A stretch of 63,984 nucleotides of DNA, the filler included, from Octopus bimaculoides (Eukaryota), in the NCBI RefSeq assembly GCF_001194135.2. It is 4 parts of 4 records of this genome, joined end to end, with 100 filler letters (N's around TTAATTAATTAA, not from the genome) between each part and the next. Parts side by side here need not be neighbours in the genome. Positions count along the whole stretch, not along the records: positions 1 to 15,281 come from NC_068991.1; 3 more parts are not named here. One strand, written 5' to 3'. Of the stretch, positions 1 through 63,984 are shown one piece after another (positions within the stretch are counted from its first letter, which is position 1; each line of letters starts with the position of its first letter). The notes under the pieces are model-generated. The model did no database searches. It was not told where the DNA came from and worked only from the letters and a program-made list of their open reading frames with translations. The translations under genes were made by a program, and so were the position numbers.

Positions 1-39
<39 letters not shown>

Positions 40-1134
40 GTTTAATAATATGAATGGATGCAATGCAAGCTGAAACTAAAGGAACATAATTAATAACCAC
101 ACACAAAATCCAAAATATATGTATATTCTTCTACATTAATAAAATCGATATAAAAATTGCAAATATATAAATATAAAAATATGAAGATACATATAAATGG
201 ATAAATATCGATATGATGCATAAAACACAGAGAATTTTAGATTTAAAAGTTACAATACATTGGTGTAATAAGAATTTGATACGATAAAACATTAAAAAGA
301 CGTACTAAAATACCACGAAAATATTACAAAGATTCAAAAGTCCCATCTACGGGAAGTTTCAGAGACGCGCCAAGTAATATGAAATATTTCATATTTTTAA
401 AAACTGACACTCCCCTCATCAAGATGTTCACACATAATGCAAAAAAAAAAATACAAATACAGAAATACAAATTGTACAATTACATACCAGCCATTCGTAA
501 AATTAAGACATTGCGATTACCACCTTTATAGTTATCTAATATCACCTCATTATATATATATACACACACACACNNNNNNNNNNNNNNNNNNNNNNNNNNN
601 NNNNNNNNNNNNNNNNNNNNNNNNNNNNNNNNNNNNNNNNNNNNNNNNNNNNNNNNNNNNNNNNNNNNNNNNNNNNNNNNNNNNNNNNNNNNNNNNNNNN
701 NNNNNNNNNNNNNNNNNNNNNNNNNNNNNNNNNNNNNNNNNNNNNNNNNNNNNNNNNNNNNNNNNNNNNNNNNNNNNNNNNNNNNNNNNNNNNNNNNNNN
801 NNNNNNNNNNNNNNNNNNNNNNNNNNNNNNNNNNNNNNNNNNNNNNNNNNNNNNNNNNNNNNNNNNNNNNNNNNNNNNNNNNNNNNNNNNNNNNNNNNNN
901 NNNNNNNNNNNNNNNNNNNNNNNNNNNNNNNNNNNNNNNNNNNNNNNNNNNNNNNNNNNNNNNNNNNNNNNNNNNNNNNNNNNNNNNNNNNNNNNNNNNN
1001 NNNNNNNNNNNNNNNNNNNNNNNNNNNNNNNNNNNNNNNNNNNNNNNNNNNNNNNNNNNNNNNNNNNNNNNNNNNNNNNNNNNNNNNNNNNNNNNNNNNN
1101 NNNNNNNNNNNNNNNNNNNATATATTAGTATTAC

Positions 1135-1281
1135 CTGAAGTTTTTGAGAGAGAACATGTCTTTTCTGTGCATAGAATATCTCCACTGGGCTTGCAAGTGC
1201 ACTGATTGCATTTATCAATGGCTATGAATGTTTGCCCAATTATGTATACTTTTCCATTGTAGTGGCATTCTACTTTTGTTA
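1135..1281 (-). CDS. Internal 147-nt phase 1-1 exon encoding a 6-Cys VWC N-lobe/pacifastin-like module (xTKVECHYNGKVYIIGQTFIAIDKCNQCTCKPSGDILCTEKTCSLSKTS)
   Basis: Acceptor ttttctttcag at 1282-1292 and donor gtaata at 1129-1134. Open frame with C-x-Y-x-G-x2-Y-x2-G-x2-F...D-x-C-N-x-C-x-C-x3-G-x3-C-T-x3-C spacing. Confidence 0.85.
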
Positions 1282-1499
1282 CTGAAAGAAAAGATAATGT
1301 ATACGAATTCAAGATGAAAATGAAATTTCCTCACTCAAAGAATATAACAACAAATATTTTGATCAGCTCAGTTTTACACATACAGAAATACACATAAACA
1401 CAAACTCACGTATGCACAAATATATATACTTTATTTGTGTATTAAGACTCCCATTGATTTCATGTTAAGAAATATCTGAAGCCGTTAGGGATAGGTTAA

Positions 1500-2330
1500 G
1501 GAAAATTTTCTGCTTAATATTTAGCCAATGAAATCTAAGAACTACAATTTTACTAACCTTAAAGAAGTCAATTTTCTAGATATTAACATGCACAGGCAAA
1601 TTTAAACCCTGTGACAAAGCAAATGTGGAAGCCTCATATATAGACATAGGCTCTAAACAACCACCACCAATCAGTAAATAATTAGTTAATAGAATTAGCA
1701 ATCGTGTCTTCAGTCTATCCGCTGATAAAGCTACTTTTGAATAGGCCACTCCATACTATAATGCAGCATTAGAAAACTCTAACTTTAAGAATAATATAAA
1801 CTATATTGAACCAATTGCAAATAGACCAAGAAGATGCAGGCAGAAAAAATCATATGGTTCAATCCACCTTATAGTATTTATATAGCCACTAACATAGCTA
1901 GGAAATTCTTAAAACTAATAGAAATCACTTCCCATACTCCCACAAATTCCACAGGTCTTCAATAGAAACAGTGTTAAAGTTAGCTATAGTTGCCTCCCCA
2001 ATGTAGGTTCAATAATATTCAATCACAATAAAAATAATTCCACCAGGAATACCCTGAAAGACATTGTAATTATAAATCTCCGAAGCACTGTCCTCTAAAT
2101 AAATACTGTGTGGAAAAAGAAGTTGTATACAAGGCCAAAATCATGGACCTCAACGTAGTAACAAAAGCATATATCGGAATGACGGGCAACTCGTTCAAGA
2201 AATGATACAGCATCTGGTGTCATTCAGGGTCAAAAATAGAAGACTCCCAACGTCCCTATTCAATTTTATATGGACATTGAAAAAAGGAATAAGCAACCCC
2301 CAGATCATATGGAGCTTGCTTGTTAAAGCA
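1500..2330 (+). mobile_element. Penelope-like element (PLE) fragment: RT C-terminus, thumb and GIY-YIG endonuclease, frameshifted
   Basis: Manual translation gives EVNFLDI, IWFNPPYS, NRNSVKVSYSCLPNVGSII, and CPLNKYCVEKEVVYKAKI...AYIGMTGNSFK (GIY-YIG). Confidence 0.8.
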
Positions 2331-2839
2331 GAAAAAAACAGGGGGTGGTGCACCAAATACCCAACCACTTAAACGTTATTTCAGAAGCAGGATATTCACA
2401 TAATCGAACAAGTGAATCCTCATCGTTGAACGATGGAGACCCAACACACACACACGCACACACTCACACACTCACACACACACACCGACTGATACACATA
2501 CACAAATACACAGAGTAACACACACACACTACACACATCACATACACACGCTCACACACACCTACACTCACACACGTACTCACGTCCCACTTCATATCGC
2601 AAAATCAACGGCCAACTGGTATGGATAGATCTATACAAGTAGTTGCCACACAAAAAATAATAATTGTAGGTGCGTTTCAGTTCCCACTTTCCGGTCTTTA
2701 ACAGCGAACAAACTAAGTGAAACAGAGCTAGTGATTGACATATTGACATTTAACCAAAATAAAATAGTGGTAGATGTCGGGGATAAGAGCATAATCAATA
2801 ATCAATGAAATTTGTTTGAAAAGTGTCTTTCAATATTAC

Positions 2840-2986
2840 CTGTAGTTTTTGAGAGAGGACACACCTTCTCGCTGCACACAACAGCTCCAGTGGACTTGCA
2901 AGTGCACCGATTGCATTTATCTATGGCTAAGAATATTTGCCCAATTAAGTATACTTTTCCGTAGTAGCGGCATTCTAATTTAGTTA
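2840..2986 (-). CDS. Second paralogous 147-nt phase 1-1 VWC/pacifastin-like exon (xTKLECRYYGKVYLIGQIFLAIDKCNRCTCKSTGAVVCSEKVCPLSKTT)
   Basis: Acceptor ttttattttcag at 2987 onward and donor gtaata at 2834-2839. Same length, phase and Cys spacing as 1135-1281, and the upstream intron sequence is also homologous. Confidence 0.85.
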
Positions 2987-3143
2987 CTGAAAATAAAAAA
3001 GTTGTGTACGAATTCAAGATGAAATTGAAACTTTCTCACTGAAAAAATATTACGACCAAAAGTTGATGAGCTCAGCCTTACACATATACAAATACATGAA
3101 TACACATAGACACTCGCACATACACATCTGAAAACAAGAACCT

Positions 3144-3189
<46 letters not shown>

Positions 3190-3379
3190 ACAGTGATCGA
3201 AATTTAGATGTAAATTAAAAATATTCTTAACTCAGTCCGGTGTGTCTACGAGCATCCAAAAGAAGAGACACACTGTATATATACAGATATAGATTTATAT
3301 ACACAAGGTACCCCAAAGTAACTGGAAACTGTCTTTCTCTTGGCAGGTAACCATATACCTCCTCAATAGCAAGACAACT

Positions 3380-3680
3380 GTTTCTCCCTCTCTGTTCTTC
3401 TGTCACACTCTAATCTTTCCTCATCTAATACCAAATCACCTCCTCTAATACCCCCACCCTCTCAAAATTCCTTGTCTTGTAAGTTACTTGATGACACGGC
3501 AGGCGCTGGCGCCACGTAAAAAGCATTCAGTCCACACTATGAAGCGGTTGCCAAAACTAACCTCGCCTGTGCTGGTGCCATGTAAAAAACACTTAGTGTA
3601 CTCTGTGTGGTGGTTGGTGTTAGGAAGGGCATCCAGATGTAAAAACCATGCCAAACAGAACAGTAGCCTTGTGTAGTCGT
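3380..3680 (+). mobile_element. RTE-LINE 3'-UTR-type interspersed repeat
   Basis: Shares motifs (cttgtcttg..agttacttg, gctggtgcca.gtaaaaa.cac, ggttggtgttaggaagggcatccag) with the 3' ends of the RTE copies at about 50.9-51.1 kb (+) and 56.6-56.9 kb (-). Confidence 0.65.
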
Positions 3681-3799
3681 CTACACCCCGCTTAAAAGTT
3701 AAGAACAAAATTCTTGACCATTTCTGTGAACACATCACGATTTACTCATATGAACACATACACAGCCCAAAATACAAGCCAAACTTCAGCAAAAAAATA

Positions 3800-4870
3800 A
3801 TGGGTTGAGCTGAACAGATTAAAGGATGATAAAACAATAACAATCAAAGAAGCTGATAATGGGAGTGCAGTAGTCTTAATGGACATGCAATATTATATAA
3901 CTCTAGTGCTATCCATATTAGAAGACACAACATACTATGAAAAAGGCCCAACACTACAGTCAGCGGAAAATAATGAGCAGCATAAAAACTCTGATAAACC
4001 TATACAGAGGACTCACCGTCAAAGAACACGACTGTATTACTAACTTCAAAAGAAAATCCAGTCAATTTTACGGTATTCCTAAGATACACAAAAGTGAGAA
4101 AATAAGTAACGCATGTAGGAGTGCCACAGATATAATAGTCAGGGTACTCCCACCCAATGACCTCAAATTAAGACCTATAACAGCAGACCCCGCATGCAAA
4201 ACTTACCGTCTCAGCAACATTTTAGATACCCTCTTAAATCCATTCCTCAAGCATATTAAAAACAATTAGTAAAAAACCCTACTAGTATCCTTTGATGTAG
4301 TCAACCTGTACTCTAATATCCCCCCCATAACCAAGGAATAGAGGCAATCCAGTTCTGGTTAGAGAATTAATCCAATGAACTCCCACAGCACATCAAAAAA
4401 CAATTCATAATAGAAAGGCTAAAATTCATCTTCAAGAATAACTTTTTCGTATTAGTGATAAGTTCTATCTACAAAATCGGGGACTGCGATGGGTACGAGA
4501 ATGGCCCCTTCCTTTGCTAACCTGAAATCACTCTTTATCATAAGGAATATAGCCATCAACAACTTCCTTTCCTCGACATCCTCATAAACAAATCCAACAG
4601 CAAAATAGAAACAGACATATACTATAAGCCCGCGGATTCTAAGTAATATCAACCGCTCAACTCATGCTACCCCGGACACATTAGAATGACTATCTCTTTC
4701 AACCTGGCCTAAAGAATTTGCAATATAGTATCGGATACTAGCACTGGGGACACTCGACTACATGAGCTAAAGGATACACTCATCAGCAGGAATTACTCAC
4801 TATCACTAATTGATATAGGTTTTCAACGTACCCTACAACTCAACGTCCACGAACTCAAACATCCCAAACC
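3800..4870 (+). mobile_element. Penelope-like element reverse transcriptase pseudogene
   Basis: TIKEADNGSAVVLMD, FYGIPKIHK, LRPIT, VSFDVVNLYSNIP, GTAMGTRMAPSFANL, LPFLDIL and ETDIYYKP are PLE RT motifs, with several frameshifts. Confidence 0.88.
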
Positions 4871-5415
4871 AAAGAATGAATGACAACTAAAAACCCTACC
4901 ATAACTAACCATTACAAAATGTATTTCATGATAAAATTATTTTAACATTTTAAACGGCAAGATGTAGCATTTAATTATGATTCTAATCGTAATTATGCGT
5001 CTTAAAAAAATGTCTCTCTGTGAAAAGTGTGGTGCTATGAAGTGGGACAAGGAATCATTAGGTAAGTGTTGTTCTAAAGGTAAAGTCCATTTACCAATGA
5101 TTCAGCCTCCAGAACTTGTAAAACATCTTTTGGGTACCACTTCAGGATCAATATANNNNNNNNNNNNNNNNNNNNNNNNNNNNNNNNNNNNNNNNNNNNN
5201 NNNNNNNNNNNNNNNNNNNNNNNNNNNNNNNNNNNNNNNNNNNNNNNNNNNNNNATATATATGCGTGTGTTTGTGCGTGCATGTGTGTGTGTATATACTT
5301 CTCCACTTTCTGTTTTAAATACCAAATATTACGATTCGGCAAATAAAGTTTTTCAAAATTGCAATTGCATATCACTTTTTTGTCCTGCTTAATTTTAAAG
5401 TTTTTATTATTTTAG

Positions 5416-6971
5416 GATGAAGAACACAAGCATAGGTGCTGAGCCAGTGACTAAACTGGTCAATTTGGCATGTTCATGGATAACAGACCGTTCGGCTCTG
5501 TAAAACCTTACATATTCCTGAGAAATAGACTGAATCATACCAACTCTAGATTTCCGCGAGATATACAATATCTTATGTTTTCTGTTGATAAAAACCGATA
5601 AGAGAGGTATTGAATCCGGTATATATGCCATTATGAAGACCACTAAAGACAACGGCATGGTTTAAAAGGCGGCTTGATGATAATGACAGGCAACTAGAGA
5701 GCAGCTGGAATATGATAATCAATGTCCGTGGTTCCAAGCAATTTTGGGCTAGAAAATGTTCAGACTTGATGGCTATGAACGAAAATTATGGCCCGGCCCA
5801 CTTGTTCCTAACTTTGTCTTGTGCAGAGTACTTTAGGCTGGATCTGCGTGAATTTTTGGAAAAGCTGAACGCAGATATACCAAACGCTACTACAAAGCGC
5901 ACCAATGAACTGTGTGCTGATGACGTAGTGGCTGTTAGTGAGTATTTTCACCCTCGATTTGCTACCTTTATGAGAGAGGTCATAAGACACAAAAACAGTC
6001 CTTTCAGTCTGGTCGAGCACTTCTTTTGGAGATTGGAATACCAGATGAGAAGTGCACCACACGTTCACATGAAATTGTGGATTAAAGATGGCTCGGTTAT
6101 GGCTAGAGACGACAAGAGTACGATTCAGACTTTTATACAGTCCATGATCACTTGTCGTCTTCCGTCGAATGGGGAAAGTTCAGTTTTGTCGGACTTGGTT
6201 TCGCGTTTTCAACAACATGTCTGTAGTGGATCCTGCAGAAAACTTATTTATTCAAACAGTCGATTTTACACCCGATGCAGATTTGGATTTCCACGTCCTG
6301 TTAGAAATTTCCGTTTGCTTAGTGTAGACGACAGTATAAAGTCAGAACTGTCAAGAAACTTTTCAAACTTGACAGACGACAGGGGGAAGAGTCCATTAAT
6401 GACTATAACCCTCTTGTTCTGTATGTCTGGAAGGCGAATGTCGATATACAGTACATTGGTGAAGATAGCATGATTCTAAAGCGATATGTTACTAGTTATC
6501 AGACAAAGTCCGGAAAGAGTGACACTGAAGGCATTTCGGCTGAGATTGACAAATCCAAGTCTATTTATTCAAAGTATGAGAGTGTCAGACTTCAGTTGAT
6601 GAGCAAGTGTGAAACAAGCGCCTATGAAGCTGCTGACAAACTAACTGCTTGGCCACCACTTCTATGGGTGTTCTGAAAGCGTTATTTGGATTGGAGCAGA
6701 CTTGCCCAGTTACCGATCGCATAGGTTCAAACCTCAGTATGAACTGGACCAACTGGAGCCGGACTCCACCGATGTTTATTATGAGAACATGGTGGAAAAT
6801 CGGTATCCAAGCAGACCCGATTCGATAGAGCACATGAATTTGTATGAGATTGCAAGTAAATATGAACACGTGCGTCCAAACAAAGCCAGACATGCTAATG
6901 AACAAATGCAGTTGAGAAAAAAATCTTGGCTATTTCCGTTCTGTCGAAGAGCGAATTGTAAAGTCGCCAAA
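5416..6971 (+). pseudogene. Helitron Rep (HUH endonuclease) domain, frameshifted
   Basis: Motif 1 GPAHLFLTLSCAEY, motif 2 FWRLEYQMRSAPHVHMKLW (HUH), and INDYNPLVLYVWKANVDIQYIGED...RYVTSYQTK (motif 3, YxxxY), then SAYEAADKL. Confidence 0.88.
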
Positions 6972-6979
6972 CATTAGAT

Positions 6980-9874
6980 CAGTGTTTCCCAAACTTTTCG
7001 CCCACCGCCCACTGATACAACCCACCCTACTAACACTAAATCTTCTAGGAGAATCCCCCCTTGTATCATTTGACACACACACTATATCGTAGACTCGTTG
7101 GCTGGTTAGTGCTGTTTGGACTAAATATGCGGTTGTTTACAAAACTCTTTTGTGGGTTTAGTTTTGCCATTAGTGTGAATAAAATTCTAACGTTTACTCT
7201 ATATTATGCAGACAGACTAACTTTGGTAAAGTTGCGCTTTCTTTTACACTGATTTTTATCTTCCCCAAATGAACCCTTGATCAGAACTACCGATGCAAAA
7301 ATAATTAATGATTGTATTATAGGAGGAAAAGAACAGAACTTTTTAATGAGAACCATGTTTCTGGTGCAATGCAGCTAGTGCAGATACATTCGGTTTCAAA
7401 CTTGTCAACTTTAGCCGCAAGTTTCCTCGTTCTGTCACATCCAGTCCAATTCTTTTATGGGAAAGTAAAGTTCCAACATGGCTAAAACCAGTTTCAACCA
7501 GGTACGAGGTAGGGAAGGCACGCAAAAGTAATTTCAGATGTTTCCCCAGATTGGGGTAAGAATTCAATATACTTTGTAGCTATCACAAACCTTTGCCATT
7601 TCGGCGATATCGCATTGTGGTGTCATTGTCAATTTGTAATTTTATCAATTCCTCCTGAATGTCGCCGTCGCAACTGACTGCATCGAACTCAAGCGGATTG
7701 ATATACCAATTTGGAATATTCAGTGCAATGATATCTTGAAATCGTTCCACCATGTCATCGTGCAATGGTTGTAAATAGTTGCGATATGTAGTTAAATCAA
7801 CCAATTCATCTTTCAAAGAGTCAAGTTCTGGAAATTAATGGAACTGACATTTTGAAATGTTAGTCATATACAACACCAATTTCGAAATGAAGGTAGTGAT
7901 AAAAGATTTACAGTCAACGAGAGATTTTGTATTCTTGCAATAACTTATTCAAATGATTTAATTTTGCGAATATATCACAAAGAAAAAAGATATCGCACCT
8001 TGCAGCCATCAATGAAGTGGATAGTGGAGTATCTTCAAAGAAAGATATGATTATATGAAACAGTTCAACAAAGCTTAAAACACAGTTTCCTTTTGACAGC
8101 CACCGCACTTCGGTATGGTATAAGGATTTAGTATAGTCCTCATCATTTCTCAGACAGAGTTGACGGAAAATTCGTTCAGACAAGGGACTGAACTTCAATT
8201 TGCTCACAGTCTTGATAACTAACTGTAGCACATCATTCAATCTGCCGTTCATATTTTTTGCAACTAAATGCTGACGGTGTGCCAAGCAATGAATAGTTAA
8301 TATCTGGTGGGAAATTTTACGTTTTAGGAGAGATGAAAAAACCTCTGTATCTTCCTATCAACGAAAGGGGCTCCACCAGACGCACAGGCAAGAATATTAC
8401 TGAGTGGGATATTATGTTTAAAAAGGTAAGACTTGAGAGTGTGAAAAATAGTTGCGCCTTTTGAATCAAGCAGTAATTTCACTGTGAACAGCATTTCCTC
8501 ATACGGTTGAAGGTTTTGGCTGAAATACCGAACACATACCATCATCAAACATTGATTCTCCACAACAATTGACTCATCCACTTGTATAGAAATTTCAGAA
8601 CGCAGGATAATACTAATAAGATAATGTTTTGACATCGTTGGTCATTTAATCGATACGTCGAGAAATCATGCTATCGGGTTTTTCGTGTATAACTAGGCGA
8701 AATATTGTTTTTCCAATTGTATGAGACTTTCCAGACTTAGCAACAAGCAATGCAATATTGTACGATGCAATCAACCCGTCATTCTTCTGCTTACTAGTTT
8801 TCTGGAGTAGCGTGCTGAATGTTTGTGTTTGCTTTTTGAAAGAGGCGCTCAGTTGCAAAAATTAGGACAACGGCAGGTCCTTTTTGCCCGAATGCTTTGC
8901 ATCAAAGTGATACTTCAAGCGTGAAGGTTTCATTGCTTCGTTGGTCAATGTTGGTCAAAGAAAGCACATTGGTAACTGATAGTTCTGAGGAGAGGGAATA
9001 TATCCAAACGATAAATAATCACTGCTGTACTGTCGACAAATTTTCTCGACTGGAGACATTAGAAAAGTAAAAATGTGAAAACGAATTTCTACGGACGGCG
9101 TCCGAAAGGCAGTATGATATTCCCAAAGTGAAGTCGATAGAGTCAGGCGACACGTCTTTACTGGAACAAATACGGATCTAGTTCATTTGGCTGCCAGCAT
9201 TTCAAAAATTAAAGCTTATCGAAAATTTTAAAATCTGGTACATTAATATATCTTTCCAAGCTAAATTGCTGGAGTTATTCAACTTCTTTCAGAAAAATGT
9301 CTTTGAAAAGTTATAGAGGTTTAAAGTTTGATCATTTTCACCCAGTCAAGAAACACGACTTCAAAGCTGTCATTTTGAGCGTGACTGCACATTTTGTTAG
9401 CATCCCGAAAATAGCACTTGTGTTTTGATATGTAACCGTAGAATTACGCACGACGTATAACCCCTCATTACTTTTTTATTTGTCAGAGTTTTCAGAAATT
9501 TTTTGCGAATTTGTATTCTACATGTGGGGCTTCATACGATTATGCACTCCCCCAAAAGCGCGATTTAAGGCCTAGACTTATTTGGCTGCTATTTTTAGCA
9601 TATATGACGACCATCTCAATGCTATTTTTAGCATATATGATGATCATCTGAATGAAAAGTCCGCTTTTTTAATACAAACGAACGTCTCATGCAAGTAGTC
9701 AAATCGATAAAAGTTCATCTTTATTCTAGATATAAGTAAATGCAGACTTGATTTCTAAAAATTCTTTGTCACCCACAAAATGTTCACATCGCTCACCATT
9801 TTCTAGAAATTTGCCCATCGTCCACCTGTAAGTTACCCACCGGTGAGCGATATCGCCCACTTTGGGAAGCTATG
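6980..9874 (-). mobile_element. Full-length hAT transposon of the Buster/Charlie group with 8-bp TSD CATTAGAT
   Basis: Imperfect TIRs CAGTGTTTCCCAAACT (6980 onward) and reverse-complement CATAGCTTCCCAAAGT (ending 9874). Identical flanking 8-mer at 6972-6979 and 9875-9882 with central TA, the Buster nnnTAnnn target. Confidence 0.93.
7343..9059 (-). pseudogene. Buster-type (SCAND3/ZBED8-like) transposase, frameshifted
   Basis: MSPVEKICRQYSSDYLSFGY...NEAMKPSRLKYHFDAKH (BED-like), SIQVDES, HRQHLVAK, LYHTEVRWLSKGN, C-terminal FPTSYLVETGFS...GNLRLKLTSLKPNV. Confidence 0.9.
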
Positions 9875-9882
9875 CATTAGAT

Positions 9883-11661
9883 TGACCACGGATACTTTGG
9901 AGTGTTATTACCACAATCTGCTCATGCTCTTCAAGCCTTGGCGTGACGCATAAAAAGACTTTCTTGGAGGTTGCAAGTCCTGTGATCAGTATGCCAACGA
10001 TTTATTTGAAATTGTCAGGTTCCAGAATGTGTACAAACGTATAGAAGATGCGCTGAAACATGGCAAAAATATTCAAAGTGAATCTCAGACTGATCTCAAT
10101 GATGACTATTCTGGTGGTGATCATATGGAAGCTTTGGCAGATGAAGATGTTGTCAACCTGTCTCGTACGAGAAATATCACTGAGGAAGCACTGAGCCATA
10201 AAGAAAGCCAACTGAATGACGTGCAAAGAAAAATTTATAATGATATTGTGGTCGGTATTGAGAACCAAAACAATCACCGGGACAACAACAAACCTTATCC
10301 GCGATGTCATTGTGATGACTGCACAAGTTTTGAAATTTGTTTCTGGTGGTGGTGGCACGGGCAAAAGAATTTTGATAAATGTATTGGCTGATAAAATTCA
10401 GTACATGTACCCAAATGACAATGGTCCGAGTGTAGTGATATCAGCACCAACAGGAATGGTCGCTTTCCAACTAAACGGAACGACTGTTCATCGATTGCTA
10501 AAACTCAAAGGGCAGCACGGCAAAACTCTCGTGTATGAGGAACTATCGAAAGACCATCTAAAACTGTTTCAGGTGATGCTTCAGTATGTGAGACTGATTA
10601 TAATCGATGGTCAGTCACTTGCAGCTGGCTTTTATTCACTTGAGATTGCGCCAACTGTTTGAATCTACACAGCACAGTTCGCCTTTCGGACACATAAACG
10701 TGGCTGTCTTTGGTGATTTGTTTCAATTACCACCTGTTAGAGGAAAACCGATGTTTAAAAGAATCAGACACCACGGTGCCCAAAGAGCGTGCTTTGGCAT
10801 TAGCAGCCACCACTTGTGGAGATTCTTTGACTATGACGAGTTGACAGTTAACATGCATCAGAAAGACGATACGGAGAATTATGTTAATATGTTCGACCGA
10901 ATAAGATTGGGTTCACCGCTTGACTCTGACATCCAAATTCTTAATGAGCATAGAATTGAACTGAAAGCTTCTCTCGAACGGGTTGCTTACAAAATGTGTG
11001 AGCTGACTCAGACAACTGATTTGAGTATCGTTTATATTATGCCTCTGAACGATTCGGTATCGGAGTTATGCTCGAGAAACTTGGCATTAGTATTGTCGAG
11101 ATTGCAGGTGTTGATTCCAGCATGCGGCAAACCAAAGGTAAAAAAAAAAGAAAACTAAAAGCAAGAAGTTGACCACCAAGTCGGAAAAAAAAGACGTCTG
11201 ATACTGCTGACCTTGAAACCGTCTTTAAAGTTGGCATTAATGCTCGAGTTCTGATTAAGCGCGACATGGACGTGGACAGCAGTTTGTTTAACGATGCGAT
11301 GGGAACTGTCAAGAGACTCATCTACGAATTTGGAAAGATTACTGCCGTTGACGTTCTCTTTAATAGTTTAAATAAAATCTTTTCCATCAAAACTGTCAAA
11401 GTCGATTACGAATTGTCACCTGGTGTGTTCATCACTAGAGATCAATTTCCCTTGTGTATTGCATATGCAATTTCTATCCACAAATTACAGGGAATACGCG
11501 TCGATGGTGTCATTGTTGATTTGGGTACCGGCGTTTTCTCCGACGGTATGGCTTATGTATCTTTGTGCAGAACGCGCAAACTGTGCAACGTTCGCTTGAT
11601 TGATCCTGATCCATCGAATTTGATTATGTACGATTCCTGCACTTGGAAAGAATACAACTGA
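9883..11661 (+). pseudogene. Helitron Rep-helicase linker and PIF1-family helicase, frameshifted
   Basis: YYHNLLMLFKPWRD, QLNDVQRKIY, Walker A SGGGGTGK (about 10345), SAPTGMVAFQLNGTTVHRLL, LIIID, PFGHINVAVFGDLFQLPPV, QFPLCIAYAISIHKLQG, GMAYVSLCRTR. Confidence 0.92.
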
Positions 11662-11829
11662 GAGAGTGCATTAATATGGAGCCACTTCCATTGTGCAATG
11701 TGAAGCCTAAAATTATTAAACTGGCTAAAAAGGCGACTATGAAGATTAAAGTTGCCATTAATATGGACAGTGAAATCATCAACTTGCCGAAATAAAAAAA
11801 AAAAGGCTAGATTTGACAACACGGTTGCA

Positions 11830-12662
11830 AAGCTGTACATCTCGCTGATCAACGAGAGAAACGTATGTTTTGTGAACAGCACGATACAGGTTATCCGCCA
11901 GCTGCCTTTGTTGGCGAAATACATGCAGTCGAGTAGTGATATTGTCATTCGTGAAATTCACGATATTATTTCTTCATCTGGAAATAAATCGGTAACCAAC
12001 TTGAGAAATATTATCGGCGGCAGGTTTAACGATGGTACTCGGAAGTACATTTATCATTTGCTGCCTGAAAATGTTCAACAAATGTTCATGTTTGAGGAGA
12101 ATACATTGCTCTGGTGCACTAGAAAACAAGGCCATTTGCCCCAAATTACACAATAATGAGTGTGATTGTGCATCGACCAACTGCTGTGGAAATTCTATGA
12201 ATACGACCGACGTTAAGTCTGATCTGACGTCGCATCCTATTAGTGGTCAGCAACAGTTTAAGAGCTTGCTCAAAAATGAGGTTTCGATTATCAGGAGGTG
12301 CAGTCTGTGTGACAGTGACATCGAGCACACTGGTATAGTGAGCCATGTCTTCCCGAACACTGCATTACCTGGTTGTTAATTTGAACAGATTCAAATATAT
12401 AGACAATCAGATGGTCAGGATTAATTCGGAGTTAATGAATTATTCTTTGAATAAGCAGAATATTTACGGCCAGAGATTCCGATTAATCGGCTCAGTGTTG
12501 CACTCGTTGGCTAGTGTGGACTCCGGTCACTACACCAGCATCGTTCGCAACCAGGACAAATGGGACATCATTGACAACGATGCCGTCGTTTCCAAGCAAT
12601 ATATAGCTTTCCCGTCTAAACTGCTTAACAACTATCTGTTGTTCTTGGAAAAATTAAATTAA
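11830..12662 (+). pseudogene. Ubiquitin-specific protease (peptidase C19/USP) catalytic domain at the 3' end of the Helitron ORF, frameshifted
   Basis: Cys box LINERNVCFVNSTIQVI (Cys codon 11866-11868), CSLC zinc-finger half, LVVNLNRFKY (LxIHLKRF-like), His box FRLIGSVLHSLASVDSGHYTSIV (His 12528-12530), KWDIIDND (12573-12581), and terminal YLLFLEK-stop. Confidence 0.8.
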
Positions 12663-13197
12663 ATTGAATTGAAATGAAATTAATTTTCATGGCCGATATA
12701 AAGCAACAAGCATTATTTAATGAATGACTTGCCTGACGGTCAGACGGGAAATGTGACAGAGGTGGTGAGATATAACTTTTTCTCTATATAAAGCGCTTTA
12801 TTTGAATATCTTAAGCGCATTTCTGAATTTATTAGGATAATATGAATCTGGTCCCGCCATTGAGATACATTATCTCAGTGGTTAATGACTGCCATTTTTT
12901 TACTTTTGGGAGGTTGTGGGTCGGACTTGCAGCTTCTAAAGCGATTTTCGTTATAATCTGGGAAAGTCATGTCACTCGACCAGATTCTTGTAACCGTTTT
13001 ATCTCTCCGTTTGATAATTAACAAATACAACAATTATTATCGATTTTATCGTACATTTTTTAATATTTTGACAGTCACACTATTTCAATTGGTCGGCGTT
13101 CGGGTGTCAGTTTATTAGAGGCTGTCGCACCATTAGGAGAAATACGATACATAAATAAAATATTACAAGCGTTTCCTTAAAAAGTACGAAACTAGAA

Positions 13198-14040
13198 TTG
13201 AAAAATGGACACGTTCAAAAGGGAAGAGAGGTGATATGCCCCCTATATGAGTTCACACAGCCACAGCAAGAGAAAGTACAAGCAGAGGAGGAAAACATTG
13301 TAGACCACACTGAAGAAATGAAAGAGAGACAGAAGTGTGAAACAGAGAAAACAAAGGCGAAGAACGAAAATGGAGCTACTAACCCTAAAAAGCGAAAGAA
13401 AAATAAGTCAAAGGAACGGTCAACAGAAAACAAAAAAGAGATAGAAAAGCCAGGAACTAATAATGTACAAGAAGAGGAGAGAACGGATAAAGATGTCAAA
13501 TACAAGGGGGTTTTGATAAAGTACGAGAAGAGCGAGCAGATGGAGAGAAAAGTCGCGAAGATGCCGGAGAAATGTGCTGAGAAATGCATTTTGATACATG
13601 AGGACGACTACTGGGAGTACATAAAAGAACTTGGTGAAAATATAACAACGAAACGAGTATGATTGGTGGAGACACCACCCCTTAGAACTGATTATTTGCA
13701 GTTGATAAGGACGGAAGTAACAGTGGTTAATGGGAGAAAAGTAACGCGATTGTTTCAACTTTTTGAGTTGCAAAACCGTTAAAATGTCTACATGATGTTG
13801 AACGTAAAAGTGAAAAACTGGATAAATGTAACCACCCGATTTCGGGGGTTGAGTGGACATTGCGCCTCATTTTTCCATTCTTGCATATTATCATTTTATT
13901 TTAATTTTTCTTCTACTATTATCATTCGCTTTTGTAATTTTTAGTTCCCCGATTTTATGTTTGTTGTGTTTTGTACCGTCTTTATGTTTTGTGATGTCTT
14001 AAAAATTCTTTGTACAGCCCTTTTTGGGTAATAAAGAAAT
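13198..14040 (+). mobile_element. Probable 5'-truncated L1/Tx1-related non-autonomous retroelement (K/E-rich ORF1 tail plus T-rich 3' UTR and AATAAA)
   Basis: Low-complexity K/E-rich frame resembling the ORF1 tails at 27.6 and 32.1 kb, followed by a pyrimidine-rich UTR ending in taataaagaaa (about 14030). No ORF2 motifs seen. Confidence 0.35.
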
Positions 14041-14651
14041 CGGTATTTCGTCTGTGTACAAATTCTAATGTCATCTTTACGCAGTGGTTCAATCTATGAA
14101 TGATAATTTTTATAAATTTACAAGTAGTCAATCAAATATAATTCAGTAATAATTTGTTTAAATCGCATAATATGTGTATCATAATGCGAATTATCTTTCC
14201 TTATAATTATTTCGGTTTCGTACTTTTACTGTTATATAGATTCGACTTCATCATAAATCCAGTTTTTTTTTATTATCACGGTAATTTGCATGCAGTGATA
14301 AATACGTTTTTTTATATACTTTGGTATGAAGAGTATTATAATGAATTTACTTATTCGAAGTTAAAGATGATATTTTGTACATTTTCAAATATTTATATTA
14401 AGAACTCGGTTTAATAATTATCGTGACATCGTAATTCACACGAGTTACTTTTCATTTTAAGATGCCACAGAATGTACAACATATAGGGATTCCAATATTT
14501 TTGAGCAACAATGCTAGTCTCAAACTGTTTAAGGTTTGTCATGACAGACTGCAACCCATTTGAGCGTGCGTATTTTTCAAATCTAGTATATATATATATG
14601 TGTGTATGTGTATGTGTGCGTGTGTGTGTGTATGTGTGTGTGTGTGTGTGT

Positions 14652-14699
<48 letters not shown>

Positions 14700-15281
14700 A
14701 ATTATTTATGACTCCTTCCATCTCATCCAAGCCAACATCCTGTTCTCAGTTCTATATCATTTTATCTCTTTTTTTTTTGCTACTTTATTCCAATTTTGCT
14801 AAATCTTATTTATATGTGTATCTAACTTTATTATTCTTATTTTTACTTTTATTACTCTTGTTTTTACTTCTATTACTTTTTGTTTTAATTTTTACTTTTT
14901 ATTTTTTACCTTTTATCTTTTCTTTGTCTCTTATACATGCTAGTTAAAAATGAACTCAATCCAATCTATTTAACATTCACTCTATGCTGAATAGTGGTAC
15001 AGTATGGGGAGATTTTTGAAATCCAACGAACCTTTATACAAATATACCTTTTCAAAGGGATGTGATAAACTTATTATAATGGGTAATACTACGTGTACTT
15101 TTTCTTTTGTGATGTAATCTTTGGACTAAATTTTTTTGGGGCTGAGGAGAGCTTTACACCATCCTTTATATCAATAATATACCTATGCTGATGTAATAAC
15201 AGATTGTTTATAAAGCTTGAAACACGTGTACCACGATATCCTTTGTGTTCTGTTTTTAATTTATGTTTGATATATATATAT

Positions 15282-15381
15282 NNNNNNNNNNNNNNNNNNN
15301 NNNNNNNNNNNNNNNNNNNNNNNNNTTAATTAATTAANNNNNNNNNNNNNNNNNNNNNNNNNNNNNNNNNNNNNNNNNNNN
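15282..15381. other. Artificial assembly linker (44N + TTAATTAATTAA + 44N)
   Basis: Exactly 100 bp with a six-frame-stop core. An identical construct occurs at 35769-35868 and 62579-62678. Confidence 0.95.
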
Positions 15382-15417
15382 ACTATATATATATATACAT
15401 ATATATATATTTATGCT

Positions 15418-15452
15418 GACAGACAGATAAGCAGACAGATAGACAGACAGAC

Positions 15453-15520
<68 letters not shown>
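15418..15520 (+). repeat. (GACA/GATA)n microsatellite; many other (TA)n, (CA)n and (TACA)n tracts occur across the window
   Basis: Directly visible tandem tetranucleotides. Confidence 0.95.
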
Positions 15521-16620
15521 TAGTCATAGCTGCGTCATTTAGAATTTCGCTACCATTGACACAGCTCGTGTCGATCCAAGTCATTTGAGCGAAGCTGAGT
15601 AAACAGCATGTGAGGAAAACTCCAGATTGCATCTAAAATACTATCACGTTCTTTCGATGTGTAGGCCTTCGTGTTGATTTATATCACCGGGAAAGCCTAT
15701 CACGTATATACACTTATGTATATACATGCCCCAACATGGCCATAGCCTTAGAGTTGAAACATATAAAAGAATAAAATAATATATATAAAATAAGAGAGAG
15801 AGAGATAACGAGAGAGGGAGAGGGTGTGAGAAACGGAAAGAGAGAGACAGATAGTTACATATGTATATACATACAGAGAGTGAGGGAAAAACACACGCTC
15901 ATATACCTATATATATATATATATNNNNNNNNNNNNNNNNNNNNNNNNNNNNNNNNNNNNNNNNNNNNNNNNNNNNNNNNNNNNNNNNNNNNNNNNNNNN
16001 NNNNNNNNNNNNNNNNNNNNNNNNNNNNNNNNNNNNNNNNNNNNNNNNNNNNNNNNNNNNNNNNNNNNNNNNNNNNNNNNNNNNNNNNNNNNNNNNNNNN
16101 NNNNNNNNNNNNNNNNNNNNNNNNNNNNNNNNNNNNNNNNNNNNNNNNNNNNNNNNNNNNNNNNNNNNNNNNNNNNNNNNNNNNNNNNNNNNNNNNNNNN
16201 NNNNNNNNNNNNNNNNNNNNNNNNNNNNNNNNNNNNNNNNNNNNNNNNNNNNNNNNNNNNNNNNNNNNNNNNNNNNNNNNNNNNNNNNNNNNNNNNNNNN
16301 NNNNNNNNNNNNNNNNNNNNNNNNNNNNNNNNNNNNNNNNNNNNNNNNNNNNNNNNNNNNNNNNNNNNNNNNNNNNNNNNNNNNNNNNNNNNNNNNNNNN
16401 NNNNNNNNNNNNNNNNNNNNNNNNNNNNNNNNNNNNNNNNNNNNNNNNNNNNNNNNNNNNNNNNNNNNNNNNNNNNNNNNNNNNNNNNNNNNNNNNNNNN
16501 NNNNNNNNNNNNNNNNNNNNNNNNNNNNNNNTGTATATATATATATATATATATATAAACACATATTTATATATAAACACACACACACGCGCACACACAC
16601 ACACATATTTTTATACATAC

Positions 16621-16776
16621 AACGGGCTTCTTTCTGTTTCCATCTACCAAATCCTCTCACAAGGCTTTGGTCGGCCCGTGGTTATGGCAGAAGACACTTG
16701 CCCAAGGTTCCACGTAATGAGACTGAACCCGGAACCATGTGGCTGGGAAGCAAGCTTCTTATCACACAGCCATACA
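16621..16776 (-). mobile_element. tRNA-derived SINE family A
   Basis: Minus strand reads ggctgtgtg.taagaagcttgcttccc..ccacatggttccgggttcagtc (A/B-box-like head)...cttgggcaagtgtcttc...gaccaaagccttgtgag.ggatttggtaga. Recurs at 22153, 39215, 53745 and 61060. Confidence 0.85.
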
Positions 16777-16780
16777 TGGT

Positions 16781-16822
<42 letters not shown>

Positions 16823-16824
16823 AC

Positions 16825-17050
16825 AGGCGACGAGCTGGAAGGATTGTTATTGTGGCGGATAAAATGCTTAGCGCCATTTTGCCTATCTTTACGCTCCGAG
16901 TTTAAATTCTACCGAGGTCGACTTTGCCTTTCAACTTTACGAAATTGATAAAATGAGTACCATTTATGCAGTGGGGTAGATGTGATCGACCAACCCCGTC
17001 CCCCAAAATTTCAAGTGTTGTTGTCTTTATGCCTGTAGTAAAAGGGATTA
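16825..17050 (+). mobile_element. tRNA-derived SINE with a Meta-domain-like core
   Basis: Head ggcgacgagctgg...gagtttaaattc followed by gaggtcgactttgcctttca...gataaaatgagtacca, resembling the MetaSINE core as I recall it. Confidence 0.6.
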
Positions 17051-18740
17051 TTATAATTTTATGTTTACAAAGTTGTATGGTAATTTTCAATTAATGACTT
17101 ACCTCAAAAAATGTTTCACTCGGTTTGCTAAGGCAGTTTAGTCACTTTTTCAGAGCTTTACATAAAGTTTGAATGGATATGTATTTTACTTTTCTGATGG
17201 GTGAACAATGTGAATATTTTGGGTGAGGTGGTTATGTCGCATGAGGTCGCTTTGAATTTTTCTCTATCTTTAAACAGGATATTCAACACCTATTAATGAA
17301 AAGGTAATGTATTAATAACTGGTGTTCACTCTTGAGCATTTAATTTGAATCGTCTTAGTAGTCTTTCCGTTGAAACTGCCTTGTTTCTGACATGCGATCC
17401 ACAACAATCACATAGATACGTTTCTAGGCAAATAATACCTTGTCGCTATATGATATATCTTTGTAAACAATTAATGTTTGCTTCTTCTAACCCCGTACAC
17501 AATCTTTCAGAAACTAGAGCAGATACGCATGCGCACACAAACACGTACACATCCACAGGTGCACATACATTCGTGCACGCACACACAAACATGTGTGTGC
17601 GCGCATGCACACAGACACACATACATATGCTGTATGTTATCTACCATTGATTACCATTATCAATTAATTTAAGTTTTAGGACCTACAAGCTGAGACTTCA
17701 ATCGACCGAGTCACTGATTTAATGGTTGAGTGGGCAATAAACTTGTATCAAGATTTGGTGCACAGTCTTGTCCTGACATGTTTTTTGTCATGTAAAAATA
17801 GAAAATTCATTTAGTTTTTCATAGAACTATCTTACATGATCCCAATAAGGAACAAATCACAAATTCAGAATCAGTCCAGAATCATTTTCAATGCATATTT
17901 ATTTATCTGGCCCTCACGTCATCTCTTTAGAATCTTCTGAGTGAGTAGTAAAATAGAATATCAAAGACCAAGGAGAAGACTCCTACATGGTCATTCTACT
18001 TGCTAAAACTAGTAGTCCAATTTTTCTCAGATTATACCGAATCCTTTTTAGAAATAGATACTGTCTACTAACAAGAAGGAACGATCTCATTGGGAACGCT
18101 CGGTAGATTTGCTTTGCCTTGCTTCTTGTGCCAGTGAAAACCAGATGCTCAGCTCATACAAGTTAATCCATAAGTAGCTTGGAACATCTCATAAGTTTCT
18201 GTGGCGTTTTTGCCCAGTTTAACACAAAAGTTTACTACATAGCTATCTTCCAGATTATCTTCACATCCCGACTGAATTCTACAAATTAATCAGCTGTGAC
18301 GAGCTGTTTTTACTAGGGTGTATTCAAAGTATTATTACAGCCGTCTCTTTCAATCTGGAATAAAAAAAAATAAAAAAGTTGGCAGCTCAGCTTATTAGAG
18401 GTATAATAATGATATGCTAAAATTAGAACAATCTGTGACGTTTATAACTGCCTCTCTTTTAAAAGTCTCAAATTTCTGGAATGCATCTCGTATTCTATTG
18501 AAGTTATGGGTAATGCGTTAATTGCCTACAGAGTGTAAGTTATATGTATTACCATTCAATAATTGTAAGAAAGATAGTAGTCTGATTTAGACGAGCGATC
18601 CCATAACTACGTAGCTAATCGTTGGATTACCATTATAGATGCTCTGGCAACCAGCAGTCTCTACTATTCACTGTTCTCCGTCGTAAGTTCCACCGCACGA
18701 AGTAACAAATTAATCAGGGTACCAATGAATGCATCATTTG

Positions 18741-18779
<39 letters not shown>

Positions 18780-18832
18780 AGGGGGGAGAATACACAAAAA
18801 AACCCCAAAAGACGAAGACAGGTGGTATTGAC

Positions 18833-19566
18833 AAATCTCTGAGCGAGGTATAAACAGTAGCCGCACGACATCGTGAAGTATATTTGCTACCTAAATGTGG
18901 CTAACCCTTTAGGGTTGATGCTACTGTAGCTTGTAGCCCCTGGAAGACATGTCCTCCAGCATTGAGAATCATTTCCCATCGCCAACCGGTGGTTGTCACA
19001 CACTGATAACGGGTCAATACCCAGAAACTCGGGTCCGTGTGTATCACGTCAGGCTGGAGATGGGAACGATGACTTCCCTTTGCAAATACTGATAGGGCAC
19101 AGATATTCTTTCAATAGTCAGCTGGAGGAGATGTCTTCCTGGGGCTTCAAGCTACAGTAGCATCAACCCTTAAGAGTTAGCCACATTTAGGTAGCAAATA
19201 TACTTCACGATGTCGTGCGGTTACTGTTTATACCTCGCTCAGAGATTTATTATTGCTTGTTTCCACTTTTTCGAGATAAGTTACTTTTCGTCACTGGAAA
19301 AAGTATATATATTTGCATTGAGAATCACTTCCCATCGCCAACCGGTGGTTGTCACACGCTGATGATAGGTCAATATCCAGAAACTTGGGTCCGTGTGTAT
19401 TGTGTCAGGCTGGAGATGGGAACGATGACTTCCCTTTGCAAATACTGATAGGGCACAGATAGTGTGTCAATAGACAGCTGGAGGAGATATCTTACTAAGG
19501 CTACAAGCTACAGTAGCATCAACCCTTAAGGGTTAGCCACATTTAGGTAGCAAATAATATGCTTCA

Positions 19567-19570
<4 letters not shown>
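18833..19570. repeat. Composite repeat: 128-bp inverted arms around a 160-bp core, followed by a second core plus right arm (356-bp period)
   Basis: Arm 18833-18960 is the near-perfect reverse complement of 19121-19248. Core 18961-19120 is repeated at 19317-19476, and the right arm is repeated at 19477-19570. Confidence 0.92.
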
Positions 19571-19612
<42 letters not shown>

Positions 19613-20855
19613 TCGTTTCAGTCATTAGACTGGGGTCATGTATGTATGTATGTATGCATAGAGAAATCCATATACATATATACTTATATACAGAGTGACT
19701 ACCTTTTTGCCTCGACTCTACGCAGAAATGCATACATATACACACTCACTGATACATGATCAATGTACACCAAATAAAAGGAAGGAAAAACTACTAATCA
19801 ATCTATTTCTTAGCAACATCTCTATGATTCTATTCAACAAATAAATATTGTTGCCAAGTATTTTACCATATAGAGCGCATAATGAGCAGTTAGACATTTG
19901 TCCTTTCTTTCTTCGATTTTTAACTTTATTTTAGCCATCACGGTCAAGGAATGCTAGAGCAATGCCTTCAAAAGTCGCATGTTCTTTGAATTTTGTGCCG
20001 TCACCCTGTATATATCCATTTTTTACTGGGTTTTTCAGTATATATTAATGGCTCAACAAATTGAAGTTTACTCTATATTTCGTAACCCTTTTGAGAGACA
20101 AATGTACAACTGACGAACCAACAACTTCCAGTATAGATACTTCCAACGAAATTTTGAAGATAAAGATACTTGAATATGACAATAGCTTCTATTCCACTTG
20201 GCTTCTTTTCTTTGTATTTTCATTCTTTTGTGTACTAGAGTTCGGAATAAGGTTATATATGACGTATTCAACGACAAATAGTCAAACATTGAAGCGTGGA
20301 GCTAAAAATGTGCATTTATAACGTTAATTATTCGTGAGGGATGTTACTTACATTATGTTTCTATGTACTTGGCTGATCAAATTGCTTTAAAAGTATTTTT
20401 GTTCAAAAAAATTAGGAAAATCACTATAAATTAGAACTTTAACCTTTCAAAACAGTTCAGTGAAGATAGTTTGAGATACCTATGAATTACATTATACTTC
20501 TATGAATACTATGGTAAAAATATTAATTAGAAGTTGAAGAACTTGAACATTTTTTCACAAATTAATTCATCTCATTCAGTGTGAAAATAATTCTTATTAC
20601 GGAATCCTACTTTATAAGAAGCTTTTCATGAACTCAAAGCTTCCGCAAGTGCGAGAGATGTGTGTAATTATTTTTCGTCTTAACTAGATTTCGTTGCCTC
20701 ATAGCTGTAATCAAGAGAAGAGTCTAAGAACAATTTTTCTTGAATGCTTTTAAATCACGCCAGACAGTCGTTGACAATAACACAACTAATAAAACTGTAC
20801 AGTTGATTGATCAGCGCTATGAAAGGTTAAAACCTAATTGATATTAAAAAATATA

Positions 20856-21009
20856 CAGGGTGGGGCAGAAATACCTCCCACATTTCAAACTTTCACCTAT
20901 GTGTTGCTAATGAACTTATGCAAGAGCCAATGATGTTTTCAATTAGCTAAATGTTTCTTTTTCCTTTTGTCAACCTTTCAAATGTGGGAGGTATTTCTGT
21001 CGCACCCTG
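20856..21009. mobile_element. Tc1/mariner-type MITE, 154 bp, TA TSD
   Basis: TIR CAGGGTGGGGCAGAAATACCTCCCACATTTCAAA versus reverse-complement CAGGGTGCGACAGAAATACCTCCCACATTTGAAA. Flanked by TA at 20854-20855 and 21010-21011. Confidence 0.9.
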
Positions 21010-21764
21010 TATATACAAAGCAGGCGCTCATGCGATACGGAAGTATTGCATTTCTGAAAATCTTGTCCTTGAATAGGATTCCTAACATAAGCTTTTTTTC
21101 CATGGGCTTTCGTGTTATAAATAGAGGTGTGTTCCGGCTGAATCATTTTCGAAAAATAGCTTTATGTATAAAAATAATAATTTTCAAACTTGCACAACAC
21201 TGTTTATATACTTCAAAACGTTTGAAGAGAAATGTGTTAAGCATTAAATACAAATGCAGAAATATTGTAGCAGGTTTGTGCTCACCATAAAAGAAGTACA
21301 CTGATGGATGGTGGTGCAGAGGAATTGAATTAAGGAAGAGGGGAACTAACTTCTGCTTTGTGCATCATCATCATCAGCAGCAGCATCAGCTTCAGTAGTG
21401 ATGGCAAACTTATCCGAAGTTGTTTGACCTTAACAACAAATAATTTCTTTGTACACCTCGGGAACTGAACCCATAATGAATTCCTCTAGTAATTTTTTGG
21501 TTACCTTCAGTTCACAATTAGGATAGTTATCAGCAAAAGTTTACAGACTTTCTTAATGCTCAGTCCTTTACCCATATTCTTTGCAGTCTCTTGGAGTGGG
21601 TAGAGCTCTTATGTCCTCTTTTAAGATACGGATTTGTACATAATTGAACAGTAGCATGGAAAGGACATTTTCTATGAGATTTTAGCAATCTAACTACATC
21701 ATCTACTATCTCTTCAAATTCTTCATTATTTTCCAGTGTTGCAATATCTTACTGAACGTGATTC

Positions 21765-21955
21765 TTTTATTCTTTTACTTGTTTCAGTCGTTTGACAGTG
21801 GCCATGCCGGAGCACCGCCTTAGAGGGTTTTAGTAAAAGAAATCGACCCCCAGGATTCATTCTTTGTAAGCCTAGTACTTATTCTATCGGACTCTTTTAC
21901 CGAAACGCTAGGTTACGTGGACATAAACACACCAGCATCGGTTGTCAAGCGATGA
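21765..21955 (-). mobile_element. SINE family B
   Basis: Minus strand gaataagtactaggcttacaaagaa...ggggtcgatttc...ggtgctcc.gcatggcc.c.gtcaaa.gactgaaacaagtaaaagaataaaagaat. Homologous copies at 35535-35700 (+) and 60830-61010 (-). Confidence 0.8.
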
Positions 21956-22152
21956 TGGTGAAACAAACACACACACACACACACANNNNNNNNNNNNNNN
22001 NNNNNNNNNNNNNNNNNNNNNNNNNNNNNNNNNNNNNNNNNNNNNNNNNNNNNNNNNNNNNNNNNNNNNNNNNNNNNNNNNNNNNNNNNNNNNNNNNNNN
22101 NNNNNNNNNNNNNNNNNNNNNNTATATATATATATATATGTATGTATACATG

Positions 22153-22312
22153 ACGGGATTCTTTCAGTTTCCGTCTACCAAATCCATTCACAAGGCTTTG
22201 GTCGGCCCGAGGCTATAGTAGAAACCACTTCCCCAAAGTGTTATGCAGTGGGACAGAACCCAAAAACATGTGGTTAGGAAGCAAGTTTCTTACCACAGCC
22301 ACGCCTGCGCCT
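22153..22312 (-). mobile_element. SINE family A copy
   Basis: Homologous to 16621-16776. Confidence 0.85.
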
Positions 22313-23139
22313 ATACAGTTTTATAACTGAGGAAAAACTTTAAAATCATGGATATATTATTGCCATATGTTTTCTTAAAAACCATTTATAGCTGAGGATT
22401 TCACTTCATTCCATGTTTCATTTAAGTTGCAATGACAAAAATTTTACTGAATCGTTATAGTCCGCATCTGGTGCGGAAATGATATACTTTGAAATTAGCC
22501 ATCACATTCCTGGTTGAAGGAAACAAGTTGTGTTTTTGAGGATATATTTTGTTTTCACATTGTCAGAAATGGCTTTTAAATGAACTAATGCTTTGTTGGA
22601 AATATCAAGCCTAGTACTGAGTCTTTCTTCAGTAGGACAAAATTGTTTGTAAACAAGTCTTGAAAAACTCTAATAAGAATCTTAGCTATGCAAGCCTTTT
22701 TATTTGAACGCTAAATTACTGGTAGGTTAAACTTAGCATAGTCCTTCGATTATTTTTGGAGTGATACACAATTAGGAGCTTTAATTATATGTCATCATCC
22801 GCATTTCCTCCTACAAGAAACGTCCGCTCATTGCTGATTTTTCTTCACTAGAAATAAAAGTCCTGATAGGTTTGCTTTTCAAGAATACTCTAATTTCACC
22901 AACATAGTACAATTGCTCCGGTATGTAGCCTCTTTCGGCAATCATCTTCTTCAGCTCTTCAGGATAATTAGCATATGGTAAATGTATGAAAATATATCTG
23001 GGCAATTAATGGAGTAACTGTTTCTGAACTTGACCTCATTTTTTTATTTATGACCACTGTATTACACACTACGCATTTGTAATTAAATCCATTTTTTCCT
23101 TCAGTTACAGCCTTAGGGTGTTGATTGTACCATTTGTCA

Positions 23140-23460
23140 GTAGTTTTGATTTTCTAATGCCGACTCATTATCCAATGTAGATATTGGCCAACTCTGTCAT
23201 GTTTTGATTTGTACTCTACAGGTGCTAAAACCTTACATCCAAAGATTAGGTTGTCCACAATTTTAATCCCATCGTTGCAGTATCTGTACTTTGGGTCTAC
23301 ACCATTTTTAATCACATTGGCTTGATAGTTCCGGATCAATAAGCTCTGTTCTTAAGCAGCCAAGATAAAGGCTTCACTCTCTACCTTTAGCCCTGAGCTC
23401 CATAGCCACTTCTGGTTTACATCAGCTTATTTGCTACGGGCCATATATTTGCCATGCATA
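23140..23460 (-). mobile_element. R4/Dong-clade non-LTR retrotransposon fragment (CCHC region)
   Basis: MHGKY..., WL.SSGLKVESEAFILAA.EQSL.IRNY, KYRYC...DNLIFGCKVLAPVEYKSKHDRVGQYLHW. Confidence 0.75.
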
Positions 23461-23624
23461 TACATACATGTATACAAATACATGTACACACACACACACA
23501 CATATAGATGTTTATACGTACACACACAAATATACATAAATACATATATACATATACACATACACACACAGACATACCCACACATAAATATATAAATGTA
23601 TACATACACATACATACACATACA

Positions 23625-26266
23625 GTAGCAAAGACTGTGGAATACATCCAACTCAAAAACATTTTTAAATTACAATACGCAAACAAAAATTTGCTACTTT
23701 CTCGAAGCAACAGACTCTTCCCAACATGAATGGGAAAAAATCCGACCAATCTAATGTCTATGGTTATCAATGATGTTGCTGGAGAGCACATGGAATCATG
23801 TGATGTTAATTACTGGAATATTAATACTCTTATATACACAGCCACTATTACTCTTAAAGAATAACTAGGAGAAATCTACAGTGAACTAAGTAACGAAATT
23901 ACTAAACGAAAACAACCTAAATGGAAAACAAAACTTGAAGAAAACATCAACAACGTGCGCCGCTATATTGGATGGTTCACAGTAAAATGTAAGGAGAAAA
24001 CTGAATTTACATCTCACCAACGCTAACTTAGACAAAAATTAACGAAAATTTATGGCAACTCTTCACACCGAGCTCTTGAGGGAAAGCTAATCACTTTAAA
24101 ACATGTAGTCAGGACGATGTGCGAGAAACTCTGCTATTGTAAGCGAATTTTTGAGTGAGCCAGTATCAATCACAAGTTTGCTTCCAACCCACAAGCATTA
24201 TACAGAGAGATAAGGAAGGAAAATATTAGCATTAAGAAAGCTCCTTCCCACAAAAATCTACAATCATTCTGGTCAAAAATTTGGAACGAAAAGAGGGATT
24301 TCAACCTGAATGCATCATGGTTAAATACAATTGAGAAGGAATACTGTACTAACACTGACAGTAAAACATACAAAATTGATGCAGAAACCTTCGCTATAGC
24401 AGTAGGCAAACTGCAGAAGGGGAAAGTATCTGGAAGGGATCTAATAGTTGGATATTGGTACAGGAAACTGACATTTTATAGAAACTCATTGATATATATA
24501 TGTTCAAAAGGACTATGGAAGGTCAGACTGATATACCACATTGGCTTGCTTCAGCAAGGACGAATCTTGTTGCCAAAAATGAAATCACCCCATTGTTTGC
24601 CTAAACATTATATACAAACTGTACATAAGTTGCCTCAACTAATTCCTCCAGGACCATTGTGAGTCGAACAGCAGTGTGACTGATGAACAGGTTGGTGGAA
24701 AGAAGGGAGTATGGGAATGTGCCGAACAACTTTTAATAAACAAAGCTGTACTGTCTGAAACCTTGTGACAGTATGGCTTGACTATAAAAAGGCATTCGAC
24801 TCTATCTCTCATTCATGGCTATTGAAGTACCTACATCTGGCAAAATTACCTACTACCTTAATTGCTGCTATAGAGACTCACAAAGGCATAGACAACTATT
24901 CTTTACTTTACTACTGAGAACAGAATAATTGTTTCTAATATTATAGGTATTAAAAAGGGAATATTCCAGGGAGATAGTCTTTCTGAATCCATTATCGTAC
25001 CTACTGCAGAAAACAAATGGTTACATGCTAGGATCTTCAACTGCCAAAAATAACAATGTAACTCATGATTTCTTTGTAGACAACCTGAAGATTTAAGCCA
25101 AAAGTGTTAACAATGCCAAAATATGGCAGTCGGAACGTTTCTCTTACAACAAACCAATATCCCACACTGGATTTGCAGTACCAGTGCTGATCCCAACATT
25201 TGGGATACCTGATTGGTCTGTAGAGGAAATCCACTCCATAGATATCAAAACCTGCAAAATCCTTCCCCAGAAAGAGTGATGTTGACACGTTCTACCTAAG
25301 AAGTCAAGGTGGTAGAGGCAAAAATAAAAATATTAATGCAGTACTATATATTATACAGCACTAAAACATTTGAGCCCTCTTACCTCAGAGAAGACCTGGA
25401 TGGAAAGCATTCAGCATACAAAAAAAAATAATATGCATGGGTATGTTGCCTTGAAATTTGAAGACAGTAGAATTGACACGAAGCGCAGCCTGTCTTGGAC
25501 TCAAGGCCACTACATCATTTTGACACAAGCCCACTACATCACTTTGAAGGCTATGCGTTTGCAATTCAGGAACAGGAGATTGCCACAAAGTACCTGGTGA
25601 ACAAGAGAAACAGTGACGCTCTTGTAATCCCAAGGTGCAACTGCATGTGTAGGCTATGTCGTGTTTATGTAGAAGACATTACGCATGTGATTAGCAGCTG
25701 TCCTAGAATGTCATCACGGTACTGCCTCCCTATGCGGCACGATTTTGTTGCTAAAACAATTTACAATGCCATCCGCAAAAAAGACTGTCCTTAAATAAAC
25801 TTAGAAAATCCCTCTGTTATGGAAAACATTCATAAACACCAACTCAAGGAATAGTGGTGGAATATTCTCATCAAAACTTATGTCAAATGTAAGCATAACA
25901 GGCTGGATATTGTTGTTTTGGGACAGAGAGGTAAAGGTATGTACCGTCATAGAGGTTAGCTGCCCTGCAGATATAAATATCTCTGAAAATCAAAGAAAAA
26001 GAGGATATCAATGGATGATTGCTTCGAAACCTCCAGCTTCTATATCCAGACAATGAATTCATATTCATACCAATGATAATTGGAGCACTAGGTTTTTTTA
26101 GTAAATGCTTAAAGAAGAATCTGGATAAACTGAGATTTTCAGAAAAAGAAATTGACTGATTCGTACATTACAAGTCCAATCTGTGAGTGGAACAGTAAAA
26201 ATATGCAAGACTTTTCTCAAGTTCCAAATGTGAATTTGTCTGTGTTAACTACATTTCAAAGATGGG

Positions 26267-26267
<1 letters not shown>
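23625..26267 (+). mobile_element. R4/Dong-clade (RLE) non-LTR retrotransposon, 5'-truncated and decayed
   Basis: RT motifs EQVGGKKG, WLDYKKAFDS, KKGIFQGDSLS, FFVDNLK. CCHC CRLCRVYVEDITHVISSCP...RHD. RLE HNRLDIVV...IEVSCPAD...IPMIIGALG. The 3' end runs into (CTT)n. Confidence 0.88.
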
Positions 26268-26297
<30 letters not shown>

Positions 26298-26368
26298 CTT
26301 CTTCTTCTTCTTCTTCTTCTTCTTCTTCTTCTTCTTCTTCTTCTTCTTCTTCTTCTTCTTCTTCTTCT
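26268..26368 (+). repeat. (CTT)n microsatellite of about 33 units
   Basis: Directly visible. Confidence 0.97.
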
Positions 26369-26512
26369 ATTTTTTATCCTATTTTTATATAATTATCTTT
26401 TTTATATACTTTTTATATATTTTTTCTCTTTTCTGTATATATTCTTTTGTATGTATACTTGTAAGAAAAAATCTTTTGATATTTAAGCAACCACTAATAC
26501 ATACATTTTTCA

Positions 26513-29500
26513 GTTTGAAAACGGTTGTACTTCGTATTGGAAGTGTATTCAGAGCTCTTCTATTTTGTTAAGTACCCGTTGTTTTGTTGAATTTTTGTTG
26601 AACTGTTTTCTGTTATGTGTTTTTAAAACACATTATCTGCATTATAGCAGATTTGTTCTACGTCCCCCCCCCACCACTGTTTAATGAGGGAAACTAAAAA
26701 TATATTGTTACACTCATTTTAGAAAATGAGTAGTCTTCCGACAAGGAGGCCAATCAAGGTGAATTCCTTGAATTATTGCTTGAAAAATTTTCTAAAAGTG
26801 TGAACAATGAAAATACACAGAAAGAGAATACATTTATGCAACAGATTATCGAAGGAAGAAAAAACGTCAAAATTTTGCAGCAGTCGCTGGGATTACCAGT
26901 GAGAATATTAAAATCGAGATGAACGAACTGGGAAAATACAGAGGCCTTCTCCAGAGAGAGTGACACAATGTGAAATTGACACCTGGAGAAGTGACCCACA
27001 CCACACAAAGAAAAACGGTGATATACAAAACGTATTCACTAAAAAACATAAAATTGACATGGCCTCCAGAGAAGCTATAGAGAAATGTCTCCAGCCTATA
27101 TGGCAGGAGACAACTTACATAGCACGTGAGAAATAATTCGCCACTGTGGAGGTGAGATTTCAATCTGAGGAAAAAGCCAGGCAACATTCGACCACCTCAC
27201 TAAAAACAGTTGAATTGGTTCTCCTGCCCACGTACCTTGGAAGGCGTACTTCCAAGGTGAAAGTAGGGAAAATACAGCCTGAGGTGGATATTGACTGGCA
27301 CGTGGTGGCATTGGTATTAAACTTGGAAGATAAAATTACCATCCTCCGAATTCACCCAAACAAAATTGGCAGGGGCAGGGATTAGAAATGCTAATCCAAG
27401 CTGCCACAGCGGACCTGGAAAGAATACCAGATACAATTTACATCGGAGAGGAATCCAATCTGAGGGTCATGGTGGAGGGACGTAAGCCTCGTTGCTATAA
27501 GAGTGGTCAAAAGGGCCACATAAAAGCAGAATGCCCACCACCATCCACACCACCAGTAGAAACGGTGAAGGAAACACGGAATCCAGCTCCAATGAAGTCC
27601 CAAAATCAGGAAAAAGAACGGCACGAGACACAGAATCATAATAACAACACAAGGACACAGATTGGACCATCGTCACCCCATCCCAAAAAAGCAGAAAAAG
27701 AAAGAACTCCCTCCCAATCCCCACAGCCACTAATACACACACGCACCCACCACAAGCACACGCGATCCCAAACTCCACCACCGACTACCCCACAAAACGT
27801 GCATTAATATAACAGCCATATACTCTAACAATATCGAACTAAAGGAAAATAATAAAATCAATATCTTCTGTAAAACCATTCTATGCACCAAAAAGCCCAG
27901 ACATCCCTCCCCATATTCATTTTGTCCTAATAGACAATGTTAATCATGCCATGTTCAAAAGTTCATATCCTGAGGACATTGGTCCTCTTCAAAAAAACTT
28001 CTCGTTACATCTATATCAATTTCTGGAAGGAACCCCACAAACCACAACACTTGAGAAATCGGATGAAGTGGGATTACCGTCCTCCCTCCTCAATAAGTAA
28101 AGGTAAGGCTCAATCTAAGTTGTATAAATGTGCGCAGCCTGGGGTCGGATTAGAAGCAAAGCTGTCTCCGTGATGACCTCAGGTCGCGTAAGTTGGATTT
28201 AAAGTCACTACTGAAATCAGACTGAGTGCATTACGGGCTTTTTCGCCCCTCCTAAACGGCTACGAGAAATGCATTTCTCCAACCTGGAGGAGGTGGGGAA
28301 GAGTTGCAGTTCTACTCAGGAAAAATCTGGATTTATAGATAAGAACAATCTTTGTAGACACAGAGGGCAGGTTGGTCGTCCTTGATGTGATGCACAGCAG
28401 CTGTAAAGCCTTCAGGTGGGTAGCTGTCTATGTTCCTTGCGGAGCTGAGCAGTCTGACTATTTCAGAAGCTTAGAGAATTTTCTAGGAACGTCACACACT
28501 TTAGTAATGGTAGGAGGCTTCAACACAATTTGCGATGCACGCATAGATTGTGTAGGCTTCAATCCCGATAGGAGTTGAACCTTTGCTTCAGCGGTCTGCT
28601 CAGTCGTTTTCAGCTGGCAGATCGATATAGACTAGATTACCTGAACGTTCCATTGTTGGCATGGGCTAATAACGACGGGGCTTCCAGATCTTATCTACAT
28701 AGGATAATATTTAGAACTAAAAATAAAAACATAACTTGTCCACAATTTCATATTGTCAACTACAGTGACCACAAATTTGTGACCTGTAAGCTCGACTCAG
28801 GTTGTGTAGATAGGGACCCGGTCACTGGAAACTAAACAGGTCACTTTTGGCCTGTAAGCCTTAAAAGAGCTGCATTAGACAGTTGGTAATCGGTAATTAA
28901 CCGCGATTGCATTATGAAAAAAAATGGTGGTATGCCCTCAAAATAGTCATTAAATTTGAGTCTTTTAGATTTAGAAAAGAGTTAGACAGTAATAGAAAAA
29001 GAATAGAAAGGGCTTTAGTTAAGGCTCTAGAGAAGGCAATGAGGTCGTTCTGCATCCAAAGTTTTAGCGGCGAGATCGGCGCTCGACCAACATCTCAACG
29101 CTAAACACGAAGGATGCATTGTCAGAGCAATGCTACTTGCAATGGGACAAGAGGGAATCAACGTCGCCGGATGGGCTCGTGTGGTAGAGGCCCAACGTGT
29201 AAATGATGCCACAATAAAGTCTTTGACGGATCAACATGAACGTTCAGTAAACGAACCCGCGGAGATGTGTAAGGTTTTTCACGTGCATTTCGTTCAGCTG
29301 TTTGGGAGAGGCGGTGGGATGGAGCGTAGGGAGGACTAGATGGTCTCCCCTACGATCTGTATTATAGTACGCCAGACTTGTTTGGGCACCTACTAGCATG
29401 CGTCTACACCAACTGGCAGCAGAATGGGAGTATTCCTAAGTCTGTGAGACGGAGGAGGTCTTGGAGTTGCTAAGAAAGGACCCAAACAAGGGCGATGTAA

Positions 29501-30927
29501 TAGATAATTTTAGGCCTATCACTCTGCTTAACGCAGAGCTGAAGATTTTGTCCAAGGTACTAGCAAAAAGGTTGGCGCTGGTCGTGGGTAAACTTGTTGA
29601 GGAGGCGCAAACCTGCACCAACCCCGGCAAGTCAATACACGACAATCTCCACCTTATACGCTACACCTTAAAGAGGGTTATTAGAATTCCTGGCAAGGAT
29701 GGAACATTGGTCCATTTAGACAAATATATAGCGTTTGAGAGGGTTGACCATGGGTGTCTGGCAACAGGCCTGGCGGCGGCTGGCTTTCGCATTACCTTCC
29801 GTAGGGGGAATCACCGTTTTATATAGCGACATCAAATCGATCGTTCGGGTGAACGGGTCCTTTTCGGAATCGTTCTGCATTGAGCGCTCGGTCCAGCAAG
29901 GGTGCCATCTCTCCCCACTTCCGTATGTTTTGGCTTTCGAGCCATTACTGCGGACGTTGGAGCCTATGAGAGACATCCCACGAGATTTAAGGTGCGGAAA
30001 ACCGGTTTCGGCATGTGCGAATATCATTGTATTGTACCCCAGGTCAAACATCTACAGTGGGTAGGTAAGGCTATAAAGGATTAAGAAGCGGTGGCAGGAG
30101 CAAACATTAACCGGGATAAATCGGAGGACTTGCAGCTCGGCACCTGGAGAGACAAGTCGATGCCACCCAACAGTGCCGTTAGATATTGGATGGACGGACC
30201 GGTAAAAATGCTAAGCATCTGGTTTGGTCCAGACTTCCAGAGAGAGAAAAACTGGAGCGAGGTTGCAAGCAAGGTGGTTCTCCCAACCCAGACCTGGTCT
30301 GAGCGGAAGCTATCCCTGAAAGGGAGGGTAGAGGTTATAAATGTCTTTATCACAGTGAAACTGTTCTGCACGCAATTGTGTAGTGCCCAAAGCTTTCGGA
30401 ACCATGGGTTTATGTTGAACATCTACTGTCACGACTGGGAAGAGTACAACTGTCACCCGCGTCTATAATTAAGATTGTTCCACCGCCTTCTCTGAACAGG
30501 GGGAGGCAGGCTTGTTTCTTCTGTTCTATTGCGAAAGTGGTAGTATAGAAGACGCGTGTGAAAGGAATTGTGATAGACAGCTTTGGGTTAGTTAACTTTT
30601 TCATTTACAACCTAAAAAGAAAAATAAGGCTGGAGTGGAGATGCTTGCCACCAAGTGTATTCAGGAAAAGATGAAAGATTGTAGTGAACCCTAACCTACT
30701 TGAATGAAAACTAAAAAGGAAAAGTTAACAGGATAGTGATGGTGCGTGGTTTGTGGGGTCCCCGCTTGCATCATTCTACTTTTTGTTAAGTCATCCAATA
30801 CTTATATTTTGCATTAATTTTTAATTACATGTTCCTTCATGTTGTTTTTCACTCGGCCCCCGACCCTTGTCTGTCCCTGTATTATCCCATCTTTATTTTG
30901 ACCTCTATGGTTAATAAAAAAAATAAA
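26513..30927 (+). mobile_element. Tx1/L1-clade LINE copy A (ORF1 with zinc knuckle; ORF2 APE-RT), decayed
   Basis: ORF1 VEGRKPRCYKSGQKGHIKAEC. EN RWVAVYVP...LVMVGGFN. RT NFRPITLLNAELKILSKVLAKRL, SVQQGCHLSPL. T-rich 3' UTR ending aataaaaaaaataaa. Confidence 0.9.
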
Positions 30928-33900
30928 GTTTGAAAACGGCTACAACCTGTGTTGAACGTCTTTCGAGACTTTACCTGATTATTAACGGATGTATTGTTGC
31001 TGCTGTGGAATTGTAGGTTTGCTTTTTACTTGTTATTGTTTACGAACTGTTACCACTTTGTTTTTTTGTGTCCTGTCGACGCATTACCTGTCTTTGAGCA
31101 GGGTTGTTTCTCTCTAATTTCCCTATTTTAGGGGCGAATTAATTTCTCCTTTTTCGTGTATTTTACACAATACAAACAATGGATATGGAAAAAATCGAAA
31201 ACGCCACCAACAGAGTAGCCAAATAGAAGTCCTAAAAAATTATTATAACAAATTCCCCTCCCTCCCAAACCACGATAACAGAGAGAAACTAAACTCAACA
31301 GTTATGAATTCGGATAACCTACCAGCTAAAATACACACAAACGACAAAATTAATTTCGCTACTGTAGGCAGCATTAATACGGCAAACTTCACAGTCAACT
31401 TGAATGAATAAGAAAATACAAAGATCTACTAACGAAAGACGGTACTAACGTAAAATTAACACCCCACGAAGGAACTAATATTATCCACTCAAAGGAAAAC
31501 CATTATTTTCAATACCTTATCATTGAAAACTAAGAAAATAGAAATGGCTTCGAAAGAAGTCATAGAAGAATGCCTCCATCCAATTTGGCAGGATATCAAA
31601 TTTATAAAAAGAAGAAAACACTATGGACAAGTCGAGGCGAGTTTCGCTTCCGAAAAAGTAGTCAAAAAGTATTCAACAATACCTCTAAAGTTGGCAGAAC
31701 TGGTGTTATTGCCGACTTACATGGGAATGCGAACCTCACGAATCAGGATAGGAGAGGTCCCACTAGAAATAGACGCGGTGTGGATGGTGGCAGCCGTTTT
31801 GCTAAATATGGTGAGTAGAATTACTATCCTCCGAGCTACCGAGCTGCACCAACAGAACTGATGGGGTCAAGGCCAAGAGCTTATCATACAGGCCACACAA
31901 CAAGACCTGGAAAATATAACCGATCATGTAATACTTCCCGATGGAATAGCCCTAAGAATAACGGTGGAGGGGAGAAAACCTCGGTGTTACAAATGTGGGC
32001 AAAGGGTCACATAAGATCCGAATGCCGAAAAGATCAACGATAAACGGTACCCCCTCCACCAACCAACTCTACACTAAATGAGACCCCAGAACAAGTCACA
32101 AAGAAGCCAGTCAATACGCTGGAAAAATCCAAAACCGAAATCCCAAGAGAAAGAAAAAACAAAGAAACCAAAAGAGACACTCAAGACAATGAAGACACCC
32201 TGGATGAATGGACAGTAATTTAAAAAAAGACGAAGGAAAAATACATCCCACACACACAGGAACACCACAGACACCCATACACCCACACCCACTACAGACC
32301 AACCACAACCACCCGACACATTACCCACAAAATCAGTTATTAATATCACAGCAATCAAGACACAATAATATTTTGGTCGAAATCACAAGAAACAACCCAC
32401 ACGTTACACCTTATACACCCACTACAAACACAATTTTACCCGACAACATTGCTTGCTTCAATATAGATAGTATCACATACATAGAATTAAAAGATAAATA
32501 CCCAAATGACATGAGAACTTTACAATAACTTTCTCAAGACATCTATATTCTGGACTCAAGAACAGCACCCCACAAACCACCGCGGAAGAGGTTATATCAC
32601 CACTCCTCAACAAATAAAAATTGTAAGTAAATGAAATCATTATATTCTCGCTCAAGCTCGGTAGCATAAATATCCGCCGCCTGGGGATGGCTTGAAGCAA
32701 AGCTGTCTCCTTGACGACCTCAGGTCACAGTCTGGATTTAATAATCACTACTGAAACCAGGCTACAAGCTTTTTTACCCCTTCTGAATGGCTACGAGAAA
32801 TTTATTTCTCCATGTCAACCTGGAATGTGGTACGAGTTGTAATCCTCCTCAGAAAAAAATCTGGGATTAGAGATAAATTCAATCTTTGTAGATCCGGAGG
32901 GCAGGTTGGTCATCCTTGATGTGACGCACAGCAGCGGTAAGACCTTCAGGTTGGTGACTGTCTATGCTCCTTGCCAGTAATAGAAATAGAATAGAAAGGG
33001 CTTTAGTTAAGGCTCTAGAGGATGGTAATGAGGTCTGGCTCTGCATCTAACGTTTTGGCAGCGAGATTGGCTCTTGACCAACATCTCAAAGCTAAACATG
33101 AAGGATGCATTGTCAGAGCAATGCTACTTGCAATGGGACAAGAGGAATCAACGTTGCCGGATAGGCTCGTGTGGTAGAGGCCCAGCGTGGCAATGATGCC
33201 ACAGTAAGGTCTTTGACGGATCAACATGAGCGTTCAGTAAACGAACCTGATGAGATGTGCAAGGACCTTCACCAGTATTACACCCAGCTGTTTGGGAGAG
33301 GCGGTGGGCCGGAGCATAGGGAGGACCTCATGAACTTCCTCACCATTCTACGCGTCTCTCGCTGTGGGAAGCAGAATGCTGTGAGGGGGCGATCACAGCT
33401 GCAGAAGTGGAGGTAACTTTATCGGACTGTGGTCGCCGGGGTTAGATGCCCTCCCCTACGAACTGTATTATAGTATGCCAGACTTGTTTGGGCACCTACT
33501 AGCATGCGTCTACATCAACTGGCAACAAAATGGGTATACACCTAGGTCTGTGAGTCGGGGGATGAGGTCGTGGTGCTGTTAACAAGGGATCCAAACAAGG
33601 GTGATGTAATAGATAATTTTAGGCCCATCACTCTGCTTAACGCAGAGCTGAAGATCGTGGTAAACTTGTTGGGGAGGCACAAACCGGCACCATCCCCGAC
33701 AGGACAATTCGCAACAATCTCCACCTTATACGCTATACTTTAGAGAAGGTTAACAGGATTCTTGGCAAGAGTGGAGCATTGGGTCATTTAGACCAATATA
33801 AAGCATTTGATAGGGTTGACTATAGGTATCTGGCTGCAGTCCGCGTGGCAGCTGGGTTTGGCCCGACCTTCCGTGGGTGGATCACCGCTTTATATAGCGA

Positions 33901-35326
33901 CATCAAATCGATCTTTCAGATGAACGGGTCCTTTTCGGAACCGTTCTACATTAAGCGCTCGGTCTGTCAAGGATGTCCTCTCTCCTCCGCTACTGTATGT
34001 TTTGGCCCTTGAGCCATTACTGCGGAGATTGGAAGCTGTGAGAGACATCCCGCGAGATCTAAGGTGCGGAAAATCGGTTCGGCATATGCGGATGACATCA
34101 CCGTCAGCGTATCGAAGGGCAAACACCTAGGTAAGGCCATAAAAGATTACGAAGCGATGGCAAGAGCAAACATTAACCGATCTGTAATTACCTACCTCCA
34201 AACCGTTGTGCCTTGCTCAGATTCGTGGCTAAACAAGTTGGAACGTATGCTCTTCAGCTTTTTGTAGAGGGACAGGGGGCCTCTTGTAAGGCGCTCTGTC
34301 TACTGCGAACAACCGCTAAAGGGTGTGCTTGGGATTCTGTGGCTAAAAATGCGCAGGCAGGCATGCACTGAGACTGAAGCGCCTCAATCTCTACCTGGAC
34401 GGTGAACAAGCGTGGTCTCCGTTTGTCAAGATGTTGCTTCCTCGGTTCACTTCTTTCCGTGAGCTGAACCCATGGATTAAGCGCAGATCAAAGTTGGGAG
34501 CATAGCAAGAAGAATGTCGTAAGGCATTCTTGCTTCTCTCCCGGATGAGCAACTCCGGTGGATGGGGTTCCACCTCATTCTATAGAGGGTTGGTAGAGGC
34601 CAAGTGTGACGATGCCCTGGGGAAAACCTTGGGTTTCGATGACAGTCAGCTTGCCGGTCTGTACCGCAGAACATTTGGGTCAGAGTTTATGGACAATTTC
34701 CAGAAATCCCTGACATGGTAATGTTACCGAGGAGACCACGCAATTGTGCAGTGTCCGAGACTTTCGGAACTATGGGTTTATGTTGAAGATCTGCTGTCAG
34801 GACTGAGAAGAGTACAACTGTCAACCGAGTCTATATTTAAGATTGTTCCACCGCCTTCTCTGAACAGGAAAGGGCAGGTTTGTTTCCTCAGCGTAGTGGC
34901 TATTGCGAAACAGGTAGTATGGAAGTCGCATGTGAAAGGAATTATGGCAGGCACCATCATCTGCAACTTTGGATTAGTTAACTTTTTCACCTTCCATCTT
35001 AGAAGGAAAATAAGGCTGGAGAGGAGATGCTTGCCACCCGGAGTATTTGAGAAAAGGTGGAAGAAAGTAGCGAATATGTTGAGAATGAATGAATCAGCTT
35101 GAGCGACAACAAAAGTGAAAATCAAGAGATCAATGTTGGAACATGGTTTGTAGGGTCACTCAATTCTCTCACTACGCAATTGTTTATCATCCGCTTCTCA
35201 TATTTGTACCACAAATTTTTAAATATATGTATATACATTTTGTTATATTATTCGACCCCCGATCCCTTGTCTATCTTTGTACCGTCCCCTCTTTATTTTT
35301 AATCTTTATGGCGAATAAAGAAAAAT
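30928..35326 (+). mobile_element. Tx1/L1-clade LINE copy B, head-to-tail after copy A, decayed
   Basis: ORF1 KPRCYKCGQ.GHIRSEC. ORF2 LDQYKAFDRVDY, SVCQGCPLS, SAYADDIT, C-terminal QCPRLSELWVYVE...KRWKKVANML. 3' aataaagaaaaa. Confidence 0.9.
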
Positions 35327-35495
35327 GTTTGAAACGGCTACGAGAAGCTTGAAACTCATATCCGAGTAACTCACTGTAAACATTCTTATTAAGATTAAAA
35401 TAAAAATTATCCCCTCAAAAAAAAGCCATCTCTATTCATTCTTTCAAATATATATAATACTGTACCAAGAACTTTCTCTTTACTATTCTACTATA

Positions 35496-35531
<36 letters not shown>

Positions 35532-35534
35532 TGT

Positions 35535-35700
35535 GTCCCCCTACCCCCGCTTGACTACCGATGTTAGTGTGTCCCGTGACATAGCGGTTCGGCAAAAGAA
35601 AACGATTGAATAAATACTAGGCTTACAAAGAACAAGTCCTGTTCTTTGACTGCATGACCGCAGTCAAATGACTGAAACAAGTGAAAGAATAAAAATAAAA
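35535..35700 (+). mobile_element. SINE family B copy
   Basis: Homologous to 21765-21955. Confidence 0.75.
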
Positions 35701-35721
35701 GAGCATATATATGTATATATA

Positions 35722-35768
<47 letters not shown>

Positions 35769-35868
35769 NNNNNNNNNNNNNNNNNNNNNNNNNNNNNNNN
35801 NNNNNNNNNNNNTTAATTAATTAANNNNNNNNNNNNNNNNNNNNNNNNNNNNNNNNNNNNNNNNNNNN
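35769..35868. other. Artificial assembly linker
   Basis: 44N-TTAATTAATTAA-44N. Confidence 0.95.
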
Positions 35869-36185
35869 CCTGTCTTGAACTCCTCTGTGATTGCCTGGAG
35901 GACTATGGTAAATAATAGGGGGCTGAGGACGGAACCTTGGTGGACCCCTACCTCTACCCGGAATTCATTGCTGTACTCATTTCCAACCCTCACCTTACTG
36001 GCCGCATCTCTGTACATGGCTCGCACAGCTCTCACTAGCCATTCTTCTATCCCAAGTTTCCTCATTGACCACCAGATAAGGGATCGGGGGACCCTGTCAA
36101 AGGCTTTCTCCATGTCAACGAAAGCCAGGTACAGAGGTTTATCCTTGGCTAGGTATTTCTCTTGCAACTGTCTCACTAGTAGAAA
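35869..36185 (-). mobile_element. RTE-clade LINE RT fragment
   Basis: RQLQEKYLAKDKPLYLAFVDMEKAFDRVPR...VGVHQGSVLSPLLF. Confidence 0.92.
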
Positions 36186-38256
36186 TTGAGAAACCTGAGT
36201 TTTATATCCGTAAAAAGTAGTTCTCTTAGACAGAAAGATAAACTATTACTAAGTAATGTGAGTTATTAGAGTACTTTGTACTCTTTAGATTCTGAACCAG
36301 AATACATTACCCTAAAGCTTCTAGCATCATCAAGCTAAGCCAGAATGTAAATCTAGAAGAGACTTGAAATATAATATGGTTTCTGAAGAAAAACAATTCC
36401 CTAGGAATTTATGCTGAATATAATGAAGTGGAAATATATCACTTAGACGCACTCACACCAGCTTTCAAATATACTAAATGTCATTGATCCACAAAGTCTC
36501 AATAATTTTAAAACACAAACTTAAAAACAAAAGTCATTGCCTTTCATATATTTTAGTGCAATGGAAGTGGCACAGTGCCCATACCTTTTACTAGTTCTTG
36601 TAGGCTGTAAGGTCAATGTGGCTGATGATCAGTATCAATTTCTGCAGGTTTGATATAGGTAAGGAAAATAGGAGTAAGAAGAGAGATGAGACAAAGTAAG
36701 GATGAGAATAGAACAGCTACAGAGAATCTTTATTACTGATTTTCACAGGGAAGATACTTGCCAGTTTTACTCTAGGAAAAATACTGAGATTCTACAAAAG
36801 TCAATCACTGTAAATGTGGCCATTTCCATATGTCAATTACAAGAGAAGTGTAATGAGCCTAAAAGTCACTGTTTACTTAATTCAAAGAAACATTTAACAA
36901 GCTTAGTCACAGAAAGCTACAATATATATACTCATACAACTTGGTTGCACTTGTAATATTCTAAGCATCTTTTGCATAACATGTAATTTACAAATCAGTT
37001 TAATGGTTGCAAGCAGCAGCATTATGCAGTAATTTGTTGCAGAGTCAAGGCAATTGTATTTTTTTCTACAATCTTCTTTGAGCATATTCTTTTCACAATT
37101 GTTCACTTCCACAAGTAAAATTAGATGTATTCTATTCTGGTAAAGAATATACATCTTTGTTAGCAATCAAGTACAAAATAGCAACAACTACTATTGAGAG
37201 CATTACAAGATTGATACCACCATCCTCAACATAGAATTCCTGGATAGGGATATTGCTTTTTCTTTTCCTTATAGTACACATAGAACTATGCGCTTGTAGA
37301 GAGGACAACTGAGATCATTTCAAAAAATTCAAAAATTAACATCTATGAGATTATGATGTGAATAATGGAAAACCTAAAAGATCAAACCTATTTTTGTCTG
37401 ACTGCTAATATGTTCTTTAATTAAATTAACATATATTTACTCTAATGCTCAATTTTATCTGAATTCATATGTATGTTGTCTTATGTTCTCCTGTGCAAGT
37501 TATACATATCAGTGAATATTTTGGAATTTTTCTACATGTGAGCCTACTTTTTTTCCAATTTGAAGAAGTCCTGAAAATGCTAGCACAAGACACACAACTA
37601 CAAGCGAATGAAATGACATTTGCATAGGTTATGAACTTCTCAACAATGTGACCAATATGCAACTTCATAAACCAGGTAGATAATACTCAGAGCCTCAACA
37701 CAAATAAAAAGAAGGGAACCTGAAGAAATGAGATTTAATATGTTCATATTTTTCAAACACAAACAAATGCATGTGCATTATTGCAAAATAGCCATCATTA
37801 AATACACATGCATACTTACAAGCATTCATATATGCTTGTTTATATGTTCAGGTGTTTTCCTATTAAAACATTAAGTTAATGTTATACTTCTTAAGCTTTG
37901 TCCCTCCAGTTGTGTTGGTTTCATTCTTCAGTGTGTTTACCATATACATATATATATATACATACATACACACACACACACACACACTCTCAGATACATA
38001 TATACATGCATACACACAGAGACAGACAGACATATATATATATATTTTAATTTATGTATATATTAATATTATCTTGGTTGAAAAACTTCGATAATGCAAA
38101 TATGTTAATAGTTACCAGGGTAGCAAAAATCACACAAGAACTGGGATATCATACTCGGTTAATGGGTAGAAATTTCATGTTAAAGTAATGTATTTTGAGT
38201 AGATATAAAGAATAATGATAAATGGAGCAAAACGCATATAATCAATAAGTTCCTTT

Positions 38257-38348
38257 AATTCCTACATATGTTTCAAAAATTATGTGCACTCTACTCCAAA
38301 GAAGTGAGAGATGCTGGTGTATACACATAAATTAATCGTCAGGGAACC
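38257..38348 (-). ncRNA. Type I hammerhead ribozyme motif (PLE/retrozyme-like); activity uncertain
   Basis: Minus strand GGTTCC-CTGACGA-stem II(TTATGTGTA/TGCACATAA)-GAAA-CATATG-TA-GGAATT, with palindromic stem III and a GUA cleavage triplet. Confidence 0.7.
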
Positions 38349-39214
38349 ATATTACAAATGTAAGACTTGCGTTAAATGCTAAGGTTGTGTATGAGTAATA
38401 ACACTATATAGCTAAGTTAAATGACCGTTAGAAACAAGAACGCTAGTTTCCAGGGAGCTGTTTAGGGAGAGAGGCTATGAACGCTATACTAAGAGTTTAA
38501 ATTAAAAGAAGACAAAATGAACCACAGAAAAATCTAAAAGTTAATAATGATAATAAAGGAGAAATTGAGAGAATCCAATGAATTCTTTATATACTACTCA
38601 TTGTGTAAATGAATGTATATAATGAAGGAAAATTAAAGATGGATTCTAAATATAATTAATTAACCATAATATTGTATTATTGTATCATATTAAGTTACGG
38701 TAATTAATCTAAATAAATGGCAATACAAGGTACAAAACTATGAAGTGATGAAATAATAAGAATAAACATGCTTACGATAACAAAATCGATAGTATGTACG
38801 TAAATATACAAGTATACTTAAAACTCTACGAATATAACTTTTCGGGAATAAACTTGCTGAACCAACTAGAGAAGGAGAAAGAGTGTAAACAACTGGCATT
38901 GGAATTAAATATACTTGTTATTTAAGATAATATTATAATGTTATTATTCTAGTTGTTGTTATTATTATAAATGTAAAAGATTTATTATTATCATTATTAT
39001 TATTGTTATTGTCTAAAGTTAAATAAAAATAAATACAAAGTTGGGTGATTGTTCATACCACAATTAAGAAGTGGCTGTCAACTAGTGAGTACATTGGTAG
39101 GTAAAAAAAATAATAATAACTAAAATTAGTAAAAAGGATGAAATTAATGAAACGAGCTGAAGGTGTGCTTTCTCCAATGCTGGCATCTGTATGCTCTCTG
39201 TGTTATCTGGTTAT

Positions 39215-39365
39215 GGGTTTCTTTTAATTTCTGTCTCCCAAATCCACTCACAAGGCTTTGGTCGGCCCAAGGCTATAGCAGGAGACACTTGCCCAAGGTG
39301 CCATGCAGTGGGACTGAACCTGGAACCAGTGGTTGGGAAGCAAGCTTCTTACCACACAGCCACTC
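39215..39365 (-). mobile_element. SINE family A copy
   Basis: Homologous to 16621-16776. Confidence 0.85.
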
Positions 39366-40729
39366 ATATATATATATATATACACACACACACATATATA
39401 TATATATACATGTATATACATATATATCTGACTGACCACACCAACAAAGTGAACTTTACATATATATATATATACACACACACATACACACACAACACGC
39501 ATATATTTTCAGTATATGTAATGAGGCAGTATATAATTAAATTAGTCAGCTATGTATCATACTTAATGTATACACACAGTCAATAGGCCAGTTAGTGCAC
39601 ACACTTAACCATATTCATATTCATATACCAACACTTAGCCATATTCATGCTCTTCATTGAAGTTACAATTTCACATATTAATTTCTTATTGCAACAATAA
39701 ATAATTTATCTTGATAAATATCAACACACATATACAATTAACGCACACTCACTGATCTCAGAAACCCTTTCTAGTTCGCTGATTTATAACCACATACGTA
39801 CATTACCGCTCAACCTTCTAGCATCTCTCCCCTCCTCTACTTAACATAATCCTTTCCTTCCTGCACACATCACACTGACCACCACACTGCACTGCTGCAA
39901 ATAGTATGTATATTTTATCTTGTACATCAGCCTGCTCCAAGCTGACTGATAGTTCAAATACACATGCCCCACATGCTATTATTATTATGGTCTTCTTCAC
40001 ATCATACCACTTAGCATCCCCCTTCCTAACACATTTTCACACCACCCACTCCTATATAATTTCCTCTAACTCTAGAAATTTACATATCTATCTTTTGCCA
40101 TGATTGTTAATGTCTATTTATCTATCCTCATATTATGACCTAGTTTCCTCTGCCTCTCTTCTTTAAAACTTTCTCCTACACCTCACACAAGTAATAGACC
40201 AAAGCCTTCTACTAAGGCTCTATTTCATTCTCCCTTTGATGAGGGAATAGACCACCACTATAATTAATGTCAGCTGCTGATTGTTTGCAGGGAAATGTAC
40301 CATCTTCACATCTATTCTTGAAACAGCTGTAAGAGACAACCTGCACACCTTTTTTTCCTTCCTTATGATCTATACTCATGTAACAACACAACATTCAGGT
40401 TTATATAAATGCTATAAACTAACCTGATACCAGTTGTTTGCCTGTTTATACTTTTATTCTATATGATATACACATATATCTATACACACATACACACACA
40501 CACATGCAGACATACAACCACATAATAATGCCATGTGTTTGAGTATATAAACTATTCACACACACATATGCAGACACAAATGAATACACACACATACACA
40601 TGGTTGGACAAACACGCACGCATACACATATGTATTTATTCATATGTAAATATTTATATTTGCATGCATGTACGCATTCATACCAGGGAAAGTATTACTC
40701 ATACAGGAAGCCTAATGAGGATACAGTAT

Positions 40730-41530
40730 GCATCCATAAGAGCTCAACTCATCCCCTTACTGTAATTAGAAACCTGGTTCCAGGTATTAGTAAATGCCTA
40801 TATAATCTCTCAGCCAGAGCAGATTTACTAAGAAGCTTCCATATGTGGACAACACCCAAACACTCTCTCCTCACACCAAAAGGATTAGGAGAAGGAAAAT
40901 GATATAGTATAACCCCGCCTTTTAATCTAGAAGTTTCTACCAATGTAGCCAGGGGCTTCCTGTTGTTAATTAAGAAATAATTCCCCAGAAGCCATAAGTA
41001 TTACAAACTCTTCAACCCCCATAATGTCAAGGTGAGCAACTCCTGCTCAGACAACATCGCATCTAACATTGCATGCATCAACAAATGTAAAAATGCACCC
41101 ACACCACCTTCAACCCCAACCTACAACTCCCAAAACCCTCAACCTGCAACTGCCAAGCCCCCTCACCATGTGCCCTCGAGAAGGATCTTGTCTCTCAAGG
41201 GCCTTATTATACAGAGCCACCCTTACACCATCTGATGGTATTACTAAGCACTACACGGGTATGACAGCTAATGACTTCAAGGGAAAATACTCCCAGCATA
41301 TGCACTTGTTCAGATCCAGAGTCAGAAAGAACTCTACCTTCCAATCTTGTTTTCTTTGGTGACTCCATGATCTCTGAGATGAAATACTCAGCATCAAGTG
41401 GGTTACTGTCGACAGAGCTCCACCATATTCACCCAGCACCCCCAACTGTCAGCTCTGCCTCAGCAAAAAACTGCATATCCTCCAACAACCTGCAGTATCC
41501 ATCAACAATACAATTTCTCATATTGCTGTC
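40730..41530 (+). mobile_element. Penelope-like element 3' fragment with GIY-YIG endonuclease
   Basis: YNPAFNLEVSTNVARGFL...LFNPHNVKVSNSCSDNIAS and CPREGSCLSRALLYRATL...HYTGMTANDFK. Same family type as 1500-2330. Confidence 0.8.
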
Positions 41531-44500
41531 ACCTGCAGGCAAATTTCAGGCCTCTGACAATTGACAATTCAGATATACCACCTTAGCACCAGCTGCTTCT
41601 CTGCACCACCTGCATCAAGGTCACTGCTACCAGCCAACCCCATGATCAGGACCACCATTTACCAACCCCCAATACATACCAGTCCCCAAAGCCTGCTTTG
41701 CACTCGTTCACACGCATGCATATGTGCATGCACACTGGTATGCATACACAAGTGTATGTGTATGCATGCATGTGTGCAGACATGCATGCCCATGTACAGA
41801 TGCACACACTTGCATCAATATACACATGCACACAAAACTATATAAGCATGTCTACACACCCACATATAGAACTATATACTTGCACGTGCTGCCCCTTCCT
41901 ACTTACCCCCCACCAACAACCTAACAGATTTCTAATTGCCACATGGTCTATTTCCTGTCCTCCACATGGTCAATATCCTGTTTGCCATGCAGTATTTTCC
42001 AGCTAACTGTTATCCATATACCAACATCAAACTACAACACTGCGTGACCTTCCTTGACCAATTGCAGCCCACCTTACGGTAATAACAATCAACTTCTGTC
42101 ATTCAGATTTAGAATGGCTGATGACTAGCATCACACTTGAGGCTCAAGAGTACAAATGAATTTGAATCAGACTGTTTTGATCCATATATATATGTATATA
42201 TATATGAATTCTAAAGTTAAAAATAATAGCATGTAAATATTGAGTTAAAAACCCTTTTGCACAGAAAACATCAACACATTCATACATACACCCACACGCA
42301 TATGTATATATACATTATTTATTTTAACAGTATTTTTCTTTTCTTTGATATATGTAAATAAATATGAAGAGATATCAATTCGTTAACGAATTTTTCTTGA
42401 TTTTTTTTTTACTCTAAACTGATATTTCACCTTATACCAGGTGGATCATAAAAAACAAGCTTCTGGGTTTATAATCCATGGAATATATTGGAATAACAAA
42501 TACTATTTGTAAGCTAGATATAATGTATGTCCATTTAATGAGTACCTAAAAAGCTTGTGACAGAATCATTATTTTGTGTGGTTGCTATGAAGTCATGAGA
42601 CAGTATTCACTAGCATGTATTTATGTTTTTGTATACTGTAAATCTAATGTGATGCAAGATGAACTTATTTTGCAGCATCTCACAGTCATTACTGTCTTGT
42701 GACAATTGTAAACAAGTATCTTTTTCTTGTTCTTCATTGCAACTGACACATTACTGCTACAACTTCTATGTGTTGTCATAAAAATGTTTATTCTTGTACC
42801 AACAACTGATAAAGAATTAAAATAATATATAGTGCATAATTAATGTTTTTCTATCTATCTTATAGCATCTTGAGTACAATAAATTAAATGGAGCATATAT
42901 TTAAAACTGACTAGCTAAGATGGTTTTAAAAGAACTGACTCTCAGAGAAATGCCCTTAATGAGTCTAAGTTGAATTTGTGATGCAGATAAGAACTATGCT
43001 GCCATTTGGAGACAGCCAGCTAACAGATACCTAGCCTTAATAAAGAAAAAAATTAACATATATGAAGAAATACTGCACTATTTGCAAAATTCAATCTAAA
43101 CTAATTTAGATAAACTTTGATTAATTTACTATTTGCACACATAAAATTATTCACATAAAAACCTGAGCAATGCATATTTTGAATGATAGAACAGAAAAAA
43201 AAATTCTTTATTAGATAAATTAGACAAGTTACAACTAACAAATGATGTAAGAAAATAAACATGACTACAAATACTATGTGTATGTTAATGTGTGAATTTT
43301 AACAGATCTGGTTAATAAATTTGATACTGACACCACCCACTTACTTCCAGTAGAGCAAGTCAAGAAGGCTTCCAGGATTGTAGATTCTGATGACTCAGTG
43401 TATTTTTTAAAGATTTTAAATATGCATAACAATTGGACAGTACACAAGAAGTGAAAGTAGAAAAGTTTTTCTTGTCTATGCTGTCATAAATTGTTGTGGT
43501 AATTTGTCAATTTAAGACAATTTGTGTAAAGTGTCATGGCTTTATATTAATTTTCAGTTATATAAACTGAGTCGTCCAATATTCATAGTAAAATGTGTCT
43601 CCAGATGTCTATTTAGAGTTATGTAGGATGACAGAACATGTGTGTAAAGTAAGCTAGCTTGAAAATTCATATTAAGTCTTTTGAGACTTGTGCAGATATC
43701 TGCAACATAGACAACATTTCGAAGTTCATAATTGCTATGGGATCAAGGGAATATGTACACCACATTACTTAATTTAATATTAGTATTCAAATTACAGTTA
43801 GAGATGTGACAAAGTGCATAACGAATTGCTTTAGTTTGTTTCAACAATATATAACAGACTGGTGCTGCCGTTGCTGTTTAGCCCCAGGTCAACCTGATTA
43901 AGTAGACTCATGATCAAAGGCATTCCAGCTATGACACCCAACATCTTTTTAAGATCAGTCACTCATGACATTATCTAAGGTGTCCTTCCTACTTATAAGA
44001 TGCTAGGGTGTGATTTGAGAAAGATTAGGCCATTACTTATAGCAGGCTGATTTAAGTAGTTGCTGGTGTTGTTTAGCTTCAGATCAGACCTGGTAGAGGT
44101 AACCTATGATTAAAATCATTCCAACATCAACTATTTCAACATTTTAGGGGTATTTTCACTACATTATCAGTGTTGTTCCCATTTTAAGGCAGTAGGGTGT
44201 GGTTCAAGAGAATTTGGTTGCTATTTCTAACATGTCAAGTGACGTTTCCCAGCCTCCTTCACTGGTGTTAACTAACAGTGCATGAAGCATTGTCTTAGGG
44301 GTGCTTTTATCACATTAATAATCTATTTTTCTAATTGGAATAATTATCAAAACCATCACTACTACTTTAACATCCACTTTCTATTCTATTGAAAATTGAA
44401 TGGTCCTGAAATACATTGCCATACTATTGTGGTCATTATCCTCTTATCTACAACCTCATTCTAACATTTTGAGATATTATCTCATCACTTTTTCTACATC

Positions 44501-44542
44501 TTCTTTTGACATTATCAGAAAATTTTACTCAGTACTCAATGT

Positions 44543-44574
<32 letters not shown>

Positions 44575-44579
<5 letters not shown>

Positions 44580-45550
44580 CAGCAATATCAAAGGGAGGAT
44601 CATTAGGAAGATAGTTTTTGTATGTGGCAGATGTTCAGGAGCAATAAACACTGAGAATGTGCAGAAAACAACTTCTGCCACATTCCAGGCAGAAAAACTA
44701 GATGTAGTTGATAGCTTCCGCTATCTGGGTGACCAAGTTAGTAGTGGGTGAGTGTGCGCTGAAAGTGTAGCTGCTAGAATAAGAATAGCCTGGGCAAAGT
44801 TCAGAGAGCTCTTACTTTTGCTGGTGACAAAGGGCCTTTCCCTCAGAGTAAAAGGCTGACTGTATGATGCATGTGTACGAACAGCCATGCTACATGGCAG
44901 TGAAACATGGGCCGTGACTGCTGAGGACATGCGTAAGCTTGCAAGGAATGAAGCCAGTATGCTCCGATGGATGTGTAATGTCAGTGTGCATACTCGACAG
45001 AGTGTAAGTACCTTGAGAGAAAAGTTAGACCTAAGAAGCATCAGTTGTAGTGTGCAAGAGAGACAATAGCGCTGGTATGGACATGTGGCAAGAATGGATG
45101 AGGATAGCTGTGTGAAAAAGTGCCACACCCTAGCAGTTGAGGGAACCTGTGGAAGAGGTAGACACAAGAAGATCTGGGATGAGGTGGTGAAGCACGAACT
45201 TCGAACATTAGGCCTCACCAAGGCAATGACTTGTGACCGAGACCTTTGGAAATATGTTGTGAGTGAGAAGACCCAGCAAGCCAAGTGAGACCATAATCCG
45301 AGGCCTCTGCCAGGAGTGTAGCCAGCCCACTTATGTGTACCTTTCCTTCATTGGACACTAAGAAACTCCGCTTGCGAAGACCTGTTGAAGCAAGTGAAAT
45401 CAAAATCGAACCAAATTCAACTGGCACCCATGCCAACCTCTCTTTCACTGGACACTAAACTCGGCTTGCGAAGACCTGTTGGGGCAAGTGAAAGTGAAAT
45501 TGTGATGGCACCTGTACCAGTGGAATGCTAAGAGCACTGTCCAAGCGTGA
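44575..45550 (+). mobile_element. RTE-clade LINE 3' end with 3' UTR
   Basis: VVDSFRYLGD, MLHGSETWA, EASMLRWMC, WYGHVARMDEDSCVKKC...GRGR.KK.WDEVV, then UTR tandem units. Confidence 0.92.
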
Positions 45551-45831
45551 TTAGGAGAAGGAAAATGATATAGTATAACCCCGCCTTTTAATCTAGAAGT
45601 TTCTACCAATGTAGCCAGGGGCTTCCTGTTGTTAATTAAGAAATAATTCCCCAGAAGCCATAAGTATTACAAACTCTTCAACCCCCATAATGTCAAGGTG
45701 AGCAACTCCTGCTCAGACAACATCGCATCTAACATTGCATGCATCAACAAATGTAAAAATGCACCCACACCACCTTCAACCCCAACCTACAACTCCCAAA
45801 ACCCTCAACCTGCAACTGCCAAGCCCCCTCA
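45549..45831 (+). repeat. Exact 283-bp duplicate of 40883-41165 (inside the PLE relic)
   Basis: Base-by-base reading shows no differences. Confidence 0.9.
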
Positions 45832-47296
45832 TATAACATAACACTTCATACATAAGCTTCATATAGGCTACATATTGTATGAGAAAAACTTTTTATTGCT
45901 AACAATTTTAGCTTTCATGGAGTATACAGTATTGAGATCATATCCTTCTATTCCTGAATACTGAACAAGGCTTTTTGCCAGATGTCGCAGAGATTTTCTA
46001 TTTGTTGTTACTAATTAATAATTTAGTGTCTGCTGTTGACATTTTAGGCCAATTCTCTGATTTTAAACATATCTACAGCACATTTTATAGATTATGCAAG
46101 GAAAATCAGATCATAAACATACAAAAGTTTTGAAGTTCATCAGCTCCTGAACTTCTGCATCAGTGTTTCAAAAACTATGGTATAGGAGAGATTAAGTAAA
46201 GAAGCCCTAGTGAACATCTGCCTACATTTTATGTTCTTTGAAATTGCTGCCAATACTGATGTAATAGAACTTGTTTTAATACCTTAAAAGGTCTGTCATG
46301 AGCAAGTCATTTACATTTTTTTTTAGTAATTACACTACATAGCTCAAGATCCAACTAACGACCTTTCCAAAGTGCACTGTGTGTTTGAGTTCTATAGATA
46401 AATTAAAATCATAGATTTCTGAGGATTTGGTGCAGGCTATAAGTGCTGCTAGTTTTGTTTTCTTTTTTTAATTTAGGTTCTGCAATGATACTACTGATAA
46501 TTGTTAATCAAATCTCACTTGGATCAACTCATTTTTGAGTAAAGTACATGTGGTTGGAATATACTAAACTCTGCTTATCGAAAGAATGATTTTTTCATAA
46601 TTACAAAAGAAACTCTGGCATAAAGATAAGACTATAACAATCTTTGACTAAAATCTATTTGCATACTCATGTATATAGAAAGGGAAGAGAAGAAAGTAGT
46701 TGTTGAAAAAAAACTAAGAACAAGTGTTTTCAGCATCCCTCATCATTCTATTGTTACAAATCTTCTCAGTTTTAGTTCATTTTGTCTCCTGAACTATTTT
46801 AAAACTATATCAATGGTTGTATTCATGATTTTTTGGTAATATTTTCAGTACTCTTTTCAATCCTAATATTATAGATGTATAATAATTACACATGTGTGTA
46901 GTTTCAACCTTAATGGTGTGTATGTGTTCAAAATCTGTACAGAATTATATATGTGTGAGTAGAATACCACTGATCTACTAAATAATACAAATAAACTAAA
47001 CTTAATAAAGGAAATGTGTGCATGCACATGCATGAATACACACAAATGTATATATTTGTATATATCTTCCACATGTAACAAAGAATTATACTAACTGTTC
47101 CAGGCTCCCTCATATTGGTATCTATCCAATATTGATAATAAACAATATTATTTTTCAAAATCACTAATACTTGTATTTTTTTTTTCTGAGATGTATTTCA
47201 TAGTGATGACTATTTTCTTGAAATATCTTCTGAACCTGAGACAATCAACAACACATTCAAGATGTGGAAATAGCCCAAAATGAAGACATTACTAAC

Positions 47297-47340
47297 ACCT
47301 ATTCTTGCACACTCAAATTCAGTTGGTTGTGTAACAATTG
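47297..47340 (-). CDS. Candidate 44-nt exon (xIVTQPTEFECARIG), gene unassigned
   Basis: Acceptor atgattttcag and donor gttagt. Phase-compatible with 48007-48045. Confidence 0.3.
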
Positions 47341-48006
47341 CTGAAAATCATGATGAGATAAAATTTAAACAATATGGACAAGATTAACATTTTTAAGACA
47401 TGCAAATGAATTTAGATTTCTTTTCTTTTTGACATACTAATGCTAAAATGAAAAGCAGTTTGAAAGTGGAGGATTTGTAATAGTACAAACAGTAATTTAA
47501 AACATTTCCTGAAAGAAAATTGAATTCGAATCTTGTAAAAATATGCTACTTTTATTAAGAGATGCAGTTTACAAATTTAGATTAACAGAGTGTAGCAAAT
47601 ATAGGTGTTCCGTTCAATTGCCAGTTGACATATCAAATCATGGTAGTCTTGAAGTAATTCATATATTCTAAATAACATATACTATACTTCAGTATTAGTT
47701 TGGTTTATTTACTCTCTAATACCAAAGAGTTTATCTAGATATGTATTAGATTAGCAATATAAATCACAAAGAATATTTTAAAATTAACAGTTAAATACTA
47801 TGATTAAGGAGTAACTATTACAATGAAACAATCTACAGTCATTACAAAATTCTATAACACCAGTACATACTACTTAAGTTTATTTGATTTTAACTATTTT
47901 AAAAGCCTTCTATTTGATCTCTCTAAAAATCCCTGAAATCACTTCCCAGCATTGTGGAAAAACTTCCACAGAGTTTCAAATTAGCAGAGGTTTTGCCTCC
48001 ACTTAC

Positions 48007-48045
48007 CGTCAGTAGGCTTCAAGCCTGGTGTAGGTAAGAAATAAC
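48007..48045 (-). CDS. Candidate 39-nt phase 1-1 micro-exon (GYFLPTPGLKPTD), gene unassigned
   Basis: Strong acceptor attatttctttcag and consensus donor gtaagt, with an open symmetric frame. Confidence 0.45.
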
Positions 48046-49029
48046 CTGAAAGAAATAATTTACACTCCCACTACAATATACATGTTATGGATAACAGTAG
48101 CATTCTTGATAGTTATAAACATACAGTCCTTTAGATTTACATCAAACTGAAAAAATATAGCTCCAGAACTCAAACATATAAAATATATTCATATTAGTGG
48201 TAGAATATTTTTCAAAAGTTTTTCACAAGTATTACCAACCAAATTCTGTCCTTCATTCACTGAAAAGATTTTTTATATAATTTTCATATTAATTTACATT
48301 GATTATCAGAAAAAACGAAAATAGGTTAAAATCATTAGATTGTTTTGCCTTCCTGTAATTTTGCTTACAATAGCATTCGCACAATATTTTAAAATTACTG
48401 TAACCTGTTAATTGCTTCAAGCAGTAGTTTAAGTACTGCAATATATAAACCAAGCCACTAATATTGTCTTTCCAGTTATAGAAATCTTTTTAGGCTGATA
48501 CAAACACACACTTACACACATACTTACACAAAGTAAACATTAATTTGTCACACAACAAAAATATACAATGCCATCCATGGCCAGAAATCAGCAGATAAAA
48601 TCATAAGAAAACAAAATGTAGTACAAGACCAAATAGTGGTGAGAAGTGATGAAATTAAGGAGGAAAAGGAATATATCTACATGTGACAGTAAATATATAC
48701 CCAAATATGAATGCTGAAATTTTGTGCAGAGTAAAAAGCTCAATGGATGGTATTTACCTTGATTAAAGATGTGTCTAACCCTTTGATACCAACCAATCTG
48801 TGGCATAAATTTCCAGTTTTAAAGTGATCTAAACTAAAACCATTCGTCAAAATTTCATGTTAATTTATGTTCATGTTAATTTATATTAATAATTTCAAAG
48901 TTATTTTAGTAAATCCTGCATTATTTAAAAAATTAATTGAAAGCAATGCAGTGTATTTCTACAAAAATAGGATAACAAAAGAGTTAAAGCACAGTTGGAA
49001 ATCCTGCATGCCAATCCCTTCAATGGTAT

Positions 49030-49330
49030 TACCCTATCTGCACTTGTCTACACAAGTGAGATATGGGCTACTCCATAAAGAAAACAAAAAGAAAGAATGA
49101 CTATCTACAAACAGAAGGTCATGGAGCATATCCAGAAAAGACAACCTGAAAATGGAGTAGAGTAAATGAGGTGACTGTTGAATACCAAAAGCACAAGTTT
49201 TGATGGGTTGGACATGTTGCAAGGATCACAAACCTGTACAGAGATCAGAATAAATCATTCCGAACACCATGAAGATGATGAGAAGACGACAGCCAAAACA
49301 TTTGGGCCAAATGGAAGGTGAGGGTACAAT
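49030..49330 (+). mobile_element. Old RTE-like LINE C-terminal relic
   Basis: Degenerate LVY.SE.W and WVGHVAR motifs. Confidence 0.45.
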
Positions 49331-50559
49331 CAAGGAAAGAAATAGAAACACATTGTAACCAGCAATGTATTAAGACATGTACATGTAAGTGAGTGTATCT
49401 GTGTGATTGTTTACTGATTATGCTCAGCTATGGCTACAGATGGCAACACCATCATTTACAGCTCAGCTACAGGCAGTAATGGCACTATTTGGAGCTAAGC
49501 TGTGACTGGTAATGTTTGTTGACATTTCCTGTCAACTAATCATCTACTCGTTCTGTGCTATTGAATTACTCTGGAATAAAACATTCCATACTTGAAAAAC
49601 TGATTCGGGTTGATGACAGGAAAAGCATCTGGCTGCAAAAATCCTGCCTCAAACCCTTCCCCCATCTAAGCCATGCTACTATAGGAAGTAGATGTTTATC
49701 AAATGATTAAATTTTAAATATCTAGATATATATATATATAAATTTGTAGAATAAGATATGGATTCTGAAAATCATGTGGCTATCACAGAAAACTCCTCTA
49801 ATGGATTCAGCTAATAGTCCACATAGTAATCCAATACAGAGAAGTGTAATGCAGAGTGTCCATGTAGCTAAAATCTAGAAGATCCAATCAAATGAAATTA
49901 CTAGAGTTGAATCATTGGTGTAACCATGATGTCCTGGAGATCTGATGAGCTAGCTTTCTTTATCTGCATAGAATTGTGAATATATGATTGTATTGTATAC
50001 TGCATAGCATGCATATTGATGCAATTTATTCAATACTGAAATTATTACTATATGAAGAAGACTGTAAAGTGGCTGTAATCCCAAAGATGTCAAGTGGTTA
50101 AATAAATATATTCATCTCTCATATCTCCTGACATTTTATGGTTCATATATATAACAAACACATGCACACTATATCAAAATATAGGTATATATCTATATAT
50201 GCAATCATATAGTACATATATATTCACACATACACACTCTGATATGCATGTATAAATGTGTGTATATATATATACATGTACAGAAGCTGGGTACAGGCAA
50301 AATCAGCTGTAGTGTGGAAAAAGAAGACAAAATGAAGACACTACTGGTACATATATATAAGATGGCAGTGGGATGAAGAAGAGTCAAACGATTCAAGTGG
50401 AAATAATTTTTGAAAGGCAAAACAGGGAAGAAGTGATGAAATCTAATTTCATGATATTGAAACTCATGGAAAAGTTGACACGGGCCTGCAAAAACTGGTG
50501 AAATACTATGCTAGACTAAGTCACAGCCAACTATGTATCTATGCTCATATGCATATATA

Positions 50560-51110
50560 CTGGTAGAGGCAATTGGAGTTGCACAGATGCCAAATATGTA
50601 GAAACTTACTTTTTTGTTAAATTTACGTTCATGTGCTTGAGAAGTGAAATTGTAATTGTGGCCATTGCTGGTATCAAGTAAATGGCACCTGTGAAATTGT
50701 AATCATGGCTGTTGTTGGTAGCATGAAATGATCTTTCAATGTTGGGCCTCACGAAGGTGAGGGATGAGGTGGTGAAGCATGGCGATAACAAGTGACTGAG
50801 ACCTTGGTGATATGCTATGCTTGAGAAGACTTGTCAAGCCAAGTGAAACCATAGTTGTAGCTATTGCCAGTGTCATGTAAATGGCACCTGTGAAATCGTA
50901 GACATGGCCATTACCGGTACTGTGTAAATGGCACCCATGCTTGTGGCATGTAAACAGCACCCATTACACTCTCAAAGTGGTTGGCATGAAGAAGGGCATC
51001 CAGCCATAGAAACCATGTCAAATGAGACTGGTGCAGCTCTCTGGCTTACCAGTTCCAGTCAAACCGTCTAACCCATGCCAGCATGGAAAGTGGACATCAA
51101 ATGAAGAATA
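50560..51110 (+). mobile_element. RTE LINE 3' end and UTR, degenerate
   Basis: WDEVVKH-like segment, tandem gtaaatggcacc units, and the UTR motif gaagggcatccagccatagaaaccatg. Confidence 0.7.
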
Positions 51111-51499
51111 TCATACAAGCTTTAGAAATTCAATTTCAGAGGTGTATCCACATACAAGATGTGCATATAAAACATAAAATCACCATCATCATACTTTATC
51201 ATCATCCAACCCATGCCAGCATGAAAAACAGATGTCAAAGGATGATAATGATAAGAGATTGATGATGGTTTTATATATTATATATACATATGATATTATC
51301 AATTATATATACATATATATACAACTCTGAAGTTGAATTTTTAAAGCTTGTATGATATATGAATATTTTGAGACTGGATTTATAGTTAATTTTAATTGTA
51401 TGACATAAATAAGCACTATTTTCATTTTTTTTAAAACTTCATATATTTATATATACAGCAAAATTATAAAACAGAAGCAACTCTAATGGAAACGTGCTT

Positions 51500-53200
51500 T
51501 AGTCAACAAAACTCTTGGGTAGACTACATTTGTTCTGCAGTTTAGTGCTCCAACGAAAAAATGTTTCCTTGCACATGCAAGCAGGCAACACAGAGCTGAC
51601 CATGAGAGAAGCAGGAACTTGTCAATTCATCTCCAGTAACACAAGGGACCGTTCTAAAGATTTTTTGATGATCATAGGAGATGGCAAAATTACTGGAAGC
51701 AAAGTGCTTCAACTGAACAGGTATATCAGCTGGAATTAATGTATACACTAAAACCATCATCCTTAGCAAAACTGTTTGCCAAGGTGATTTCAAACACATG
51801 AAGCATTAGTTTTGATAGCTAATCTTCTATCATTAGCATCCAAATTTCATAGCAACATAACAGGTAATTCCACTTTCAGCTGCATGTGATCAGCATGGCA
51901 CCAACAACTTTTGATGTCACTATCACAGCACACCAACTGCAGCAGATGCAGGTATTGTTCTAAAGAGACAACAAATCCACTTCTTTTGCTCAGGCATTAT
52001 TCTGAGTTGCACCAAAATGCCTGGGCCAAACTTTGTAAAGATTCATTCAGAAATGGTGACACTATTTCAAGACAAACTTTTGTGCTTATTACATAAAACA
52101 CACACACACACACACATCAGCTGTTTGCTCAGTTCTAGAAAGATCAGAATAATTTGATTCCTTCAATAATTTCACTTTCACCTTAAATGTTAACTGTGCA
52201 CATGAGAGGATGGAAAAGTTGTCAACAGACATTGGGAAAATAGAGAAAGAAGCAAACAATAAAGACTACAGGAAGGAGTGAGAGGGAGAGAGGAGGGGAG
52301 ATGGAATTGTAAAAGTAGTATAGAGAACAGAAGAAAAAGGAAACAGTACACATCTTGACACAGTCCTAAGATAATGTTGAATCACCCTGTGTTCCCACTT
52401 TAGTTCTGATGCAATAACATGTCCTCCAATAAAATGATTGCATTATGTTGATGTAGCAAATAGGCACTCCATACAGCATTGACAATCTTTCATAAAGATT
52501 CCATGTCAAAAAGCCTTCTTGAAGTTGATCACAAGCAGCTACTGGAACTCTCAATTCAGCTCAACAATGTTGCATAACATGGTGATTTGTTCACTGCATG
52601 ACCTTCCACTCATCAACTGCTTTGATCCATATTAAGTTGCAAAGATGTCCCAATTCATTAGTCAAATTGCAACCAAGATAAAACAGTCTTATGCTCTAGA
52701 CAAGAGCATTACACTTGGAAGGTTGGCATTATCTTGAGTGGGCATACAACAAGAGCACTAATTGGAGAGAGACCAGTAAATGATCAGATCAGCACAGCAA
52801 GTTTCAACACCTAATGCTAAGGTAATAGTTGAGCAGATCTGTGCCCTAAATGCAGCAAAGGAAAATAAGGCAGCATTCTGTAACCAATTGCAGGATATAG
52901 CTGATCTCATTTCTGGTAACATCAGAAATGAGATCAGCTACTTGTGCATTAGTACAAGGCAGCAGTTATCCTTGCAAGAAGTCTACTACCAATCATGGGA
53001 AAGATGCTGGCAAAATCTAGGGATTGGAAGGATTCATTTGAATCTAAGGAAGAAGTAGGCAATAAAGTCTATGTGACCCTACAGAATGGGGGTTCTCAAA
53101 CAAGCAGGAACATTGACCAGAGTGAAGAATTTTCAAGATTCAGAGAGAGAAAGAAGTGAGGGATAGTGGACCTATTTCCAACAGATCCTCATGTGAAGTG
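51500..53200. mobile_element. Old LINE relics: RT fragments on - (about 51.5-52.6 kb) and APE endonuclease fragment on + (about 52.7-53.1 kb)
   Basis: Minus strand INFKKAFD..YGVP. Plus strand VGIILS...RPVND.I..A.F...F.NQLQ. Confidence 0.5.
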
Positions 53201-53744
53201 TCAATAGGATACTTAGAGGAAGAAGAGGCAACATCAGAGAATAACGGATCTTTGAAGTCTCATGGAACCTTATCAACATGAAGAGAAAATAAAAAACCAA
53301 AAGGGACCAAACAAAGGATGTATGCACATATATATTTATATATATATTTATGTATGTCTGTGTGTATATACTATATATCTATTTATTCATTTTACATCTT
53401 GGTTTTGCTTGCTAGTAAGAGTGCATGAGCTGGGCAAATATATTTTATCAAGGAATTGTTTTAAAACCCAATACTCTAATTGTTGCTAATTTTTACCTAC
53501 TTTTTAAAGTAAGGAATTATTCTATTAATTTTTGAAATTGCAGAGCTAGAGGAGAATTTTTTGACAGGGGAATGTCAATAAATGTCACCATCCTTTTTAT
53601 CTTTTACCTCAACACTTTCATACAAATCACAAAATATTGTTTCATACAAACACACATTGTATGTATGTATGTTTATATGTATGCATGCATGTATGTATGT
53701 ATGTATGTATGTATGTATACACACTGTGTACTTCTATACAGCAT

Positions 53745-53885
53745 TTGTCAACCAATTTTCCTCACATGGCATTGGTCAGCCAGAGATTACAGTAGAAGGT
53801 ACTTTCTCAAGGTGCCACACAATGAAATAAAACTCAAGACCATGTATTTAGAAAGCAAACTTCACACCAATACAACCATGCTTGC
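53745..53885 (-). mobile_element. SINE family A, degenerate copy
   Basis: Recognisable ttggtcagcc...caaggtgccac...aagcaaactt segments. Confidence 0.6.
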
Positions 53886-54349
53886 ACCTAAGGAGAAATT
53901 GTGTATATATAGGAGCATGAACCATTGTGTGTATAAGTACATTTGGTGACATGACAACGTGTGTTTATGTGTGGTCAGAAGAAGGTATGTTGGAATGTAG
54001 AGCAATAGGAGGAAGGTTTATATTTGTGTCTATTTTAGTGTGTACATTTCAAAATTATGTTATGTTATGTTTGTGAGAGTATTATAAATACAAGAATGTA
54101 AGCTCTCTATTTCTGGAAGGAGGGAGGGAGTAAGTGAGCAAGCATATGTATGTATGCATGTATGTATGTATATATTATATAGACAGACAGGCATGCAGAT
54201 ATACATATACATGTGACAAATAGATAGAAAGACACAAACAGAAAGATAGATATACATATACATGTGACAGAGACAGACAGATATACATGAGACAAAATGA
54301 TAGACAGAGAAACAGATAGATAGACAGACAGACAGAAATATGTGAGTAC

Positions 54350-54960
54350 ACAGGTGCAAAAGAAGGTGGAGAAAATAGTACTTAAATACTAAAGACAGAG
54401 TAAAATAGCGTTTTATTGAAGCTGAAAAGGCTTCACAAACTGCTACTCAGAGTTTCACATAACTGATCATCAGAGAGTTGTGAGTACTCTGAACAATATA
54501 ATGGCATATAAGTGTTTATAAAACAAGGTAGGTATAATTATTTAGTAACTGAAATAAACATCTCAAACTGATTGGACAGCATGTTATTACTTATCAAAAT
54601 AACAATCTGTTAAATGAAGACAATTGACTATTGATGGAAAGTAAATATAAGAAGTAAACATTGAAAAGTGAGTTGAAATTGAATTAAAGCTGATTAAGAT
54701 AAATCACCTACATACATGAAAATGGTTATAATAGCTACAGTTGGTTTTAGAAGAAACCCTAAGTGAAACCTTAGGATGTAACCCTAAGTGTAAGCTTATA
54801 AATCTGATTAAGACCAAAATAGGTATTATTAGTTAAAATCTTACTTAGAGCGACAAATGTTATAGAGTTCCTCTTATGTTATTAATTGGTTTAAGGGTAT
54901 TAATGATAAACAGAACTGTAGATTTACTCAGATATTGTGGATTTTTATGAGTCTATGACA
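54350..54960 (-). mobile_element. PLE 3'-terminal relic carrying a hammerhead motif
   Basis: Minus strand FIINTLKPIN (GIY-YIG C-terminal-like) upstream of the HHR motif at 54432-54484. Confidence 0.45.
54432..54484 (-). ncRNA. Minimal type I hammerhead ribozyme motif, degenerate
   Basis: TCACAACTCT-CTGATGA-T-CA(GTTA)TG-T-GAAA-CTCTGAG-TA-GCAGTTTGTGA, with palindromic stem III, GUA triplet and imperfect stem I. Confidence 0.6.
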
Positions 54961-56609
54961 AGAGTAAAAGCCTGGTATTTTGCTAAGCCATATGTGTCTA
55001 TCAGTGACTCAGACATTGATATCATCTTGCATACCAAGAAATCATTACTGCTTTTAATGGCACTACTTGGTCTGATTATCAGTTAAGTGAATGTGAATAT
55101 GTTATATATGTATGCATGAGTGAGTACTATAGATATATGAATGTGCTATATATATATGTAAATAAGTTGGCTCAGTATGTGCTGTATGTGATGTTATGTA
55201 TGAAATATATATGTGTGTGTGTGTGTACATGCATATGTATCAATGTGAGTGGAGGTTAGACTCAGAGATCTATATTTTTTGTAGACACATCTTTCTCAGA
55301 AAAAGAGGATCAGACAGACCAGTTTAAGCGTTTTCATCACTTTATCGGAGACTGGGTACTCACTTCTCAAGTATAGAGAAAACAGTAGATTTTTACCCAT
55401 CTATTTACAGTGTACACAAACTTGATAGAGTTGAACTGATCTGCATCAATTTGTATAAACAGTAAATTACATTAAGTGGTAAAAAATGCTGAAATTAATC
55501 CAACTGATTTTTCTTTTCTGCCCTCAGAACAAATGCTCTTTTTTACCATACCTTCCAATTATTGACATATCAACATTTTATATTTGTTAACCAGAAGAAA
55601 AAAGTGCAGTAACTTAGTGACATTAGCCCTATATCTTTGCCTTTTCTATTGCTACAGCAATGTTTTTTTTTTACTTTACATGCAATACTAACCCCAATTA
55701 AATCTATTTTTTGCACGTGTCACCCAACAACTCCTACAATACATAATTGAATACTGAAGCTTTCCCTATCTGTGACTTGAAGTATAGTTTGGTGTAGAAT
55801 CTTTGCAAACTTTTACATGTTATAAAAACTGAGTCCCTTCTCAGACCTGTCCTCTGCTGAATATTCTTCCTTATTTATCTCTTCAAATCTTTTACCAACC
55901 TCCATTTCTCTATGCACAAAGACTACCACCAGCTTCCACCAACCCACAATTAGTAGATTCAGAAAATCCCCAAGACTATTCATTCAATGTAAAATAATAC
56001 AATGTATGTTACTACTTCACCCAGTTTGCTCTCTTAGACATTGCTTCTAAATTCAGTCATTGAGACTGAAATCAGTCTTGCAGTCTGTACAACCTTGAAA
56101 ATTTTAAGAAATAACTAGTTAAACAATTAAATGTTAAGGCAAAATTAATGCCTAATGACATGCCAAAAATGGTTAACTAAGTATATTCTGAGAGCTCTTG
56201 AATAAATTTAGTTTCTATGGTCACACATTAATTGAATTTTATAGCTAAATATGAGTTTTTGTGTTTTTGTTTATAACTATTCCATAAAATGAATATATGG
56301 AAAATATATAAATACATCCAATACATTGAAAACATTAAATTCATGTACAAATGGGATAATTATTAATTAGCCTTTTTTTATATGAAGTATTTAAGAGTAT
56401 AAAGGCTTCACATTATGAAATATAATGATGAACAGAAATATATTGACTCTGTTTTTTTATATGAATTATTCAAATTATGACTCATAACTAATTTCGAAGA
56501 CAATACAGCAACCCTGTGCATAAAAATTCTATATCATAGCGTACTTCTGAGTAATGTACAAGCATTGTAATTTATATTCAAAATAATAAAAAAGAAAATA
56601 ATACTTCAT

Positions 56610-59020
56610 CGTCATTATCGCTTAATGTCTGCCTTCCATGCTGGCATGGGTTGGATGGTTTGGCTGGAACTGGCCAGGCAGGAGCCTGCACCAGACTTCT
56701 GTGTGTGTTTTGGCAGGGCTTTTACGACTGGATGCCCTTCCTAGCACCAACCAACCCAGCAGAGTAAACTGAGTGCTTTTTTCATGGCACAAACACAGGT
56801 GAGGTCAGTTTTGGCATGTTTTTTACAGCTGGATGCCCTTCCAAATGCCAACCACTTTACAGTGAGGACTGGATGCTTTTTAAGTGGCACCAGTACTGGC
56901 AGGGTCACCAATTAACTTGCAAGACAAAGATCATTTGAGAGAGGAGGGAGCATTGGAAGAGGTGATTTTGTGTCATATACTGAAAGGTTATAGTGAGAGA
57001 GAGAAACAGAGACAGAAACAGGTGTCTGGCTGTAGGAGAGCAGCATGGTTACCCAGCCATGGAGAGAGAAGGAGACAGCAGGAATACAAGAGAGAGCAGG
57101 AGAGAGGTGGTGGCAAAATGCCAGGCATTCTAACAAAGGACAGGGATCAGAATATAAATGGGATGATTGAGTAAGAGAATAGAGAAATAGATGGTGGCAA
57201 ATGCAAGGGCATAACTTTGAGGTACGGAGGTCACAGGATAAGTGGCAGGGCATTGCCAAAGAAGCATGAGAAGAGAGTAAGGGAAGAGAATGCAGTGAGT
57301 GGTGAAAACCTGGATATATAGAGGGGTGGAGGTGGGACTACTGGATAGCAATGATACAGTGAACAGGGCTGTGAGGACAGGATTGGGGAGTGAGACATAA
57401 GCATAGGGCATGAAAGAGATGTGAAGAAGAGAAGAGATGTAGTTTGGTTTGTTGGGGTAGGGTGTGTGAAAAGCTTTCTGGTTACATGTGGATGGAACAT
57501 ACAGTGCTTCTAGAATTCAGTTCCACTAATGTGGGCAGGTCTTCTCAAGAACCTCTTATCGCCAGACATCCTGATCCATTGTCATTTCTTCCAAGAGGCC
57601 CAGCATCCTGAGATTGATCCTACCACTTCATCCCATGTTTTCCTGAGTCTCCCTCTTCCACAGGTACCCTCAACTTTCAGTGAGTGGCACTTCTTTATAT
57701 AGTTGTCTTCATTCATATGCATCACATGTCCAAACCAATGTAGTCTTCTCTCTTGCATGTTGCATTTGATTCCTCTTATCCCCAACTTTTCTCTCAATAT
57801 ATTTGCTCTTTGTCATACATGCACATCCAATGCAGCATACTGCCTTCATTTCTCTCCAGTCTATGCATGTCTTCTACATTCAGAGCCCATGTCTCACTAC
57901 CATGGAGTATAGCCATTTGCACACAAGTATCATGCAGTCTGCCTTAGACTCCTTTTGTTGCCAACAGAGGTAAATAGCTCTCTAAACTTCTTCCAACCTA
58001 TTCTTATTCTAGAAACAATATTTTCAGAGCATCCTCCACCATTGTTAATTTGGATACAGAGACTATCTACAACCTCAAGAGAGCTTCCTGGGCATTGAGA
58101 GAATCTAAGTCCCATGCGCTCTTAGTGCTTATTGTTCCTGCGCAACTGCCACATATGAAGACAACTTCATTTGTTAATCTATCTATGATTCTATTGCACC
58201 TCTTATATATCCAAAGCTTACACTGGGTGCTGTGAATGGAATTTCTTTCAACTCTTTTCCTACATATTGAGCAAGGTCATTTACCTGATGGAAAGAGAGT
58301 CTTGTCTTCTATCTTGTGAACAACAACTTTGGTCTTTACTAGGTTAACTTTCAGGCCTTTTGATTCCAGGTTATGCTTCCATAACTGGAATTTCTTCTCC
58401 AATTCTGCTACAGATTCTGCGAGAAGAGCGAGGTCATCAGCATAAAGTAGCTCCCAAGGGCATCCAGTTTTGAATTCCTCTGTTATGGCCTGGAGGACTA
58501 TAATGAATAAGAGTGGGCTGAGAACTGAGCCTTGATGGATCCTTACCTGTACACAATTCATCACTGTATTCATGGATGACTCTCACCTTACTGACAGCAC
58601 CACAGTACATGGCTTGTACAGCTACAACAAGCCACTCCTCTACTCCTAGCTTCCTTAGAGACCACCATATAATGAATCAGGGGACTCTGTCGAAAGCTTT
58701 CTCCAGGTAGACAAAAACTAAGTACAATGGCTTACTTTTGGCCAAATGCTTTTTCTGCAGCTGTCTCACAAGGAAGATGGCATCTGTGTTACTCTTCCCA
58801 GGTACAAAACAAAACTGCATCTCATCTAGTTTAATTCTATTCCTAATCAATTGAGCTATAACCCTCTCAGTAACTGTATAATACTACTACACCAGTCATT
58901 GTGGATGGCGCTTTCCTGAATAACCTGATTAACTCAACGGGTGACTAGGCTGTATCCTATACCACTGGATATTTTAATCATCTCAGCACTGATACTTGAT
59001 GGGCTTCCCAGTGATTCCAA
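56610..59020 (-). mobile_element. RTE-clade LINE (RT, C-terminus, 3' UTR), decayed
   Basis: IHQGSVLSPLLF...CPWELLYADDLAL, RLHWFGHVMHM, GRGRLRKTWDEVV, and the UTR as in other copies. Confidence 0.92.
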
Positions 59021-60270
59021 GGGACTTCCCTTGACTTCATATCCTTAATTCTTTTTTGCTTTTTCCTTCTTCACTGTATGAAAGTTACAAGTTTTAGCAT
59101 GATGTTATTTCCAATAATCATTTAGGAAAAAGCAAAGAATAAACCTACTGCACTTCTCATCTTTTCAGAATGCTTTGCTAACTTCCTTTTATTTCCTTTT
59201 TCTACACAAACATTCTGAGTTTTAGAAGGCCTAATTTTATGGCAGTAAGTCTAACACACCACCAAGTTTAATATCACTACCAGATCTTTGTATACCTTTA
59301 ATAGAATTCACTCTGTTGCAAAAACATCTTTCTGCTAACATTTTTCTTACAGATAATTACTTATAGATATTCAAGTTAATCACTAGCTGTATCAATACTA
59401 CTCATCTTTCAGGGTCTGAAAACATTATGGACACTGCCACTTCTCTCCTGAGCAATTTACAACAAAAAGTTACCTTTTTCAAAATAAATATGAAAACAAA
59501 TTCATTTGAGCCATATAAAGACTACAGAAAAGTTCTGGTGTATCTCAAGATACTTAAAGGATTGGTTGTTCTGTGAGCCTCATAACCATGTTAAAATGTG
59601 TTCTGATGCCTCCAACAATAGATTGTGAATAAGTATTGTACCTGAATGTGTATGGATATGTGCATGCAAGTGTGAATGAGTGTGTGTGTGTTTTAAGCAC
59701 ATAAAATAATGGGAAACTGTCACTGAGTCAAGTCATTGAATTCAGAGTAATTACAAATTATAGTCACTTCACTAATGTCATTAATCCTCCTAAAGTGTGA
59801 ATGTTACAAATTTTCCCTATACATATTCTCAGGCTGTATGCCTATGTGTAAAAACAGTTCAGTTTCAAGACAGGTTGATTACAATTCAGTAAGGTTGGTA
59901 GTATTTCTTGAATTATATTTCTCAAATGAATAGTAAATAAATTATACAACTTAATCTTAATGTTCTGTTAATGAAATTCACTTCTTGATTTCATCTAAAT
60001 TTTGGTAATGGCTTCCCAGACAAAAGAAAAAAAATCAAAAACTTTTTATCTCAAATTAGATTTTAAGAAAAATTTTGAAATGAAAATATTCCTTTCAGCA
60101 GTCATAATAATTGTTATGATATATAGTTGAAATAATTATAACCACTGCATCAACAACATACACTTGATACACAAAACAAAATGATCACAAATTATCGATT
60201 AAGTTGTGGAGACCAAATTCTATCATGCAAAGAACATGAATTTTCAAAAATAAAATATTGAAAGACTTAC

Positions 60271-60406
60271 CCCCTTTATAAATTTCTACGGGAATATGGA
60301 CACTAGAAGCTGACAGATTCACAGGTTGTTGAAAGCGTGGATGGTACTCTAAAAGAAGATCATCATCTGCTAAGGATGTTGAATCAAAGTAAGTTATATT
60401 TCCAAT
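60271..60406 (-). CDS. CACNA2D: Exon of a voltage-dependent calcium channel alpha2-delta subunit (VWA_N region): IGNITYFDSTSLADDDLLLEYHPRFQQPVNLSASSVHIPVEIYKR
   Basis: Acceptor catttttcag and donor gtaagt, 136 nt, phase 0-1. VNxSxSxVHIPxxIY matches the alpha2-delta N-terminal signature. Paralog not resolvable. Confidence 0.85.
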
Positions 60407-60829
60407 CTGAAAAATGTTGATAAAAAATGAAAAATATTAAAATACATTATATGATAATTTAAGTAAGTAAAACACATAGATAATTTAGTCAAATATTACT
60501 TCTTTACCAAAATGTATAAAATTATGCTCTAGTTGCTTCATGGAAGCAAAATTCCTTACTAGCAGGCTTGTAGTTATAAATGTGCAGGTAGTCTTCAAAG
60601 AATTTTTTGTTTGTTTCTTTTTTTTGTTTTTGTTTTTGGTAAGTACTGAATATTAATATTGCAAACCTTTTGAATGTGATGAAATACATTATGATAGATG
60701 CTATTTAAAATTATATTGTATGCAATTGCGATTCAGTTGAAACTTCAGGTGAACAGAATTGAACTATACGAGTGATCCTTGATGTATAATTTAAGAATAG
60801 AAGACAGTCTGTAACTGATTAATTTGTAT

Positions 60830-61010
60830 TATTCTTTTATTCTTTTACTTGCTTCATTCATTTGACTGTGGACATGCAAGAGCACCACCTTAAAGGAATT
60901 TTTAGTAAAAAAAAAATCAACCTCTTTGTAAGCCTAGTACTTATTCTATCAGTCTCTTTTACCAAACCACTAAATTACGAGGACATAAACACACCAACAT
61001 AGGTGGGAGG
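60830..61010 (-). mobile_element. SINE family B copy
   Basis: Homologous to 21765-21955. Confidence 0.75.
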
Positions 61011-61059
61011 TCAAATACAGGCACAAATACACACACACATAAATATATACATATATTTA

Positions 61060-61165
61060 AGATGAGCTTCTTTCAGCTTCCATCTACCAAATCCACTCAC
61101 AAGGCTTTGGTCAGCCCAAAGCAATAGTAGAAGACACTTGCCCAAGTTTCTTATCACACTGCTAT
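61060..61165 (-). mobile_element. SINE family A partial copy
   Basis: Homologous 3' half. Confidence 0.75.
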
Positions 61166-61521
61166 GCCAGATCTGTTCAGGCAATATTTTTTTAAACATG
61201 ATATGAAACAGAAAGATTTAGAAGCTCAAAAATAGTCAAAACATAAAAGAGCATTTCCCTGCACAATGTCCAACTCAGTATAAGTAGCTTATGAGAAATA
61301 CTTATGATGCTGAAATAAGCCATATTCAATACTTAATATTAGTTGATATTGTACTGATCTGTTTAAGAGTTTCAAGTAATAATTGCATGAAAAACAGTAA
61401 GAAAATATGTAAAATACACTCGTTCTGTGCCATGACAGATTAAAAACAGAAGAATGTTAAATGATCATTTGGATTGAAAAGCTTGGTTATTAAACAAGAG
61501 AGTCATACTAAATTAAATTAC

Positions 61522-61581
61522 CTTTAAATCAGGTTTCCATGCATAATTTGCTGCAACAGCTTCAGCAATATTTACAGAATT
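61522..61581 (-). CDS. CACNA2D: Preceding alpha2-delta exon: NSVNIAEAVAANYAWKPDLK
   Basis: Acceptor ttttattttag and donor gtaatt, 60 nt, phase 0-0. Splices in frame to 60271-60406. Confidence 0.8.
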
Positions 61582-62442
61582 CTAAAATAAAAAAAACAAA
61601 TCAGCAGAAAAATATGAAACACTTAAACAAAAATATAATATATATTGTTGATGTTATAGGAATTAATAAACTTTCAGGAGAACATGAAATAATTATTTTT
61701 GAAATGGAATCTGAAAGCACATACAAAGCTATAAATAATAGCATGTATATATTGTCATATGTACAAGAGATGTGGGTTTGGGTCCCAATGGTAGCCTTCA
61801 AGTTTTTCTACCCAAAAAAGATTTTCAAACCAATATTTATTTATATAGCTCTATATGCACTTCAAGATCCAATTCCAAAAAAGAATTATATTTTTATTTA
61901 GTATGACAGTAACTATGAGTTATCCTAAGTAATTAGTTTATGTAAATATGAGTTACCTAAAACCATTTTAAATAGCAATGAGTTATTTACAGTTTAAAGT
62001 TATTCAAATTGTCAATATTGCTAAGAGATTTGTTTTGTTTTCATTTCTTTTCTTTAGCACAAATTAACACTTCAACCATTACTTGCTGCTGAATCTATCC
62101 AACATTGAAAAGCCCCATACTATGGCTTCTTATTCCTTTATCTGAGATAGTAGTTCTTTTGACTTAATATAGAGAATCAGATTGACAAGATCAACTTTTT
62201 TTAACTAAGTCACTTTTCAAAAATATTGTATCCATTTCATTATGTTCATACTAATTTATGATAGCATTTCCACTCTTGTCAAGAGCATTGAAGTTTTTTC
62301 TAGATAGTTTCATAGTTTGTTCTATCATCTCTACACTCCAGCTCATTTGCACAGAAAATTGTTTTACATGCGTTTGTATTCTCTATTCACCTGCTACGAA
62401 TATTTTATTTTTGTGGATATATATAAATATATATATACATAT

Positions 62443-62473
<31 letters not shown>

Positions 62474-62474
62474 C

Positions 62475-62505
<31 letters not shown>

Positions 62506-62578
62506 CATATATACATACATATATACATACATATATATAGACATACATATATACATACATATATATAGACATATATAT

Positions 62579-62678
62579 NNNNNNNNNNNNNNNNNNNNNN
62601 NNNNNNNNNNNNNNNNNNNNNNTTAATTAATTAANNNNNNNNNNNNNNNNNNNNNNNNNNNNNNNNNNNNNNNNNNNN
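62579..62678. other. Artificial assembly linker
   Basis: 44N-TTAATTAATTAA-44N. Confidence 0.95.
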
Positions 62679-63490
62679 ACACGTGTATGTATATTTATAC
62701 GTACGATACAGTGTGCTTATATGCGTATAGCTGATGACTACACAGTATGTGTGTAAATGCAAGTTGTCTAAGTACAACATGTATATGTGTAATTAAGGGT
62801 ATCTATGTAAGGTTGTTTAGTACAGAGTACTACACAACCTTACATAGACGTGTATAACGTGTGTATATGATTCTGTATTGGATGCGTGTGTATAGTACAA
62901 CGTCATGTGTTGCATGTGTATAAGAATCTAGGAGTACATCGATCTGTATGCACAGATGTCTAATACAGGACATATGTGTATAACTGAGTATTACATGACA
63001 CATGTATGCTTATAGCAGTATCGCATTAGATACACGTGTTTCTATTAACTTTGAAAGGCACGGTACATATCTGAGCACACCTGTAACACACGACATATAA
63101 TAATATGGTAATGATATAAGGAATACNNNNNNNNNNCACCTGTAACACACGACATATAATAATATGGTAATGATATAAGGAATACACAGGTGAATGTTCG
63201 ATCTATATTTTACTGATGCTCTCTTGTTCATCTGTATTGTGCCAGGTATACACACATACACACACACCGTGCGTAAATGATGTCCACATGATAGTATCGA
63301 CGTTAAAATATCTATGTAAAGTTAGACATGTATATATAGATATGAAGACACATCTAAAGTGCGTTAACATACGCAAATGATGTGTACAGTACTTGTGTAA
63401 AACTTTATAGAGCGCGGTAGATTTGTATAACTTGCTATATACAGACTGTGAATGTGATGTGATGTGATGTNNNNNNNNNNNNNNNNNNNN

Positions 63491-63532
<42 letters not shown>

Positions 63533-63984
63533 TTCAGTGAGTATACAGCAAGATGAGTACAAATCTTCAATATATTTTGTGTGTGTGAATATATATATAT
63601 ATATGCACGCATACACAGATGTAGAGTAGCTGTTCGCAGTGTCATTCATTCATAAATATACAGAGGTCGTTTGTGTGCATACATATTAATGTGTTTAAAA
63701 ACGAACAGCTGGATTTGTATATGCATATGATCAAATGAACAAGAATGAACGATTTTATTGTGTCTAAGTGTATATATATATATATATATATATNNNNNNN
63801 NNNNNNNNNNNNNNNNNNNNNNNNNNNNNNNNNNNNNNNNNNNNNNNNNNNNNNNNNNNNNNNNNNNNNNNNNNNGATAGAGGCAAGAGAAATAAGCATA
63901 ATATTAAGTTACATTTCAAACATTGGCGAAAGCATAGTGCTATTATAGTTCCAGTGAACCGAAAGCTTGTTAAATACATCTGAT

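Follow-up and report, generated by a model that had tools for sequence, protein, structure and literature searches.

Helitron-like elements stably include 20 additional Pfam domains, among them UCH (PMC11417382; Li et al., NAR 2024, HELIANO). In that survey UCH is almost exclusive to group 2 (HLE2), where it is enriched in subgroups c and d, while HLE1 elements lack both UCH and DUF6570, a domain N-terminal to Rep that is proposed as an HLE2 marker. Only DUF6570, Herpes_Helicase, Herpes_teg_N, and UvrD_C_2 were reported to share the RepHel open reading frame (ORF), with the other domains in different ORFs, and Helitrons are also described there as capturing fragments of host genes (PMC11417382). 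The Rep of HLE2 elements (the Helentron/Helitron2 group) bears a signature, (F/Y)(W/L/Y/K)R, shortly before motif 2 (PMC4067079; Thomas et al. 2014). Deubiquitinases of other folds are established in Helentrons, whose VTD domains are active on ubiquitin and NEDD8 and cleave K48 and K63 chains, and in which OTU domains are present too (PMC9741609; Erven et al. 2022).

Here we report on a Helitron-like locus of Octopus bimaculoides in which a USP (peptidase C19) domain follows the helicase. A first-pass annotation of the sequence had put this arrangement forward as a candidate undescribed system, a claim that has to be withdrawn: the co-occurrence of UCH with Helitrons was catalogued in 2024 (PMC11417382), and the OTU and VTD deubiquitinases of Helentrons are also published (PMC9741609). 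As read from the ORFs compared below, what is new is the placement of the USP in the RepHel ORF itself, its occurrence in octopus and nematode hosts, and a variant with the order Rep-Hel-endonuclease-USP.

A fossil Helitron-like element in the octopus genome

The window, meaning the whole stretch of 63,984 nucleotides that was analysed, very likely holds at positions 5455–13190 a dead, 5′-truncated HLE2 element of the Helentron/Helitron2 side with a fused USP and a nested insertion (Table 1). The components that define a RepHel protein, an HUH Rep and a PIF1-family SF1 helicase C-terminal to it, are both found on the plus strand, and the domain order along this single strand is Helitron_like_N, PIF1, and UCH. 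Relative to the full-length proteins P0015, P0037, and P0045, the window is 35–47% identical and colinear from Rep to the last residue, the nested insertion being the sole break. All three profile matches that the first-pass annotation had proposed as a check were obtained. The Helitron_like_N match (E = 2.4e-21) lies on an ORF at 5712–6473 and begins at profile position 87; the PIF1 matches fall on two ORF pieces (1.4e-7 and 1.2e-5) and are accompanied by UvrD_C_2; and the UCH match is described below. No match to Exo_endo_phos, the AP endonuclease of Helentrons sensu stricto, was found by Pfam in any window ORF.

Table 1 Features of the octopus locus in window coordinates
Feature	Position	Strand	Evidence
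Zinc-finger-like ORF fragment	4977..5154	+	CxxC...CCxxGKV motif (MSLCEKCGAMKWDKESLGKCCSKGKVHLP), ORF list
Assembly gap, 99 N	5156..5254	.	Inside TG/TA microsatellite
Rep (HUH endonuclease) region, decayed	5455..6979	+	Helitron_like_N, blastx to P0015
Nested TIR DNA transposon (2.9 kb), between Rep and helicase	6980..9874	-	Target-site duplication, inverted ends
Decayed PIF1-type helicase (motifs I–VI), preceded by the post-Rep region	9883..11661	+	Pfam PIF1, UvrD_C_2, blastx
Basic linker, helicase-USP	11661..11796	+	RECINMEPLPLCNVKPKIIKLAKKATMKIKVAINMDSEIINLPK and poly-A/Lys run
USP (peptidase C19) domain, pseudogene	11797..12662	+	Pfam UCH, P0001 match, 25-member alignment, L001 lesions
3′ non-coding region past the USP stop	12663..13190	+	Common to the second octopus copy L001
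MITE-like TIR element	13191..14587	.	3′ edge of the region common to both octopus loci

The Rep region aligns by blastx colinearly with residues 858–1267 of P0015 (35–43% identity, two frame changes) and contains the HUH motif HVH at 6060 and the signature FFWRLEYQMRSAPHVH. The HLE2 Rep signature is present as HFFWRLEYQMRSAPHVH in the window and as YFWRVEYQ, YAWRIEYQ, and YYWRLEYQ in relatives. The helicase region is colinear with P0015 residues 1312–1906 across three frame changes and closes with ...GMAYVSLCRTRKL...WKEYN followed by TGA. G+C content stays flat near 0.40 across 5500–12500; the first reading had given the USP segment the composition and decay level of the rest of the element, and the rest is likewise broken. 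In all, the element contains at least nine frame changes and a stop after the helicase, and it has lost both the QQDAxEF box of the USP and the N-terminal third of the protein; this copy cannot produce any protein and is a fossil transposon.

The 5′ truncation removes about 800 N-terminal residues that relatives carry, including DUF6570. Relaxed blastx upstream of 5455 returned nothing, with weak matches reaching back just to about that position. The possibility that the missing N-terminus is hidden in the 99-N assembly gap was rejected: the matching place in a second octopus copy (L001) is a TG/CG microsatellite without coding sequence, and the gap is therefore unlikely to conceal it. Upstream of the gap, the zinc-finger-like fragment bears a motif that we take to resemble the N-termini of canonical Helitrons, and it shows no similarity to the N-termini of full-length Rep-Hel-USP relatives. 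Positions 5019–5154 are 87% identical to L001 9652–9790, with an abrupt onset of homology at 5019 in both loci. The fragment may be part of the USP-bearing element or may derive from another one.

A decayed USP domain with recognizable catalytic boxes

The first-pass annotation had placed the helicase-fused USP at 11640–12662; the USP proper begins only after the end of the helicase and the linker, which account for 11640–11796. Each motif that it had quoted, from helicase motif VI to the terminal YLLF-stop, was recovered. The Cys box is LINERNVCFVNSTIQ, with the catalytic Cys codon TGT at 11866–11868; the second zinc CxxC is RRCSLCD, with VVNLNRF after it; the His box SGHY has its CAC at 12528–12530; KWDIIDND occupies 12561–12581, including the Asp box at 12573–12581; and the C-terminal end NNYLLFLEKLN precedes TAA at 12660–12662. 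The coding sequence is split over three frames (11797–12135, 12137–12343, and 12345–12662). When stitched into 287 aa it matches Pfam UCH (PF00443) with E = 9.1e-12 over profile positions 3–238 of 254, scoring 45.6 bits against a gathering cut-off of 23.9, and two of the three ORF pieces match separately at E = 5.5e-7 and 4.6e-4. This agreement of motifs and profile is far above chance. The stitched domain is 75% identical to P0001, the protein of the second octopus copy, which is likewise from O. bimaculoides.

Lesions were mapped against L001, which stays in one frame through the region except for a 9-bp deletion in the Cys box. Four of them shift the frame: a loss of 4 bp at 11659, a gain of 4 A at 11794, and losses of 2 bp each at 12129 and 12361. 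The earlier description of frameshift-type lesions only is therefore correct for these four and incomplete as a whole, since an in-frame 21-bp deletion at 12039 takes out the QQ(C/D)AH(D/E)F (QQDAxEF) box. A complete catalytic core in an open frame is thus lacking in the window copy and present in relatives. Because the domain is colinear with the uninterrupted ORFs of relatives, no intron is required, which agrees with the first reading.

Conservation and putative function of the USP in relatives

Few family members were recovered when protein databases were searched by word index, whether the query was the stitched USP, the helicase end plus USP, or a 16-sequence family profile, the sensitivity being too low; the family was brought to light by an exhaustive profile search, which uncovered about 25 clusters, defined at 50% identity, that have helicase end, linker, and USP in one stretch. 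The shared junction runs from motif VI through EYNRLR and a basic linker into the USP and the protein C-terminus, which lies 0–13 residues beyond the USP in the 21 clusters checked locally. Long proteins of 1,750–2,750 aa contain DUF6570, Helitron_like_N, PIF1, and UCH in this order in all eight scanned. The hosts include octopus and the nematode Caenorhabditis auriculariae, and most relatives come from metagenome or read-archive contigs. One of them, P0002 (contigs L002/L003), has an intact ORF from motif VI through the linker and USP, ending in YLLFLQKL-stop where the window has YLLFLEKLN-stop, and was used for structure prediction. Its AlphaFold model has a pLDDT of about 90 in the USP part, and Foldseek places USP35, USP2, USP12/46, and USP21 at the top (E ~1e-17), while a sequence profile against the PDB retrieves USP12 at 2e-28. 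A USP fold of fingers, palm, and thumb is thus predicted with confidence for this relative, as distinct from the window copy.

Among 26 sequences, the catalytic Cys is retained in 25, the His in all, and the Asp in 24; the three zinc-ribbon Cys positions counted are conserved in 26, 26, and 25, and the QQD box of the oxyanion region is nearly invariant among family members. The catalytic residues are kept between sequences that are merely 21–30% identical. From this conservation, and by analogy with VTD, the USP of intact elements may be an active isopeptidase supplied in cis with the Rep-helicase. In this lineage the transposase is one polypeptide in which an N-terminal region with DUF6570 leads into an HUH Rep and a PIF1-type 5′-3′ helicase, followed after motif VI by a short basic disordered linker and a compact C-terminal USP with a zinc ribbon. 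If active, the USP could deubiquitinate the transposase, or chromatin or replication factors at the site of transposition, or relieve them of a ubiquitin-like modifier, and would thereby protect these targets from degradation or signalling, the same job that is proposed for OTU and VTD in other HLE2 lineages. The targets put forward in the first-pass annotation, namely the transposase itself, PCNA, H2A/H2B, and host defence, are speculative.

Alternatively, the USP could be a catalytically silent ubiquitin-binding module through which the transposase is brought to chromatin or PCNA that carries ubiquitin. Inactive VTD copies are known from insects (PMC9741609), which lends this reading some precedent, and the third catalytic position varies among D, N, and S in the family. 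Against it stand the Cys, His, and adjacent Asp, retained in 25, 26, and 24 of the 26 sequences, and the near-invariant QQD box, residues that pseudo-enzymes usually lose. It is not unusual for active USPs such as USP2 and USP7 to differ between D and N at this third position. We consider a silent module unlikely.

A stronger proposition would make the USP an integral part of the transposase whose catalysis is required, within an old and widespread HLE2 lineage of molluscs, nematodes, vertebrates, and marine protists or animals. It would be encoded in the same ORF, against the one remark published on this point, and would be a third deubiquitinase fold recruited independently, alongside OTU and VTD. 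We put this forward tentatively, as a possibility that is itself rather doubtful. If true, ubiquitin removal at the donor or target site, whether from the transposase, from PCNA, or from histones, would be a general requirement of rolling-circle transposition in HLE2.

Helicase and USP share one ORF in the ancestral arrangement

In the window, 11658 is the last position of helicase motif VI (GMAYVSLCRTR...WKEYN), and a TGA stands directly behind it at 11659–11661. The linker (RECINMEPLPLCNVKPKIIKLAKKATMKIKV...) spans 11661–11792 in a frame other than that of the helicase, with a poly-A run after it, and the distance from the helicase end to the USP is only about 45 codons. That a basic linker leads on the plus strand from motif VI directly into the USP, as first described, is thus confirmed; in this copy the 4-bp deletion at 11659 and the 4-bp poly-A insertion at 11794 have thrown the linker out of frame. 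The second octopus copy reads in a single frame from MAYVALSRAR via the linker into the USP. The two octopus copies bear different lesions, and their ancestor therefore had one ORF. Linkers in relatives are rich in Lys and Arg, about 60–130 residues long, and free of stops, and that of the P0002 model is predicted to be disordered (pLDDT <50, residues 72–119).

These data bear on a second reading, in which the element does include the USP, but as a separate ORF downstream of RepHel, and the fusion is an artefact of ORF calling or decay. It would accord with the assignment of most accessory domains to ORFs other than RepHel (PMC11417382), with the TGA after the helicase in the window, and with the many database matches that are USP-only proteins of about 280–310 aa. 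The TGA, however, is generated by the 4-bp deletion that L001 lacks, and motif VI and the USP are uninterrupted in P0001, P0002, and 21 other cluster representatives, across linkers without a stop; eight proteins span the whole distance from Rep to USP. A separate USP gene was rejected on these grounds, and we hold it to be highly improbable. The fusion is, on the sequence comparison, ancestral to the octopus copies, real, widespread, and conserved in many divergent relatives, which bears out the earlier reading of a rolling-circle, Helitron-type element with a USP in its Rep-helicase polyprotein. There is next to no likelihood that the USP is instead a host gene fragment or retrocopy, captured once by the window Helitron or just adjoining it and unrelated to the transposase: the capture of host fragments is typical of Helitrons (PMC11417382) and the initial protein search returned only one close homologue, but the junction recurs in about 25 clusters less than 50% mutually identical, including eight full-length RepHel proteins, the second octopus copy reads through it without a frame change, and catalytic residues kept at 21–30% identity are unexpected for dead cargo.

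Comparison with described elements and cellular USPs

The closest described systems are the UCH-carrying HLE2 elements of subgroups c and d (PMC11417382), with which this family shares a RepHel of Helitron_like_N and PIF1, DUF6570 as far as the relatives go (present in all eight full-length ones scanned, absent from the truncated window copy), UCH at a conserved position downstream of RepHel, and, for the most part, the lack of an AP endonuclease. In the survey UCH appears solely as a co-occurring Pfam domain, chiefly from lungfish and axolotl, and a separate UCH ORF is implied by the text. Here, in disagreement with that text, UCH is an in-frame C-terminal fusion to the helicase, and the hosts include octopus and C. 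auriculariae. The published catalogue is thereby corrected in detail, with respect to the shared ORF, the broader host range, and the co-occurrence with an endonuclease in at least one lineage.

Helentrons with OTU or VTD (PMC4067079, PMC9741609) belong to the same branch, the window carrying the F/Y-W-R signature FFWRLEYQ, and in them too a deubiquitinase of the cysteine-protease kind is part of the transposase or adjacent to it, with a proposed role in shielding transposition proteins from a ubiquitin-dependent fate. Unlike in these elements, the deubiquitinase here has the USP/C19 fold and sits at the extreme C-terminus, and the window is without an endonuclease. The motif that reads RGSPH in Helentrons is RSAPH in the window and RGAPH in its relatives. 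The first-pass annotation had the USP standing in place of the endonuclease; this is so in the window and in the eight full-length relatives scanned, none of which contains one, but one relative, P0164/L004, has both, as Rep-Hel-endonuclease-USP in a single ORF with RGSPH. Counting USP, the deubiquitinases seen in HLE2 elements now belong to three unrelated folds, the others being OTU and VTD. Canonical Helitrons (HLE1, for example Helraiser) share the HUH Rep, the PIF1 helicase, and the rolling-circle mechanism; beyond these, the window resembles HLE1 solely in the orphan zinc-finger fragment at 4977–5154.

Cellular USPs (USP12/46, USP2, USP21, USP35, and USP8) have the same Cys, QQD, His, and Asp boxes and four-cysteine zinc ribbon, and the predicted fold aligns to them with target-normalised TM scores of 0.6–0.7 (E ~1e-17). 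At about 14–20% identity, the domain differs from them in being minimal (~270 aa), attached to a transposase, and without UBL, DUSP, or ZnF-UBP, and none of the cellular USPs compared stands out as a donor. A helicase-fused USP whose catalytic and zinc residues are kept across divergent hosts offers a testable case for ubiquitin removal in transposition or in the evasion of host control, and intact sequences fit for biochemistry have been identified. The window itself is of little consequence; the family behind it merits modest follow-up.

Nested insertion and boundaries of the locus

The transposon nested between Rep and helicase is flanked by an 8-bp target-site duplication, CATTAGAT, at 6972–6979 and 9875–9882, a direct repeat with two occurrences in the window, exactly at both breakpoints. 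Its imperfect inverted ends are CAGTGTTTCCCAAA and TTTGGGAAGCTATG, and its ORFs lie on the minus strand at 7343–8858; when stitched, these gave no Pfam match and no sequence match in the PDB. Going by the 8-bp duplication, the insertion is probably of hAT type.

Downstream, window positions 11443–13223 match L001 9896–11703 continuously by blastn (85%). No convincing terminal hairpin was found past the USP in either octopus copy, and a candidate palindrome in L001 was rejected as an element terminus, being merely a TA microsatellite. The MITE-like element that follows has the ends CTAGAATTGAAAAATG... and ...CATTTTTCAAATCTAG; in the window part of its left arm is missing, and the inverted repeat comprises 13191–13223 and 14555–14587, while the arms of the L001 element measure 127 bp and are 95% complementary (11671–11797 and 12642–12768). 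Homology between the two loci stops at the right end of this element, giving a common span of 5019–14587, and both boundaries were rejected as Helitron termini, since they are unlike Helitron ends. With a start inside the zinc-finger ORF and an end at the MITE, the shared boundaries are odd, and the two octopus loci may for this reason have arisen by duplication of a composite region and not by transposing independently.

USP domain at the end of a Helitron-type transposase

Pfam scanning of ORFs placed the remains of a Helitron-type transposase on the + strand of the window, and three-frame translation recovered the helicase end, a basic linker and the USP motifs that follow it, all as quoted in the first-pass annotation, which had described a rolling-circle transposon carrying a USP (C19) deubiquitinase fused after its helicase. 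When stitched over three frames, the 287-residue domain matched Pfam UCH, the USP catalytic domain, at 45.6 bits (E=9.1e-12, profile positions 3-238 of 254). Therefore, the USP observation is real and not a chance resemblance.

Features of the Helitron copy and its surroundings, in window coordinates unless L001 (the second octopus locus) is named
Feature	Position	Strand	Basis or remark
Paralogous short ORFs/exons	1139-1312 and 2802-3017	-	first cut by 546-N gap (574-1119)
ORF with motif FYGIPKIHK	3937-4269	+	110 aa; no Pfam match
Orphan ORF fragment MSLCEKCGAMKWDKESLGKCCSKGKVHLP	4977-5154; L001 9652-9790
Helitron_like_N	ORF 5712-6473	+	Pfam, E=2.4e-21
Nested TIR transposon	6980-9874	-	2,895 bp; ends CAGTGTTTCCCAAA / TTTGGGAAGCTATG; decayed ORFs 7343-8858
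Target-site duplication CATTAGAT	6972-6979 and 9875-9882, flanking the TIR transposon		perfect, 8 bp
PIF1 helicase pieces	ORFs 10216-10662 and 10607-11158	+	Pfam
UvrD_C_2/motif VI piece	ORF 11266-11661	+	Pfam
Helicase end GMAYVSLCRTRKL...WKEYN, then TGA	TGA 11659-11661	+	three-frame translation
Basic linker RECINMEPLPLCNVKPKIIKLAKKATMKIKV...	after helicase	+	three-frame translation
UCH	ORFs 11752-12156 and 12345-12662	+	Pfam
Cys box LINERNVCFVNSTIQ	Cys codon 11866-11868	+	three-frame translation
RRCSLCD, VVNLNRF	between Cys box and SGHY	+	three-frame translation
His box SGHY	His codon 12528-12530	+	three-frame translation
KWDIIDND, NNYLLFLEKLN, then TAA	TAA 12660-12662	+	three-frame translation
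-4 bp vs L001	11659		creates post-helicase TGA
+4 A vs L001	11794
-21 bp vs L001, in frame	12039		QQ(C/D)AH(D/E)F box lost
-2 bp vs L001	12129
-2 bp vs L001	12361
MITE-like element	13191-14587; L001 11671-12768		ends CTAGAATTGAAAAATG.../...CAAATCTAG
Lys/Glu-rich ORF	13198-13662		154 aa; no Pfam match

The USP belongs to the Helitron family

A word-indexed search with the helicase end plus USP recovered an intact 394-residue ORF (P0002) from two read-archive contigs that are 99.7% identical (L002, L003). It contains helicase motif VI (GMIYVALSRAK), a linker and a USP with NDFVSCYANS, QQDAHEF, SGHY and W.HIND, and it ends like the window copy (YLLFLQKL-stop vs YLLFLEKLN-stop). Next, 1.84 billion cluster representatives were scored with a profile built from P0002 and P0001, the octopus gene model. 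About 25 representatives, pairwise <50% identical, matched from helicase end to USP end in a single stretch, and the match ended 0-13 residues from the C-terminus in 21 of the 21 checked. In all eight long relatives scanned (1,749-2,746 aa), the Pfam domains follow the order DUF6570, Helitron_like_N, PIF1, UCH, and the window aligns colinearly with the long relatives from Rep through the final residue (35-47% identity).

Together these results reject three other origins for the lineage. A one-off USP capture does not account for ~25 divergent representatives and eight full-length proteins with the same order, an adjacent retrocopy does not account for the same helicase-to-USP stretch across representatives, and a separate downstream gene is at odds with matches running from helicase end to USP end in a single stretch. 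The USP belongs to the Helitron family, whose named USP-bearing hosts are Octopus bimaculoides and Caenorhabditis auriculariae only.

The octopus copies are decayed

The window holds a fossil copy of the element. It shares 75% protein identity, and 90% DNA identity across 11540-12720, with another one on O. bimaculoides chromosome CM046601.1 (locus L001, gene model P0001). P0001 reads in a single frame from MAYVALSRARKL via the linker into the USP. L001 carries other lesions: its Cys box has lost 9 bp, and a further 2 bp are deleted near the end. Since each copy has lesions that the other lacks and P0001 stays in frame, their common ancestor had one ORF over the helicase-USP junction. Upstream of this region, five or more further frame changes have accumulated in the window copy. 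Homology to full-length relatives starts only at ~5455, inside the Rep domain, and the N-terminal third is missing; it is unlikely to lie within a 99-N gap (5156-5254), which sits in a microsatellite.

L001 has an internal deletion corresponding to window positions of roughly 5330-11440. Homology common to both loci extends from 5019, where it begins abruptly inside the small zinc-finger ORF at 4977-5154 (the orphan fragment of the table), to 14587, which coincides exactly with the right-hand end of a MITE-like element. This pattern is explained no worse by duplication of an already damaged, composite region than by two independent transpositions, and the octopus pair is thus weaker evidence than the cross-species family.

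Classification and prior description

All full-length relatives contain DUF6570, the published marker of Helitron-like elements group 2 (HLE2; PMC11417382), which is missing in the truncated window copy. The Helentron Rep signature, (F/Y)(W/L/Y/K)R ahead of motif 2 (Thomas et al. 2014, PMC4067079), reads FFWRLEYQMRSAPHVH in the window. No Pfam match was found to the AP endonuclease that defines strict-sense Helentrons, and the helicase-USP gap spans only ~45 codons in the window. The window element is therefore an endonuclease-less HLE2, with the USP where Helentrons have the endonuclease.

That the USP stands in place of the endonuclease, as first proposed, holds for the window but does not extend to every relative. 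A Helentron on a marine metagenome scaffold (ENA ERZ23486228 ATLA15-1; P0164, L004 25-4915) contains Rep, helicase, Exo_endo_phos and UCH in one reading frame, broken only by a scaffold gap, along with a Helentron-type RGSPH motif. Its USP is canonical-looking (UCH E=1.9e-36) and still the last domain, so endonuclease and USP can coexist and are not mutually exclusive.

The suggestion of an undescribed system does not survive the literature. HELIANO (Li, Gilbert, Peng, Pollet, NAR 2024, PMC11417382) counts UCH as one of 20 extra Pfam domains "stably included" in Helitron-like elements, occurring almost only in HLE2 and concentrated in its subgroups c and d, whose members are mostly from lungfish and axolotl. 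That study names four domains as members of the Rep-helicase ORF, UCH not being one, and puts the others in different ORFs, whereas the USP described here shares the ORF of the helicase. A full-text literature search found no paper with the Helitron/Helentron USP domain itself as study object, and a repeat annotation of octopus from 2026 tallies Helitrons and makes no mention of the USP domain. The architecture is catalogued but uncharacterised, and the USP feature, real and correctly read, is ordinary at this locus, where the Helitron lineage is represented by a dead copy. The additions made here are modest: the same-ORF fusion, active-site conservation, new hosts and the endonuclease+USP variant.

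Conserved active site and a proposed role

Across an alignment of P0001 and 25 family members, only ~21-30% identical to P0002, the catalytic His is conserved in 26/26, the catalytic Cys in 25/26 (the exception being decayed P0001) and the Asp of the Asp box in 24/26. Three zinc-ribbon Cys positions are retained in 26/26, 26/26 and 25/26, and the first Gln of the QQD box in 25 of 27 rows, a count that takes in the window copy. Modelled with AlphaFold2 from the family alignment, P0002 has pLDDT ~90 over the USP and <50 over the linker (residues 72-119). Foldseek matched the model in the PDB to USP35, USP2, USP12/46, USP21, USP30 and USP36 (E ~1e-17, target-normalised TM 0.6-0.7), and a sequence profile searched against PDB chains hit USP12 at 2e-28; no one cellular USP is singled out as donor. 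Because the linker is Lys/Arg-rich in most family members, it may carry a putative nuclear localisation signal.

The USP-bearing Rep-helicase is thus one polypeptide whose catalytic apparatus is conserved and whose basic tether is flexible, and we regard the structural and evolutionary account of a USP-fused Helitron lineage as very probably correct. After translation and nuclear import of such a protein, Rep would nick the element and the helicase unwind it, as in other Helitrons and as established for Helraiser. The tethered USP would act next, stripping ubiquitin locally; its target could be the transposase itself, which would be spared proteasomal turnover, or ubiquitinated factors of the replication-like intermediate. 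A similar role has been proposed for the VTD and OTU domains of Helentrons (PMC9741609). Helentron VTDs are active deubiquitinases and deneddylases that prefer K48/K63 chains, OTU domains occur beside or instead of them, and Helentrons were concluded to benefit from deubiquitination suppliable by different enzyme classes (Erven et al. 2022, PMC9741609). The chances are about even or slightly better that the USP is an active deubiquitinase promoting transposition.

Nested and neighbouring features

The nested TIR transposon splits the Helitron and has imperfect ends. Its ORFs gave no Pfam or PDB match, and its C-terminal ORF looks hAT-like. The MITE-like element has 127-bp inverted repeats in L001 (95% complementary); in the window, its left arm is down to 33 bp and cut by ~870 bp of unrelated sequence (13224-14091) containing the Lys/Glu-rich ORF. 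The orphan ORF fragment, followed by a TG microsatellite in both octopus loci, differs from the N-termini of USP-bearing relatives and presumably resembles the N-terminal zinc-finger motif of canonical Helitrons (HLE1).

Upstream of the Helitron, the paralogous short ORFs (MNSYT..FLSVTK.EC.Y.GKVY.IGQ.F.AIDKCN.CTC...) match Pacifastin_I (~2e-7) and VWC (~1e-5) and look like tandemly duplicated exons of a gene for a small cysteine-rich secreted protein. We take the FYGIPKIHK ORF, also upstream, to be a possible retroelement polymerase remnant.

Outside the window, tandem-USP vertebrate gene models with 3-10 USP domains (P0017, P0020, P0022, P0024, P0042; from Cuculus canorus, Columba, the fishes Pempheris and Antennarius ("ubl carboxyl-terminal hydrolase 18-like") and Thomomys bottae) rank near the top of the USP-only hits of the Helitron USP profile, with scores inflated by the repeated domains. 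On L002 and L003, a 121-bp direct repeat (81% identical, 380 bp apart; L002 2289-2409 and 2669-2789) lies 3′ of the USP stop and may belong to the 3′ terminal structure of that element.
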